Positions 1 through 64,000 of a DNA stretch of 64,000 nucleotides are shown here, one piece after another. The DNA lies in NCBI GenBank assembly GCA_043228905.1, contig JBHGNT010000006.1, forward strand, positions 11,284,001 to 11,348,000. The letters are read 5' to 3'. The translations under genes were made by a program, and so were the position numbers. This DNA comes from Azolla caroliniana (Eukaryota > Plantae > Polypodiophyta). Each line of letters starts with the position of its first letter. Positions within the stretch are counted from its first letter, which is position 1. Below the pieces are notes generated by a model, which was given only the letters and a program-made list of their open reading frames with translations, had not been told where the DNA came from and made no database searches.

Positions 1-2762
1 TATGCAGAGAGTACGCAGGAGAGACAGAGAGAGAAGAACGTAAAAGTTATATTCAAAATAATAGTAAACACTCTGTACATACTTTGTGCTTAGTAGCACT
101 ATTTATACAAGTCCTACGCGGACTGACAAAAGTACTGTGTACTTCAATGCTCACATGAGCATCTGACACTAACTATGAGACTATAACTACCTAGTAATCT
201 AACTTATTAGTAGGCTTTCGGTTACTGCTGGATCTGGCTAACCAGCTCTCTGCTCACCGACTCTGTAGCTTGCCGGCTCGGTTGCTCATCGACATACCGA
301 TCTGTCTCACTTATTGGCTCAGGCTTTTCAGCCGATCCGGCTCCAGTTGAGCTTGCCGCTCAACACTCCCCCGCAACCTCAACTCGAGGTCGGGTTGTAG
401 TGTCATTCTCTATGGCGGCCGGTTCTTTCAACCGACTTCTCCTGGCGTCACTCCGCCTTGCTTGCGCTCCTCGTCCGACCCGGTCCCGTTTGCCGTGACC
501 CCTCTGGTTCTATGCGCCTCGACCTTCAGGGTCGGCATGTCTGCTCATCAGGCCCATCTCAGCTCCTTCGTTGCTATGACTCCGGCGCTTGCCGATCCGT
601 CGGTTCCTCCGCGATGGCATTGACTTCCGCTGCGTCCGTGTCTCCTTGGCCTTTGGTTGATCCGACTGATCTGGATCCAACTCTTGATGCGAATCGGCTG
701 TCTCCGACTCGTTCCAGCGCTTGTCCGAATCGGTATCCTCCGATTCGACTTCCGGCATTAGGCCTTTCACCACATCGTACCACGTCCAGGTCTTGGGCTT
801 CTCCGTGCTTCCCTTCAGCCGGTTCACCGAAATCGAATTCTTCATTCGACTCTGCATCATGGTCATTACCGCCGTGATGACCTCCGCACAACATGCACTT
901 CTCTTCCTAAGTGCACACTTCTTCTTCCTTCTGGTTGGCTCGGTCCTTCTTGACTCTGCCACCATGGCCGCTTGCTCCGACTTGTTCCGATGTGTCAACT
1001 TCCTTCGTCGGCTTGACTTCTTTCTTCTTCTTGTCTCCCCTTCTTCCGGTTCTTCTCTTACCGACGGATTCAACAATTTCTTTGCCTTTGCCCGTTTCGA
1101 TAATGTCTTTGCCCTTGCTTCTCCCCCTCAAGTGCGGCACGTCGAGATGCTGAACACCAAGCATGTCGGTAAAGTGCTGCAACTTGTAAGATCCGAGCGG
1201 CTTGGTGAAGATGTCGGCAACTTGCTGATCCGTGTGAACATACCGAAGTTCAACTTCACCGCTTAGGACCCGCTCACGCACAAAATGATAATGCACTTCT
1301 ATGTGCTTCATGCGAGCATGGAACACAGGGTTCTTGGCGAACTGCATGTTGCTGATGTTATCACAATAAATTGGGATCGGGGTCGGTACCTCGATCCACA
1401 AGCCTCGCAGCAGTCGCCGAAGCCAAATGGCTTCGCAGGTAGCCACGGTTGCGCCCCGGTACTCAGCCTCAGTTCTAGACAGAGCCACTGGTGGCTACTT
1501 TTTGCTACTCCACGCAACAGCCGCGCTCCCAAGAGAAAACATAAATCCGGAAGTCGATCGGCGATTTGACGCATCGCCGGCCCAGTCGGCATCCGTGTAG
1601 CCGACCAACTCTTCAGTTATACCTCGCCGGTATAAAAGTCCCCGGTCCTTCGTGCCGCTTACATATCGCAATATTCGTTGCGCACACTGAAGGTGCTCCA
1701 CAGTCGGCTTCTGCATGAATTCGCTTATCACTCCGAGCGGATAGCTGATGTCGGGTCAGGTGATGGTCAAATATATAAGGCTTCCAATGATTTGTCGAAA
1801 CCGTTTCTCATTGCAGGCCGGTCCGGAGTTGGGACGGAGCTTCTGGTTCCGGTCCAAGGGTGTGGAGACAGGTCGGCATTCTGTCATGCCGAACTTGTAC
1901 AACATATTCAATGCGTAATGCCGTTGTGAGAGCAATATGCCGTCGGGGGTGTGGATCACCTCGATCCTGAGGAAGTAATGAAGGTCCCCCAGGTCCTTCA
2001 TCTCAAATGCGTCTGACAACTGGGACTTGACGCGGTCGATTTCAGAAAGGCCCGGTCCGGTGATGACTAAATCATCAACATACAACAGTATACATACCGG
2101 ACCATCTAAGCCTTTCCGGATGAACAATGAAGAGTCCGACTTGGAGGCCGCGAATCCCATCTTACACAACCGGTGTGTGATTTTCGCATTCCAAGCTCGG
2201 GGGGCTTGCTTGAAGCCGTAAAGTGACTTCTTTAGTAGACATACCGCCGACTTGTTCATCTCTGATTGGAAACTAGGGGGTTGGATCATGTAGACCTGTT
2301 CTTCAAGATCTCGTTGAAGGAAGGCATTCTTCACATCCATTTGGTGAAGATGCCACCCCCTTGCCGCAGCAACCGCTAGCACCACACGAACTGTCGTCAT
2401 CTTCGCGATAGGAGCGAAGGTCTCGTCGTAATCAATTCCGTGAGTCTGCGCGTACCCCTTCGCCACTAACCGGGCCTTGTACTAGTTAACTGAACCATCG
2501 GTGTTGTACTTTACGTTGTACACCCACTTGCATCCGATCGGTTTGCAGTGATGGGGAGGGTCAACCAGGTCCCATGTCTCATTGGCATCAAGTGCCAATT
2601 TGCGTCCTTTGCCGCTTCTGCGTAGCTCTCCGGCTCACACACTTCCGCCACCTTAGTCATGTACGCGTAGTGATGTGCCATGTACTCATTGTACCCATAC
2701 CGCTTGACGGGATCCTTCTGGCGGGTGGACCAGCGTAATTCACCGTTGCCCGTATTGAGGCC

Positions 2763-3057
2763 TGTTGAGAATCAAGCTCAACTTGGTCTAGTGTGTGAAC
2801 TCACCTTGAGAGTGAAGAGACACTCCAATGGTCAAGAGTCACCATTATGTCACCACTTTGTATTCTAGCATTTAGTATCAGTCATAGAATCATATTCTAT
2901 GACATATAACTTATGAGCTTTCATATTCCCTATGCTCCATGAGGCTTGTAGTTAATGAAGAGAGAGGGTGACTACATAAAGCACCCTCCTCCCACCTTGT
3001 ATAATGTTGAGTCTTTCTCCTTTGTCAATATACTTTTACCTTGCGTATTCTTTGTGT

Positions 3058-3105
<48 letters not shown>

Positions 3106-6100
3106 CACACACATAACTCACATCTCTTCCGCTCCACAAGAATCCATCTCTTGATTCTTTACATGGTATCAGAGCGATTTGGTAGCTCGATCTAGCCCAT
3201 TCGCCTCATCGTGATCGTGTGTTGTGCTCCACGCCGACGACCAAGAACCGGCTCATAGCTATCGTAGCTTCGCTACATAGCTCGCATTCGAAGAGAGAAG
3301 AAGAAGAAGAAGAAGAATCGACATAATGAATACTCAAATGGGGAGCGCTCTCCCTACCGAGAAGTTGGATCAAAACAACTTCGCATCTTGGGAGTACAAG
3401 ATGCAACAATACCTTGTCGGACAAGGCTATTGGAGCTACATCAAAGAAGCGCATGAAGACCAACCCGCCAAAGCGGCTCCCGGATACGCGACATGGGAGA
3501 AAGCCGCAAGCCATGTGATGTATTGTTTGGCGACATGTGTTCACGACCACATGCTCGGTTACATTCGAGAAGCCAAGATGCCGAAGGAAGCCTAGGAAAA
3601 TCTATGAAAGATTTTCGCTGCCAACACGACCGCGAGGAAGCTTCAACTCCGCTAAGAGTTGAACAACATTCAACAAAGGGACATGTCCATCACCACATAC
3701 ACCTTAAAGATCAAGGAGCTTTGCGACTCGCTCGGCTCAATGAGCGTAAGTATAGATGATGATGAAATGGTGCAAATATGCCTCGGCGGCCTCGTACCAC
3801 GGTTCGGCGCGATGCGAACCGCCGTTCTAGCACGGGAGAAATCTCCCTCCTTCTTCAAGCTCCAATCAATGCTATTGGTCGAAGAAAACCACGTGCGTAC
3901 AAGGAGCAATGAGTCGGAAGGCCACATGCTCTACACGCACTCTAATGGAGGAAGAGGACGCGGACGAGCGAGAGGCCGATTCGGTCAAGGACAAGGCGGA
4001 CGATGTTCGACCTATGGCAACAACTCCCAATTTCGGCCGCAAAACGGAGGCCAATGAGGAACCTTCGCAAGAAGGAGGAGCTTCCACTCCGGCCCGAGCT
4101 GTCAAAACGCAACCGAATGCGGATATTGCGGAAAGCTCGGCCACCACGAAGAAGAGTGCCGAAAGAAGATGCGTGAATCGGCTTCCACAAGCCAACAACT
4201 CACGAATTACGCGCACAACTCTGACTATGAAGATCGTGTCGGAATGTATGCGCACAACTCTGACCGTGGCAAAATGTTCATGATGAAACATAGAGCAAAG
4301 TCTATGTCGGCCTCTACCTCAACTAGTGTCTCCGGTCCGGAAGTCGTATGGTTCGTCGATTCCGGTGCCTCGAACCATATGACATCGCATCAAGAATGGT
4401 TCCGAGAACTTCGAGAGCCGGACCAACCCGGCTATGTCGAAACCGGAGACGACACTACGCATCCGATTCTGCACATTGGCAATGTTCCGTTTGGAAAAGA
4501 AGGTAAGCAAAATTACATTAAAAATGTCTTGCATCTACCGACCATTACGAAGAATTTGGTCTCCATTGGCCAAATTGTAGAGCAAGGGATGCAAGTTCGA
4601 TTTAATCAAGGTGGTTGCTTCATCGAAAAAGAGGGCTGACTCATCGCACGCGGACGAAGAGAGGGCTGGATGTTCATTCTCGATTCACGCGAGATGAAAT
4701 CTGCCATGTTCGCAAAAAACACGAAAGCCGACTCCGACATAGAGCTATGGCACAAGCGAATCCACCACATCAATCTCAACAAACTCAAAGCAATGAAATC
4801 GAAAAGAGTCGTCATCGGACTCTCGACATTCAAAGAGAAGGAGATTGAAGCTGTATGCGAAGCTTGTCAATTCGGCAAGCAACACCGACACCCATTCCCG
4901 AAAGAGAGGAACGTGATCAAAGGTCTACTCGACGTAGTCCATTCCGACATATGGGGACCGGCACAGACGGCTAGATTCGGCGGATGCCGATATTACGTGC
5001 TCTTCATCGACTACTTCTCTAGGCACACTTGGATCTACCCGATGTGGCAAAAGAGCGAAGTGTTCGGACACTTCCAAAATTTCAAGAATGAAGTCGAGAA
5101 AGCCACGGGCCGACATGTACGATGCCTTCGATCGGGTGGCGGCAAGGAGTACTTCTTGGACGATTTCACGGCGTATCTCCGAAAGGAAGGAATTCGACAA
5201 GAATTCACTTGCCGACACACTCCGCAACAAAATGGAGTAGCCGAGTGCAAAAATCGGTACATCCTCGAAGTAGCGCGGGCCATGATGAACGAGAAGCATA
5301 TGCCCAAGTCATATTGGGCTGAAGCTGCAAATACGGCCGTTTACCTAATGAACCGGTGCACAACATCCGGCGTGCGCGAGGTCACTCCGCACGAAAAATA
5401 CTGCGGAAGAAGCCGGACTTATCGCACATTCGGATATTCGGCGCGATAGCGTACGTGCACATCCCCAATGAGAAGCGTCAAAAGCTTGACCCAAAGTCGG
5501 AGAAATGTGTCCTCGTAGGATACTCATTGGAGCAAAAGGGGTACAAGTGCTACAACCCCTCAACTCGAAAATCTCGAGTAAGTCGAGACGTCGTTTTTGA
5601 CGAGTTTGCATCCTGGTACGCACCAGAGACAACTCCAACTCCGACTCCTCTCGACCCGGAATTCGCCGAACAAGAGATCGAGGATGAAGATCGCCTTATG
5701 CACATATTCGAAGAAAGTCCGATCACGACCCGATTGAGCGGACCACAAGAGCCTTTGAGCGATCAAAGCACATCACAGCCTAGCCCGAAGATGGACAAAG
5801 GCAAGGCGAAAATGTCGGAATACGAAGACGATCGCTTCAACGACGATGAGTCGACTCACTCACTCGACAGTGAGTTCGGCGGTTTCGAGGTACCAATCGG
5901 AGCTAAGAAAGCCCTCATCTCTGCAAATGAAAAGCTCCGCCGATCCACTCGTGAAAAGAGCCCCGTAAGCCGATTCGGCTACAACGATTATATGGCGTAC
6001 CATTACGCCTTTATGATGAAGGTAGCGACAGTACGGGAGCCGGAAACTTTTTCGGAAGCCGCAACGGACCTGCGATGGATCGAAGCAATGAATGAGGAGA

Positions 6101-8218
6101 TGCAGGCACTACGGAAGAACGAGACGTGGGATCTCGTTCCCACCTCACCACACAAAAAGGAGGTCGGATGCAGATGGATCTACAAGGTCAAGTATAACGC
6201 CGATGGCTCCGTAAACCACTACAAAGCTCGACTCATAGCGAAAGGATACGCTCAGACGCATGGCGTCGACTACGAAGAGACCTTTGCCCCGGTGGCAAAG
6301 ATGATGACGGTGCGGACCGTAATTGCGATTGCTGCGGCGAAAGGATGGCACCTCCATCAAATGGACGTTAAGAATGCCTTTCTACAAGGCGAATTAGAAG
6401 AGGAGCTGTACATGATACAACCACCCGGCTTCAACTCGAGCACCCATCCGAAAGTTGTATGCCGACTCAAGAAGCCACTCTACAGCCTCAAGCAAGCACC
6501 GCGTGCTTGGCATTCGAAGATAACGCAATATCTTCATCAAATTGGCTTCCGTATGTCAAAATCGGACAACTCCCTCTACATATGAAGTGATTCCGCAAGT
6601 CCGCTCGTCATCATCTTATATGTGGATGACCTAGTCATTGGAGGTGAGCATCTTGTTGAAATCAATAAGGTCAAATCCCTCCTTTCCGACAAGTTCGAAA
6701 TGACGGACATGAAGGAGCTCCACTACTTCCTCGGCATCGAGGTAATTCAGACTCCGGCTGGAATCATGATCTCTGAACGGCACTACATCCTCAACTTGTT
6801 ATACAAGTTCGGGATGGCTGAGTGCAAATCCATGGCAACCCCACTCGATCGCAATCTCAAACTAGATGCGAACTTCGGCACGAAAGCGTGTGAGCCGACT
6901 CAGTATCGGCAACTCATCGGGAGTCTCATCTACCTCACGATCACACGAACCGATCTCAGTTATCCGGTCGGTCTCCTTAGCCAATTCATGCAAACACAGC
7001 GTGATACTCACTTGGATTGCGCTAAGCGAGTTCTACGATACGTGAGCGGTACAATGGATTGCGGCATCCTCTACAAGACCGCGATGCTAATACGACTCGA
7101 GGGGTACAATGACGCTGATTGGGCCGGCTACAAAGCGTATAGAAGATCAACCTCCGGATTTGTTTTCTCCCTCGGCAGCGGAGCAATATCCTGGAGTAGC
7201 AAGAAGCAGCCTACCGTCGCGCTTTCGAGTACGGAGGCGGAATACAGGGGTGCAGCCGTAGCTGTGTGTGAAGCCGTATGGCTCAAGAGGATTTTGAAGG
7301 ATCTGGGCGTACCCATCAAGGATCCGACTTCCCTTTACTGCAACAACATGAGCAACATCTAGCTGGCTCGGAACCCAGTGTTCCACGCACGGACAAAGCA
7401 CATCGAAGTGCACTATCACATCATTCAAGAGCGCGTCCTGGCTGGCGATGTCGACCTACAACACATTAGCATCAATCTTCAAACGACCGACATCTTCACT
7501 AAAGCCTTAGGAGCCGACAGGTTGTGGCAATTCATGACCGATCTTGGATTGACGATCCCTGACTTGCCAAGCTTGAGGGGGAGTACTGAAGACACTACGC
7601 AATAACGCGTAGATTCCACAACCGCGAACCACGCAACGAAGCAGCGAAGCGCCGATCTACCGCGCAAAGCCGCGAAGAAAGACGCAAGCCGAAGCACAGA
7701 CTTCGTAACTACGCACAACGCAACCTGGAGCACGGATTCCGCAACTCCGCATAAAGCGAGCCGACGCGAACTCCGGAACGCGAGTTGAAGCGGATTTCGG
7801 ATATCGTCTGAAACCGACCCGACTTGAGGTTTCGGGGCGTGTTGAGAATCAAGCTCAACTTGGTCTAGTGTGTGAACTGAGAGTGAAGAGACACTCCAAC
7901 GGTCAAGAGTCACCATTATGTCACCACTTTGTATTCTAGCATTTAGTATCAGTCATAGAATCATATTCTATTACACATAACTTATGAGCTTTCACATTCC
8001 CCATGCACCATGAGGCTTGTAGTTAATGAAGAGAGAGGGTGACTACATAAAGCACCCTCCTCCCACCTTGTATAATGTTGAGTCTTTCTCCTTTGTCAAT
8101 ATACTTTTACCTTGCGTATTCTTTGTGTTTCACTCTCTCTCTCTCTCTCTCTCTCTTACACACACACATAACTCACATCTCTTCCGCTCCACAAGAATCC
8201 ATCTCTTGATTCTTTACA
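2763..8218 (+). mobile_element. Full-length Ty1/copia (Bryco-like) element, family B, copy B1, inserted in A1
   Basis: LTRs 2763-3163 and 7840-8218 (TG...CA). TSD AGGCC at 2758-2762 and 8219-8223. PBS TGGTATCAGAGC at 3164-3175. Confidence 0.96.
3326..7605 (+). pseudogene. gag-pol of B1, broken by stops and frameshifts
   Basis: ORF pieces show gag, zinc knuckle (CGYCGKLGHHEEEC), protease (FVDSGAS), GAG-pre-integrase, rve core, RT (YVDD) and RNase H (DADWAG...HARTKHIEV). Confidence 0.93.
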
Positions 8219-11200
8219 AGGCCCTTCTTGGCCGGTCCAGACTTCTTGCCGAAGATCCGCCTTTCTCCTTGCCGAAGTCGGATGCACACCGATCCAACTC
8301 ATCGTTGCCGGTTTCAAATTCCGGCATCTTCTTTTTCCCTTTCTCTTTGCGCATGAACCGTCTCCTCGGTTCCTTGCGCGGGGAGAGCACGGAAGAGTCT
8401 CTACTATTCGCCGATTCCTCATTGGACTGGTCAGATTGACTCAGTCTCTCGTTCAGTCCACTCAACCGAAACGATTCCAGACTCTGATCTTGAGTCCACG
8501 CTTCATCATCCTCTACCTGGGCCAGTTCTGGCTCACTAGCCTCATACTTCGGCATCGGGACGGGATCGGAAGTCAGAGTCGGTAAGGAATACCATGATGC
8601 CGATTCATCGAACTCGACATCTCGGCTAACTCGGACTTGCTTTGTCCGGGGGTTATAACACTTATAACCCTTTTGCTCTTGAGCATAGCCGACGAGGATG
8701 CATTTTTCCGATTTTGCATCCAGCTTCCTCCGCTTCTCATCCGGCACATGCACATATGCAATGCTACCGAATATCCTAAGGTGTCTTAAGTTCGGCTTGC
8801 GCCCGAAATACAGCTCGTGAGCTAACACCTTGTCACGGATCCGGTTCTGGATGTAGACGACTGTCCGGACTGCCTCCGCCCAGTAGAATTTGGGCATGCT
8901 CTTCTCCTCCAGCATTGCCATTGCCACATTAATAAGCGACCGGTTCTTCCTTTCGGTGACACCGTTCTGTTGCGGTATGTATCTGCAACTGTATTTGTGC
9001 CGAATTCCTTTTTGCTGCAGATAGTTGCTGAATTGGCCGGAAAAATATTCTTTTTCGCCATCCGACCGTAGGCATTTGATCTTCCTCTCTGATTCCCGTT
9101 CCACCATCTTCTGGAGGTTCCGGAAACATTCAAAGACTTCACTCTTCTGCTCAATGAGGTAGATCCATGTGTGCTGGTATAGTCGTCGATGAAGGAGACG
9201 AAATATCGACTCCTGCCAAGACTAACATTTTGTGCTGGTCCCCACACATCCGAATGGATAAGGTTGAGCTTGTTACGGTTCCGGTTTCGTTCGGTGGGGA
9301 ATGGAAGCCAGTGTTGCTTCCCGAGTTCGCAGGCTTCACATACTTGGGCTCTCCGGCCGCTAAACTTCGGCAAACCGAAAACAACTTGTTTCATTTGCAG
9401 GTCTTGAAGCCTCCGATAATTGACGTGGCCTATCCGCTTGTGCCACAGGTCGATGTCCAACTTGACCTTCTGTCCTTTTGCGAATAGAGCGGTGCCGACG
9501 TCATTGGTGTCGAGGATAAACATCCTCCCGTCTCTGCACCCTTGCGCAATAACTTCACCCTCATCCTCAATGAAGCACCCAAGGTGTGTAAACCACACCT
9601 GCATCCCCTGGTCAACGATCTGTCCGACCGACACCAGGTTTTCGTGATTGTCGGAACATGTAACACGTTCATCAGCTTCCCCTTCTGTCCGATGTGGCTC
9701 AAAGGGATTTCTCCGACATGCACGATTGGGTGAGGAGTGTCGTCTCTGGTTTTGAATACTCCTGGTTGATCTGGTTTCTCCAACAAAGAGAACCACTCCT
9801 TGTGGCTCGTCATATGGTTTGACGCACTGGAATAAACGTACCACACTTCCTCCAATTTGACGCGCCGGAACTTGCCATACCTTTGTCCATAATCACTTCA
9901 ATGTCTGTTCTTGCAACCTATTGGGTTTTGCTTCTCAAGGCGAATGTCTATAGCAGAGGTTCTCAACCCTCTGCTCTAATACCATGTAAACGATTGCTTG
10001 CGGAAGCGTTAGAGAAGCAAAAAAAACAGAAAATATGCAGAGAGTACGCAGGAGAGACAGAGAAAGCAGAACGTAGAAGTTATATTCAAAATAATAGTAA
10101 ACACTCTGTACATACTCTGTGCTTAGTAGCACTATTTATACAAGTCCTACACGGACTCACAGAAGTAGTGTGTACTTCAATGCTCACACGAGCATCTAAC
10201 ACTAAGTCTGAGACTATAACTACTTAGTAATCTAACTTATTAGTAGCTTCCGGTTACTGCTGGATCCGGCTAACCGGCTCTCTGCTCACCGACTTTGTAG
10301 CTTGCCGGCTCAATTGCTCACCGGCATACCGATCTGTCTCACTTACCGGCTCAGGCTTTTCAACCGATCCGGCTCCAGTTGAGCTTGCCGCTCAACAACC
10401 TTCAATCTCCTTCTCTTTAAATGTCGAAAGTCCGATGATGACTCCTTTCGATTTCATTTCTTTGAGTTTGTTGAGATTGATGTGGCCGATTCGCTTGCGC
10501 CATAGCTCTATGTCGGAGTCGGCTTTCGTGCTTTTTGCGAACATGGCGGATTTCATCTCGTGTGAATTGAGAATGAAAATCCGGCCATCTCTTCTTACGT
10601 GTGCGATGATTCGGCCCTCTTTTTCGATGAAGCACCCTTCTTGGTCGAATCGTACTTGCATCCCTTGCTCAACCATTTGGCCGACCGAGACCAAATTCTT
10701 CGTGATGGTGGGAACATGCAAGAAATTTTTAATGTATGTTTGCTTACCTCTTTCGCCGAATGGAACATTGCCGATATGCCGAATCGGGTGCATAGTATCA
10801 TCTCCGGTTTCGACATAACTGGGTCGCTCCGGCTCTCGAAGTTCGAGAAACCATTCTTTATGAGATGGCATATGGTTTGAGGTTCCATAGTCAACAAACC
10901 ATACGTCCTCCGGATTGAGGGCACTAGTTGAGGTAGAGGCCGACATAGAGTTTGCTTTATGTTTCGTCATGAACATTCCGCCACGGTCGGAGTTGTGTGC
11001 ATACATTCCGCTATACTCTTCGTAGTCGGAATTGTGCGCGTAATTTGTGAGTTGTCGGCTTGTGGAAGCCAATTCGTGCATCTTCTCTCGGCACTCTTCT
11101 TCGTGGTGGCTAAGCTTTCCGCAATATCCGCATTCGGTTGCGTTTTGACGGCTCGGGCCAGAGTGGAAGCTCCCCCTTCTTGCAAAGGTTCCTCCGTTTT

Positions 11201-14200
11201 GCGGCCGAAATTGGGAGTTGTTGTTGTAGGTCAGACCTCGTCCGCCGTGTCCTTGGCCGAATTGGCCTTTCGCTCGTCTGCGTCCTCTTCCTCCGTTCGA
11301 GTGCGTGTAGAGCATGTGACCTTCCGATTCATTGCTCCTTGTACACATGTGGTTTTCTTCGACTAGTAGCATTGATTGGAGCTCGAAGAAGGAGGGAGAT
11401 TTCTCCCTTGCTACAACGGCAGTTCGCATTGCGCCGAACCGTGGTGCGAGGCCGCCGAGGCATATTTGCACCATCTCATCATGATCGATATTTACGCTTA
11501 TCGAGCCGAGCGAGTCGCAAAACTCCTTGATCTTCAAGGTGTATGTCCTGATGGACATATCCCTTTGTTGAATGTTGTTCAACTCTTGGCGGAGTTGAAG
11601 ACTTCTTGCGGTTATGTTAGCCGTGAAAATCTTTCGTAGATTTTCCCATGCCTCCTTCGGCGTCTTGGCTTCACGAATGTAGCCGAGCATGTGATCGTGA
11701 ACACATGTCGCCAAGCAATACATCACACGGCTTGCAGCTTGCTCCCATGCCGCATATTTGGGAGCCGTTTCGACGGGTCGGTCTTCGTGCGCTCCTTTGA
11801 TGTAGCTCCAATAGCCTTGTCCGACAAGGTATTGCTTGCCGAATTGGCATGCTTCGCATACACCTTTAATCTCCTTCTCTTTGAATGTCAGGAGTCCGAT
11901 GATGACTCCTTTCGATTTCATTGCTTTGAGTTTGTTGAGATTGATGTGGCCGATTCGCTTGTGCCATAGCTGTATGTCGGAGTTGGCTTTCGTGTCTTTT
12001 GCGAACATGGCGGATTTCATCTCGTGTGAATTGAGAATGAACATACGACCCTCTCTTCTTCCGCGCGTGATGATTCAGCCCTCTTTTTTGATGAAGCACC
12101 CTTTTTGGTCGAATCATACTTGCATCCCTTGCTCAACCATTTGGCCGACCGAGACCAAATTCTTCGTGATGGTGGGAACATGCAAGACATTTTTAATGTA
12201 TGTTTGCTTACCTCTTTCGCTGAACGGAACATTGCCGATGTGCCGAATCGGGTGCGTAGTGTCATCTCTGGTTTCGACATAACCGGGTCGCTCCGGTTCT
12301 CGAAGTTCGAGAAACCATTCTTGATCAGATGTCATATGGTTTGAGGCTCCGGACTCAACAAACCATACGTCCTCCGGATTGAGGGCACTAGTTGAGGTAG
12401 AGGCCAACATAGAGTTTGCTTTATGTTTCATCATGAACATTCTGCCACGGTCGGAGTTGTGTGCATACATTCCACCACGATCTTCGTAGTCGGAGTTGTG
12501 CCCGTACATTCCTCTATACTCTTCGTAGTCGGAATTGTGCACGTAATTCGTGAGTTGTCGGCTTGTGGAAGCCGATTCGCGCATCTCCTTTCGGCACTCT
12601 TCTTCGTGGTGGCCGAGCTTTCCGCAATATGCACATTCGGTTGCATTTTGATAGCTCGGGCCGGAGTGGAGGCTCCCCCTTCTTGCGAAGGTTCCTCGTT
12701 GGCCTCCGTTTTGCGGCCGAACTTGGGAGTTGTTGTCATAGGTCGGACCTTGTCCGCCTTGTCCTTGGCCGAATCGGCCTCTCGCTCGTCCGTGTCCTCT
12801 TCCTCCGTTCAAGTGCGTGTAGAGCATGTGGCCTTCCGACTCCTTGCTCCTTGTACGCACGTGGTTTTCTTTGACCAATAGCATTGATTGGAGCTCGAAA
12901 AAGGAGGGAGATTTCTCCATTGCTTGAATGGCGGTTCGCATTGCGCTGAACCATGGTGCGAGGCCGCTGAGGCATATTTGGACCAACTCATCATCATCGA
13001 TATTTACTCTTATCGAGCCGAGCGAGTCACAAAGTTCCTTGATCTTCAAGGTGTATGTCATGATGGACATGTCCCTTTGTTGAATGTTGTTCAACTCTTG
13101 GCGGAGTTGAAGCCTTCTTGTGGTTGTGTTCGCCGCGAAAATATTTCGTAGATTTTGCCATGCCTTCTTCAGCATCTTGGCCTCGTGAATGTACTCGAGC
13201 ATGTGATCGTGAACACATGTCGCCAAGCAATACATCACGCGGCTTGCGGTTTGCTCCCATGTTGCTTATCCGGGAGCCACTTCGACGGGTCGGTCTTCGT
13301 GCGCTCCTTTGATGTAGCTCCAATAGCCTTGTCCGACAAGGTATTGGTGCATCTTGTATTCCCAAGATGCGAAGTTGTTTCGATCCAACTTCTCGGTAGG
13401 GGGAGCGCTCCCCTTTTGAGTATTCATTATGTCAATTCTTCTTTTTCTTCTTCTTCTCTCTTCGAATGCTAGCTATGTAGCGAAGCTACGATAGCGATGA
13501 GCCGGTTCTTGGTCGTCGGCGTAGGACACAACGCACGCGGATGGGCTGGATCGAGCTACCAACCTCACTCTGATACCATTAAAAGAATAAAGAGATGGAT
13601 TCTGTGCAGCGGAATAGATATGAACTCTGTGTGTGTCTGAGAGAGAGAGAGAGAGAGAGACAAGGAGTAAGACACAGAGAATACGCAAGGTAAAGTATAT
13701 TAACAAAGGAGAAAGGTGGGAGGAGGGTGCTTTATATAGTCACCCTCTCTCTTTATTCACTACAAGACTCATGGAGCATGGGGAATGTGCAAGCTCATAA
13801 GTTATGTGTCATAGAATATGATTCTATGACTCATACTTGTAAAGAATCAAGAGATGGATTCTTGTGAAGCAGAATAGGTGTGAACTGTGTGTGTGTGTGT
13901 GTGTATGTGTATGAGATAGAGAGAGAGAGAGACACAGAGTATACACAAGGTTAAGTATATTAGCAAAGGAGAAACACTCAACATTATACAAGGTGGGAGG
14001 AGGGTGCTTTATGTAGTCACCCTCTCTCTTCATTAACTAAAAGACTCATGGAGCATGGAGAATGTGAAAGCTCATAAGTTATGTGTCATAGAATATGATT
14101 CTATGAGTCATACTAAATGCTAGAATACAAAGTGGTGACTTAATGGTGACTCTTGACCGTTGGAGTGTCTATTCACTCTCAAGGTGAGTTCACACACTAG

Positions 14201-16263
14201 ACCAAGTTGAGCTTGATTCTCAACACGCCCCCTCAAGCTCAGGTCGGGTCGGTTTCAAACGGTATCCGAAGTCCTCTTCGACTTGCGTTCCGTAGTCCGC
14301 GTTGACTCGTGTCAACTTGCTTTATGCGGAGTTGTGGAATCCGTGCTCCGGCTTGCGTTTTCCTTCGCGACTTTGCGTGATTGCGTAATCCACGCGTTTT
14401 TGCGTAGTGTGCGCGGCTTGTGGAATCCACACGTTATTGCGTAATCTGTTCAGTACTCCCCCTCAAGCTTGGCAGGTCAGGGATCGTCAATCCGAGATCG
14501 GTCATGAATTGCCACAACTTGTCGGCTCCTAAGGCTTTAGTGAAGATGTCGGTCGTTTGAAGATTTGTGCTAATATGTTGTAGGTCGACATCGCCAGCTA
14601 AAACACGCTCTCGGATGAAATGATAGTGCACTTTGATGTGCTTTGTCCGCGCGTGGAACACCGAGTTCCGAGCCAAATAGATAATGCTCATGTTGTCACA
14701 GTAAAGGGAAGTTGGATACTTAATGGGTACGCCCAGATCCTTCAAAATCCTCTTGAGCCATACGGCTTCACATGCAGCTACGGTTGTGCCCTTGTATTCT
14801 GCCTCCGTACTCTAAAGAGTGACGGTAGGCTGCTTCTTGCTACTCTAGGATATTGCTCCGCTGCCAAGGGAGACAACAAATCCGGAGGTTGATCTTCTAT
14901 CAGCTTTGTAACCGGCCCAATCGGCGTCTGTGTACCCCTCGAGTTGAATTGGCATCGCGGTCTTGTAGAGGATGCCGCAATCCATTGTGCCGCTCACCTA
15001 GTGTAGAACTCGCTTAGCGCAATCCAAGTGAGTATCACGCGGTGTTTGCATGAATTGGCTAAGGAGACCGACCGGATAACTCAGATCGGGTCGTGTGATC
15101 GTGAGGTAGATAAGACTCCCGATGAGTTGCCGATACTGAGTCGGCTCACACGCTTTGGTGCCGGAGTTCGAATCTAGTTTGAGATTACGATCGAGCGGGG
15201 TTTCCACGGATTTGCACTCAGCCATCCCGAACTTGTATAGCAAGTTGAGGATGTAGTGTCGTTGAGAGATCATGATTCTAGCCGGAGTTCGAATTTCCTC
15301 GATGCCGAGGAAGTAGTGAAGCTCCTTCATGTCCATCATCTCGAACTTGTCGGAAAGGAGGGATTTGACCTTATTGATTTCAACGAGATGCTCACCTCCA
15401 ATGACTAGGTCATCCACATACAAGATGATGGCGATCGGACATGCGCAATCGCTTCGTATGTAGAGGGAGTTGTCCGATTTTGACATACGGAAGCCGATTT
15501 GATGAAGATATTGTGTTATCTTCGAATGCCAAGCACGCGATGCTTGCTTGAGGCCGTAGAGTGGTTTCTTGAGTCGGCAAACAACTTTCGGATGGGTGCT
15601 CGAGTTGAAGCCGGGTGGTTGGATCATGTACACCTCCTCTTTTAATTCACCTTGTAGAAAGGCGTTCTTGACATCCATTTGATGGAGGTGCCACCCTTTC
15701 GCCGCGGTATTCGCAATTACGGTCCGCACCGTCGTCATCTTTGCCACCGGGGCAAAGGTCTCTTCATAGTCAATGCCATGTGTCTGAGCATATCCTTTCG
15801 CTACGAGTCGAGCTTTGTAGCGGTTGACGGAACCGTCGGCGTTGTACTTCACTTTCTAGATCCATTTGCATCCGATCGCCTTTTTGTGCGGTGAGGTGGG
15901 AACGAGATCCAACGTCTTGTTCTTCCATAGTGCCTGCATCTCCTCGTTCATTGCTTCGATCCATCGCGGGTCCTTCGCGGCTTCCGAAAAGGTTTCCGGC
16001 TCCCGTACTATTGCTACCTTCATCATAAAGGCGTAATGGTACGCCATATAATTGTTGTAGCCGAATCGTCTTACGGGGTTCTTTTCACAAGTGGATCGGC
16101 ATAGCTTCTCGTTTGCAGAGATGAGAGCTTTCTTAGCTCCGATTGGTACCTCTAAACCGTCGAACTCACTGTCGAGTGGGTGAGTCGACTCATCTTCATC
16201 GACACGATCGTCTGTGTATTCCGCCATTTTCTCCTTGCCTTTGTCCATCATCGGGTTAGGCTG

Positions 16264-16981
16264 TCTTAATGGGAACTCAACGCTCCCTTTGCGCAACGCT
16301 CGGCCACAACCGAGCTTAGGATCATACACAAAAAACGAGAAACAAATGCACGACACAAAGGAGAGAAAAGGTAGACAGGATGTTTACGTGGAAACCCCAA
16401 ACTAAGGGAAAAACCACGGCAGCCCACAGGCTGCAAACTATCACTATATTGGAATGTACAAACAGTGAGTTCACGGAGGCAACGACATCGTGCTCACGAT
16501 CTTCGCCACAAGCGGCGGTTACAATAGAGGTAGCAACCTCTTTCTCTCTCTCTCTCTCTGTACACTGTTACACGCTCTAATCTCGTGCAAAACAGGAATG
16601 ACAACAACAGTTACTAAAAGTTTTGCCTAGGTCATATTTATACTAATATGACTTTTCGGCTATTTACAAATATAGCCTCGATGGACTCTCAGAAACATAT
16701 TTACGAATATGTCTCTTCATCCGGTTCTCACCGGGCCTGCACCATCCGGCTCTCCGTAGCCAGGTACTCCTCATCCGGTTCTCACTGGGCCTGCACCATC
16801 CGTCTCTCCGTAGCCGGGTACTCCTCATCTGGTTCTCACCGGGCCTGCACCATCCGGCTCTCCGTCGCCGGGTACTCCTCATCCGGTTCACATCGGGTCT
16901 GCACCATCCGACTCTCTGTAGCCGGGTACTCCTCATCTGGTTTCTTCTCCTTTCCCATCCGGAGGGACATGTCTCCCAACA
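16264..16981 (-). mobile_element. Solo LTR of copia family C (variant) with four 54-bp U3 repeats
   Basis: Collinear with the LTRs at 19188 and 23862 and ends CCCAACA. Imperfect TSD GGCTG/GGCCG. B3 pol resumes on both sides. Left boundary uncertain by about 2 bp. Confidence 0.85.
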
Positions 16982-19634
16982 GGCCGTGATGTGCTTTGAT
17001 CGCTCAAAGACTCTTGTGGTCCGCTCAGTCGGGTCGTGATCAGACTTTCTTCGAACATGCGCATAAGGTGATCTTTGTCCTCTATCTCTTGTTCGGTGGA
17101 TTCTGGGTCGAGCGGGGTCGGAGTCGAAGTTGTCTCTGGTGCGTACCAGGATGTGGACTCGTCAAAGACGACGTCTTGACTTACCCGAGATTTTCGAGTT
17201 GAGGGGTTGTAGCACTTGTACCGCTTTTGCTCCAGTGAGTATCCTACGAGGATAGATTTCTCCGACTTCGGGTCGAGCTTTTGACGCTTCTCATCGGGGA
17301 TGTGCACGTATGCAATGGAGCCGAATATCCGAACATGTAATAGGTTCGGCTTCTTTTCGAAGAATCTTTCGTGCGGAGTGACCTTGTGCACGCTGGATGT
17401 TGTGCACCAGTTCATTAGGTAGATGGCCGTATTTGCAACTTCGGCCCAATATGACTTGGGCATATGCTTCTCGTTCATCATGGCCCGCGCTACTTCGAGG
17501 ATGTGCTGATTTTTGCGCTCGTCTACTCTGTTTTGTTGCGGAGTGTGTCGGCAAGTGAATTCTCGCTGAATTCCTTCGTTTCGGAGATATGTCGTGAAAT
17601 CGTCCGAGAAGTACTCCTTGCCGCCATCTGATCGAAGGCATCGTACATGTCGGCCCATGGCTTTCTTGACTTCATTTTTGAAATTTTGGAACTGTCCGAA
17701 CACTTCGCTCTTTTGCCGCATCGGGTAGATCCAAGTATGCCTAGAAAAGTCGTCAATGAAGAGCACGTAATATCGGCATCCGCCGAATGTCGCCATTTGA
17801 GCCGGACCCCAGACATTGGAATGAATTACATCGAGTACGCCTTTGCTCACATTCCGCTCCTTCGGCTATGGGTGTCGGTGTTGCTTGCCGGATTGGCATG
17901 CTTCGCATACACCTTCAATCTCCTTCTCTTTGAATGTCGGGAGTCCGATGACGACTCCTTTCGATTTCATTGCTTTGAGTTTGTTGAGATTGATGTGGCC
18001 GATTCGCTTATGCCATAGCTCTATGTCGGAGTCGGCTTTCGTGCTTTTCGTGAACATGGCGGATTTCATCTTGTACGAATCGAGAATGAACATCCGGCCC
18101 TCTCTTCTACCGCGTGCGATGATTCGGCCTTCTTTTTCGATGAAGCACCCTTCTTGGTCGAATTGTACTTGCATCCCTTGCTCAACCATTTGGCCGACCG
18201 AGACCAAATTCTTTGTGATGGTGGGTACATGCAAGACCTTTTTAATGTATGTTTGCTTACCTCTTTCACCGAACGGAACATTGCCGATGTGCCGAATCGG
18301 GTGCGTATTGTCATCTCCGGTTTCGACATAACCGGGTCGCTCCGTGTCTCGAAGTTCGAGAAACCATTCTTTGTGGGATGTCATATGGTTTGAGGCTCCG
18401 TAGTCAACAAACCATACGTCCTCCGGATTGAGGGCACTAGTTGAGGTAGAGGACGACATAGACTTTGCTCTATGTTTCATCATGAACATTCCGCCACGGT
18501 CGGAGTTGTATGCGTACATTGCGCCACGATCCTTGTAGTCAGAGTTGTGCTTGTACATTCCAGTATACTCTTCATAGTCGGAATTGTGCGCGTAATTCGT
18601 GAGTTGTCGGCTTGTGGAAGCCGATTCACGCATCTTCTTCTGGCACTCTTCTTCGTTGTGGCCGAGCTTTCCTCAATATCCGCATTTAGTTGCATTTGAC
18701 GGCTCGGGCCTGAGTGGAAGCTCCCCCTTCTTGCGAAGGTTCCTCGTTGGCCTCCGTTTTGCGGCCAAAATTGGGAGTTGTTGTCGTAGGTCGGATCTCG
18801 TCCGCCTTGTCCTTGACCGAATCGGCCTCTCGCTCGTCCGCGTCCTCTTCCTCCATTAGAGTGCGTGTAGAGCATGTGGCCTTCTGACTCATTGCTCCCT
18901 GTACGCACGTAGTATTGATTGGAGCTCAAAAAAGGAGGGAGATTTCTCCCGTGCTAGAACGGCGGTTCGCATCGCGCCGAACCATGGTGTAGGCCGCCGA
19001 GGCATATTTGCACCATCTCATCATCATTTATACTTACGCTTTTTGAGCCGAGCGAGTTGCAAAGCTCCTTGATCTTCAAGGTGTATGTCGTGATGGACAT
19101 ATCCCTTTGTTGAATGTTGTTCAAGTCTTGGTGGAGTTGAAGCTTCGTCGCGGTCGTGTTGGCGGCGAAAATCTTTCGTAGATTTTCTATCGAGAACTGA
19201 AACGCTCCCTATACGCAACGCTCGGCCACAACCGAGCTTAGGATCATACACAGAAAACGGGAAAGAAAGAACGACACAATGGAAGAGAAGAGTACGCAGG
19301 ATGTTTAACGTGGAAAACCCCAAACTAGGGAAAAAACTACGGCAGCCCACAGGCTGCAAACTATCACTAGGTTAGTATGTACAGCAGTGAGTTCACTGAG
19401 GCAATGACCTCGTGCTCACAGATCTTCGCCACAAGCGGCGGTTACTACAGACGCAACGACCTCTTTCTCTCTCTCACTCTCTGTACAGTTACGCACTCTC
19501 TCTCTTTTCTTGCACCAACAAGAAACAACAACACACAAAAAGTTTGCCCTAAGTCATATTTATACTAATATGACTTTTCGGCTATTTACAAATATAGCCT
19601 CGATGGACTCTTAGAAACATATTTACAAATATGT

Positions 19635-19811
19635 CTCTTCATCCGGTTCATACTGGGTCTGCACCATCCGGATCTCCGTAGTCGGGTACTCCTCATCCGG
19701 TTCATACCGGGTGTGTACCATCCGGCTCTCCGTAGCCGGGTACTCCTCATCCGGTTCATACCGGGTCTGCACCATCCGGCTCTCCGTAGCCGGGTACTCC
19801 TCATACGGTTT
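19635..19811. repeat. 54-bp tandem repeat in family C LTR U3: 3 units here, 2 at 24309-24431, 4 at 16713-16943
   Basis: Unit CTCCTCATCCGGTTCATACCGGGTCTGCACCATCCGGCTCTCCGTAGCCGGGTA read directly from the sequence. Confidence 0.95.
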
Positions 19812-19892
19812 CAGCCTCGGCCGAGTTTGTTCATCAGCACTGTTCTTCTCCCTTCCCATCCGGAGGGACCTGTCTCCCAACAAATTCCCCCT

Positions 19893-22800
19893 TCACTCCG
19901 GCATGGGGTGTCTTCCCAGTCCGATCCTCTTCCGGCATGCGTCTAGCTTGTCGGGTGTCAGCACTTTGGTCAGCATATCTGATCCGTTCTCGTCCGTGTG
20001 GATCTTCGTCAGTGCGAACTCCTGGTCATCTACTCTTTCCCGGATCCAGTGATACCTCCGCTGGATATGCTTCATCCGGGAATGGTAGGCCGCATTCTTA
20101 GCAACGTGGATGGCACTTTGACTATCGCAATAGAGTCGGTATTCCTCTTGCCGAATACCGAGCTCTCCGATGAAGTCCTTCATTCATAATATTTCCTTGC
20201 CGGCTTCCACAGCCGCCATGTACTCCGCCTCTATGGTTGACAATGCAACCGTCTTCTGCAGCTTCGACTGCCACAAAACAGCTCCCCCTGCATATGTCAT
20301 TACATACCCAGATGTAGACCTGTTGGTATCCACATCAGCCGACATGTCCGAATTGGTGAAACCGTCCAGTTGAGGTTTTCCGGAGCCGAATCGGAGACAC
20401 ATATTTGAAGTGCCCTTCAAATACCGGAGTATCCATTTGACCACGTTCCAGTGCTCCTTGCCGGGATTGCTCATAAACTGGCTCACCACTCCGACTGCGT
20501 ATCCAATGTCCGGTCGGGTACAAACCATTGCGTACATCAAGCTCTCGACGGTAGAGGCATATGGAATCTTCATCATATTCACCTTCTCTGCTTTCATCTT
20601 CGGGCTTTGCTTACCGGATAGCTTGCAGTTTGCCAGAAGTGTCGATCCGACCAGTTTCGCATCTGACATGTTGAACCGGTGAAGCACCTTTGTCACGTAC
20701 TTCTACTGGGACAACCACAATTACTTCGCTAACCGGTCCCGAATGATGTGCATCCCCAGCATCTATCTTGCCAGACCCAAATCGTTCATTGAGAAGGTCC
20801 GGTTGAGAGCCTTCTTCAGCATCCGTATTTTGACTTTGTCCCATCCGACGATCAATATGTCATCCACGTACAGGAGTATTAGGAAGTCGCCTCCTTCGAA
20901 CTTCTTCACAAACACACAGTGATCGGCCTGTGTCTTGTGGTACCCTTGATCGGTCATGAAGGAGTCGAACTTCCGGTACCATTGCCGGGGGGCCTGCTTC
21001 AACCCGTAGAGGCTCTTCTTCAACCGGCAAACCAGGTGCTCCTTCCCTTTCTCCACGAATCCTTCCGGTTGCTGCATGTAGATCTCTTCTTCGAGGTCAC
21101 CGTGAAGGAATGTCTTCTTCACGTTTAGCTGCTCTACCTCGAGGTCCATGCTTGCTGTTATACACAACACCGTCCAGATGGAGGTCATCTTTACTACCAG
21201 GGCAAATATCTCGTCAAAGTCCACGCCCTTTTTCTGCTGGAACCCCTTCACCACGATCCTGGCTTTGTATCTCGGGGGGTTGCCGGCATCTCCTGGTTTC
21301 AACTTGTACACCCACTTGTTTTGCAGTGTCCGATTTCCTTTCGGCAACTCCACCAATTCGTACGTATGGTTCTCATGCAGGGAATCCATCTCATCCTGCA
21401 TGGCACTTAACCATTTTCGGCTGTGGGTGTCTTCCTTCGCTTCTTCGAAGCTTCCCGGCTCCCCCTCATCGATCAGCAGAACATGCTCTGCATTCGGAAA
21501 TATCCAGGGGGCCCTTCTCTCTCTGAGAGGATATCTCCGTCTCTGGGCTTCGGTGACCGACTCATCCATCTGCTCTTCATCCGAATCTGATTCGGGGTCT
21601 TGGCCGGTTCCGGTTTCAGCTTCCTCTACTTCTTCTTCAGCCTATTCGGTATCCTCACCGTAACCGGCTGGTCCCTCAAGTGCTAACCGGTCTCTTGCCA
21701 GTTGGGTCTGCTCATTGTAGAGTCGATCCTTACCGGTCGACTCGGAGTTCATTATCTTCTTCTCCGACTCCCAGTCGGCGAGTGTCTTGTCCTCCATGAA
21801 GATAATATCTCGACTCCGGAATACCTTCTTGTCGACTAGGTCCCACACTCGGTAGCCGAACTCATCCTCACCGTAACCGAGGAATATGCATGGCCGGGTC
21901 TTTGGATCTAACTTTCCTCTCCGGTCCTTAGCTACATGCATGTACGCGAGACACCCGAACACCTTCAGATGCCGGTAGGATACTTCCTTACCGGTCCACA
22001 CTCTCTGTGGCGTGTCTCCGTCCAAGGGTACTCAGGGTGATCTATTTATCACATATGTCGCCGTCGACAGTGCCTCGGCACGGTAAATTCGAGTCGGATT
22101 CCCTTCGAGCGGCAGTACTCCTCGAACTGCCCCCGGTACTCTCCTCCGTTATCTGCTCGAACCGCCTTCAGCTTCTGGCCAGTTTCTCTTTCCACTCTCG
22201 CGTGGAGCTCTTTGAAGACGGATAGCACCTGATCCTTCGTCTTCAACGGTGTGGCCCACAACTTCCGGCTGTGGTCAACTATGAACGTCACGAAGTACTG
22301 CGCTCCAGCATGTGACTTCGTGTCTACTTGACACACATCCGTATGCACCAACTCCAGTGGTGCATTACGTCTCATCGGTGGCCTTGGTCGGAAGGAGGTC
22401 CGGTTCTGCTTACCGGCCAGACAATCAGTGCACTTCTCTAAGTGCACGTTCTTCACTGGAATGAGGTTGTCGTCTGCAAGCCTCTTCATCCCCTTCTCAC
22501 TCATATGACATAGCCTCTTGTGCCACAGCTCACCGGCAGTGTCGGAAGCCACGTTCACTTCTTCCGGGCATAACCGGGCATTCATCAGGTACAATGTGTT
22601 TACCTTCCAGGCCCGAGCCACAATCAGGCTACCTTTGCTGAACTTCATGACACCGTTCCGAATGCTACCCGTGTAGCCCTCATCATCTAGCCGACCGGCT
22701 GATATCAGGTTCAGTCGAACCTCCGGAACATGTCGGACATCCTTCAGCAGCAACTTGCATCCGGTTGGTGTCGTCAGCCACACATCTCCTATGCCAACAA

Positions 22801-23830
22801 TTCGGCATGTACCTTCATTCCCCATCCGGACACAGCCGTGATCACCGGTTGAGTAGGATGAGAAGCATTTCCGGTCCGGGGTAAGGTGGAACGACACTCT
22901 GGATTCTACCACCCAGGTCATCTCGTCGCCGGTAAGGTTTATCACACGCTCCTCGGTGATGAGCATCAACTCTTCTTCACTTGCCGCGATTGCCGTCGTT
23001 CCCTTCCGGTCCGTTCCCCTCCGGTCTTTACCGTTTCGGTCCGGGGTCCGCTTCGAATCGGTACCGTCGGTTTCCTTGTCTTTACAGAAATGCCGACAGT
23101 TCTTTTGGAAGTGTCCCGGCTTGCCGCAATAGAAGCAAGTGGGCCTTCCCCTTGACTTTGACCATGTCCCTGACTTCTCCCGGTTCTGGGGACTACGGTT
23201 TTTATGTCTTCCGCGTTCTGATTCGGTAAGGATCGCTTTGGAGTCGGAGCTCGTATCTTTATCCTTCCGACGCACCTCCTCATCTAGCAAGCTCGACTTT
23301 ACTCTTGCTAGGGATAACCGCTTTCCTTCCGGGCCGGCGTTGCCCAAAGTGACAACCAACGTCTCCCAGCTATCCGGGAGGGAACCGAGCAGGAGTAACG
23401 CAAGTACCTCATCGGCGAGAGGTACTTCCAATGAAGTTGCCTGGTGGATCAGCCCCTAGAAGGCATTCATGTCCTCCGCCATGCTAGAGCCATATTGGTA
23501 CCGGAGTCTTACTAGCTTCCAGAATACCGACACCTGATTAACAACATTTTTGTTCTGAAACATTATGTCGATCTTCTCCCAGAGCTCATGAGCCTTGCTC
23601 TCTTCATTGAAGTTGTTGTACAGGCTCATGTCGATAAAGCACCATATGTACGCCGTTGTTTTCATGTGCATCACCTCCCATATCGCGGCGTCGATTTTGT
23701 CCGGTCTCTTGTCCCCGAACTGAACCAGCAGCCAGAGGTCTTTAACCACGAGCATGTCCCTCATCTTCGACTTCCATACTGAATAGTTGGAGCCGGTGAG
23801 CTTGAACATGCCGCCAAACGATTCGTCCAT
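19893..23830 (-). pseudogene. gag-pol of element C (disrupted)
   Basis: MDESFGGMFKLTGSNYSVWK gag start, CFYCGKPGHFQKNC knuckle, LWHKRLCH...CTDC integrase zinc finger, RT LLYVDD and RNase H. Stops, frameshifts and an integrase deletion near 22060. Confidence 0.92.
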
Positions 23831-25436
23831 ATTTCTGTGTTGATTTCGCTCTGATACCACTTGTCGAGAACTGAAACGCTCCCTATACGAAACGCTCGGC
23901 CACAACCGAGCTTAGGATCATACACAGAAAATGGGAAATAAAGAACAACACAATGGAAGAGAAGAGTACGCAGGATGTTTAACGTGGAAAACCCCAAACT
24001 AGGGAAAAAACCACGGCAGCCCACAGGCTGCAAACTATCACTAGGTTAGTATGTACAACAGTGAGTTCACTGAGGCAACGACCTCGTGCTCACAGATCTT
24101 CGCCACAGGCGGCGGTTACTACAAAGGCAGCGACCTCTTTCTCTCTCTCACTCTCTGTACAGTTACGCACTCTCTCTCTTTTCTTGCACCAACAAGAAAC
24201 GACAACACACAAAAAGTTTGCCCTAAGTCATATTTATACTAATATGACTTTTCGGCTATTTACAAATATAGCCTCGATGGACTCTCAGAAACATATTTAC
24301 GAATATGTCTCTTCATCCGGTTCATACTGGGTCTGCACCATCTGGCTCTCCGTAGCCGGGTACTCCTCATCCGGTTCATACCGGGTCTGCACCATCCGGC
24401 TCTTCGTAGCCGAGTACTCCTCATCCGGTTTTGGTCTCGGCCGAGTTTGTTCATCAGCACTGTTCTTCTCCCTTCCCATCCGGAGGGACCTGTCTCCCAA
24501 CATTTTCCCACGCTTCATTCGGCATCTTGGCTTCTCAAATGTAACCGAGCATGTGGTCGTGAACACATGTCGCCAAACAATACATCACGCGGCTTGCAGC
24601 TTGCTCCCATGTAGCGTATCCGCGAGCCGCTTTGGCGGGTCGGTCTTCATGCGCTCCTTTGATGTAGCTCCAATAGCCTTGTTCGACAAGGCATTGGTGC
24701 ATCTTGTACTCCCAAGATGCGAAGTTGTTTCGATCCAACTTCTCAATAAGGAGAGCGCTCCCCATTTGAGTATTCATTATGTCGATTCTTCTTCTTCTTC
24801 TTCTCTCTTCGAATGCGAGCTATGTAGCGAAGCTACAATAGCGATGTTCCGGTTCTTGGTCGTCGGCGTGGAGCACAACACACGATCACGATGAGGCGAA
24901 TGGGCTAGATCGAGCTACCAAATTGCTCTGATACCATGTAAAGAATCAAGAGATGGATTCTTGTGAAGCGGAATAGATGTGAACTGTGTGTGTGTGTGTG
25001 TATGTGTATGAGATAGAGAGAGAGAGACACAGAGTATACGCAAGGTTAAGTATATTAGCAAAGGAGAAAGACTCAACATTATACAAGGTGGGTGGAGGGT
25101 GCTTTATGTAGTCACCCTCTCTCTTCATTAACTACAAGACTCATGGAGCATGGGGAATGTGAAAATTCATAAGTTATGTGTCATAGAATATGATTCTATG
25201 ACTCATACTAAATGCTAGAATACAAAGTGGTGACTTAATGGTGACTCTTGACCGTTGGAGTGTCTATTCACTCTCAAGGTGAGTTCACACACTAGACCAA
25301 GTTGAGCTTGATTCTAAACAATACTAAATGCTAGAATACAATATGGTAACATAATGGTGACTCTTGACCGTTGGAGTGTCTATTCACTCTCAAGGTGAGT
25401 TCACAGTCTAGACCAAGTTGAGCTTGATTCTCAACA

Positions 25437-27052
25437 AGACATATGACCAAGTCAGCCATGCCATTAGTTTGGGTCGGTCTTTTCGGCTATGTTGACGGCC
25501 CCTTCTGGATTGATTGCTATTAATGGGTACAAGTTATTGTACTTGTGCCCACCTCCTATCTTCAGGTCTCCTCGGCTGATCATCGATGCCAACTCACTTA
25601 TAGTCATTTGATACCTGTCTTCGGCTAGCATACCGATCGAGACCAAACTCCTTTTTCAGATCGAGTATGTGTCGGACTTGGTGCAGGATTATTGTATTGT
25701 CGTTTGGTAGTTGAATTGGTACTTCGCAACCTCATGCTATTCTGCACTCCTGCCCATTACCTAGTCGTACTGTGCCACTGATGCCGATAGAATAGTTTGG
25801 AAACCACTCGATGTTTGGGGTCACGCGAAATGTGGCACCAGAATCCATTAGCCACGTGTGTGCCTCTTGTGCACTATAGAGGACTTCTCCGATCATTGAA
25901 TCCTCTAGGGAGAGAATTTCTCCTGATCGGGTGTCCACAACGTTGATTTGGCTGCTGACTGAAGAGTGGGCTGAATCAGGTCGTCCTCAATTTCGCTCGG
26001 ATCGCCGACCACTCTCTTTCGTCTTGATCGACCAACAGTTGGAAACATTGTGACTATCTGTTCTGCAGTATGTGCATAATTCACTTGATCGGCCTGTTCT
26101 CGACTTCGACTGTTGTTGGTCTCCGCTTGTCTTCGATTGGTTGGTGTTTCGACCGGTTCTATCGGCATGCTCTCTTGATCGACTAAATCTGTTGATCGGC
26201 TTAGTCGAGTGGTGGGCTTCTGCCGACTCATCGATGGTGAGTCCCATCGATTTTCGCCAAATGTCCTCGGTGAGGACTTGGCCGATTGTCCTATCTAGAT
26301 TTAGGATCAGTTGGCTATTGGCGTAGGTTGTGCAGAATACCTCCCAACTCTCCAACAAGCTCGATAGGAGGGCAAGGGCTTTCACTTCTTCTTTGAAGTT
26401 GATCCCTTGTGAGGAGAGTTCTAAAAACACACGACTGAAGGTGTTGATGTGGGAGGTAGCCGAATCGGTCTCTCTCATCTTCATGTTGAATAGTTGTTTG
26501 ATCAAAATCCGTTTTGAAGATGAGGACTTTTTCTCATAAATGGCTTGTAGCTTCTCCCACACTGAGAACGTTATCGTCTCTTTTGCCATGTTGAAGTAGA
26601 CATTTTCGGCCAAATGCATTCGGATGGTGGAGCGTGCGATTTTCTATGTAGATCTCCACTCTTCGGCTGTCAATGAGGCATGTTTTTCACTGTGTTGAAT
26701 GGATTCGACTTGTCTTCTGATGATTAGCAGATTCTACATCATCTCCTTCCATAGGGCAAAGTTTTTGCCTGCAAATTTTCTGATTTCAACTCTTGTTCTG
26801 GATGTTGAAGCCATGTTCTTCTTCGAAAGTGAGATTTTACTGACCTAGTCTTTTTCTTTTCAACTTTTTTGTTGTTTGTTTCCGCCGAGCAACAAGTCGC
26901 TCTAATACCAGTTGAAGCGAGTATGTGTGTGCGGAAACGTATATGTCAAGACCTGTGGTATGTGCTCAACAAACTACATAGATGATAGCAAGAAGTTAAA
27001 CAGTGAATATACACGATCTAAGCTTTAATGGAAGCTCTAATTATTGCGTTCG

Positions 27053-27091
<39 letters not shown>

Positions 27092-27334
27092 TCTGAGACT
27101 CGATACAAGAGTGATCAAGAGATCTTTCTTTACAATGTTAGGTTATCGTTTATATACTTAGCCCTAACTCTTTGGACGAGTTCACACTCAGATACAAAGT
27201 GGAAGGAGTCGGCCTTTTATGCCAACATTATCCTGGCACATTCTTGCTTGCTTGTTGAACCCGGGTTGACATTAGCTAACCACCTACCAAACTTGACCTG
27301 CTTTCATCTTGGGGCCTGACCCACTTAATCCTCA
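25437..27334 (-). mobile_element. 5' part of an older Tork-like copia element, family D (host of B2)
   Basis: Degenerate gag 25987-26814 (KFAGKNFALWK...WEKLQAIYEKKSSSSK) and protease WLMDSGAT at ~25830. PBS TGGTATTAGAGC at 26899-26910. Probable LTR at ~26913-27334 containing a (GT)n tract. Confidence 0.8.
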
Positions 27335-27434
27335 TCGTTGAGGGCGTGCTTGCTTGCTAGGGCACTCAACCACAATAAAGGGAGCGAAGCTTTCACGACT
27401 TCCCACAGTGTGGCAATTACTCTCACAAACAGGG

Positions 27435-30400
27435 TGTTGAGCGGCAAGCTCAATTGGAGCCGGATCGGCTGAATAAGCATGAGCCGGTGAGCGAGACGGA
27501 TCGGTGAGCCAATGAGCACCTAGTGAGCAAAAGAGCCGGTGAGCTGGGGAGCCAGTTAGCCGGATCCAGCAGTAAACGGAAGCCTAGTAATAGCTTAGAT
27601 TACTAGGTAGTTATTGTCTTGTAGTTAGTGTCAAACTCTCGTGTGAGCATTGAAGTACGTTGTACTTCTGTCAGTCCCATGGGGACTTGTATAAATAGTG
27701 TTGTTAAGCACGCTGTATGCACAGAGTGTTGATATAATTTTTGAATTTAGATTCTTGTTCTGCTCTCTCTGTCTCTCCCGAGTACTCTCTGTATTCTGTG
27801 TATTATTCTCTCTCTCTCTGCTGCTACACAACCAAGTTGTTGTCTTATGCTTCCGCACATATGTTTTAACATGGTATCAGAGCACGAGGGTTGAAGACCT
27901 TGAAGCCGACATTTGCTTTCGCAAGACAAACCCTACAGGTTATGAGAACAGAACAGTAGACAGAGAAAAAATATAGATAGAGGTATGGCGAGTTCACTTC
28001 ATACAGAGAAGGTTGAGCGGAGGAACTACGTGTCCTAGTCATACAAAATGCACCAGTACCTACTGGGGCATGGGTATTGGAGTTTCGTGGAAGGAATGAA
28101 TGAGGTAGCACCAGTGCCTGCACACAAGGACTTCCCGCTATGGGAGCAAGGAGCGAGCCGAGTATTATACTACCTCACATCCTGTGTGCACGACCACATG
28201 CTCGACTACATCAGGGATGCAAAGACGCCAAAGGAGGCCTGGGAAAATCTGCGTAAGATTTTCACCACAAGTACCACAACCCGCAAGTTGTAGCTCCGGC
28301 AAGAGCTGAACAACATCCGACAAAGAGATATGTCGGTTACAAACTACACCACCAAAATAAAGGAAATTTGCAATGCGCTCAGGTCCATCAACGTGACGGT
28401 GGACGAAGACGAAATGGTACAAATCTGCCTTGGTGGTCTAGCACAAATGTACAGGCCAATCCGGACAGCGATCTGCACCCAAGAGAAACCACCGACCTTC
28501 TTCAACTTGCAATCAATGCTGATGGTCGAAGAAAACCACGCGAGTGGGTCCAGGACCACTCAATCAAACAACCGGATGATGTACACGGAGGCGGATGGGT
28601 CCCGTGGGCATGGGGGACGAGGTGGGTCGACACGCACTGGAGGCGGTCAGCAAGAGCAGGAAAGAAGGCACAGAGAATGTGCCGATAGCAGTTCCGAGAC
28701 TTCCACAAGTAGGGGGAGTCGAGGCGGCGCCGGAGGCCGGCAAGACAAATCCGCCACGGAATGCTGGTACTATGGCAAAAAGTGCCACAGAGAAAGCGAG
28801 TGCTAGAAGAAGCATGCCGATTCAGATAGACCTGGATCCGACAAAACCGGTCGGGAGAACTGGCAATACTCGCACTACGCAGAAGGATCGGGAGGATCCA
28901 AAACTAGAAAAGCCGGTAAGGGGCCAACCTTGGTGATGAAGCACGAGGCAAATTCGATGAAGAAGACCACTTCCAAATCGGAGGAAGTATGGTATGTTGA
29001 TTCCGGTGCGTCGAATCACATGACGAGCCACAAAGAGTGGTTCTCCTTCTTGGAGAAACCGGAACAACCGGGGGTTGTCGAAACCAGAGACGACACTCCT
29101 CACGCAATCGTGCATGTCGAAGAAGTCCCTTTGAGCCACGTCAGATAGAGGTGGAAGCTGATGAACGTATTACACGTTCCGACTATCACGAAGAACCTGG
29201 TGTCAGTCGGTTAGATCGTTGACCAGGGGATGCAGGTGCGGTTTACACACCTCGGGTGCTTCATTGAGGATGAGGGCCAGATTATTGCGCAAGGGCGCTC
29301 TCGTAGTGTAATTCCCACACTACGTGAAAAATTACATTTTGGTCTGTCCGGATAGGACATGGAGTACCCGGTGAGAACCGGAAGAAGGAACTGGTAAGGA
29401 CCGAAACCGGTAAGGAGACCCGACAAGAGCTGGATGAAGAAGGCCGGTGAGAGTCGGTGAGAAATGGACAAAGAGATCGGTAAGGAGGTCCCGGTAAGAA
29501 CCGGACAAAGAAAACTAACAAGCACCGGATGAAGCAGAACCGGAAAGAGCCGGATGAAGAAGGCCGGTGAGAGTCTCTCACCGGATGAAGAGAGATATTT
29601 GTAAATAGAAGAAAGCATAAAACTATATATTACATGCATAGGGCAAGAATCGAACCTTGCACCTCCATGTTAATAATGTTAAGCCTTATCCTTATACTAG
29701 CGTATTATGAATTTTAAAGTTATACTAAACTTTATCCCATGTAAAATTTCTAGACATGCATGGTACAAAAAGTTATTCATGCATAGACACTCGAGTTAAA
29801 AGAAAAGATGAGATAGGAAGCTAATCATGCACATGCAGTGTGCATGAAAACTAAAGATAGGAAAAGCATGATGCTTGCATGTGATAAACTTAGACTCTTC
29901 CAACACTATATAAGGAAGAGAGAAAGATGTATAGAGGTTGTTGATTATTTTACAAGGGTTGATTAATATAATATAATCGTGGGATCCACGAATTTGCTAA
30001 CTATTATTCTCTTAATTTGAGTACTCACTAATACACTATACTCATGGGATTCACAAGTTTTTCATATCTTTCTTTCTCACAATATATTTCACATTCTTAA
30101 TTGCCTTAGAATTTTCCTTCCTCCTAGTCCAAAACCCCAGTGGTTCCCACCTGACTCACGCAACGATCCGGAGCCGAAAGGCACGACAGCGCAGAGATGG
30201 GAGGATGTTCATCCTTGACACCAATGACGTCGGCACCACTTTATTCGCCAAAAGACAGAAGATCAAATTGGACATCGACTTGTGGCACAAGAGGATTGAC
30301 CATGTCAATTACCGGAGGCTTCAAGACCTGCAGACGAAACAAGTTGTTTTCGGTTTGCTGAGGTTCAGTGGCCGGAAGGCCCAAATATGTGAAGCCTGCC

Positions 30401-33400
30401 AGCTAGGGAAGCAACACTGGGTTGCATTCCCCACCGAACGAAACTGTAGCCGTAACAAGCTTGACCTTATTCATTCGGATGTACGGGAACCGGCACAGAA
30501 CATGAGTCTTGGCGGGAGTCAATACTTCGTCTCCTTCATCAACAACTATAGCCGGCACACATGGATCTACCTCATTGAGCGGAAGAGCGAAGTGCCTGTG
30601 GTCAGATGGCGGAAAAGAATATTTTTCCGGCCAATTCAACAGCTATCTGCAGCAAACAAGAATTCGGAGAGAGTTCAGCTGCAGATACACACCGGAGCAA
30701 AACAGTTTGGTCGAAAGGAAGAACCGGTAGCTTATTGACGTGGCAAGGGCAATGCTGGAAAAGAAGAGCATGCCCCATTTCTACTAGGCGGAGACGGTCC
30801 GGACAACCGTCTACATTCAGAACTGGATCGGTGACAAGGTGTCCGCGCATGAGCTGTATTTTGGGCGCAAGCTGAATTTGAGACACCTTTGGATATTCGG
30901 CAACATAGCATATGTGCAAGTGCTAGATGAGAAGCGGAGGAAGTTGGATGCAAAGTCGGAGAAATGCATCATGGTCGGTTACTTGCATGAGCAAAAGGGG
31001 TATAAGTGTTATAACCCCCGGACGAAGCAGGTCCGAGTTAGCCGCGATGTCGAGTTCAATGAAACGACATCATGGTACTCCTTACCAACTTCGACTTCCG
31101 ACCCCGACCCGATGCCGGAGGATGAGGCTAGTGAGCCTGAACCGGCCCAAGTAGAAGATGATGAATCCGGGACTCAAGAAGAGAGTCCGGAATCATTTCA
31201 GTTGAGTGGGCCGAATAAGAGACTGGGTCAATCCGACCAGTCAGATGAGGAACCGGCGAGTAGTGAAGACTCTGTCATGCTCTCCCCGCGCAAGGAACCG
31301 AGGAGACGGTTCACGCGCAAAGAAAAGGGGAAGAAGAGGATGCCGGAATACGAAACCGGCAACGATGAGTCGGATCGGAGCGAATCCAATTCCGGTATGA
31401 AAGAAGGCGGATCCTCGTCAACAAAGACCGCACCGGGCAAGAAGGGCCTCAAACCGGGTAACGTTGAGTTACGCCAGTCAACCTGACAGAAGGAACCTTT
31501 TAAGCGGTACGGGTACAATGAGTACATGGTGCATCACTATGCGTACATGACCAAGGTGGCGGAAGTGCGTGAGCCGGAGAGCTACGTAGAAGCGGCAAAG
31601 GACGCAAATTGGCATGCCGCTATGGAGGATGAAATGCGGGCACTTGATGCCAACGACACATGGGACCTAGTTGACCCTCCCCGACACTATAAACCGATTG
31701 GATGCAAGTGGGTGTACAAAGTAAAGTACAACGCCGACGGTTCAGTTAACTGGAAAAAGGCCCGGTTAGTGGCGAAGGGATCACGCACCGGTTGCGTAAG
31801 GTGGGGTTTGCGGCCTCCAAGTCCGACTCTTCATTGTTCATCCGGCAAGGTCCGGACGGTCCGGTTTGCATCCTGCTATATGTTGATGATCTAGTCATCA
31901 CTAGACCTAGACTCGATGAAATCAGCCAAGTCAAGTCCCAGTTGTCGAATGTATTTGAGATGAAGGACCTAGGCGACCTTCACTATTTCCTTGGGATCGA
32001 GGTGATCCGAACCCCCGACGGCATATTGATCTCACAAAGACACTATGTGTTGAATATGTTGTACAAGTTTGGCATCATGGAATGCCGACCGATCTCCACA
32101 CCCCTAGACCGGAACCAGAAGCTCTGTCCTGACTCTGAACCGGCCTGCGATGAGAAACGGTTTCGACCAATCGTCGGAAGCCCTATATATTTGACAATCA
32201 CCCGACCCGACATCAATTATCCGGTCAACGTGATCAGCCAATATATGCAGAAGCCGACCGTGGAGCACCTTTTGTGCGCGCATCAAATTTTGCGATATGT
32301 GAGCAGCACGAAGGACCGGGGACTGTTATACCGGCATGATAAAACCGAAGAGCTAGTCGGCTACACCGATGCCAACTGGGCCGGCAATTCATCGGATCGC
32401 CGATCCACCTCCGGCTATATGTTTTCCCTAGGTAGCGCGGCTGTTGCATGGAGCAGCAAAAAGCAGCTAACAATGGCTCTATCGAGCACTGAGGCTAAAT
32501 ACCGGGGCGCTACTGTTGCCACCTGTGAAGCCATTTGGCTTTGGCGACTGCTGCAAGACCTGCGGATCGAGGTGCCGACCCCGATCTTGATCTACTGCGA
32601 CAACATAAGCAGCATGCAGCTCGCCAAGAACCCCGTATTCCATGCTCACACAAAGCACATAGAAGTGCACTACCACTTCGTGTGTGAGTGTCCTGAGCGG
32701 TGAAGTCGAACTTTGGTATGTTCATACGGATCGGCAAGTTGCCGACATCTTCACCAAACCGCTCGGATCGGACAAGTTGCAGCACTTCACGAAAATGCTT
32801 GGTGTTCAGCATCTTGACGTGCCACACTTGAGGGGGAGAATGGGCAAAGACACCAGAACGGGCAAAGGCAAAGAAACAGTTGATTGCGCCGGTGAGGGAG
32901 GAACCGACAAAGGGGGAGACAAGAGGAAGAAAGGAGCCGAGTCGATAAAGGAAGTTGACACATCCGAACAAGTCGGAACAAGCGGCAGCGGCGGCAGAGT
33001 CAAGAAGGACAAAGCCGACCGGAAGAAGAAGGCCAAGACCCGGACATGGTCCGATGTGGTGAAGGGCCTAGAACCGGAAGACGAATTGGGAGCAACCGAT
33101 TCGGACAAGAGCTGGAACGAATCGAAGACAACCGATTCGGTTCAATAGATGGATTCAGAAGAACCGGATTAATTCAAGGCCAAGAGGACGAGATGGCAGC
33201 AAAAGTCGATGCCAACACGAAGGAATCGGTAGGTCGAGAAGCGCCAAAGTCACAACAGCGAGGGAGCTAAATTGGGCCTGTTGAGCAGATGAGCTAACCA
33301 AGAAGGTCGAGGTGCGCAGAACAAGAGGGGTCGCGGAAAATAGAACCGGACCGGACGAGGAGCGCGAGCGAGGCGGAGCGATGCCAGAAGGAACCGGGTA

Positions 33401-33900
33401 GAAGGACTGGTTGCCACAAACGTTGACACTAAGACCGGACCTCAAGTTGAGCTTGAGGGGGAGTGTTGAGCGGCAAGCTCAACTGGAGCTGGATCGGCTG
33501 AATAAGCCTGAGCTGGTGAGCGAGACGGATCGGTGAGCCGGTGAGCACCTGGTGAGCAAAAGAGCCGATGAGCCGGGGAGCCAGTTAGCCGGATCCAGCA
33601 GTAACCGGAAGCCTAGTAATAGCTTAGATTACTAGGCAGTTATTGTCTTGTAGTTAGTGTCAGACACTCGTGTGAGCATTGAAGTACGCTATACTTCTGT
33701 TAGTCCCATGGGGACTTGTATAAATAGTGTTGTTAAGCACACTGTATGCACAGAGTGTTGATATAATTTTCGAATTTAGATTCTTGTTCTGCTCTCTCTG
33801 TCTCTCCCGATTACTCTCTGTATTCTGTGTATTATTCTCTCTCTCTCTGCTGCTACACAGCCAAGTTGTTGTCTTACGCTTCCGCACATATGTTTTAACA
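27435..33900 (+). mobile_element. Copia family A copy A2, degenerate, with internal deletions and a solo-LTR insertion
   Basis: 437-bp LTRs at 27435-27871 and 33464-33900. PBS at 27872-27883. PPT GAGGGGGAG. Near-match TSD CAGGG/CAAGG. gag ~27985-28806, protease 28930-29290, integrase 30205-31486, RT with a deletion near 31780, RNase H to ~32830. Confidence 0.94.
29299..30188 (+). mobile_element. Solo LTR (family F, probably gypsy), copy 1, with 4-bp TSD GCGC
   Basis: Termini T(C)TCGTAGTG...GGCACGACA. GCGC at 29295-29298 and 30189-30192. The host A2 sequence rejoins exactly when compared with A1. Homologous to 55184-56002 and 56355-57115. Confidence 0.85.
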
Positions 33901-35073
33901 CAAGGTATGCTGGTTTCACTGTTATGAACCAGTTATTGAAAAATTGTTCACACGCTTGTGGGGCGAAAGGCCAGAGGAGGAGTCCTTTTCCCTCTTCTTG
34001 TGGTCCTTCGGACTTCAACAATGGAACGACGGAGTCGTAGCTCTTTGATTCACCCCTACGCACAAGTCATCCCCGTATTTTGCCACATACATGAGTTCGG
34101 TTCTCCAAGGCCTCTATGGAGAGCTCGATTCAACCTACTCGTGGCTAGATCAATCAGTTTCGAATCAAATAAAAACAACGTCAAAGATTCAACCTTGTTG
34201 CGCCTACACCTAATGGCTTAAGCCGTTGTTCCCATTCACTCGCTGACCCATTATGCAAAAGGTATGTCGTTAGGGTGCAAAGTGCTAAAGCAAGAGCTGA
34301 CAACGTGAAGCTTCGCTCAAGGGTTCACATATGCGAAAATTAGTGGTTTTGCCTTTGAAATGTGGAACACTTTCTCAGCTTCGCTCTTCCGACTGATAGT
34401 TTGCATCGGATTTCAGGTTTTCTATTGCATTCCCAACATACGGCGGGGTCTTTTCACTTTTTCCTCATGGTACTTGTGGTACACTATCAGTCATTGAGGA
34501 ATACTTAGGCACGAGGGTGGTCCCCCTTAGTCACGTAAAGAGATCATTATTCAAACACACTATCCGCATTTTGTAATGGTGATCAAACTTGCCAGGAAAG
34601 ATCTACGGGGCTATCACTTTCTTTGGCTAGACCTTCCAACATTTTCAGAATTCCTTGAGGAAGGGTTCCCATCCTTCCCTCTACTGCAAGTTCTCCCCCA
34701 CATGGGGCCAAGGAAGGCGGCCGGCCCTTCTAGGGCCCCTTCCCTTTTCTTTGCCTAATACGCTTTCGCTTGTCGCGACTAACAGAGTCTCCATTGATTT
34801 CCTTTCCTTTAGCTACAATGATGTTTCAATTCGTTAAGTTTCTCAAGTTCGAGGCAGAGCCGCAACACACACCATGCCCAACAAGCTTGAATATGGTTTC
34901 CCGATTGGAAACCCATGGATCACAGATGATATCTCCCCATGGCCTTTCGTCTTTGGAAGTGTCCTTCCCTCTCAATGCCCATGCATCCATCCAATGCATG
35001 CTTTTCGATGCAATAGGAGTTGAACCTACCGAACATTGTACAAAATCTTAGTGAGTGTTTTGCGATCGCCACT

Positions 35074-37965
35074 TGTTGAGAGATCAAGCTCAACTTAGTT
35101 TAGTTATTTAGTCAATCATGTAACTTCGTTGTTACCTAGATAGAATCTAGAACTACGAGTGTTGACTATAACGCCTTAAATAGGACCTTGTACTTAAGTG
35201 GGATATTCTAGATCTCCACTCCTAAGTACATTTAATATAGGACTTACACCTTAGTACCTATATTCTACTCACACATGTGCACCTTTGCACATGAGATGTA
35301 TATATACCTCATTGTGGGTATTTTTGTATTTGATGATGATAATGCTAATTTAATATAGAGTTAATAATCCCCCATCTTGTGTTGCTCATAAGTGTTAACT
35401 TCTTCTCTCTCTCTTCCTCTCATACACATACACACACATATCACTTAATCTTCCACTTAACTTAATCACATAATTAGGTACTAATTAACCCATAGTTAAT
35501 CACCTAATTCTTAACATGGTATCAGAGCGTGTGGTTTAGAAAATCCACTAAGCCCACCCGACTCCGTGCTTGTGTGTTCGAGACGCAGACGACAAAATCC
35601 GGCTATCGACTACCGTAGTGCCGCTACCTAGCACGTGTACATGATCGAAAGAAGAAAAGCAAAAGAAGAGAAGACACTACATCAAAATGAACACACAAAT
35701 GGGTAGCTTGCTCCCTAGTGAAAAGCTAGACCGGAGCAATTATTCATCTTGGGAGTACAAGATGACCCAATACCTTGTCGGCCAAGGGTATTGGAGCTAC
35801 ATCAACGGCACACAAGAAAATCGACCCGACTCAAAGAACGCTGGCTACGCAACATGGGAGCAAGCGGCGAGTCGAGTCATGTATTGCTTGGAAACATGTG
35901 TCGACGATCACATGCTTAGCCACATTCAAGACGCCAAGACGCCTAAAAAGGCGTGGGGGAACTTGAAGAAGATGTTCGCCGCCAACACGACCACCTGAAA
36001 GCTTCAACTCCGACAAGAGTTGAACAACATTCGGCAAAACGATATGTCTGTGTCAGACTACATTGCCAAAATCAAGAGCATTTGCAACTTGCTTGGCTCC
36101 ATCAACATAAATATCGATGAAGACGAGATGGTTCAAGTATGCTTGGGCGGCCTTGTACAACGATTCGATCCATTATGAACGACAATCTTGGCGAGAGAAA
36201 ACCCTCCTTCGTTCTTCGACCTCCAATCAATGTTATTGGTCGAAGAGAACCATGTCTAAACCAAGATGAAGAAGTCGGAACGACAAATGTTCTTCTCAAG
36301 TTTGGACAGTGACCAAGGACGAGGTCACGGTGAAGGAGTCATGGCGGTAGAAGTGGCCGATTCGAGCCATCACACGAAGGGAACTCAAACCTTTGACAAC
36401 AAGATGGAAGCCATCAAGGAACCTTCGGAAGAAGGGGGAGCTTCCATGCCGAACAAGGTCGGCAAATGAGGCCCGCAACTTGCAACTATTGCGGAAAAAT
36501 CGACCACGGCAAGGAGGAGTGCCAAAAAAGAAGAAGTGAGTTGGCTTCGACAAGTCGACAATTCACGAATTACACCACCAACTCCGAATACGAAGACCAC
36601 GATGGACTATTCGTAATGAGGCATAGAGCGAACTCTATGTCAGCCTCCGACTCCGCAAGCACCTCCAATTCGGAAGACGTGTGGTTCGCCGATTCCGGCG
36701 CCTCACACCACATGACATCCCACAAAGAGTGGTTCAATGACTTGCATACACCGTATCAACCCGGCTTCATAGAGACGGAAGACGACACCACATATCCCAT
36801 TCGGCACACCGGCAATGTCCCATTCGAGAAAGAAGGCGAGCAAACTTGCATCAAGAATGTCTGGCATGTGCCCATAATAACGAAGAATTTAGTCTCCGTC
36901 AGCCAAATCATGGAGCAAGGCATGCAAGTCTGCTTTAACAACGATGGTTGTTTCATCGAGAAAGATAGCAAACTCATAGCCAAGGGACGAAGAGACAATC
37001 GAATGTTCATCCTCGATTCGAACGAGGTGAAATCGGCAATGTACACTAAAGATCTCAAAACCGAGACAAGCATCGAGTTGTTGCACAAAAGAATCGACCA
37101 CATAAACCTCCAACAGCTTCGAGCTATGCAATCAAAGGGAGTTGTCATCGGACTTCCGGCATTCGAGTCGAAATGAGTCGACCGAGTATGCGAAGCATGC
37201 CAACCCGGCAAACAACATCGAATCACATTCCCGAAGGAGAGCTACGCAAGCAAAGGCCTCCTCGACATCATACACTTGGATGTATGGGGATTGGCTCAAA
37301 CGCCAACGATCGGCGGATGCCGATTGTACGTCACCTTCATCGACGACTACTCGCGCTACGCGTGGATCTTCCCAATGAAGAAGAAAAGTGAAGTGTTCTC
37401 CCACTTCCAAAAGCTTAAGGGCCAAGTCGAAAAAGAAACTGGTAAGCACATTTGATGCCTACGATCGGATGGAGGAAAGGAGTACTTCTCCGATGAATTC
37501 ACCTCCTACCTCCAAAGTGAAGGCATTCGGAGAGAATTCTCATGCCGACACACCCCAACAAAATGGAGTCGCCGAAAGGAAGAATCGGCAAATACTCAAG
37601 GTAGTACGGGCCATGTTACATGAGAAGCACATGCAGAACTTCTATTGAGCCGATGCAGCATCCACGGCCGTCTATCTCATGAACCGCTACACCACTAATG
37701 GAGTGCATGAGCTAACTCCATACGAGCTCCTCGTTGGAAGGAAGTCGATCCTGTCGCACCTCAAGGTGTTCGGAAGCATTGCGAATGTACGCATCCCGAA
37801 CGAAAACCGATAGAAGCCCGACACGAGTCGGAGAAATGTATCCTCGTAGGATACTCGTCCAAGAAGATGCCATACAAGTGCTACAACCCTTCTACCCGAG
37901 CGGTTCAGGCAAGTCGAGACCTAGTCTTCGACGAGTCCACATCTTGGTACGCACCAGAGACAACT
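35074..37965 (+). mobile_element. 3'-truncated Bryco-like copia element, family E (internal region related to B, different LTR)
   Basis: LTR 35074-35516 and PBS 35517-35528. gag MNTQMGSLLPSEKLDRSNY, protease WFADSGAS and integrase to ~37965. No RT or 3' LTR. Confidence 0.9.
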
Positions 37966-38828
37966 TTCTTTAGATTTCCTTAACAAGTTTCCTAGCTTTC
38001 TCGCGCGTAAGATTTGAGGAACAGATTTTTCGATAATGCATGCCAACCAGGGATTTACGTTGTTGTGATGCTTTTGACACATAGTGTGAAACCACCCTTG
38101 AAAAGAAGTAAAATAGTAGTTCAAATAATAGTATTATGAAGTCAACTTTATTAGTAAGAAAATACTTTTTCAAAGAGAATTCCTTATAAATAAAAGGTCA
38201 AAGGATTAAATCTTACAATAAATGATGAGGAATATAAAGTTAGAAGCGGTTTTCAAAAATAGACAAAAGTACAGAAAAAAATGGGAAAAGAAAAGCTAGG
38301 CGTGGATATGAGGAGCATGGTAGAGTAAAAAGCTCGTAATTTCTTCGGTTGATGTCCAAATTAGAAAAGAAAGATGAATAAGAAAGCTAACAAAAAGAGC
38401 TTTACAAGAATATCTTGCATGTCAAATTTGAGGTTATGGAACAGAAATAGTAATAAAAGGGAAACCGACTCACATGCAAGCTTTTGTTTAGGGGAAAATA
38501 GTTGCTTGTGTGTTCGTGTGTCTTGTGACAAGGGAGCATTCGGGCTTGCCCATGCACCTCTCCTTTCACAAAGGCATTCGGAAATTTGTCATAAGTTTGT
38601 GTATGTAAGCCTTTTCCTGATGTGTCCGTGTGTAAACCTTCCTCTAATGCATTCATTCTCCTTGTGACTAGGGGTTGATTCGAGCTTGCCCGTGCACCTC
38701 TCTTATTCACGAACATGTTTGAATATTCGTGCCTTCCTCATGTTGTGCGTGTGAGCTCTAATTCCTTCCAGTCCATAACCCCGACGGTTCTGCCTAACTA
38801 TCCGCACATAGTGACGGATTTTCACAAC
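37966..38828 (+). mobile_element. Possible remnant (3' part) of an unrelated LTR
   Basis: Abrupt junction with E, TATAAATA at ~38184, short internal repeats (TGCACCTCTC) and a ...CACAACA end. No partner LTR or TSD seen. Confidence 0.35.
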
Positions 38829-41211
38829 AATGCATCATTGGTATTATGTGTTTACCATTCTAATCTGTCTTCACATCCATAGCTTTCTTTTTTGCATTGT
38901 TGTATGCCTTTTCATTGTTTTTGGCTAGTATCAGATTTGCATCTGACCTTTAGGCAATCACATATATGATTTGAAAGGGTCTGGGCTGTCGAACCACGTC
39001 TCTCGAAATTTATCAGTACATATGGCAGAAAACACTTTTCACATATCGAGGTCGGAATGGGATCTGATTCGGGTGTTTCATGTCTTACAAAGCTACCTGG
39101 ACGTAACGAAACGCTCGATTAATGAACAAAAGAGTGTTAACAACAAAAGCGGCCGACGCCGAATAGCAAGCAAGCAAACAAGGAAAGTGCAAATACAATT
39201 GGTACTTCGCCTTCGATCACTACCAACCTCACAAGGATGTCATCAATTCGCAGGTGGTTATTAAGTAAAAAGTGTAATATATATGGCTAACAAACCAAAG
39301 TTCTTCTTTTGAACTTTCAAGAAGGCCTGAATATTCATAGATTATTATACGATAATCTTTAATGCGGCTCAGATTGCGGAAAGAATTGAATGCTAGAATT
39401 TCGAAATTCCGTTGGTAAAATTAAGAAGGATCATGCAAGAAGGCAATATCATCTTTTGGCCATAAGGTGCGAATCCAACACTTTTCTTTTCACTTTAAAG
39501 TAGTCAGCGACAATCTTGATGAATCAATGGCAAGAAGATGCTTTGCACTTTTCATTCCACTTCAAAGCAACAATCTTTGAACTCGGAAATGGAAAAAGAG
39601 CTTGGAAGAAGAATGGGCTAAGGACGGAGTCAAACCGTCATTCCAGGATTTGCAGTCCAATACATTGCCATTATGTTACCCAGCCAATAGAACGTTTTTC
39701 CCGCTTAAATGAAGAGAGGCGGGACTATCATTTCATTTAAGGGGGGTGACCTTAGGCCACCATTTGAAATAATCTAAAGCCTTACAATCAATTTCTGTGA
39801 TGCCATAAAATGTGAAACAACAACAATTTTGGGTAAAATAAGAATTAGTGATTGAAAAAGACCCACAACTTGCTTGTGAAGCCGACCAACGTATGCCAAC
39901 ACAACTTGTTTATGCCTATTAAAGAACCTTTTAATGCTAATTCACAAAAAACCATTCGAACCATACAAAATAACTAATATACGAAACGATTGTCGGAATT
40001 GGTTGCAATTGCTTGCAAGATTTGTATGATTATTCTTGACAAAAAAAAAAGAATTGATTATTCTACATAAACTCTAATCCAACCAAGGTTGCTCCTTAGT
40101 CCTACCATTATATTTAATGCATTATCCATATTTGGTATAAAGTATACACATGTGCATTAAGGGTACGTGACATTATATTTCAGGTTTGAATTTGACATGA
40201 CTAAATTTATTCTCATTGTCTGATTGTATAACATAGATTATAAATGCATCATATGAGCACAAAGTACGATATAAAAGGGGTTAAAAAGACACCAATCTAG
40301 AGGTAAATTTTCAAGCAAAAACTAATTAGGGAGAAGTTGTCCCAATGGTTGATCATGCTGTGTAGAGTTGGGTGAGGATATCTTCACATATGGCTATCAT
40401 TACTTTAGAGAAGTTTCTGAATCATCTCCCATCATGGATCAAGGGGCATGCAGCTATAATAAATGGCACTTTCTTCCATTATTTCAAGCAAATACTTGTC
40501 ACTTTCATCAATGCTCCAACAATGTTCCCGATTTTGTCCATATGCCAACCATCTTCAGAATGAGAATTTCACTCTAAAGCAATTCTGTGTAAGAAATGAA
40601 CTAGCTCAGCGGTTTCAATCTTTGTTACCAGTTTAATTCTCCACTAAATTTTGGGTTCCAATTTTCATTTATAATTACTCAAATTGCTTACTTTTTATCG
40701 ACTTCAAAATTTGGGGAAAATGTTTGGTGTCTTACCAATTCGGACACCAATATATATTGGGTACTTCATATGTCATCTATTTATTGTCACTGATGTGAAA
40801 ACAAGATTTTAAGAGAGAATTCCAACCAACGCCAAAATGCCTCTAGCCATTCAGAATCCCGTGAAGTGTATTTTTTATATTTCTATATTAAGATGTCAAA
40901 ACTTAATGAGAAAATAAAGCTTTAGGCTACACATCTAAGGCTTTATAATAACTAAACTGATAGATATTTTTCCAATATGATAAACCAAAATGAAGATCAG
41001 CATTAATAACGTGTTTGAACAAAAATGTATATTGTGGTGCATTTTGCCTTTCCAGCATATTGAGGGGTTTTGGGCTTTGAGGTGTATGGTTTATGGTTAA
41101 CGGTTTCGGATTTGATGGCTTATACGATTTTAGGTTTATAGAGTTGATATGGTTTATGGTTGAAACTATGTAGCATTAAATACCAACCATGTTCACAAGG
41201 CATGGGCTCTT

Positions 41212-44200
41212 TCACAACCCTTTTGAGCTGTATTGAAATTCAGATATAACCACGAGAGAATCACCAACTGTAAAACTCAACGGATCATCTTTCGAACAAG
41301 GATTTATTACCTGAAAAGAACACATTTGTATTGTCACAAAATACAAGCTAATAGACTTGATTGAAAGGTTTTGAAGAGAAAAGCATGTAACACATGACAG
41401 TTTTTTTACCATCTTGCCACCTATCCTAAAGCCAATTGCAACTTCATCCTTGAGAATTGCTCTTTCAGAAATTTCGGCAAATGATATCATCTCCTCCAGT
41501 TTTATGTATCTCCGAATGTCCTAATAGCATAAATTTCAATTCAATGACATCTGATTCAATCTTCAAATTCTCTATTTCATGGAAAGTATGCATATATAGA
41601 GGACACCTTCATGTATATCTCATTTCCCCAAGAGTTTAAAAGCTCCGTCCATATATCATTTAGTTCAGGTTCCTCGGCCACTATTTTGAACATCAATCAT
41701 CATATCATTACAGTTTGCAATATGATTGCCATTACGGTCGTGAAGTGAGGTTTTAGGGCCACAAGCATAAACTGAAAACAAATTACAACCGCAATCCAAA
41801 CTGACCTTGAGATGTGACAAGACCCACGATTTCATCCGTTCCAACGGCTGTTAAGTGTGGATGTAGCTTCATAACCTAAATACCCAGGGTTGATATTTTG
41901 AGAGTGAAAAGCAAAAATAATAATGCAAAAAACAAAGATAAAACATGTGCCATTGAAAAGGAAATTATTTTGGCAAATAACGACCACCTGTTTTCCAAGG
42001 TCCACATTAATGAATTCTGCAACAAGACTGACAACCTAGGGAGAAAGAAAACAATAAAAAAAGGAAATATGAATGGCAGGATTCATGAATTAACTCATTG
42101 ATGCCCAGCAAATCTTTTGAAATTTTCTTAGTTAATACCTCAATGTCTAGTTGTTTACATGTATCTTCAGCCAGGAGGAGTGCCAATACAGCCTTTTTAT
42201 CAGGTCTTGATTTATCTGAGTCCCAAACATGATCACAAATTGCAAGATTGTAATCTTAAATGAAGTCGCGAGTAAATGTAACATAAATGCAAGATATATT
42301 GTAACCTTCTATTGTCCCTGTATCCTCTGCGATAACCAAAATAGAAAGGGGCATCTTTGTAGCATTCGTGTGCTGTGCCTTGATGCCCGACATTGTTGCT
42401 GATTTCAATGGATTCAGTATTGCTGCTTTCAAGTCAGTCCTACTCATAGGATTGCCGAACTATGCATGAAAAATGGTTTAAGATGAATGTTTTGAACAAT
42501 CATATACAGCTCGATTTTCGTCAACCATGAAAAAATTAAAAAAGATTAGCAATGTGAAATCGTAAATATAAAGATTGTGTCCGTATCAGTAGACGTATTT
42601 CAAATCATAACACCATAGTTCTCAAAAAATGATATCCCAGAGGCCAGCTAGGAATACACTTTAAACTTTCGGGGAAAGATTTTGTATTTGCAATACAGAA
42701 TGGATTTTATTTTCTTAATATATGTTTCGTAGTAGGGGGTCTTCCTAGTGGTAAGCCAAGTCTTTACTTACCTGTGCACCCAGGCATGGAATATAGAGGT
42801 TAAACACACGACTTCCTAGTCGCCACTGGACAACCTAACAAACTGAACTACAACAGTATTGGAATAACCAGATGGTTTGTGGTGAATTTATCCTCATTAT
42901 TTCGTAAGCCGGTAGGACGAAAACAATACCTGGTGTATCACATCAATGTTTTGCAGTTGTTTGTCCTTTTTCCTGTTAATGATTTGTTCTCGTACTCCCA
43001 CAGGTGTGTCAGCGACTATTATCTGAAAATGCATCACAAAATAACTTTATGTTTCTGATGTACACCAAAAACATGGTAACACACTCTAATCAGACTGAAG
43101 GGAGCATGTTAGCATATATGCATGCATATATTGCACTTACTAGCTCACTACCAGGCCCAACATAATCATCATATTCCATAATCATTTCTATCACACGAGA
43201 ATGCCATCCAAGTATTAAAATTCGTTCTTTAGGCCCAGCTTGCCAATCTGCCGCCTACCATAATATTCAAATCATTTTACTCCTCTTTGGCAAAACAAAA
43301 ACAAATGTGAAGTTTAGTATTGCAGCTCATAAACTTACCTTCGAAAGAAATTTCTTTGCTGTAGAGGATGGAACAGATGTATTCATTGAAATTACGGGTA
43401 AATTGTGAATTGATCTTTGAGTAGAGTTCTCATTCTTTAGTTTTCTACATGCGACAATCTCATTGGGTGCTTGTTTATATTCATTTTTGGCACAGATAAG
43501 CATCAGCTAGGCAGAAACAAAAAGGAAAAAGCAATGACAACTTGTTTCAAAAATTCAACCTTTTTATCAACAAATTTAGTGAAGTTATGATCGGAAAAGA
43601 AGGTATAATGCATCAACATATCCCTAACATGGAGCGCCAAGAGATTACCTTATCAGTTTCCTTGAGCTGCAATGAATCTTTGGGATGAAAATAAATCTTT
43701 CCCTCACGGATGAGACCACATACTATAGCCTGAAGAACAGGATATCATGAAGTGGAAACATGAGACTAAAAAAACAAGATTTCTCATTGTCTTTTGCAGC
43801 CATGTGTTTTTACCTTAGGAAATCCTGTCCTCACTTCTTGATAACTGATCCCCGCAAGGTTTAGGTAGGTTCTCAAGTTTATTACTTGCTCTGCTTGCAA
43901 ATAAGTAAGATGTTAAGTAAAGGAAGCCTGAAAATGATTTGCATGATAAACTTCACCATATTTTCAATAATTTAAGAAAGGCATTTACTATCATGCTCAA
44001 GAAGTTCACGATACACATCAATCAATCCAGGTTGCCGTGAACATTGGACCAATATCTTTGATGACAAGTTTTGCAAAGGGTTTACTTTCAGTCTTGTACA
44101 GGACTTCAAAAGGTCCAATGTATTCAGATCAAGAACCTGAAACAGGCATACAAGGAATTCAATGGTTCTTTGTTAATCACAAAGATAAAATGCTTCCAGA

Positions 44201-47200
44201 AAGTGGAAAAACAGCAATTAATTCAGAAATTATATTCCAGATAAAAGTTATTCCTCTAAATGTTCAAAAATATGCATACACTCTTCCCCATTACTTCCAC
44301 TCTTTTCTCTAGCTATAAGAGGACGGTTTATAAGGTGTCTAAATCGTGTCACTGGAATGAATATCAACATGAATAATAACCAAAGCTAAAATGTACAGAG
44401 ACACAGCCATTTGCTACTATCTACAAACAAGCATATGCAAAAAATATATAGACAAGCATGAGTTGGTTTTGAATAATAAAAAGTAGCTACAGCATGAAAG
44501 TGGCAAGAAACTAGACCTCTACAACAAGATTCCCTGGTTTATTCTCCAATAATGGCTGTAATGCCAAGACAGTTAAGACTGATTCTGCATCCGCTTCATA
44601 CCTTATACAAGTATTAGTTATTATGTTAGAAAAATCACCTTAGGTAACTTTGAAACATTTTCTGAAACGCACATACTTGTTGCCAGTTGAAGCTAACACA
44701 ATGATTGACCGAGCATTGCCTGCAGCTACTTTCTCAAATGAGATTGTGTTGCTTAAATTGCCACTGTATTATAATCAAACAACGTAAAACATTGAAACTG
44801 ATATGAGGATAGCTAGATATATATGAAAAACATGTTGTGTTGACCAATCATATATCAAGTTAACTTGGCATATGAAAACGATCCATACACAAAGATGAAG
44901 GATGTAGTCAAATAAGTAGATGCACACAAAATGTGCCTAATATTTTTAATGAATATTGGATAATTTAATTTCTATTGTAATTTTGATTATGTAATAGATT
45001 TGGAATCGTTACCAACCTTTTTTTATGTTCGTGTATAAATCTATAGAGTACTGTGTGAAATGCTGAAATGTGGCGAAATTTCACCATGAGAACTTTGTAA
45101 GAATGATTCGAGAGGAGACCAAGGTTTCATAACTGCTGATAGCTGATCGGTAATAAGTGAAACCAAAGATATACTAAACTCTTGGAATGCTGAAAGGCTA
45201 GAGGTTGGACATTATCATTCATTATCATTCACTTTATAACTGTTAATTTGGTAAGTCCTAGACTCCCTTTTTTAAGGTTTCCTATGTTTCAGTTTCATAT
45301 TGTTTAGAAATTTCTTCTTTGTGCAACTCTTTACTTAATCATAAAAGCAGAAAAGAAGATAACTGTCCTCTGACGCAAAAAAGACTTGTGTGACATACTT
45401 GTGAGGGAATGAAACAGCATAATAATGGCATTGATAGCATAGATTACTTTTTTGTCATACTGCTATTTAGCAAAACAAAACAAAGACTCCAAATTTCATA
45501 TATGATCCTCAAAACAGCTCTATGATCTAAATCACATTAAAAACTGAAATCAAGAACGAGTAAGACCTTCTCGTATGGATATTGAGCTGATGAAGGTCTT
45601 TGAAAGCATAAGATACCATTTTTTCTGTAATTTTTCTCTCATGTTCTGACAACAACAGGACTGCTTGCTTCCTGGAAAAAAATGGTACGGAGATCATTCA
45701 AAGCGAGTTCCTTCCTACTGTTTCTGCAGAATAGAATTATAACAGAAAAGGCACAAAATGCAGGCAATTCTCCATCCCAGTTTTCATAGCATGCAATATG
45801 TATGAACGGCCTCAGTGAATATATATATATACAACATTGGAATACAAAAATGATCTCAGTAATTTTTCTCATATTCACACGAAAACAGGACGGTTTGCTT
45901 CCTAGAAAAAAATGGTACAGATATCATTTAATGCCAGTTCCTTCCTACTGTTTTTGCAGAATAGAATTATACAAGAAACGGCACAAAATGCACGCGATTC
46001 TCCAACCCCAGTTTATCATAGGATGCAAAAAAATATATACAACATTAGAATACAAAAACAAAATTTACAATATACACACATATAAAATGAGAATTGCTAA
46101 ATATACCGTGGCCATTGCAAACCATTGCGACGAGCTATCTCATGGGATTTGTTCAACTGCTTCAGAATGGTTATAAGATGATTGTTCATTCCACAAATAA
46201 CTATATGCCCATTTTCCATGACTTCTGAATGTGCTCCTTCCCTCAACCAATCCATGCGACTCTTCAAACAATTTTAAATATATACAATAGGATTAAAATT
46301 TTCATAATTTTTCAAAGTGCTCCTCTGCTATACAATATGCAGAAATAAACAGATTTCTGTTTTGGACATATACATACTTTCCTTTTAAGATTAGAGTATG
46401 AAACCCATACATGGACCACACAGACCATTTCACTTCTCTGTAGGGTTAATGATTTAGGGTTTAGCATGCATATACCCACCTAGTAAACTTCAGATTACTA
46501 CATTTATCATATGTATAAAGTGCCTACTGTCTTCTCCTCATCAAGTAGTAATGTGGAAAAAACAATACTTTATAAATTCCGACCATGATGGCATTGTTAG
46601 TTTGATCTCAACATTTTTGGTAGTCGTTAAGAGAAAAATTTGCATTTATGTATCCCAAATGCAAAGCTCAAACTTCAAATAGCTGGGCCTATTGTTCAGA
46701 GAGTCATAATACCTTGAATTGGGCTGTCATTGTGCTTATCAAAAGGGAATAGAAAAGCAGGCCACACATAGCCAGTATGAAACCAATGGCACGCTCCATG
46801 CCTGTGGTAAACTAGAAGCACAGCAAAATCACTCAATTAACAAGGAAGCATTTGAAACTAAAGAATAACATGAAGAGTATACATGTTGAAATGATTCAGT
46901 GATCTTTTTTATCGCTGTTGCACCTTGAGGTGTGTAGACGAGGAGGAAACACAAGCCCAAGCATCCCAAAAGGAATCTTCAATGCTTTCTTCGTAGCTCC
47001 TGATTCTCATCCAAAACAATAATGTAATGGGTTAGCTTGATAAAATATATAGAAAACATGATTGAAATTTATTAAAAACGTGACAATGCTAGATGCGACA
47101 ATGCACAAGAGAATGTATAACAAAGTCTGAAAATCTTGAGCCGAAGAAAGCTTTCATATACATTATCAAAATTTGTTTCATTGTTCCTGTTGTTGGTTGC

Positions 47201-48290
47201 ATGTGATAATAACATTTATGCAAAGGATAGGAATTTATAGTTTCAGAAGCTTGGCTAATGAAAAGATATTTTCATTGGAAAATAAATAAATAACGTTTTT
47301 GCCCATATCCCAATTATGGTATGCATCTGAATTTAGAAAAACAGACACAACGTTCATACCTAATTTTTGAGAAGAGAAGACCTCCTATGCATATAATAGC
47401 AAAACATGTGAACGTTAAGAAGAGAATATACCTACACAAGGGAGGGTAACAATGTTAATGACGATGAACAAAAGAAAGACCTCTGAATCTATCAACTTCT
47501 GGCCACCTCTTTTGTACACACTCAATATAATTAAGTTTTTAGCTTACGATATGGGATTCCGTTCCAAAGTAACATCCATCACATAAGAAATCCGAGGAAA
47601 AGGCTGGGGTATAACCAAGGAAGGGAAAACAGGTAATCGGTTTTGTAACACTGATGTAATTGCACCAAATTGCCAGAGAGAGTTTGAACTGTCCAAGCTA
47701 ATTTTTCTGGCGACACTCCCACATACAACTTGGAAACAATTAAAACAATCCTTTAGATTTGCCCTTATTTTGGTTGCCATGAAGAAAACAGATCCAACCA
47801 ATCCAATTACAACCTACATATATCCAAAGAAAAATGCCTATATTAACATATATTTTGAAGCCAAGATGTGCATTCTTGTTGAAGAGCGTTGCTATCATTA
47901 GAAAAGCAATGAGAATTCGTGATATCCCGAAACTGATTGTTGATATGCACATTACCTTTGCAGTTACAATGGTGGGCCATTGAGACTTTTTCAAATGATG
48001 TCCTTTAGATAAGTCCGCCCTGTTATGTTCAAAAAAAAAGATTTGATCACCACTCTGAGGAGCATGGTATGCAAGAAATGGAATACTTTCAGAAATATCA
48101 GCCGAATCTCGCTTCTCCCTTTCTTCTCCTGCATAGAAAATAGCTAATTCATGCCATGGTATGATTGTTGGCTCCAATGTGGTTAGGCGCAAAAAAACTT
48201 ACCTTCAGGAGATGAAAATGCTGTAACCCTCTTCACCTTCTGACTAACAAAGAGGCATCGTATCCAGAAGCCATTGTCCCTATACAAGTA
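41212..48290 (-). CDS. PEC1-like: Multi-exon (~23 exons seen) POLLUX-like / plastid envelope cation channel (CASTOR/POLLUX family, PEC1/PEC2 type); the 5' end is not resolved
   Basis: Manually spliced GT-AG exons, phase-consistent where checked, give: [24 protein letters not shown] (47361-47431); [21 protein letters not shown] (46924-47000); [29 protein letters not shown]; [19 protein letters not shown]; [15 protein letters not shown]; [16 protein letters not shown]; [10 protein letters not shown]; [11 protein letters not shown]; [10 protein letters not shown]; [18 protein letters not shown]; final exon [16 protein letters not shown] with stop at 41212. These match my recollection of Arabidopsis POLLUX-like channels with RCK domains. 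Confidence 0.85.
45625..46060. repeat. Diverged ~230-bp tandem duplication spanning an intron 3' end and an exon start
   Basis: AACAGGA...TTCCTACTG...GCAGAATAGAATTATA...GGCACAAAATGCA is repeated with an offset of 230 bp (45660 vs 45890). Confidence 0.85.
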
Positions 48291-51034
48291 CAATTTAATG
48301 AAAGACGGCAAATTTTCTAGTAATTCTTCTGGAATGAACGTGTAATGAAAGAATGTAAAGTTTACATATACAGTGTGTTGCAACTATTTTTAGGAGACAG
48401 AGCATTAATTTTGCTATCAGCCCTGTCCAGTAGAGATCACCAATGAGCAATAGGAGTTAGGAGTTAAGGTGATCCATTTTCCAAGAAGCTACGTGTTGCA
48501 TAGGAAGAATAAATGGTTATGTTCGGTCATTTAAGCTATACATTTCTCCATCTTCTTTTCCTTTTCTCTACAATATGTTAGATCATCGTCAGCTTCCATC
48601 ACATGTTAATTATTATGGCAGAGAGGAATACAATGTATACTAAAGAAAACGATAGCAATGGTTATGTGAATAACCATCCACTCGAGTTGACATGTTTAAT
48701 ATTGGAATAGAATTTCCAAAAGATGTCTTATCAATATGGGCATTAACATATCACCGGGAAGAAAACTTCTAAAATGCTGTGTAAGAATACAACATTCGTG
48801 AGCATATATATTCATCCGGTCTATGAGTTGGTTTGTTGAACGGAAGCAATTATAGCCCCAAAAGAGGTGTCAAGATATGGCAATAACATATTATCAAGCA
48901 ATTAGAGTATAATGGTTATGGATAATAGATATACATAGATACGTGCATCCAATCAACATGTATGTTGATGGAATCAAAGCTTTGTATGAGGGTTTTTACT
49001 GGACTCAACTTACCAAGAAGCGAAATTATGTAATGGCATGTAAGAATACAATGGGTTAGGTACAATTTTTATGGAAGCTCCACTTGAGAGGTCTTAGTTA
49101 CCAACCACTACCAAGAAGCAAAGTTTAAAAGAATGGTACAATGAGAAATAAGACAATATAATTATTATTACCTAGACGAAATAAGACATTTGGGAGACAC
49201 AGGGAACGGATGGGATATGAAGGGAGAGTGGCAACAATGGTGGCCAATCATTGGCGATGACGATGACGATAACGATGACGATGATGATGAAGCAAGAGCA
49301 TCCGGAAGAGGGGAAGGAAATCTGGAACAGGAGATACTCAAGAACAGAGGACGAGTATTGAATGATGGGCAATACATAGGTACTTTTCTCCTCTCCCTGT
49401 TTTTTCCTTCTTTATTGATGATCCACAACACCAGAGAATGATGAATAAACGAATAAGTGAATGAAAGAATGACTAAATGAATTATGTGTAAGTTTTTTAA
49501 CCTTTATACTGATTCATGTATTGATTCTTTACATGTATGTACATATATAACCCCACCTTGTCACTCTCTCCCTCTCCCTCTTTGTCAAGAAGAGGAAGAG
49601 GAAGGAAAAGGAGAAGAAGAAAGAGAAAGCCATAAAAGAGAGCTTCAACTGTTGATTCATCTTCCCTTCTGATCATTATATGTACTAGAGTGTGTTTATC
49701 TGTCTTCTGTAAAACTCTCACACGATCTTTCTGTTTTCATATACGGCTTTCACTGTCGTTTATTTAACCTTGACTTGCTATCCCATTCATGACGACGATG
49801 ATGCAATGCTTCTTTTCTTCATCCATCCATTCAAAGAGTGTATACATATACATATACTTTTTGGCTCCTTTACATTTCTTTTATTGTCATTTTGTCCAAA
49901 ATCTGTCTACATGAGCTATTTCTCTTCAATACGCAACCGAATCTCGGAGAATCCTCGCACCAACCTCGATTTTCCTTCTATAAATTTGCATCTGACCGTT
50001 CAATCAGATGCTTCTTGTGATAGATAGGTTTCTCATCGGATGCAAATAATGGCAAATAATGGTCGCGAGGAGATTGAATGATTCGAGGGCTTAACTTGAA
50101 GGCTTCTTACGGCGCTTTCCAGAGCCACAACAAGGATCAAGACATTATAATTTATAACCATGATACCATGTCTCATTATGCCTCATCAATGGGGAAGTCT
50201 GGAAAAGGTAATATAAATAATATACAAATATAGTATATGGTTGTTTTAAACAACTTTACAGACCGACAAGGAATGATAGGTTCATGAAGACAGATAACTA
50301 TGTTAGCGAGTGTGTCGTCGTTGAAATTTGGGGACTCCCTATGAAAGGGTAAAAGCTAGCACAAGACTACTTTGATTAAATATTTGCCTTGCTCAACTTG
50401 GATCATCTAGTGGTTTGGGTATAGTTTTTCATTGTTATCGTAATGTTTTTGCGTTATTGTTTCATAACATCTTAAAACCTCAAAAAGCTTGTAAATCTTT
50501 GTAGCCTTCCTTTGTGTTCACCCACACCTTCTCAACTATGTGTTGTGGTACCAACAAGTATAAACTTTATCACTCCATAATAGAAATAATATACTACATT
50601 TAAAAACTCATAACTATAAATATGTCTCTAAGCTACCTTTTTTCCCATTAGTTAGGAGAGATTATTACAGAAAGACTATGCAAGGTGACTTATACATAAA
50701 TCGAGGAATCACCCTCCAACCGAGTTCAAGAATATGAGACTATGTACATGTCCTTTCAAACTGACTACTTAATGTAAGTAGGTACCTATAGTTATAAACT
50801 AGTGCCCTTCATCACTGGCCAGTACGAACCAGATCCTGTGGCTGACAACAAAGGGAGGTTGGGAGGTGAGTAGGAAACAACCTGCGTGGGGGTTGGTAGA
50901 TCCACCTCGAGTCGTTTCCTCCTTGCGTCACCATCAGCATGTTTTGCCATTTCTGCCAGAAGCGCAAACGGGTAGTGACCAAGTCATTGGAGTGGCCATA
51001 AACCTCGTCCAATTGGCCTCGTAGGCATGGTATT

Positions 51035-51536
51035 CTCAAGCTCCCTGCCATGGCATCCTTCGCCGATGTCATACATCCCGACATTCTAGTCGTCCCTGGT
51101 GGCCCCGGTTGCTTTGTGGCTGCCAAGGACCTTGCTCTTATCAGTTGGATCAACCAGATATCCACATATTTGTATACGTTGTCATGAAGGATTTTGGCCA
51201 TAGGAGGAAAGGGGAATCGAATGCGCGTGAACGGGAGTGTGCAAGGATGCACACAAATGAGGCTTATGTATATAATAAGAACATATACTCAAGCTCCCTA
51301 CCACCGCATCATTCGTCGATGTCACACACCCCGACATTCTAGTTGTCCTCAGTGGCCCCGGTTGCTTCATGGCTGCCAAGGACCCTGCTCTTATTAGTTG
51401 GATCAACCAGGTATCCACATATCTGTATACGTTGTCGTGAAGGATTCTGGCCATAGGAGGAAAGGGGAGCCGGATGCGCGTGAACGGGGGTGTGCAAGGA
51501 TGCACATGAATGAGGCTTATGTATATATTAAGAACA
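51035..51536. repeat. 253-bp tandem duplication (2 copies), probably in the U3 of a decayed gypsy LTR
   Basis: CTCAAGCTCCCT...AAGAACA at 51035-51283 and 51288-51536. TATAAAA at ~51709 downstream. Confidence 0.88.
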
Positions 51537-52019
51537 AATGTAAATATCGAAATATAATAAGTACTAGGCGGTATGATTCAGATGGGTACTTTAATGTCCC
51601 ACAAAAAGAGAGAATGAAATGTGTGTAGGGAGGAAAACGAGGGGAATCACTGACAGAATCGGTTGTCTTAAACAGCTGATGTAACACAGATTCTCCTCTC
51701 CTGGGATCTATAAAAGGAGAGGAGAGAGACCATTAGGGGGATCCAATGTTTTGAAGGGGAAGCGTTGTCAGATTGATCTCTGTAGGGTTTTTGATTTTCT
51801 GCTCTGTGTGTTCGTTAGGTGTTGGTGAGGCCTTTGCTCGTGTAGGAAGCCTGTGTGCTCCCGACTAGAGGCTCATCAGTCCGGTGTCTGCATGGGTATG
51901 TCAAGAGCTCGAAGCTCTGTTACCGGTCGAGTCTAGTTGTATTTCTCTTATTATAAGTTAATCGACTGTCTCGTTGTTTCCTAGATTTCCCATGTCCTTT
52001 TGTTTTAGTTGCGTCCCAC

Positions 52020-53722
52020 ATGTGTGCGTGCCTGAGCGTCCCGAAGGACAGATGGTTGTCCGGATTCCCATGGGTCGTAATGCCGAGCATCCACACGGAA
52101 GTACTCGAGGTTCAAACCGACTGTCGGAATTGGTCGGAGTTGGAGGGACGGCTCCTCGAAAGATACGGCTTCAACGACTTGCTTCGGTTGTCGAAGAGGG
52201 AGTTCATGGAGTGGGTTGAGCTCCCCGACAAAGGCCGGAACACATCAATGCTTCTCCAGAAGTTTGAGAAGCGATTTGCGTGTCTTTCGATGTTGGACTA
52301 GATCGTGCTCGATATGAGCAAGGTTCTACTATTTCTCAAGTCGATCGACTCACTTGATTGGGAAAAGGTAGGTCTCCTATTGGAGACGGATGATGAACTC
52401 ACGACCGATTGGACCGTGGTAAAGGGGGTATGTAGTCATTTCGATAAACAACAAGAGGAGAATAACGAGGGCACGTCATCGGTAGGCCCAACTACTAGGA
52501 GGATGATTGGAGAAGTACCGACTCGGCCAGGTGAGACGAGTCGGAGATTCGAGTCGGGGGCGACACCGATGAACGTCCATGATGGCTCAATGGGAGGTGC
52601 AACATTGGAGGAGTTGACCAAAATGGCGCGAGACCTCTAGATCGCGCAAGCACAAAGGGAAGGTGATGGTCAATTGCGCGGCGCCCACCGAACGACCCAA
52701 AGTTCATATGGTGTGACGCCGTCGGCAACATTCGGAGGGAGTGCGCTGGCTTTGCTGATGCACTCAAAGCATTGTTGTGTACTTGTGGAACAGTCGGGTA
52801 CACACGAGTGAGACCTGGAAACCCCTTGAGATGAACATTGGTTGAGTGGGGATGAAAAGATTGATGGAGGAAGCCACGACCTGAAATGTTGAGGCTATTC
52901 ACTACTCGGCATATTTCGGCATCGGGTCGGAGGAGAAAGGGGCATTGGATTTGGTAGAGATGTCGTATTCTGGCCGATAGTACTTGACAACTTCTCTGGG
53001 AAGAAGCTAAGGAAGGATGAGGCGGACTGCGCGGGGCGGCGGGTACAGGAGGTCACCAGATGGAGTGATCTAGGTGTCGGGAATTGGAATGTGCCACAAA
53101 CAAACGTGTTGGGCTGTAGGACCAATCCAAACCTTCTGACATGTTGAGGAGTAAACTGGCTTCGTAGAAACCGCGTGCTAGAACTACAAGGTTCTGGTGG
53201 AAGACAAACGGGTTGGAAAGGTCAGAGAGGCCAGACCCTCGAACCGGCAAGAGACCTGAAACGGACTGAGGAAGGAGGATGTGGGTTCGGCTGGCCGACA
53301 AGAGAAGGAAAAGGGGAAGTTTCAGAGCTTCCGACTGAGCTCGGAAATTGAAAAGATGAAAGGATTACGAAAGATCTTAGAGGAGCGGATCTTTGACAAT
53401 CGGGTGGAACTCACGCTGCAAGAAGTGTTGGGGATAGTGAAGAAGGAGTTCCACAACAACATCATCGACCTAATGAAGAGGAAGCGGCTATCGGTAGAGC
53501 CGGAGGCAAAAAAATTAGTTGAGGTGAGGATGACATTGATCGATGAAGTGACAGTGGAGGACGAGTTCGCCGACAAGTACTACACCAAGCCGCATTGGGC
53601 AAGAGCGATAACCAAAATGCTGGTTCGGATCGGTGACGTTAGGGAGCCAGTAGTAGCGTTGATCGACCATGGATTGGAGATAAACTTGATGTCCATGGAC
53701 TTTTACAAGAAAGGGAAGTGGC
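52020..53722 (+). pseudogene. Degenerate Ty3/gypsy gag-protease fragment
   Basis: Gag-like fragments (WSELEGRLLERYG), a decayed knuckle near 52710 and a retropepsin-like motif VALIDHGLEINLMS. Many stops. Confidence 0.65.
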
Positions 53723-54186
53723 AACAAACGGATATACTCAAAGAACAAAGATGAACAAGACATAGAGAACGCCAACACCTGAACAATGTTGGGCCATTGA
53801 TATTAGCACATCGGATTCATGGATCGTCCATTACGCCGGCATGATCTCACAACACACAATCATTCTTCTCTGTTGATTTCGGTTCTCTCCTACTTCTGCA
53901 CACCCACACACTAATCATAGCTACTATTCCCCTAGCTTTATAGATATACATAAGAAGTATATATACATATTTACAAATATAGCCCCAATTCGGCTTCAAC
54001 CGGATCGACTATTTGACCGATTCGGCTAATGGGCCTTACTCAAACAATCGGTTCTCATACTTGTCCGGTTCACTATCGGACTGGCCGGCATACAGTTGGC
54101 TCTTAGCTGGCTAGGCTTTCCTCCCATTAGGAGGAACCTCTTCTTCACAACAATTAGTAATACACTCTTAACAATGGTATCAGAGC
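53723..54186. mobile_element. Truncated copia-type LTR fragment (layout similar to family C) followed by another LTR end plus iMet PBS
   Basis: Shares ATTTACAAATATAGCC with the C LTR and ends ...CACAACA at 54152. TTAACA-A-TGGTATCAGAGC at 54168-54186. Confidence 0.5.
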
Positions 54187-54463
54187 ATTTACTAACATTT
54201 TATTTTTGTTGTTTTGATGTTTTTTGTGTGAGCATTGGGGATCTAACAAGGGTCATCGTGTTTTTCTCAGGCTCAAAACAACATTCAAACCGAGTATTTT
54301 TCTTTCTCAATCTCTCTCTTCTTTCTATGAGATGTTCTTCTTGGTCGAATGAAATTTGTATTACGTTTTCTTTCTTTTCATTCTTCTTTGCTACCATGAT
54401 ACAATAATAATTATTATTGTGCATCAGGTCAAGCATGTTTGCACTAATTGCACATGCTCAACA

Positions 54464-55082
54464 TGTTAGGAATTTGTCCCTCCTATGGGAGAAGTCGAAA
54501 GTCGAAGTCAAGGAAGATGTCGGCAATCGAATCGACAAGCTGAACACAAATTGGTCGGTCGGATCGACTAATGAGTCGGCGGGGTGGATAGAGATAGAGA
54601 GTCGACTATGATAGTCAACTACATTGGATGGATGCTCCAAGTTGAAGACAAGGCCGACAAGTCGGGCCGATTAATTATTATTATTATGTATATAATAATA
54701 ATATGCCACTCCTATAAATAGGAATAGCTAGGGCAAACTTATGTAGAATGATGTACATAGTGCAAGGAAGTGTATAGAGATTTTGTAATAAAGAGCAGAA
54801 GTGTGCGCAATAGAGAATAGGAAGGGACGAGAGATAGAGCATGAGTGTGAGTGACACTCTTGTAAAACCCTAAATGTTGAATGCTTCGAGATAACAGATT
54901 CCTTGTAATCTGTTTTACCTCTTGTATCTCTATTGTATAGTGCATATTTGTTGCCATGGTTTTTCCCCTATTTAAGGATTCCACTTAAAACCTGTGTACT
55001 GTGTATTTTCAGAGTCTATTTTCTGTTTCCGTGTTGTACATTTCAATCCATCTTTCTCATAGATCTACTGTCTGATCGCACA
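54464..55082 (+). mobile_element. Probable solo LTR
   Basis: Starts TGTTAGG, has GTCGA/GTCGG-rich U3 and TATAAATA at ~54713, and ends CA. Near-match TSD CAACA/CAACT. Confidence 0.5.
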
Positions 55083-55183
55083 CAACTCATGGCCCTTTTG
55101 CATATTGCGTTCTATATGCCACTCTCCCCTCTATTGAGCCATCAATTGGTTGATTCTATGGGATGTAGTAGTCTTGACCACGA

Positions 55184-56002
55184 TGTCGTGCCTTTCGGCT
55201 CCGGATCGTTGCGTGAGTCAAGTGGGAACCACCGAGGTTTTGGACTAGGAGGAGGAAGAATTTGAGGCTAATCTAGTTATGAATATGAATAGATTATAAG
55301 AAAGAGATATAGAAACTTGTGAATCCCACAAGTATAATTGTTTTAGTTTATCTTAATCGTAGTAATAAATTGAAATAGTTTAGAATAGGTTAGCGTAGAT
55401 TGAGAAAAGAGATCAAACCTTGTGAATCCCACAAGTATTACATTAATCAATATTTATGTAAGAATATGAATTTAGATTGAAAGATTATATAAAACTTCGT
55501 GAATCCCACGATTCTATTTTATTATTGGTGTTTTAGGAAATATATCCAATTTCCCAAATATTTCACAGACACCTTACATTGTGCTCCCTATCCTTATGTA
55601 GTGATGAGGGAGTCTTAGCAATCCATGCTTTTTCTTCTCTAACTATAGACTTTATGCTTTATCTAAAGTGATCATGCTTTTTCTATCTTGTGCGTTTTTT
55701 ATCGACTATAACGTTCATGCACGCTAGATATGCATGCGTAGCTTTTTCTTTTAGCATGCGTTTTCCTTTTAACTAAAGTTTATCCTACATGAACTTACGT
55801 TTTTTATGTGGGACATCTATTTTTTAATATGAATGAAATGCTAGTGTAATGGTAAGGTTTTATATTATTAAGATGGAGGTGCAAGGTTCGAATCTTGCCC
55901 TATCCATGTTATATACTTTTTAATATTTTCTACTATTTATTCATATTTATTAAATCAGTACTTTATAAGTTTTTCACGTAGTGTACGAAATACACTACGA
56001 CA
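55184..56002 (-). mobile_element. Solo LTR family F, copy 2, with 4-bp TSD ACGA
   Basis: TGTCGT...ACGACA termini. ACGA at 55180-55183 and 56003-56006. Confidence 0.88.
55835..55906 (+). other. tRNA-like (box A/box B) cassette in family F LTR (also 56947-57018 on + and 29635-29707 on -)
   Basis: TAGTGTAATGGTAAG ... AGGT GCAAG-GTTCGAAT-CTTGC. Confidence 0.62.
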
Positions 56003-56354
56003 ACGAGCATGTCGACTACCCTAGGGCTTCTTTCCTAAGGGCATGCTTAATGTTTCATACACCCATTTGATTATTATTCTAATTATTTTCTAATTATACA
56101 AGTTGTCTTCCCACTTTCTTATGGTTTTCTTGTAATTGTCATCTACTCACTAACACTTAACTCTATTTATTACTGTTAATTTTTATGTTCATCTACACTA
56201 TTTACATGCATTTCCCTAATAATGGTGTAATGATTCCGTGTAGACTATTTTTTTGCATTGAGTGGGCATCATGCCAATTTTTGAACATTTTTTCCAAAGT
56301 GACATCTAGGTTTAAGTCATGTAATCAAGCCTTAGAACTCGATTAGAAACACGT

Positions 56355-57115
56355 TGTCATGCCTTTCGGCACCAGATCGTTGCGTGAGTCGGGTGGAAAC
56401 CACTGGGGTTTTGGACTAGGAGGAAGAAGAATTTGAGACTAATTAGAATATAGATAGGTTGTAGGAAAGAGATATAGAAACCTCGTGAATCCCATGAGTG
56501 TATTGTATTAGATTAATCAATATAAAGATAATAATATGAATTTAGATAGAAAGAGAAGGATATAGAAACCTCGTGAATCCCACAAGTATAGTTTATTTCA
56601 TGAATCCCACAAATATAATTTATTAATTGGTGTTTTTAGAAATATATCCAATTTCCAAATATTTCACACCCTTATTACATTATGCTCCCCATCCTTATAT
56701 AGTGATGAGAGAGTCTTCGCAATTCATGCTTTTTATCTAATTATGCCCTCCATGCCTTTTCTATCAATAGACTATATGCTTTCTCTAACATGCTTTTTCT
56801 AAAGTCATTCGTTTTTTTTATCGACTATAGTGTTCATGCACGCTAGATGTGAATGTGTAGCTTTTTCTTTTATCATGCGTTTTCGTAAAGTCTATCCTAG
56901 CGTGAACTTACCTTTCTATGTGGGACATCTACTCTTTGACACTAATGATATGTTAGTGTAATGGTAAGGCTTCACATTATTAACATGGACGTACAAGGTT
57001 TTAATCTTGCCCTATGCATATAATATACATTTTGATATTTTCGTCGGTTTCTTCATATTTATTAAATCGGGTACTTTATACGTTTTTCACGTAGTGTACG
57101 AAATACACTACGACA
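56355..57115 (-). mobile_element. Solo LTR family F, copy 3, with 4-bp TSD ACGT
   Basis: TGTCAT...ACGACA termini. ACGT at 56351-56354 and 57116-57119. Collinear with copy 2. Confidence 0.88.
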
Positions 57116-57636
57116 ACGTGAGTTCACCTATGATGTTTTACACATTGTTGCACACAACACCACCACTTGTATCAATTTGTGGCCTTATGTTTGCAATTGT
57201 GCAAATCATATCACTATATTTGGATGGATATGTGCATACATTGTGTCAGAACCAAGGATAAAAGATAGAGTGATGGAAGAAGGATAGAGAAGAATGGATG
57301 TATAAGATAGAGAAAGAAAGAGAATGGATACAAGATATGTAATGAGAGCTAAAGACTGGTGTTGATTCGAATTGATTTGAGAATACATGTATGCGCTTAT
57401 TTATAGGTTTCTATAGAATAGCTTAGAGATTTCTAGAATGTTCTAGAATGTTCTAGACCTAGAATGCTCTAGGACATTCTAGAACATTCTAGAATAATCT
57501 AGAGTTTTTACAATAATCAATGTAATACAAGAAGTAGCTTTTATTGTTTCATATAACAATAAGCTATCTTAATGGTTGAGGTTTTCAAGTATGAATTACA
57601 AGGTTCGAGGTTCAAGTCCGGGTGACGCCATAATGG

Positions 57637-60600
57637 TCATGTGTTCATGACACTATCCCTCCTTCGAGAACGCCGAGTGGAAGTCAGCGTTAACATTGTT
57701 GGGCTGGGCTTGTTTGGATAGTGACGATGGAAGTCGGTGACCAGAGCTTCAGCATTACAAATGTTATCGATAGGTTCCCAATCACTCGGAGGATAACCAA
57801 GCCAATCAACTAGATAATAAAGCTTATTGCGCACAATCTTAGAATCGAGAATAGCAGCTACCTCGTATTCGGGGCCATCCACAAGTTGTATAGAAGGCGG
57901 TGGTGGCACAACACGATTAGGAATTAAAGAGGTGTGGCAAGGTTCCAAAAGAGAGCTATGAAAGACAGGGTGAAGCCGCATATGTGCAGGAAGGTTAAGA
58001 CGAAATGTTGCATCATTAATCTGCGCCGTGATGACAAAAGGACCTAAGCGTTGATAGTCAAGCTTAGCACACGGTCGGGTAGTCTTGATGTGACGACGAA
58101 GCAACCATACACGGTCACCAACCTTAAACGGAGACTTAAGACGATGTCGATCGGCATTGGTCTTATGGTGTGCTTGCGCTTTCTGAAGATGTGACGATAA
58201 CTCGAACTGGATTTGTTGTAGTCGGTGGAGGTGATGCGCCGCACTAGGGTTTCGTGACACCTCGGGAAGATCCAGTATACACCATCGAGGGTGGTTGCCG
58301 GTGTAGGCAAAGAAAGGTGTAACTTTGGTAGAAGAGTGGACCGTGTTGTTGTATGCAAACTCGGCAAGATGTAAAATTTTACTCCAATCATCTTGTTGAT
58401 AACTAATGAAACATCGAAGATATTGCTCGAGCGTTTGATTTGTGCGCTCTGTTTGTCCGTCAGTTTGTGGATGATAAGCCGAAGAGAGTTTGCAAGAGAT
58501 TTTGAGGCCTGCCCATAGGTGCTTCCAAAAGTGTGAGATAAATTGAGGACCTCGATCGCTAATAATATCATTCGGGAGACCATGATGGCGAAACACTTCA
58601 CGCATAATGAGATATGCAGTTTCTTCACTATTAATGGTCTTTACACATGGTACAAAATGTGCCATCTTGGTGAACCGATCCACTATTGTTAAAATAGTAT
58701 CAAAGCCTTTGGAAGGTGGCAGATCCGTAATGAAATCCATAGAAATAGACTGCCATGGCTTGTTGGGAGGGGGTAATGGTTGTAGTAAGCCATAAGGGTG
58801 ATGTCGGGGTATTTTGGCACGACAGCAGGTGTCACAAGTGCGAACATAATCTTCGACAAATTTTTGCAAGTGAGGCCACCAAAATGAACGTTTCACCAGC
58901 TCAATGGTCTTGGAAATACCAAAATGTCCAGCCATGGGGGCATCATGACAATGTTCCAACACTTGAAGTCGGGGTGATCCGTCGGGGACGTAAAGGAGAT
59001 TCTTGTAGAAGAGTAAACCATCTTGCCACTTGAAGTCCTGATAATGTTGAGATGACCCTGGCAATGTGGAGCAAGATGGACGACTTGAACCACAGTGGGC
59101 TAAGACATCCTTAGCAAAATCATCCAAATGAAGTTGTTGCCGAATAGTGTCAAGAAGGGTAGAATCAAGTGGTGTGGCATAAATTGTTGTTACCTGTAGC
59201 TTTGATGGCCCGAGGAGAGTTTGCTTTTGATTGTCAAAGGCCGGATCTCCAGGTCGAAGGGCTAGATACGAACGCCGAGACAGAGCATCTGCTTTCCCTT
59301 GTTGTTTTCCGGGGCGAAAAATGATCTTGAAATCGAAACGCGTTAGAAATTGGGCCCACCGAGCTTGTCGTCTATTTAATACTCGAGCTGTTTGAAAATA
59401 TGTGAGATTTTTGTGATCACTATAAATGATAATCTGATGAGGTGATCCTTCTAGAAAATGACGCCATTGCTCAAATGAGTCGACCACAGGTAGTAACTCC
59501 TTGTCATGCACCTCATAGTTTATCTCCGAAACAGTAAACTTTCTCGAGTGAAACGCGACTGGATGTATCTGCCCGTCCTCGCCTGGTTGCGATAGGATAC
59601 TCCCCAATGCAAAGTCTGATGCATCCGCCTCAATAGTAAATGGCTTTTCAGGATCAATATGTGCTAGGATGGGTGCTGATGTGAATGCCTCTTTCAGTTG
59701 CGTAAAAGCCTTGTCCGCTTCGATACTCCAAAAAAATGCTTGATTTTTCTTGGTGAGTTGAGTAAGGGGCAACACAATGCTTGAATAATTATGTATGAAT
59801 TTGCGATAGAAGTTCGCAAATCCGAGGAAACACTGGACATCCCGAACTGAGCATGGGGGTTTCCATTCCAATATTGTTTGGACTTTTGCCGAGTCCATGA
59901 AAACACCCTGGGATGAAATAGTATATCCCAAAAATTCAACTTGTTTGCAATCAAAACTGCATTTCTCAAGTTTGGCGTAAAGACCATACTTCCTTAGGCG
60001 TTCAAGTACTTGCCGCACATGTATATCATGCTCCCCCTGTGTTTTAGAGTAAATCAATAGATCATCTAGGTAGATGATTAGAAAAATATCCAAGAAATCC
60101 CGGAAGATGTCATTTGCCATATGTTGGAATACGGCAGGTGCATTTGTGAGCCCGAAAGGCATGACTGTATACTCGAAATGACCATACCGAGTACGAAATG
60201 TTGTTTTCCACTCATCTCCCGGCCGAATTCGAACAAGATTATATGCACCCCTTAGATCAATTTTGGTAAAATGCTTTGCCCCACCAATGCGTTCTAAGAG
60301 ATTGGAGATTAAAGGTAAAGCATACCTATTCCTTATGGTGACTTTATTTAAGCCTCGATAGTCCACGACCAAACGAAGGGAGCCGTCCTTTTTCTTCACA
60401 AAAAAGATAGGAGCACCAGCTGGAGACTTTGAATGTCGAATAAACCCATGTGCAAGATTTTCCTCGATGTATTCTCGAAGAACCTCAAGCTCAGTGGGTG
60501 ATAAATTGTAAATCGGACCCCACGGAGGCTCTTTTCCTGGTTGGAGATCAATAGGACAGTCGTACGGCCGATGCTTTGGAAGAACTCTAGCTTTGACTTT

Positions 60601-61260
60601 GTCGAAAACATTAGCATAGTCTTGATATTTTTTGGGAATTTGGATGTCTGAATTCCCTTGAGTGACACTAGAAGGTGTCACTGATACTGCAAATAAGAAA
60701 AGGTCCTCCTTGCCTCCCACTTGGTGCAATTGATGCAATGTGATGGCTGAAATTTGATGAGAAGGATATGGTGCATTGGTAGAACTATATACTTTGGGAG
60801 GATAATCCCGAGTTCGATCCTTGAGAATGATATTTTCTGCTAAAGGGCACCTAATTTCTCGCTTCCTCCAATCGATTCTAGGGTTATGTAGCTCGAACCA
60901 TGGCAAACCGAGGACAATTGGATGCTCAGGACTACAGATTATGTTAAAGGAAACTACACATCCTAAATCACCCAAGAGTATGTGTATTGGCTCAGACTCT
61001 TCAAATATCTTCCCGGAAGCAATGGGGCGTCCATCAATCACTACTACGGAAACTGGACAAGGAAGTGTATGCAAGGATATTTGGTGTTTTTGGGCAAAAT
61101 CTCTATCCATGAAACAAGAATTGGCTCCAGTATCTAAGAGGGCTTGGACTTGAAGTTGACAACTGGGTGTCCTAACTTGTACTAGGGCTGGGAAGACTCT
61201 ACTAACATGCTTGGAAGAAATGGAACCCACACTAGGTTGTACATATCTAGGGTTGTCCAA
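57637..61260 (-). CDS. pol: Pol polyprotein: protease, RT, RNase H, integrase, chromodomain
   Basis: 1207-aa ORF with LLDTGA, IYLDD, DASDF...SDHKNL, HHCC and DDE integrase, and C-terminal EYEVAAILDS...YLVDWLGY. In the -1 frame relative to gag; that frame is open back to ~61323. Confidence 0.96.
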   Translation of the reverse strand: MDNPRYVQPSVGSISSKHVSRVFPALVQVRTPSCQLQVQALLDTGANSCFMDRDFAQKHQISLHTLPCPVSVVVIDGRPIASGKIFEESEPIHILLGDLGCVVSFNIICSPEHPIVLGLPWFELHNPRIDWRKREIRCPLAENIILKDRTRDYPPKVYSSTNAPYPSHQISAITLHQLHQVGGKEDLFLFAVSVTPSSVTQGNSDIQIPKKYQDYANVFDKVKARVLPKHRPYDCPIDLQPGKEPPWGPIYNLSPTELEVLREYIEENLAHGFIRHSKSPAGAPIFFVKKKDGSLRLVVDYRGLNKVTIRNRYALPLISNLLERIGGAKHFTKIDLRGAYNLVRIRPGDEWKTTFRTRYGHFEYTVMPFGLTNAPAVFQHMANDIFRDFLDIFLIIYLDDLLIYSKTQGEHDIHVRQVLERLRKYGLYAKLEKCSFDCKQVEFLGYTISSQGVFMDSAKVQTILEWKPPCSVRDVQCFLGFANFYRKFIHNYSSIVLPLTQLTKKNQAFFWSIEADKAFTQLKEAFTSAPILAHIDPEKPFTIEADASDFALGSILSQPGEDGQIHPVAFHSRKFTVSEINYEVHDKELLPVVDSFEQWRHFLEGSPHQIIIYSDHKNLTYFQTARVLNRRQARWAQFLTRFDFKIIFRPGKQQGKADALSRRSYLALRPGDPAFDNQKQTLLGPSKLQVTTIYATPLDSTLLDTIRQQLHLDDFAKDVLAHCGSSRPSCSTLPGSSQHYQDFKWQDGLLFYKNLLYVPDGSPRLQVLEHCHDAPMAGHFGISKTIELVKRSFWWPHLQKFVEDYVRTCDTCCRAKIPRHHPYGLLQPLPPPNKPWQSISMDFITDLPPSKGFDTILTIVDRFTKMAHFVPCVKTINSEETAYLIMREVFRHHGLPNDIISDRGPQFISHFWKHLWAGLKISCKLSSAYHPQTDGQTERTNQTLEQYLRCFISYQQDDWSKILHLAEFAYNNTVHSSTKVTPFFAYTGNHPRWCILDLPEVSRNPSAAHHLHRLQQIQFELSSHLQKAQAHHKTNADRHRLKSPFKVGDRVWLLRRHIKTTRPCAKLDYQRLGPFVITAQINDATFRLNLPAHMRLHPVFHSSLLEPCHTSLIPNRVVPPPPSIQLVDGPEYEVAAILDSKIVRNKLYYLVDWLGYPPSDWEPIDNICNAEALVTDFHRHYPNKPSPTMLTLTSTRRSRRRDSVMNT

Positions 61261-61286
61261 CCAAATGGCTCCTATTTTGGCCGGAC

Positions 61287-62450
61287 TTATTCGTTTGACT
61301 CCTCTTCTAATTGGCTTAGGACTTCAAATTTATTGGACAAGGGTGGATTATTCATAATATTAGATTCACTAACTACTTCTAAAATGTTGGACTCATTTTT
61401 ATTGTCATAGTGAATTTGATTTACCTGACGTCTCGGCCTACGGGAGCAATGAATGGCTATATGTCCTGGACCTCCACAATATAAGCACAGATGGTTTGCT
61501 CGACGACGTTGCTTCTCTTCGTCTGACAACGATCCTCGTCGTTGAGTCATATCGATCTCCATGGGTGTAGGACTATCCATTGGGACTGGACTACGTGTTT
61601 GCCTTGGAGTTGGAGCAGGGCTATACATTTGCCTTGGGGATGATTTCGCCGTTACTGATGCATAAGTTGGTGTGAATCTAGATCTTGTTATTTGTTGTTG
61701 TCGCTCACATCGACGCTCAAAAAGGCGATTATCACACCGTATTGCTCGACTAATAGCTTTTGTAAGTGACCTTGGATCCTCGGGGAAGGTAAGAAGTAAG
61801 TCTTTGACATCACTACAAAGGCATGAACGGAATTGCTCCATTAGGGCTTGTTCATCCCAAGGAATATTGCTTGCGATGAGACGGAAATTGGCAGCATATG
61901 TTGAAGTTGGTTGATCACCTTGACGAAGTGTACGAATCTTGTTGATAGCTGTTCTCGCCCCATCAGTATCTCCGAAACAAGCCTTAAATTCCTTGATAAA
62001 TTCCTCGAAATTATTCAGTAGAGGAGAATTGGTCTCTAGCAATGGAGCAAACCACGACAACGCTATGCCAGTCAATAAAGTGCCCACTAGCCCGACTTGT
62101 GATGCATCTGTTGGATAACGTGCGGGATGCATTTGAATCACCAACCGTACTTGATTCAAAAAACCTCGGAAATGCGCCCTCGACCCATCAAATTTAGCTG
62201 GGAGGCTAATTTTGGGCTCCTTGATAAGTCCGTGACCTTCAACCCTTTGTTGTTGTAACACGACGATTGTCGACTCTAATTGTTGCACTCGTCGCGTGAA
62301 CTCCTCTTGTTGTTGTTGCTTCTCTATAGTAACCTTTTGTAGATCCCCAAGTAGACGTTGATTCTCTACTTCAAGAGATGCGAACTTGGATTTAAGGTTC
62401 TCCATTTCTGCAACAAGGGTGAGATATTCTTCTGAGTTAATGGCAGCCAT
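61287..62450 (-). CDS. gag: Gag protein of the chromovirus
   Basis: 387-aa ORF with an N-terminal coiled coil, PKISLPAKFDG capsid start, LRQG motif, PMEID and a CLYCGGPGHIAIHC knuckle. Confidence 0.95.
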   Translation of the reverse strand: MAAINSEEYLTLVAEMENLKSKFASLEVENQRLLGDLQKVTIEKQQQQEEFTRRVQQLESTIVVLQQQRVEGHGLIKEPKISLPAKFDGSRAHFRGFLNQVRLVIQMHPARYPTDASQVGLVGTLLTGIALSWFAPLLETNSPLLNNFEEFIKEFKACFGDTDGARTAINKIRTLRQGDQPTSTYAANFRLIASNIPWDEQALMEQFRSCLCSDVKDLLLTFPEDPRSLTKAISRAIRCDNRLFERRCERQQQITRSRFTPTYASVTAKSSPRQMYSPAPTPRQTRSPVPMDSPTPMEIDMTQRRGSLSDEEKQRRRANHLCLYCGGPGHIAIHCSRRPRRQVNQIHYDNKNESNILEVVSESNIMNNPPLSNKFEVLSQLEEESNE

Positions 62451-62670
62451 GGTTTCAGGATGGTTACAAAGGAGGATAAGAGAGAGTGAGAGAGAGAGAG
62501 AGAATTCGAATCAAACTGTCAAAACCAAGGATAAAAGATAGAGTGATGGAAGAAGGATAGAGAAGAATGGATGTATAAGATAGAGAAAGAAAGAGAATGG
62601 ATACAAGATATGTAATGAGAGCTAAAGACTGGTGTTGATTCGAATTGATTTGAGAATACATGTATGCGCT

Positions 62671-62776
62671 TATTTATAGGTTTCTATAGAATAGCTTAGA
62701 GATTTCTAGAATGTTCTAGAATGTTCTAGACCTAGAATGCTCTAGGACATTCTAGAACATTCTAGAATAATCTAGA
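62671..62776 (-). promoter_or_regulatory. LTR promoter: TATA box plus upstream heat-shock-element-like array (also at 57398-57503)
   Basis: TATAAATA at 62678-62671. TTCtaGAAtgTTCtaGAAtgTTC and further TTCTAGAA units at 62704-62776. Confidence 0.7.
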
Positions 62777-62830
62777 GTTTTTACAATAATCAATGTAATA
62801 CAAGAAGTAGCTTTTATTGTTTCATATAAC

Positions 62831-62903
62831 AATAAGCTATCTTAATGGTTGAGGTTTTCAAGTATGAATTACAAGGTTCGAGGTTCAAGTCCGGGTGACG
62901 CCA
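62831..62903 (+). other. tRNA-like (box A/box B) cassette in the chromovirus LTR U3, antisense to the element (also at 57558-57630)
   Basis: TATCTTAATGGTTGAG ... AGGT ... GGTTCAAGTCC ... CCA with tRNA-like spacing. Acceptor stem does not pair. Confidence 0.6.
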
Positions 62904-63019
62904 TAATGGTCATGTGTTCATGACACATTGCACCCTCCATTTATTTGTGACATTTTGTTTTAGTAGGTAACACATGGTTTTTTGAACCTTGTTTTCACCA
63001 CTTCTTGACTCGTATAGGT

Positions 63020-63590
63020 AGTGACTTATTTTTATCTCTTTTTTCATAACACAAGCACATTTCTTGTTTGATTCCGATAGGTTCTCACAATTTTCTTAAT
63101 AATCACTTGGTGTAGCAAATGTAAGTCCACATAAACGCTAGTGATAATATCGATCAAGTTCACATGTCAAATGGAGGCGTCCAATACATTTGTGGCCTTA
63201 TTTGTCAGTTGCCAATTCAAATAGACACATATATGGAGAAGCTTGACTTCCACGTTATGAAACTACAATCCAAAAATGTCATTTTAGGATACCCTTGGGT
63301 TAATCGCTCAATCACATTTGAATTTAATAATTGTAAGTATTTTATTCAATGTTCGAAACTTCCTTCTCATTCACTTTTGTCTTACAAATCTTGAAGTGAG
63401 TATTCTAATTCACTTTTGTCATCAATTTATTCGTGTGTAATTGATCTTGCACTTCAATTTTATTATTTTAATATTGACACCACACAATTACCACATTATC
63501 AATGACAATTACTCGACTCTATTTTAGACAATTTTGAAAGATGTGTTTCCTAATGCATTGTTGTTTACTTTACCACCAAGAAAAGAGTTG
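63020..63590 (+). pseudogene. Decayed gypsy protease / RT-start fragment
   Basis: DFHVMKLQSKNVILGYPW and KDVFPNALLFTLPPRK resemble the gypsy protease end and the DVFP..LPP linker. Confidence 0.55.
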
Positions 63591-64000
63591 GAGCTTGTGC
63601 TTGAGGTACCAAATACCGAAGATGGTATAGTTGTAGATTGGAATGAGATAACAAATGCTTGTAATAAATTTATGAAAAGAATGAAAAGGAAAGTGAAATG
63701 TTACAAATATCACATGTGGGAATCACGAATCGTCTACAGCAAAACATCGAAGTTCAAAGTCTAGGTCGAGAACCATCATACGAAATAGTGCACCAACCAC
63801 GACAAATGATCGGAACTAAGAGTGAATCTTTGCTTGATGATTTGGTTCAAAGTATGAACTTGATTTAACAATTAAAGTAGCAAAGCTTGAGGATGGTTAG
63901 ACTTCAAGGTCAAGCAAAAGCATGAAACAAGAGAAAGCAAAAGAAAAGAGATGGAGGCAAATGTCGATAAAGCTAAATTTGGCCCTTCATTCAATTAATG

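What the first reader, a model, noticed from the sequence alone, without database searches (positions are those of the whole stretch)
29295..30192. Solo-LTR family F has 4-bp TSDs that are all centred on CpG
The three insertions have TSDs GCGC (29295), ACGA (55180) and ACGT (56351), consensus RCGN. Two lie in AT-rich DNA where CG is scarce. The other elements here have 5-bp TSDs with no such bias. This suggests an integrase that selects CpG (possibly methyl-CpG) sites, a sequence-level route into heterochromatin. The sample is only three.
Basis: partly seen in the sequence, partly recalled or inferred. Interest (0 to 1): 0.7.

Follow-up and report, generated by a model that had tools for sequence, protein, structure and literature searches.

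The report
CG-targeting Phygy-type plant retrotransposon
These are leftover ends of a plant jumping gene that almost always sits in a CG site, a habit already reported for the Phygy group, and its integrase likely reads the CG sequence itself rather than a methyl mark.

Summary
Of 881 exact copies of this LTR start, 304 follow the polypurine tract. Of the other 577, 530 (92%) have CG in the middle of the 4-bp flank and 37 have TG or CA, against a 3.1% CG background. The motif is V-CG-B (best ACGT), not RCGN. The parents are non-chromovirus Ty3/gypsy elements with a tRNA-Trp primer site and no chromodomain. That profile, with a 4-bp NCGN TSD, is what Neumann et al. 2019 give for Phygy, so the CG preference is already in print; placement in a tree could not be tested. 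Methyl-CpG reading is not supported. 87% of insertions lie in repeats, and CG density plus the ordinary repeat bias of two Copia controls predicts 86%. New here: the strictness, the refined motif, gag-only derivatives, a young intact sister family, the same preference in distant relatives, and candidate integrase residues. Verdict: a new member of a known kind, with an open mechanistic question.

The parts
29295..29298 (.). Copy 1 left TSD, GCGC
   Evidence: Sequence; single 4-mer in 20 uninterrupted Copia paralogues
29299..30188 (+). Solo LTR copy 1 (890 bp, sense on +), first dinucleotide mutated TG to TC; carries about 215 bp of extra GC-rich short repeats; inserted in a Copia element
   Evidence: orientation from PBS and PPT positions in genomic sisters
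30189..30192 (.). Copy 1 right TSD, GCGC
55180..55183 (.). Copy 2 left TSD, ACGA
55184..56002 (-). Solo LTR copy 2 (819 bp, sense on -)
56003..56006 (.). Copy 2 right TSD, ACGA
56351..56354 (.). Copy 3 left TSD, ACGT
56355..57115 (-). Solo LTR copy 3 (761 bp, sense on -)
57116..57119 (.). Copy 3 right TSD, ACGT
27435..33900 (+). Host Copia element that received copy 1 (context; LTRs 95% alike, 5-bp TSD CAGGG/CAAGG)

Best explanation
The three pieces are solo LTRs of a Ty3/gypsy retrotransposon family with the features of the Phygy clade, and its integrase likely selects the palindromic site V-CG-B by reading the DNA sequence itself, not a methyl mark. SHOWN: 4-bp CG-centred TSDs genome-wide; 5' LTRs followed by a tRNA-Trp primer site and 3' LTRs preceded by a polypurine tract; parents with gag-protease then RT-RNase H-integrase and no chromodomain. 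INFERRED: the intasome bends the target at a central pyrimidine-purine step and avoids T/A at the TSD edges, as 4-bp-TSD retroviruses do, and added base contacts narrow that step to CG. Candidate contacts, untested: a family-specific conserved loop (SLxxQH) between the first two strands of the SH3-like C-terminal domain, and an acidic residue at the position of PFV Ala188, which would more likely shape the flanks. INFERRED: CG sites are about three times denser in repeats here, so this preference plus ordinary loss of insertions from unique DNA would pile copies into TE blocks. The young gag-only copies were likely moved in trans by coding relatives, and solo LTRs arose by LTR-LTR recombination.
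For: 530 of 577 non-PPT LTR starts have a central CG and 567 of 577 have CG, TG or CA. Of 37 TG/CA flanks, 29 had a traceable partner: 22 CG, 6 identical, 1 discordant, so most are later decay. 41 of 53 paired TSDs are identical at 4 bp, and 0 of 35 solos match at 5 bp. 15 of 20 intact sister copies gave both flanks and all 15 are NCGN; 3 more gave a left flank only, also NCGN. 8 of 9 plausible flanks of related elements in metagenome contigs are NCGN. The PBS matches tRNA-Trp(CCA) genes of this genome, 5 of 5 loci checked. Pfam shows no chromo, MBD or SRA hit in pol at E<=1, while the same library finds Chromo in the neighbouring element. The best fold matches are PFV and Ty3 integrases. Central YR and T/A avoidance at the edges are general to 4-bp intasomes (PMC4422553, passages). 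ZAM integrase binds its CGCG site directly (PMC2527525, abstract). Flank CpG o/e equals that of random V-CG-B sites (p=0.7). Repeat fraction is 52/60 observed against 85.7% predicted from CG availability (397/600) times the Copia odds ratio (23/35 against 231/600).
Against: No methylome or biochemical data were seen, so a methyl contribution is not excluded. Most CGs in repeats are probably methylated, which makes the two models hard to separate in standing copies. The raw repeat excess over random V-CG-B sites is significant (52/60 against 397/600, p=8e-4) and is removed only by a small Copia control (35 flanks, all from one chromosome). The 600 control sites come from 40 blocks and are not independent, and the repeat library was partial. 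TG/CA is the only tolerated alternative (6 identical pairs; none seen among the 6 AG/GG/TA sites), which a methyl-reading pocket would also predict. The residue candidates rest on alignment and a model of pLDDT 74.5, pTM 0.53, without DNA. The exact 28-nt pattern favours younger copies and omits copy 1.
Confidence: 0.72

Rival explanations
1. The integrase needs or strongly prefers methylated CpG, reading the 5-methyl group in the intasome, and so targets silenced DNA without a chromodomain.
For: Only TG/CA, the thymine half-mimic of mCG, appears as an identical non-CG TSD (6 pairs against 1 discordant, p=0.0625). 87% of insertions lie in repeats against 66% of available sites. Target CpGs decay to TG/CA in paralogues as methylated sites do.
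Against: No methyl-reader domain. The repeat excess is matched by Copia families with no CG bias. TG+CA make up 14% of dinucleotides yet give only about 1% of sites, and a G-reading, YR-bending integrase explains that too. Two copies in this window sit in CG-poor, largely unique DNA. ZAM reaches a CG-centred 4-bp site in Drosophila, which has little CpG methylation (recalled).
Confidence: 0.14
2. The CG motif is read by sequence, but a host tether or chromatin state, perhaps through the acidic C-terminal tail, adds targeting to heterochromatin.
For: Homologues end in an acidic tail after the SH3-like domain (25 tails printed). Phygy is reported enriched at centromeres of a liverwort (PMC12885004, passages). 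78% of 32 copies on contig C1 lie in its middle half.
Against: The tail is not conserved in sequence. A Copia family has the same spread on C1 (KS p=0.99), and neither differs significantly from uniform. No extra term is needed.
Confidence: 0.11
3. The CG bias is an artefact of small numbers, local composition, or CG-bearing LTR ends being mis-set.
Against: n=577 at 92% against 3%. Ends are fixed independently by PBS and PPT junctions, and empty-site paralogues hold one 4-mer. 0 of 35 Copia flanks have a central CG.
Confidence: 0.01

Closest known systems
Phygy clade, non-chromovirus Ty3/gypsy of Physcomitrium patens (Neumann et al. 2019, PMC6317226; passages and supplementary table 3 read)
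   Same: 4-bp TSD with NCGN preference (100% of 186 elements), tRNA-Trp PBS (81%), no extra domain, no extra ORF, coding region fills the interior.
   Different: Described as P. patens-specific. Here it is in another genome, with named relatives in Riccia and Adiantum. The intact sister is 7.3 kb against 7.7-10 kb. The motif is resolved to V-CG-B, and gag-only derivatives are abundant. No tree with Phygy references could be built.
ZAM and Tirant errantiviruses of Drosophila (PMC2527525, abstract; PMC5408687, passages)
   Same: Ty3/gypsy integrase with a palindromic CG-centred target (CGCG); direct binding by the integrase shown for ZAM.
   Different: Insect lineage with three ORFs and AGT/AnT ends; the site is CGCGCg, not V-CG-B. 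This family has TG...CA ends.
Prototype foamy virus intasome and other 4-bp-TSD retroviruses (PMC4422553 and PMC6784120, passages)
   Same: 4-bp stagger, central YR step, T/A avoided at TSD edges; closest solved integrase by sequence and fold.
   Different: Their preference is weak and covers any YR; here it is 92% CG. The Ala188 position is neutral and compact in retroviruses but Glu/Asp in 99 of 99 homologues aligned here.
TatI (REXdb; PMC6317226, supplementary table)
   Same: 4-bp TSD and tRNA-Trp PBS.
   Different: TatI has an additional archaeal-type RNase H in 100% of elements; only one RNase H region is seen here, and no NCGN bias is listed for TatI.
TR-GAG non-autonomous elements (PMC4350172, search listing and start of abstract only)
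   Same: Under about 4 kb, LTRs, PBS, PPT and one gag ORF, like most paired copies of this family.
   Different: Described from angiosperms; here derived from a Phygy-type parent, with only the gag N-terminus followed by an acidic repetitive tail.

Membership tests
Ty3/gypsy LTR retrotransposon | TG...CA LTRs with PBS and PPT; order gag-protease-RT-RNase H-integrase | tested here: met
Phygy | 4-bp TSD with NCGN preference | tested here: met
   530 of 577; 41 of 53 pairs identical; 0 of 35 solos match at 5 bp
Phygy | PBS complementary to tRNA-Trp | tested here: met
   The PBS complement lies at the 3' end of tRNA-Trp(CCA) genes, 5 of 5 loci scanned
Phygy | No chromodomain, no aRH, no extra ORF; coding region spans nearly the whole interior | tested here: met
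   One intact copy examined: two overlapping frames (712 and 1241 aa stop to stop) span LTR to LTR; no Chromo and one RNase H region at E<=1
Phygy | Length 7.7-10 kb (descriptive; the authors call size of little value for classification) | tested here: inconclusive
   Intact sister about 7.3 kb; decayed copy L035 about 7.1 kb
Phygy | Clusters with P. patens Phygy in RT/RH/INT trees | not testable with these tools
   No Phygy reference sequence was at hand; no named P. patens protein among the 120 listed hits of either search or the cluster members listed
Chromovirus (Tcn1, e.g. RLG1) | Chromodomain after the integrase; 5-bp TSD; self-priming | tested here: not met
   positive control: Chromo found in window 57640-61323
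TatI | Additional aRH domain | tested here: not met
   Pfam scan of pol
Methyl-CpG-guided integration | Preference for 5mCG over CG | not testable with these tools
   Only proxies: need no methyl term; searches give a weak TG/CA tolerance

The most novel reading that the evidence does not exclude
Phygy-type integrases across liverworts, mosses and ferns read methylated CpG directly in the intasome, with no chromodomain. They would use the host's own silencing mark as the insertion signal, and the rare TpG/CpA targets would be thymine mimics of 5mC.
Probability: 0.14. Interest if true: 0.8.

Novelty: new member of a known kind. Interest (0 to 1): 0.3.

Why it matters
A plant LTR integrase with near-strict sequence specificity is the one exception in the REXdb survey. 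In the library searched it is noted only there (NCGN with retrotransposon; Phygy, 18 papers listed, of which I read passages of three). This genome shows how strict the rule is, and that a two-base preference can steer a transposon into TE blocks simply because CG sites are denser there. Many young copies with open frames make the CG-against-5mCG question directly testable, and a methyl-reading integrase would be new. Each insertion also duplicates a CpG, which gives a small clock for methyl-C decay.

Tried and rejected
(1) A tRNA-like A-box/B-box stretch inside the LTR looked like a Pol III promoter. ARAGORN did not call it and Rfam gave no tRNA hit at E<=10; dropped. (2) I first recalled RLG1 as the Phygy family. 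PMC7466625 (passages) says RLG1 has a chromodomain, so that label was rejected. (3) Two homologue searches and one cluster look-up gave no named P. patens protein, so no membership tree was built. (4) The first Copia control failed to remove 14 PPT-side ends, so its repeat counts were discarded and redone. In the cleaner pass, 5 of 14 rows did not begin like an LTR end or lay inside elements and were dropped, leaving 9; the one non-CG row (CCAG) may be a PBS variant. (6) 8 of 37 TG/CA sites had no traceable partner end; 6 of the 22 CG partners carry a second mismatch and 3 lie in rearranged or nested copies. (7) No RNA holder listed for the integrase region. (8) Kitamura 1992 on CpG methylation and retroviral integration is not held; only its title was seen, in a reference list. 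(9) GingerRoot (PMC6839031, passages) and a Cryptococcus paper (PMC12810828, passages) were not relevant. (10) Searches combining moss or bryophyte, CpG and target preference found nothing on methyl-guided Phygy insertion; subscription journals are mostly missing from the library.

Full report
Observation. The three bodies align as one family with conserved ends and variable middles. Copy 1 interrupts a Copia element. Twenty uninterrupted paralogues have one 4-mer at that spot, GCGC in 7, so the duplication is real. Copies 2 and 3 lie in CG-poor DNA (6 CG in 500 nt, 3 in 344, 0 in 119). Other window elements have 5-bp TSDs.

Genome-wide test. The window lies on contig C6 of a 523-Mb genome. 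An exact 28-nt LTR start occurs 881 times, 304 of them after the polypurine tract. The other 577 split into CG 530, TG 20, CA 17, AG 3, GG 1, TA 2 and 4 purine-A by subtraction. Background CG is 3.07% and TG+CA 14.0% in 40 evenly spaced 10-kb blocks of C1 and C2. I fetched 82 LTRs in list order from C1 and C2, without choosing by flank; this is most but not all of the listed places. They gave 60 left and 54 right flanks. The logo is palindromic V-CG-B with ACGT commonest (22 of 60); T at position 1 and A at position 4 are nearly absent. Of 53 paired TSDs 41 are identical, 10 differ at one base and 2 at two, and 0 of 35 solos match at 5 bp. In two Copia families 0 of 35 flanks have a central CG.

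Non-CG sites. For the 37 TG/CA flanks I traced the other end in 29: 22 have CG (later deamination), 6 are identical TG/TG or CA/CA, and 1 is CA/TG. Double decay should give about as many discordant as identical pairs, so 6 to 1 hints at rare primary TG/CA targets (p=0.0625), about 1% of sites. Of the 6 AG/GG/TA sites, 3 have a CG partner, 1 is a degraded PPT, 1 is mismatched and 1 is unresolved.

What the family is. 5' LTRs are followed, mostly after a 4-nt spacer, by a PBS. Its complement is the 3' end of this genome's tRNA-Trp(CCA) genes (65 pattern matches, 5 of 5 scanned loci). Most paired copies are 3.1-4.4 kb and match the coding parent only at the gag start and near the PPT. Two inspected copies keep one gag-like frame, and 4 of 18 LTR pairs are identical, so they likely moved recently in trans. 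Full-length copies with this LTR type that I saw (L035, L037) are decayed Ty3/gypsy. A sister family, 89-91% identical in the integrase core, has many copies with an open 1,241-aa pol frame. Of 20 fetched, 15 gave both flanks, all NCGN; they share the termini, PBS and PPT and are about 7.3 kb. Pol has RT, one RNase H region, H2C2, rve and an SH3-like end, with no chromodomain. The neighbouring element at 57244-62925 does have one. Named relatives are Riccia and Adiantum proteins at about 70-77%. Related elements in metagenome contigs keep the tRNA-Trp PBS, and 8 of 9 plausible flanks are NCGN; these contigs may come from hosts close to this one.

How it likely works. Integrases that leave 4-bp TSDs favour a bendable central YR step and avoid T and A at the TSD edges (PMC4422553, passages). 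V-CG-B is that rule with YR narrowed to CG, which needs base contacts. PFV uses Ala188 and Arg329 for base contacts (PMC6784120, passages), and PFV is the closest solved integrase. The residue aligned to Ala188 is Glu or Asp in 99 of 99 homologues, whereas retroviruses have neutral compact residues there; it contacts bases outside the TSD in PFV, so it is a lead for the flanks. A conserved loop (Gln 85 of 87, His 84 of 87) lies between the first two C-terminal strands, ahead of a short helix in the model. That PFV Arg329 sits in the equivalent loop is recalled. These are inferences. ZAM shows that a gypsy integrase can bind a CG-centred site directly (PMC2527525, abstract).

Heterochromatin and methylation. 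Here CG frequency tracks repeat content (Spearman 0.76), and V-CG-B sites are 24.4 per kb in repeats against 7.5 outside. Insertion flanks hit repeats in 52 of 60 cases, random V-CG-B sites in 397 of 600 and random positions in 231 of 600. The excess over available sites is significant (p=8e-4). However, Copia flanks, with no CG bias, are also enriched (23 of 35, odds ratio 3.06), and that ratio applied to CG availability predicts 85.7% against 86.7% observed. Flank GC, CG frequency and CpG o/e do not differ from random V-CG-B sites (p=0.07, 0.24, 0.7). So no methyl term is needed, but none is excluded: the controls are small and clustered, and no methylome was seen.

Comparison with what is known. 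Neumann et al. 2019 state that Phygy elements prefer NCGN, and tabulate 186 elements with a 4-bp NCGN TSD (100%) and tRNA-Trp PBS (81%) (PMC6317226; passages and supplementary file 3). Their element list and sequence file were not among the supplements I saw and could hold a finer motif. Jedlicka et al. 2019 also note 4-bp Phygy TSDs and GC-rich centres in 4-bp TSDs (PMC6911290, passages). All testable Phygy features are met except a slightly shorter length; tree placement was not testable.

Verdict. The feature is real and strong, and already known at clade level. The additions are its strictness, the V-CG-B motif, the wider host range, gag-only derivatives and a passive explanation for the bias to TE blocks. 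Interest 0.3. The methyl-reading version has about 14% probability and would merit 0.8.

Noticed in passing
window 57244-62925 (-): Young chromodomain-bearing gypsy element (Tcn1-like, label recalled): LTRs 99.8% alike, open 407-aa and 1,228-aa frames, TSD CATTG, 124 bp from copy 3's TSD.
   Followed up: partly
5' LTR-PBS junctions, e.g. L059, L074, L234: The PBS usually starts 4 nt after the LTR's CA, longer than the 2 nt I recall for retroviruses; relatives show 1-6 nt. This may mean a longer cDNA overhang to be processed.
   Followed up: no
L142 2223-3575 (-), L169 1315-3066 (+): Non-autonomous copies keep an open gag N-terminus fused to a long acidic, repetitive tail, in two length classes (interiors about 1.6 and 2.1 kb), like TR-GAG elements.
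   Followed up: partly
window 29641-29703 and equivalents in copies 2 and 3: Antisense stretch resembling tRNA A-box/B-box motifs, shared by all three LTRs; not called by ARAGORN or Rfam.
   Followed up: partly
control blocks L182-L221: CpG observed/expected is near 1 in TE-rich blocks and 0.3-0.6 in repeat-poor blocks, the reverse of the usual picture of CpG loss in old TEs.
   Followed up: partly
G000 C8 near 17.80-17.82 Mb and C16 near 4.99-5.11 Mb: Clusters of tRNA-Trp 3'-end matches, those on C8 spaced about 1.2 kb apart, suggest tandem tRNA gene arrays.
   Followed up: no
L064, L127, L235; G000 C6 15501765-15507502: Tandem or self-nested arrangements of this family, including an LTR just upstream of another copy's PPT and a three-unit array.
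   Followed up: no
window 39615-39685 (-): tRNA-Cys(GCA) gene.
   Followed up: no
window 1-38000: Dense nest of Copia elements with large inverted and direct repeats.
   Followed up: no

Follow-up and report, generated by a model that had tools for sequence, protein, structure and literature searches.

Antisense tRNA-like Pol III promoter cassettes in the U3 regions of Tcn1-type and Phygy-type LTR retrotransposons, candidate docking sites for Pol III factors

Results

Composition of the Analyzed Locus

The window, i.e., the whole analyzed stretch of 64 kb within a 523-Mb plant assembly, consists mostly of nested Copia elements, accompanied by an organelle-type insert, three solo LTRs of a family designated F, and one full-length chromovirus (Table 1). 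The joint occurrence of Tcn1 and Phygy elements points to a moss as the likely host (PMC6317226). Decayed organelle-type LSU rRNA (34007-34998) and a tRNA-Cys (39615-39685) represent an organellar insertion. The chromovirus encodes gag, PR, RT, RH, IN, and chromo domains (Pfam) and features the Ty3 domain order with a C-terminal chromodomain. It was classified as Tcn1 by domain order and self-priming, the integrase tree having been computed without named reference Tcn1 sequences. Its primer-binding site (PBS) is a 12-nt complement of the LTR; in the 3' LTR copy, the complementary stretch is located directly after the TATA box (57362-57373). Since the PBS and the transcript-start sequence covary between Tcn1 families, the earlier assumption that this element primes itself, without a tRNA PBS, holds.

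An array of palindromic nGAAnnTTCn units, which we take to be heat-shock-element-like, is situated between the tRNA-like cassette and the TATA box, with a second copy at 62704-62767, and is also present in a relative from another contig (L258). Furthermore, a short inverted repeat marks the extreme U3 5' end in the LTRs of both families (55976-56002 and 62909-62925).

Table 1. Features of the chromovirus and of the family F solo LTRs in the window. TSD, target-site duplication.
Feature	Position	Strand	Remarks
Full-length Tcn1-type chromovirus (Ty3/gypsy), 5682 bp	57244..62925	-	LTR pair 99.76% identical; TSD CATTG; Pfam
Chromovirus 3' LTR	57244..57652	-	LTR pair and TSD
Chromovirus 5' LTR	62517..62925	-	LTR pair and TSD
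Chromovirus pol frame (1228 aa between stops)	57637..61323	-	ORF and Pfam
Chromovirus gag frame (407 aa between stops)	61287..62510	-	ORF and Pfam
Chromovirus polypurine tract (PPT)	57653..57665	-	
Chromovirus self-priming PBS	62503..62514	-	Complements LTR at predicted transcript start, 62635-62646
Predicted Pol II promoter TATA box, 3' LTR	57398..57405	-	159 nt from T8, divergent from cassette
Palindromic nGAAnnTTCn array	57431..57494	.	Five overlapping three-unit matches; inverted repeat
Chromovirus 3' LTR cassette	57558..57630	+	Antisense to element; 24.7 bits, p=0.003
A box, chromovirus 3' LTR	57565..57575	+	G10 replaced by T
B box, chromovirus 3' LTR	57609..57619	+	Full match
Chromovirus 5' LTR cassette	62831..62903	+	A box 62838-62848, B box 62882-62892; points into flanking DNA
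Family F (Phygy-type) solo LTR, copy 2	55184..56002	-	4-bp NCGN TSD
F copy 2 cassette	55835..55906	+	A box 55842-55852, B box 55885-55895; 26.7 bits
Family F solo LTR, copy 3	56355..57115	-	TSD ACGT
F copy 3 cassette	56947..57018	+	A box 56954-56964, mutated B box 56997-57007; 14.6 bits
Family F solo LTR, copy 1, inside Copia element	29299..30188	+	TSD GCGC
F copy 1 cassette	29635..29707	-	T8 at 29699, B box 29646-29656; 14.0 bits

tRNA-Like Cassettes in the Window

The first-pass annotation had proposed tRNA-like cassettes at five positions in the LTRs of both families, and all five read as described, including the mutated B box of F copy 3. Their T8 residues are located at 55842, 56954, 57565, and 62838 on the plus strand and at 29699 on the minus strand. 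The distance from T8 to G53 amounts to 44 nt in the F cassettes and to 45 nt in those of the chromovirus, corresponding to the 43-44 nt originally counted to the first G of GGTTC. This matches the spacing of the genomic tRNA genes, since 11 of 12 class I genes feature a T8-G53 distance of 44-46, the twelfth being intron-bearing. The chromovirus cassettes are antisense because the element runs on the minus strand, and their B box lies 34 nt from the LTR start. An A and a B box at tRNA spacing correspond to a type 2 Pol III promoter, the A box of the window chromovirus family being weak (8.4 bits, G10 lost). The sequence following the B box in the 3' LTR agrees with the genomic tRNA-Val(AAC) 3' end at 9/11 positions. 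A T5 run was found approximately 20 nt downstream of the cassette of F copy 2, and in F copy 1 the D-loop GG register is altered as well.

In the ranking of combined A and B box scores within the window, the F cassette at 55842 placed first, followed by both chromovirus copies, whose score was reached in 2% of 200 locally shuffled windows; the p value given for the 3' LTR copy refers to 300 dinucleotide shuffles of that LTR. Significance from the window alone is marginal, because two unrelated sites reach 23.1 and 22.1 bits, above the 14.0 and 14.6 bits of F copies 1 and 3. The case for the cassettes rests on the family-level survey.

The first-pass annotation had named covariance-model similarity to tRNA as a check. 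No such similarity was found, which speaks against its hypothesis: the Rfam tRNA model gave zero matches to the window cassettes at E<=10, and ARAGORN likewise none. A tRNA gene search on five LTRs of a second, larger Tcn1 family remained without a match, and one Phygy-type cassette achieved 12.1 bits to the tRNA covariance model versus a cut-off of 29. A profile HMM of 12 genomic tRNAs assigned E=0.05 to the chromovirus copies and E of about 1 to the F copies in the window, values too weak to count. The stems are degraded, as had been proposed: 18 cassettes retain 0-5 of 7 acceptor, 2-4 of 4 D, 1-3 of 5 anticodon, and 2-4 of 5 T pairs, compared to 7, 3-4, 4-5, and 5 pairs, respectively, in intron-free genomic tRNAs. 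Given the broken stems, the RNA is not preserved in tRNA form; together with the missing Rfam and ARAGORN matches, this rules out tRNA gene identity. Free SINEs were also rejected, the cassettes being located at fixed LTR positions and duplicated in both LTRs.

Prevalence of the Cassette among LTR Retrotransposon Lineages

To survey the families, 43 LTR elements with TG...CA ends and TSDs were called in approximately 0.9 Mb of the genome, and each LTR was scored on both strands with a matrix derived from 12 genomic tRNA genes, 300 dinucleotide shuffles, and an allowed box spacing of 40-58. An antisense cassette comprising both boxes was detected in 8/8 Tcn1 elements (p=0.003 each) and 10/11 Phygy elements (nine at p=0.003, one at 0.050), in a sample for which blocks B1-B8 had been picked around pattern matches and F61/62/65 for their resemblance to F. 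Restricting the count to the window and three 200-kb blocks, likewise picked near known matches, leaves 5/5 Tcn1 and 3/3 Phygy elements with the cassette. None of the 22 Copia elements featured an antisense cassette at p<0.04 (one reached 0.040 with a spacing of 52), nor did either of two other Gypsy elements. The antisense cassette is missing from one young autonomous Phygy element. In U5 of a GC-rich Phygy LTR, the sense strand gave a match with a strong B and a weak A box (p=0.003), and a single sense match was seen in Copia (p=0.030); among 86 strand tests, both are probably due to chance.

Antisense orientation and a spacing of 44-45 nt were common to all 18 significant elements, and in 17/18 a TATA-like box was located head-to-head with the cassette at 112-316 nt. 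The survey thus agrees with the earlier claim of tRNA-type boxes at tRNA spacing, antisense in the U3 of two unrelated LTR lineages.

Genome-wide, the strict A-to-B box pattern gave 5,659 matches versus 196 for the reversed control, and the first 100 matches listed belonged mostly to repeat families rather than tRNA genes (judged by eye, with contexts of 30). For the window chromovirus family, the B box together with the 3' end had 268 genomic matches, a few of them true tRNA-Val genes, and one Phygy subtype had 750. The second, larger Tcn1 family, counted by means of anchors outside the boxes, comprises 2,531 LTRs and probably corresponds to RLG1.

The cassette could also attract other Pol III-targeting retrotransposons to a landing site upstream of its A box. 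In 834 kb, a small sample inspected by eye, no recurring breakpoint with an insert upstream of T8 was observed and most Tcn1 LTRs were uninterrupted, and we consider this explanation highly improbable.

A second explanation, which we regard as unlikely, is that antisense RNA is the selected product, running from the 3' LTR over the PPT and the integrase end in Tcn1 or remaining short in Phygy, and damping copy number or feeding siRNAs. Consistent with this, the first T5 run lies 1241-2006 nt into the element from the Tcn1 3' LTR in 7/8 cases. Furthermore, within the final 1.2 kb of pol, 9/9 cassette carriers have fewer A4 runs, corresponding to Pol III terminators on the antisense strand, than synonymous shuffles (mean z -1.55), compared to a mean z of -0.44 for 17 cassette-free elements (rank test p=0.002). 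However, the nine carriers are close kin representing about four independent lineages, with single p values of 0.014-0.49 and one frame of only 783 nt, and three cassette-free fungal-type relatives also showed z values of -1.2 to -1.8. In the 5' LTR, T4 runs followed within 21-36 nt for 9/10 Phygy cassettes, but such runs are expected anyway in the T-rich Phygy strand, and the transcribed sequence is not conserved. Antisense control is established for Ty1 (PMC12786077), and the U3 of bovine foamy virus yields Pol III RNAs (PMC5807749).

Probable Assignment of Family F to Phygy

The antisense orientation of the F cassette, approximately 110 nt from the LTR 5' end, had been only inferred in the first-pass annotation and was established by the PBS, PPT, and gag-like frame of full-length F elements. 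These are 3.1-3.9 kb long, with LTRs of 660-907 bp and a gag-like frame only. NCGN target sites are described as a Phygy feature (PMC6317226); all three window copies are solo LTRs with 4-bp NCGN duplications, which were likewise found in 11/11 surveyed Phygy rows. Autonomous relatives of F encode a gag-pol 22-27% identical to the chromovirus pol, and autonomous Phygy elements are among the cassette carriers. No Phygy relatives were found among the viral contigs.

Within single Phygy LTRs, the cassette region was seen tandemly duplicated two to three times (L420:1919-2648, L421:1585-2306, and L422:1603-2044). In addition, F units form a tandem array with a period of 2895 bp and 99.98% identity (G000:C3:11233381-11242903, L064).

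The PBS of F and Phygy matches the genomic tRNA-Trp in 18/18 nt, and for Ty3, pairing of U3 with the primer tRNA through the T and D arms is described (PMC5371799). A comparable sense-strand role was therefore considered, in which U3 RNA pairs with host tRNA D and T arms in the manner of the Ty3 bipartite PBS and aids initiation or strand transfer. The D-loop heptamer of most Phygy cassettes occurs in Trp only, among 19 tRNA types. However, the duplex energy with tRNA-Trp ranked 2, 2, 3, 12, 15, 16, 17, 18, and 19 of 19 for nine Phygy cassettes, inter-box similarity to Trp ranked 1-15 of 20, and the self-priming Tcn1 elements need no tRNA, making this role improbable.

Conservation of the Boxes

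Between six deep Tcn1 lineages (15 pairs), the B core was 0.90 identical, the A box 0.66, the inter-box DNA 0.43, and the upstream DNA 0.36; the corresponding values for five Phygy lineages (10 pairs) were 1.00, 0.83, 0.65, and 0.40. A-box figures refer to the conserved A-box positions, and the box identities are inflated, because the frames were anchored on the boxes; position and strand of the cassette were set independently, by the LTR start. Within the larger Tcn1 family, 72 LTRs were found and 64 aligned after dropping eight second LTRs. The B core G53-T55 was kept in 63, 63, and 64 copies, but shared variants occurred at 5/14 box versus 38/157 other positions (p=0.35), i.e., without excess conservation of the boxes. 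The earlier statement that the boxes mostly persist was borne out across lineages, where they outlast the DNA between them in a box-anchored comparison, and not within one family. Variants among the 64 copies comprised A14 to G in seven (a subgroup), G10 to A in six, and C56 to T in seven; in two LTR pairs the latter was restricted to one LTR, which fits decay of a CpG after insertion.

The negative within-family test is compatible with a neutral passenger, i.e., the head of a tRNA or SINE that entered ancestral LTRs on one or two occasions and is slowly decaying, with box similarity as the part still detected. The degenerate A boxes of active families point in the same direction, as do the lack of the cassette in a young Phygy family and in every distant relative and the C56T change common in another organism's contigs. 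Against this stands the CpG-containing B core, with an identity of about 0.9 versus 0.43 for adjoining cassette DNA, among lineages 0.3-0.9 changes per integrase column apart, and the spacing kept in all 18 significant elements. The neutral explanation is, in our opinion, quite unlikely, and we infer that purifying selection may act on the boxes.

Occurrence of the Cassette in Other Contigs

Tcn1 relatives were collected at 89 loci from metagenome and viral contigs, of which 13 were dropped (<250 nt downstream) and 76 scanned. Four relatives were significant (L258, L259, L260, and L262), all at >=67% identity, L258-L260 possibly stemming from the source species or a close one. Among relatives at <=58% identity, the cassette was detected in 0/70 at p<0.03. 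Three further relatives (L261, L265, and L266) feature, as noted post hoc, a B core near the LTR start at equal distance from a GG. In the integrase tree (31 rows), the seven labelled carriers fell into one clade of eight including L261 (97/95), requiring two changes, and a single origin of the cassette among the Tcn1 carriers is possible. Its absence from one young autonomous Phygy element and from 70/70 distant chromovirus relatives indicates that the cassette is dispensable for the class. Both cassettes are present in contigs of other organism labels; in those of one other organism (run X2), T accounted for 37% of the depth at C56 of the F cassette.

Origin of the Cassettes

The DNA between the boxes is tRNA-like as well, with best z values of 2.2-4.5 and medians across 20 tRNAs of 0.9-2.4. 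The boxes therefore do not represent motifs that converged in isolation, and capture from a tRNA gene or a SINE is likely. A tRNA-derived head would have inserted into an LTR and would then have been copied into both LTRs by reverse transcription. A SINE-like family of about 350 bp with a tRNA head was found at L424:5732-6046 and L425:4807-5154, one copy being flanked by a 17-bp TSD, and more free tRNA-like heads were observed at L423:6894, L422:735, L422:913, and L478. Since such sequences exist in the genome, a SINE insertion is plausible. No single parent tRNA could be assigned: Val fits only the 3' end in the window family (9/11; 8/11 in L258), and Trp was not preferred as a Phygy parent in the inter-box similarity and duplex tests.

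A common origin of the Tcn1 and Phygy cassettes was not supported, their inter-box identity being 0.37 versus 0.35 upstream, and they have only generic tRNA features in common. However, a 10-nt motif and RY-type repeats were found between cassette and TATA box in two Tcn1 relatives (L261, L262) and two Phygy LTRs (in L171 and L177), the motif being present in 0/22 Copia LTRs. This hints at U3 module exchange or at common factor sites.

Further tRNA-derived sequences in the genome included a tRNA-Arg 3'-end copy at the expected PPT site of a Gypsy element (G000:C1:16032967-16042956, L191-L192) and large tandem arrays of single-isotype tRNA genes or pseudogenes (Lys, Trp, Gly, Pro, and Arg; G000:C5, C8, C9, C12, C16, and C18).

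Discussion

Proposed Function of the Cassette

TFIIIC bound to a B box places TFIIIB upstream of the A box. We tentatively propose, at a probability slightly below one half (about 0.45), that the cassette is a captured promoter kept as a docking site for TFIIIC and TFIIIB, which may hold the divergent Pol II promoter open in heterochromatin. With TFIIIC occupying the B box, TFIIIB would be positioned beyond the A box, facing the Pol II promoter, and the bound factors would clear nucleosomes at the LTR edge, where flanking heterochromatin would spread in. Antisense Pol III RNA would arise as a by-product, approximately 95-110 nt long in Phygy and open-ended in Tcn1. Since an antisense cassette cannot make genomic RNA and the RNA structure is not kept, the boxes in the DNA are the likely target of selection. 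In fission yeast, tDNAs are described as nucleosome-poor and acting as barriers or attenuators in a context-dependent manner (PMC2659443), and the moss chromovirus RLG1 is located in heterochromatic islands and still transcribed (PMC7466625). A literature search found no report of tDNA barrier activity in plants.

A wider claim, which we regard as rather doubtful, is that the docking sites constitute a portable anti-silencing module of the dominant autonomous Ty3 elements, in which TFIIIC at the LTR edge would both insulate the divergent Pol II promoter and open it, exchanged between chromoviruses and Phygy via U3 and providing thousands of TFIIIC sites that would outnumber the tRNA genes.

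Comparison to Known Systems

A tRNA-like sequence has reportedly been described in the U3-R region of HIV-1. The nearest known counterparts are the Helenus TRIMs (TRIMp3), whose LTRs harbor a tRNA-derived sequence with conserved boxes A and B and no functional tRNA, for which an origin by SINE insertion was proposed (Kojima 2024, PMC10886601). As in Helenus, the sequence described here shows conservation at the boxes, yields no functional tRNA, and is not a primer. However, Helenus elements are non-autonomous (311-1263 bp), and their promoter was proposed to transcribe the element itself (PMC10886601), whereas the carriers here are autonomous Tcn1 and Phygy elements of 5.7-8 kb and gag-only derivatives of 3-3.9 kb, in which the cassette is antisense and coexists with a TATA promoter. 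According to the available text of that study, the function of Helenus is unvalidated, plant members are from Selaginella only, Physcomitrella is not mentioned, and tRNA-like parts occur in "not a few" Repbase LTRs, TRIMs alone having been analyzed (PMC10886601).

The first-pass annotation had drawn an analogy to Cassandra, which is justified insofar as a Pol III internal promoter is located within plant LTRs (10.1101/2023.07.14.548913; PMC12786077). The analogy is loose, since the Cassandra promoter is of the 5S type 1, not tRNA type, and drives the RNA of its own non-autonomous element; Helenus, which that annotation did not mention, is nearer. Among the LTR elements of plants, a 2025 review names Cassandra as the exception that relies on Pol III (PMC12786077). 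Bovine foamy virus likewise carries a Pol III unit beside the Pol II promoter in the U3 of an autonomous retroelement, but its unit makes conserved miRNA hairpins, whereas none were found here and the cassette is tRNA-shaped (PMC5807749). The barriers of yeast tDNAs and TFIIIC serve as a model for the proposed role, but are host tRNA genes, not parts of transposons (PMC2659443). The Ty3 bipartite PBS resembles the cassette in its U3 complementarity to tRNA D and T arms, but is specific to the primer tRNA, a specificity not found here (PMC5371799).

The elements studied resemble moss Tcn1 (RLG1/PpatensLTR) in the chromodomain and self-priming, and Phygy in the NCGN target sites (PMC6317226, PMC2864245, PMC7466625). 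No Pol III boxes are described for moss Tcn1 or Phygy LTRs in the article texts covered; Repbase entries and supplements could bear on this. While tRNA-derived LTR promoters were already known, the autonomous carriers, the antisense orientation, and the coexisting Pol II promoter are new.

Implications

Even if the cassettes are inert, they show that tRNA-derived LTR sequences are not confined to TRIMs but also occur in autonomous elements of plants. Should the boxes be bound, full-length LTR retrotransposons would recruit Pol III factors to shape chromatin and not to transcribe the element, and thousands of extra TFIIIC sites are predicted, in a genome group that includes an easy gene-targeting model. 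This would explain how chromoviruses that target heterochromatin stay transcribed within it, and, if the anti-silencing module exists, LTR copies could set chromatin boundaries across the genome.
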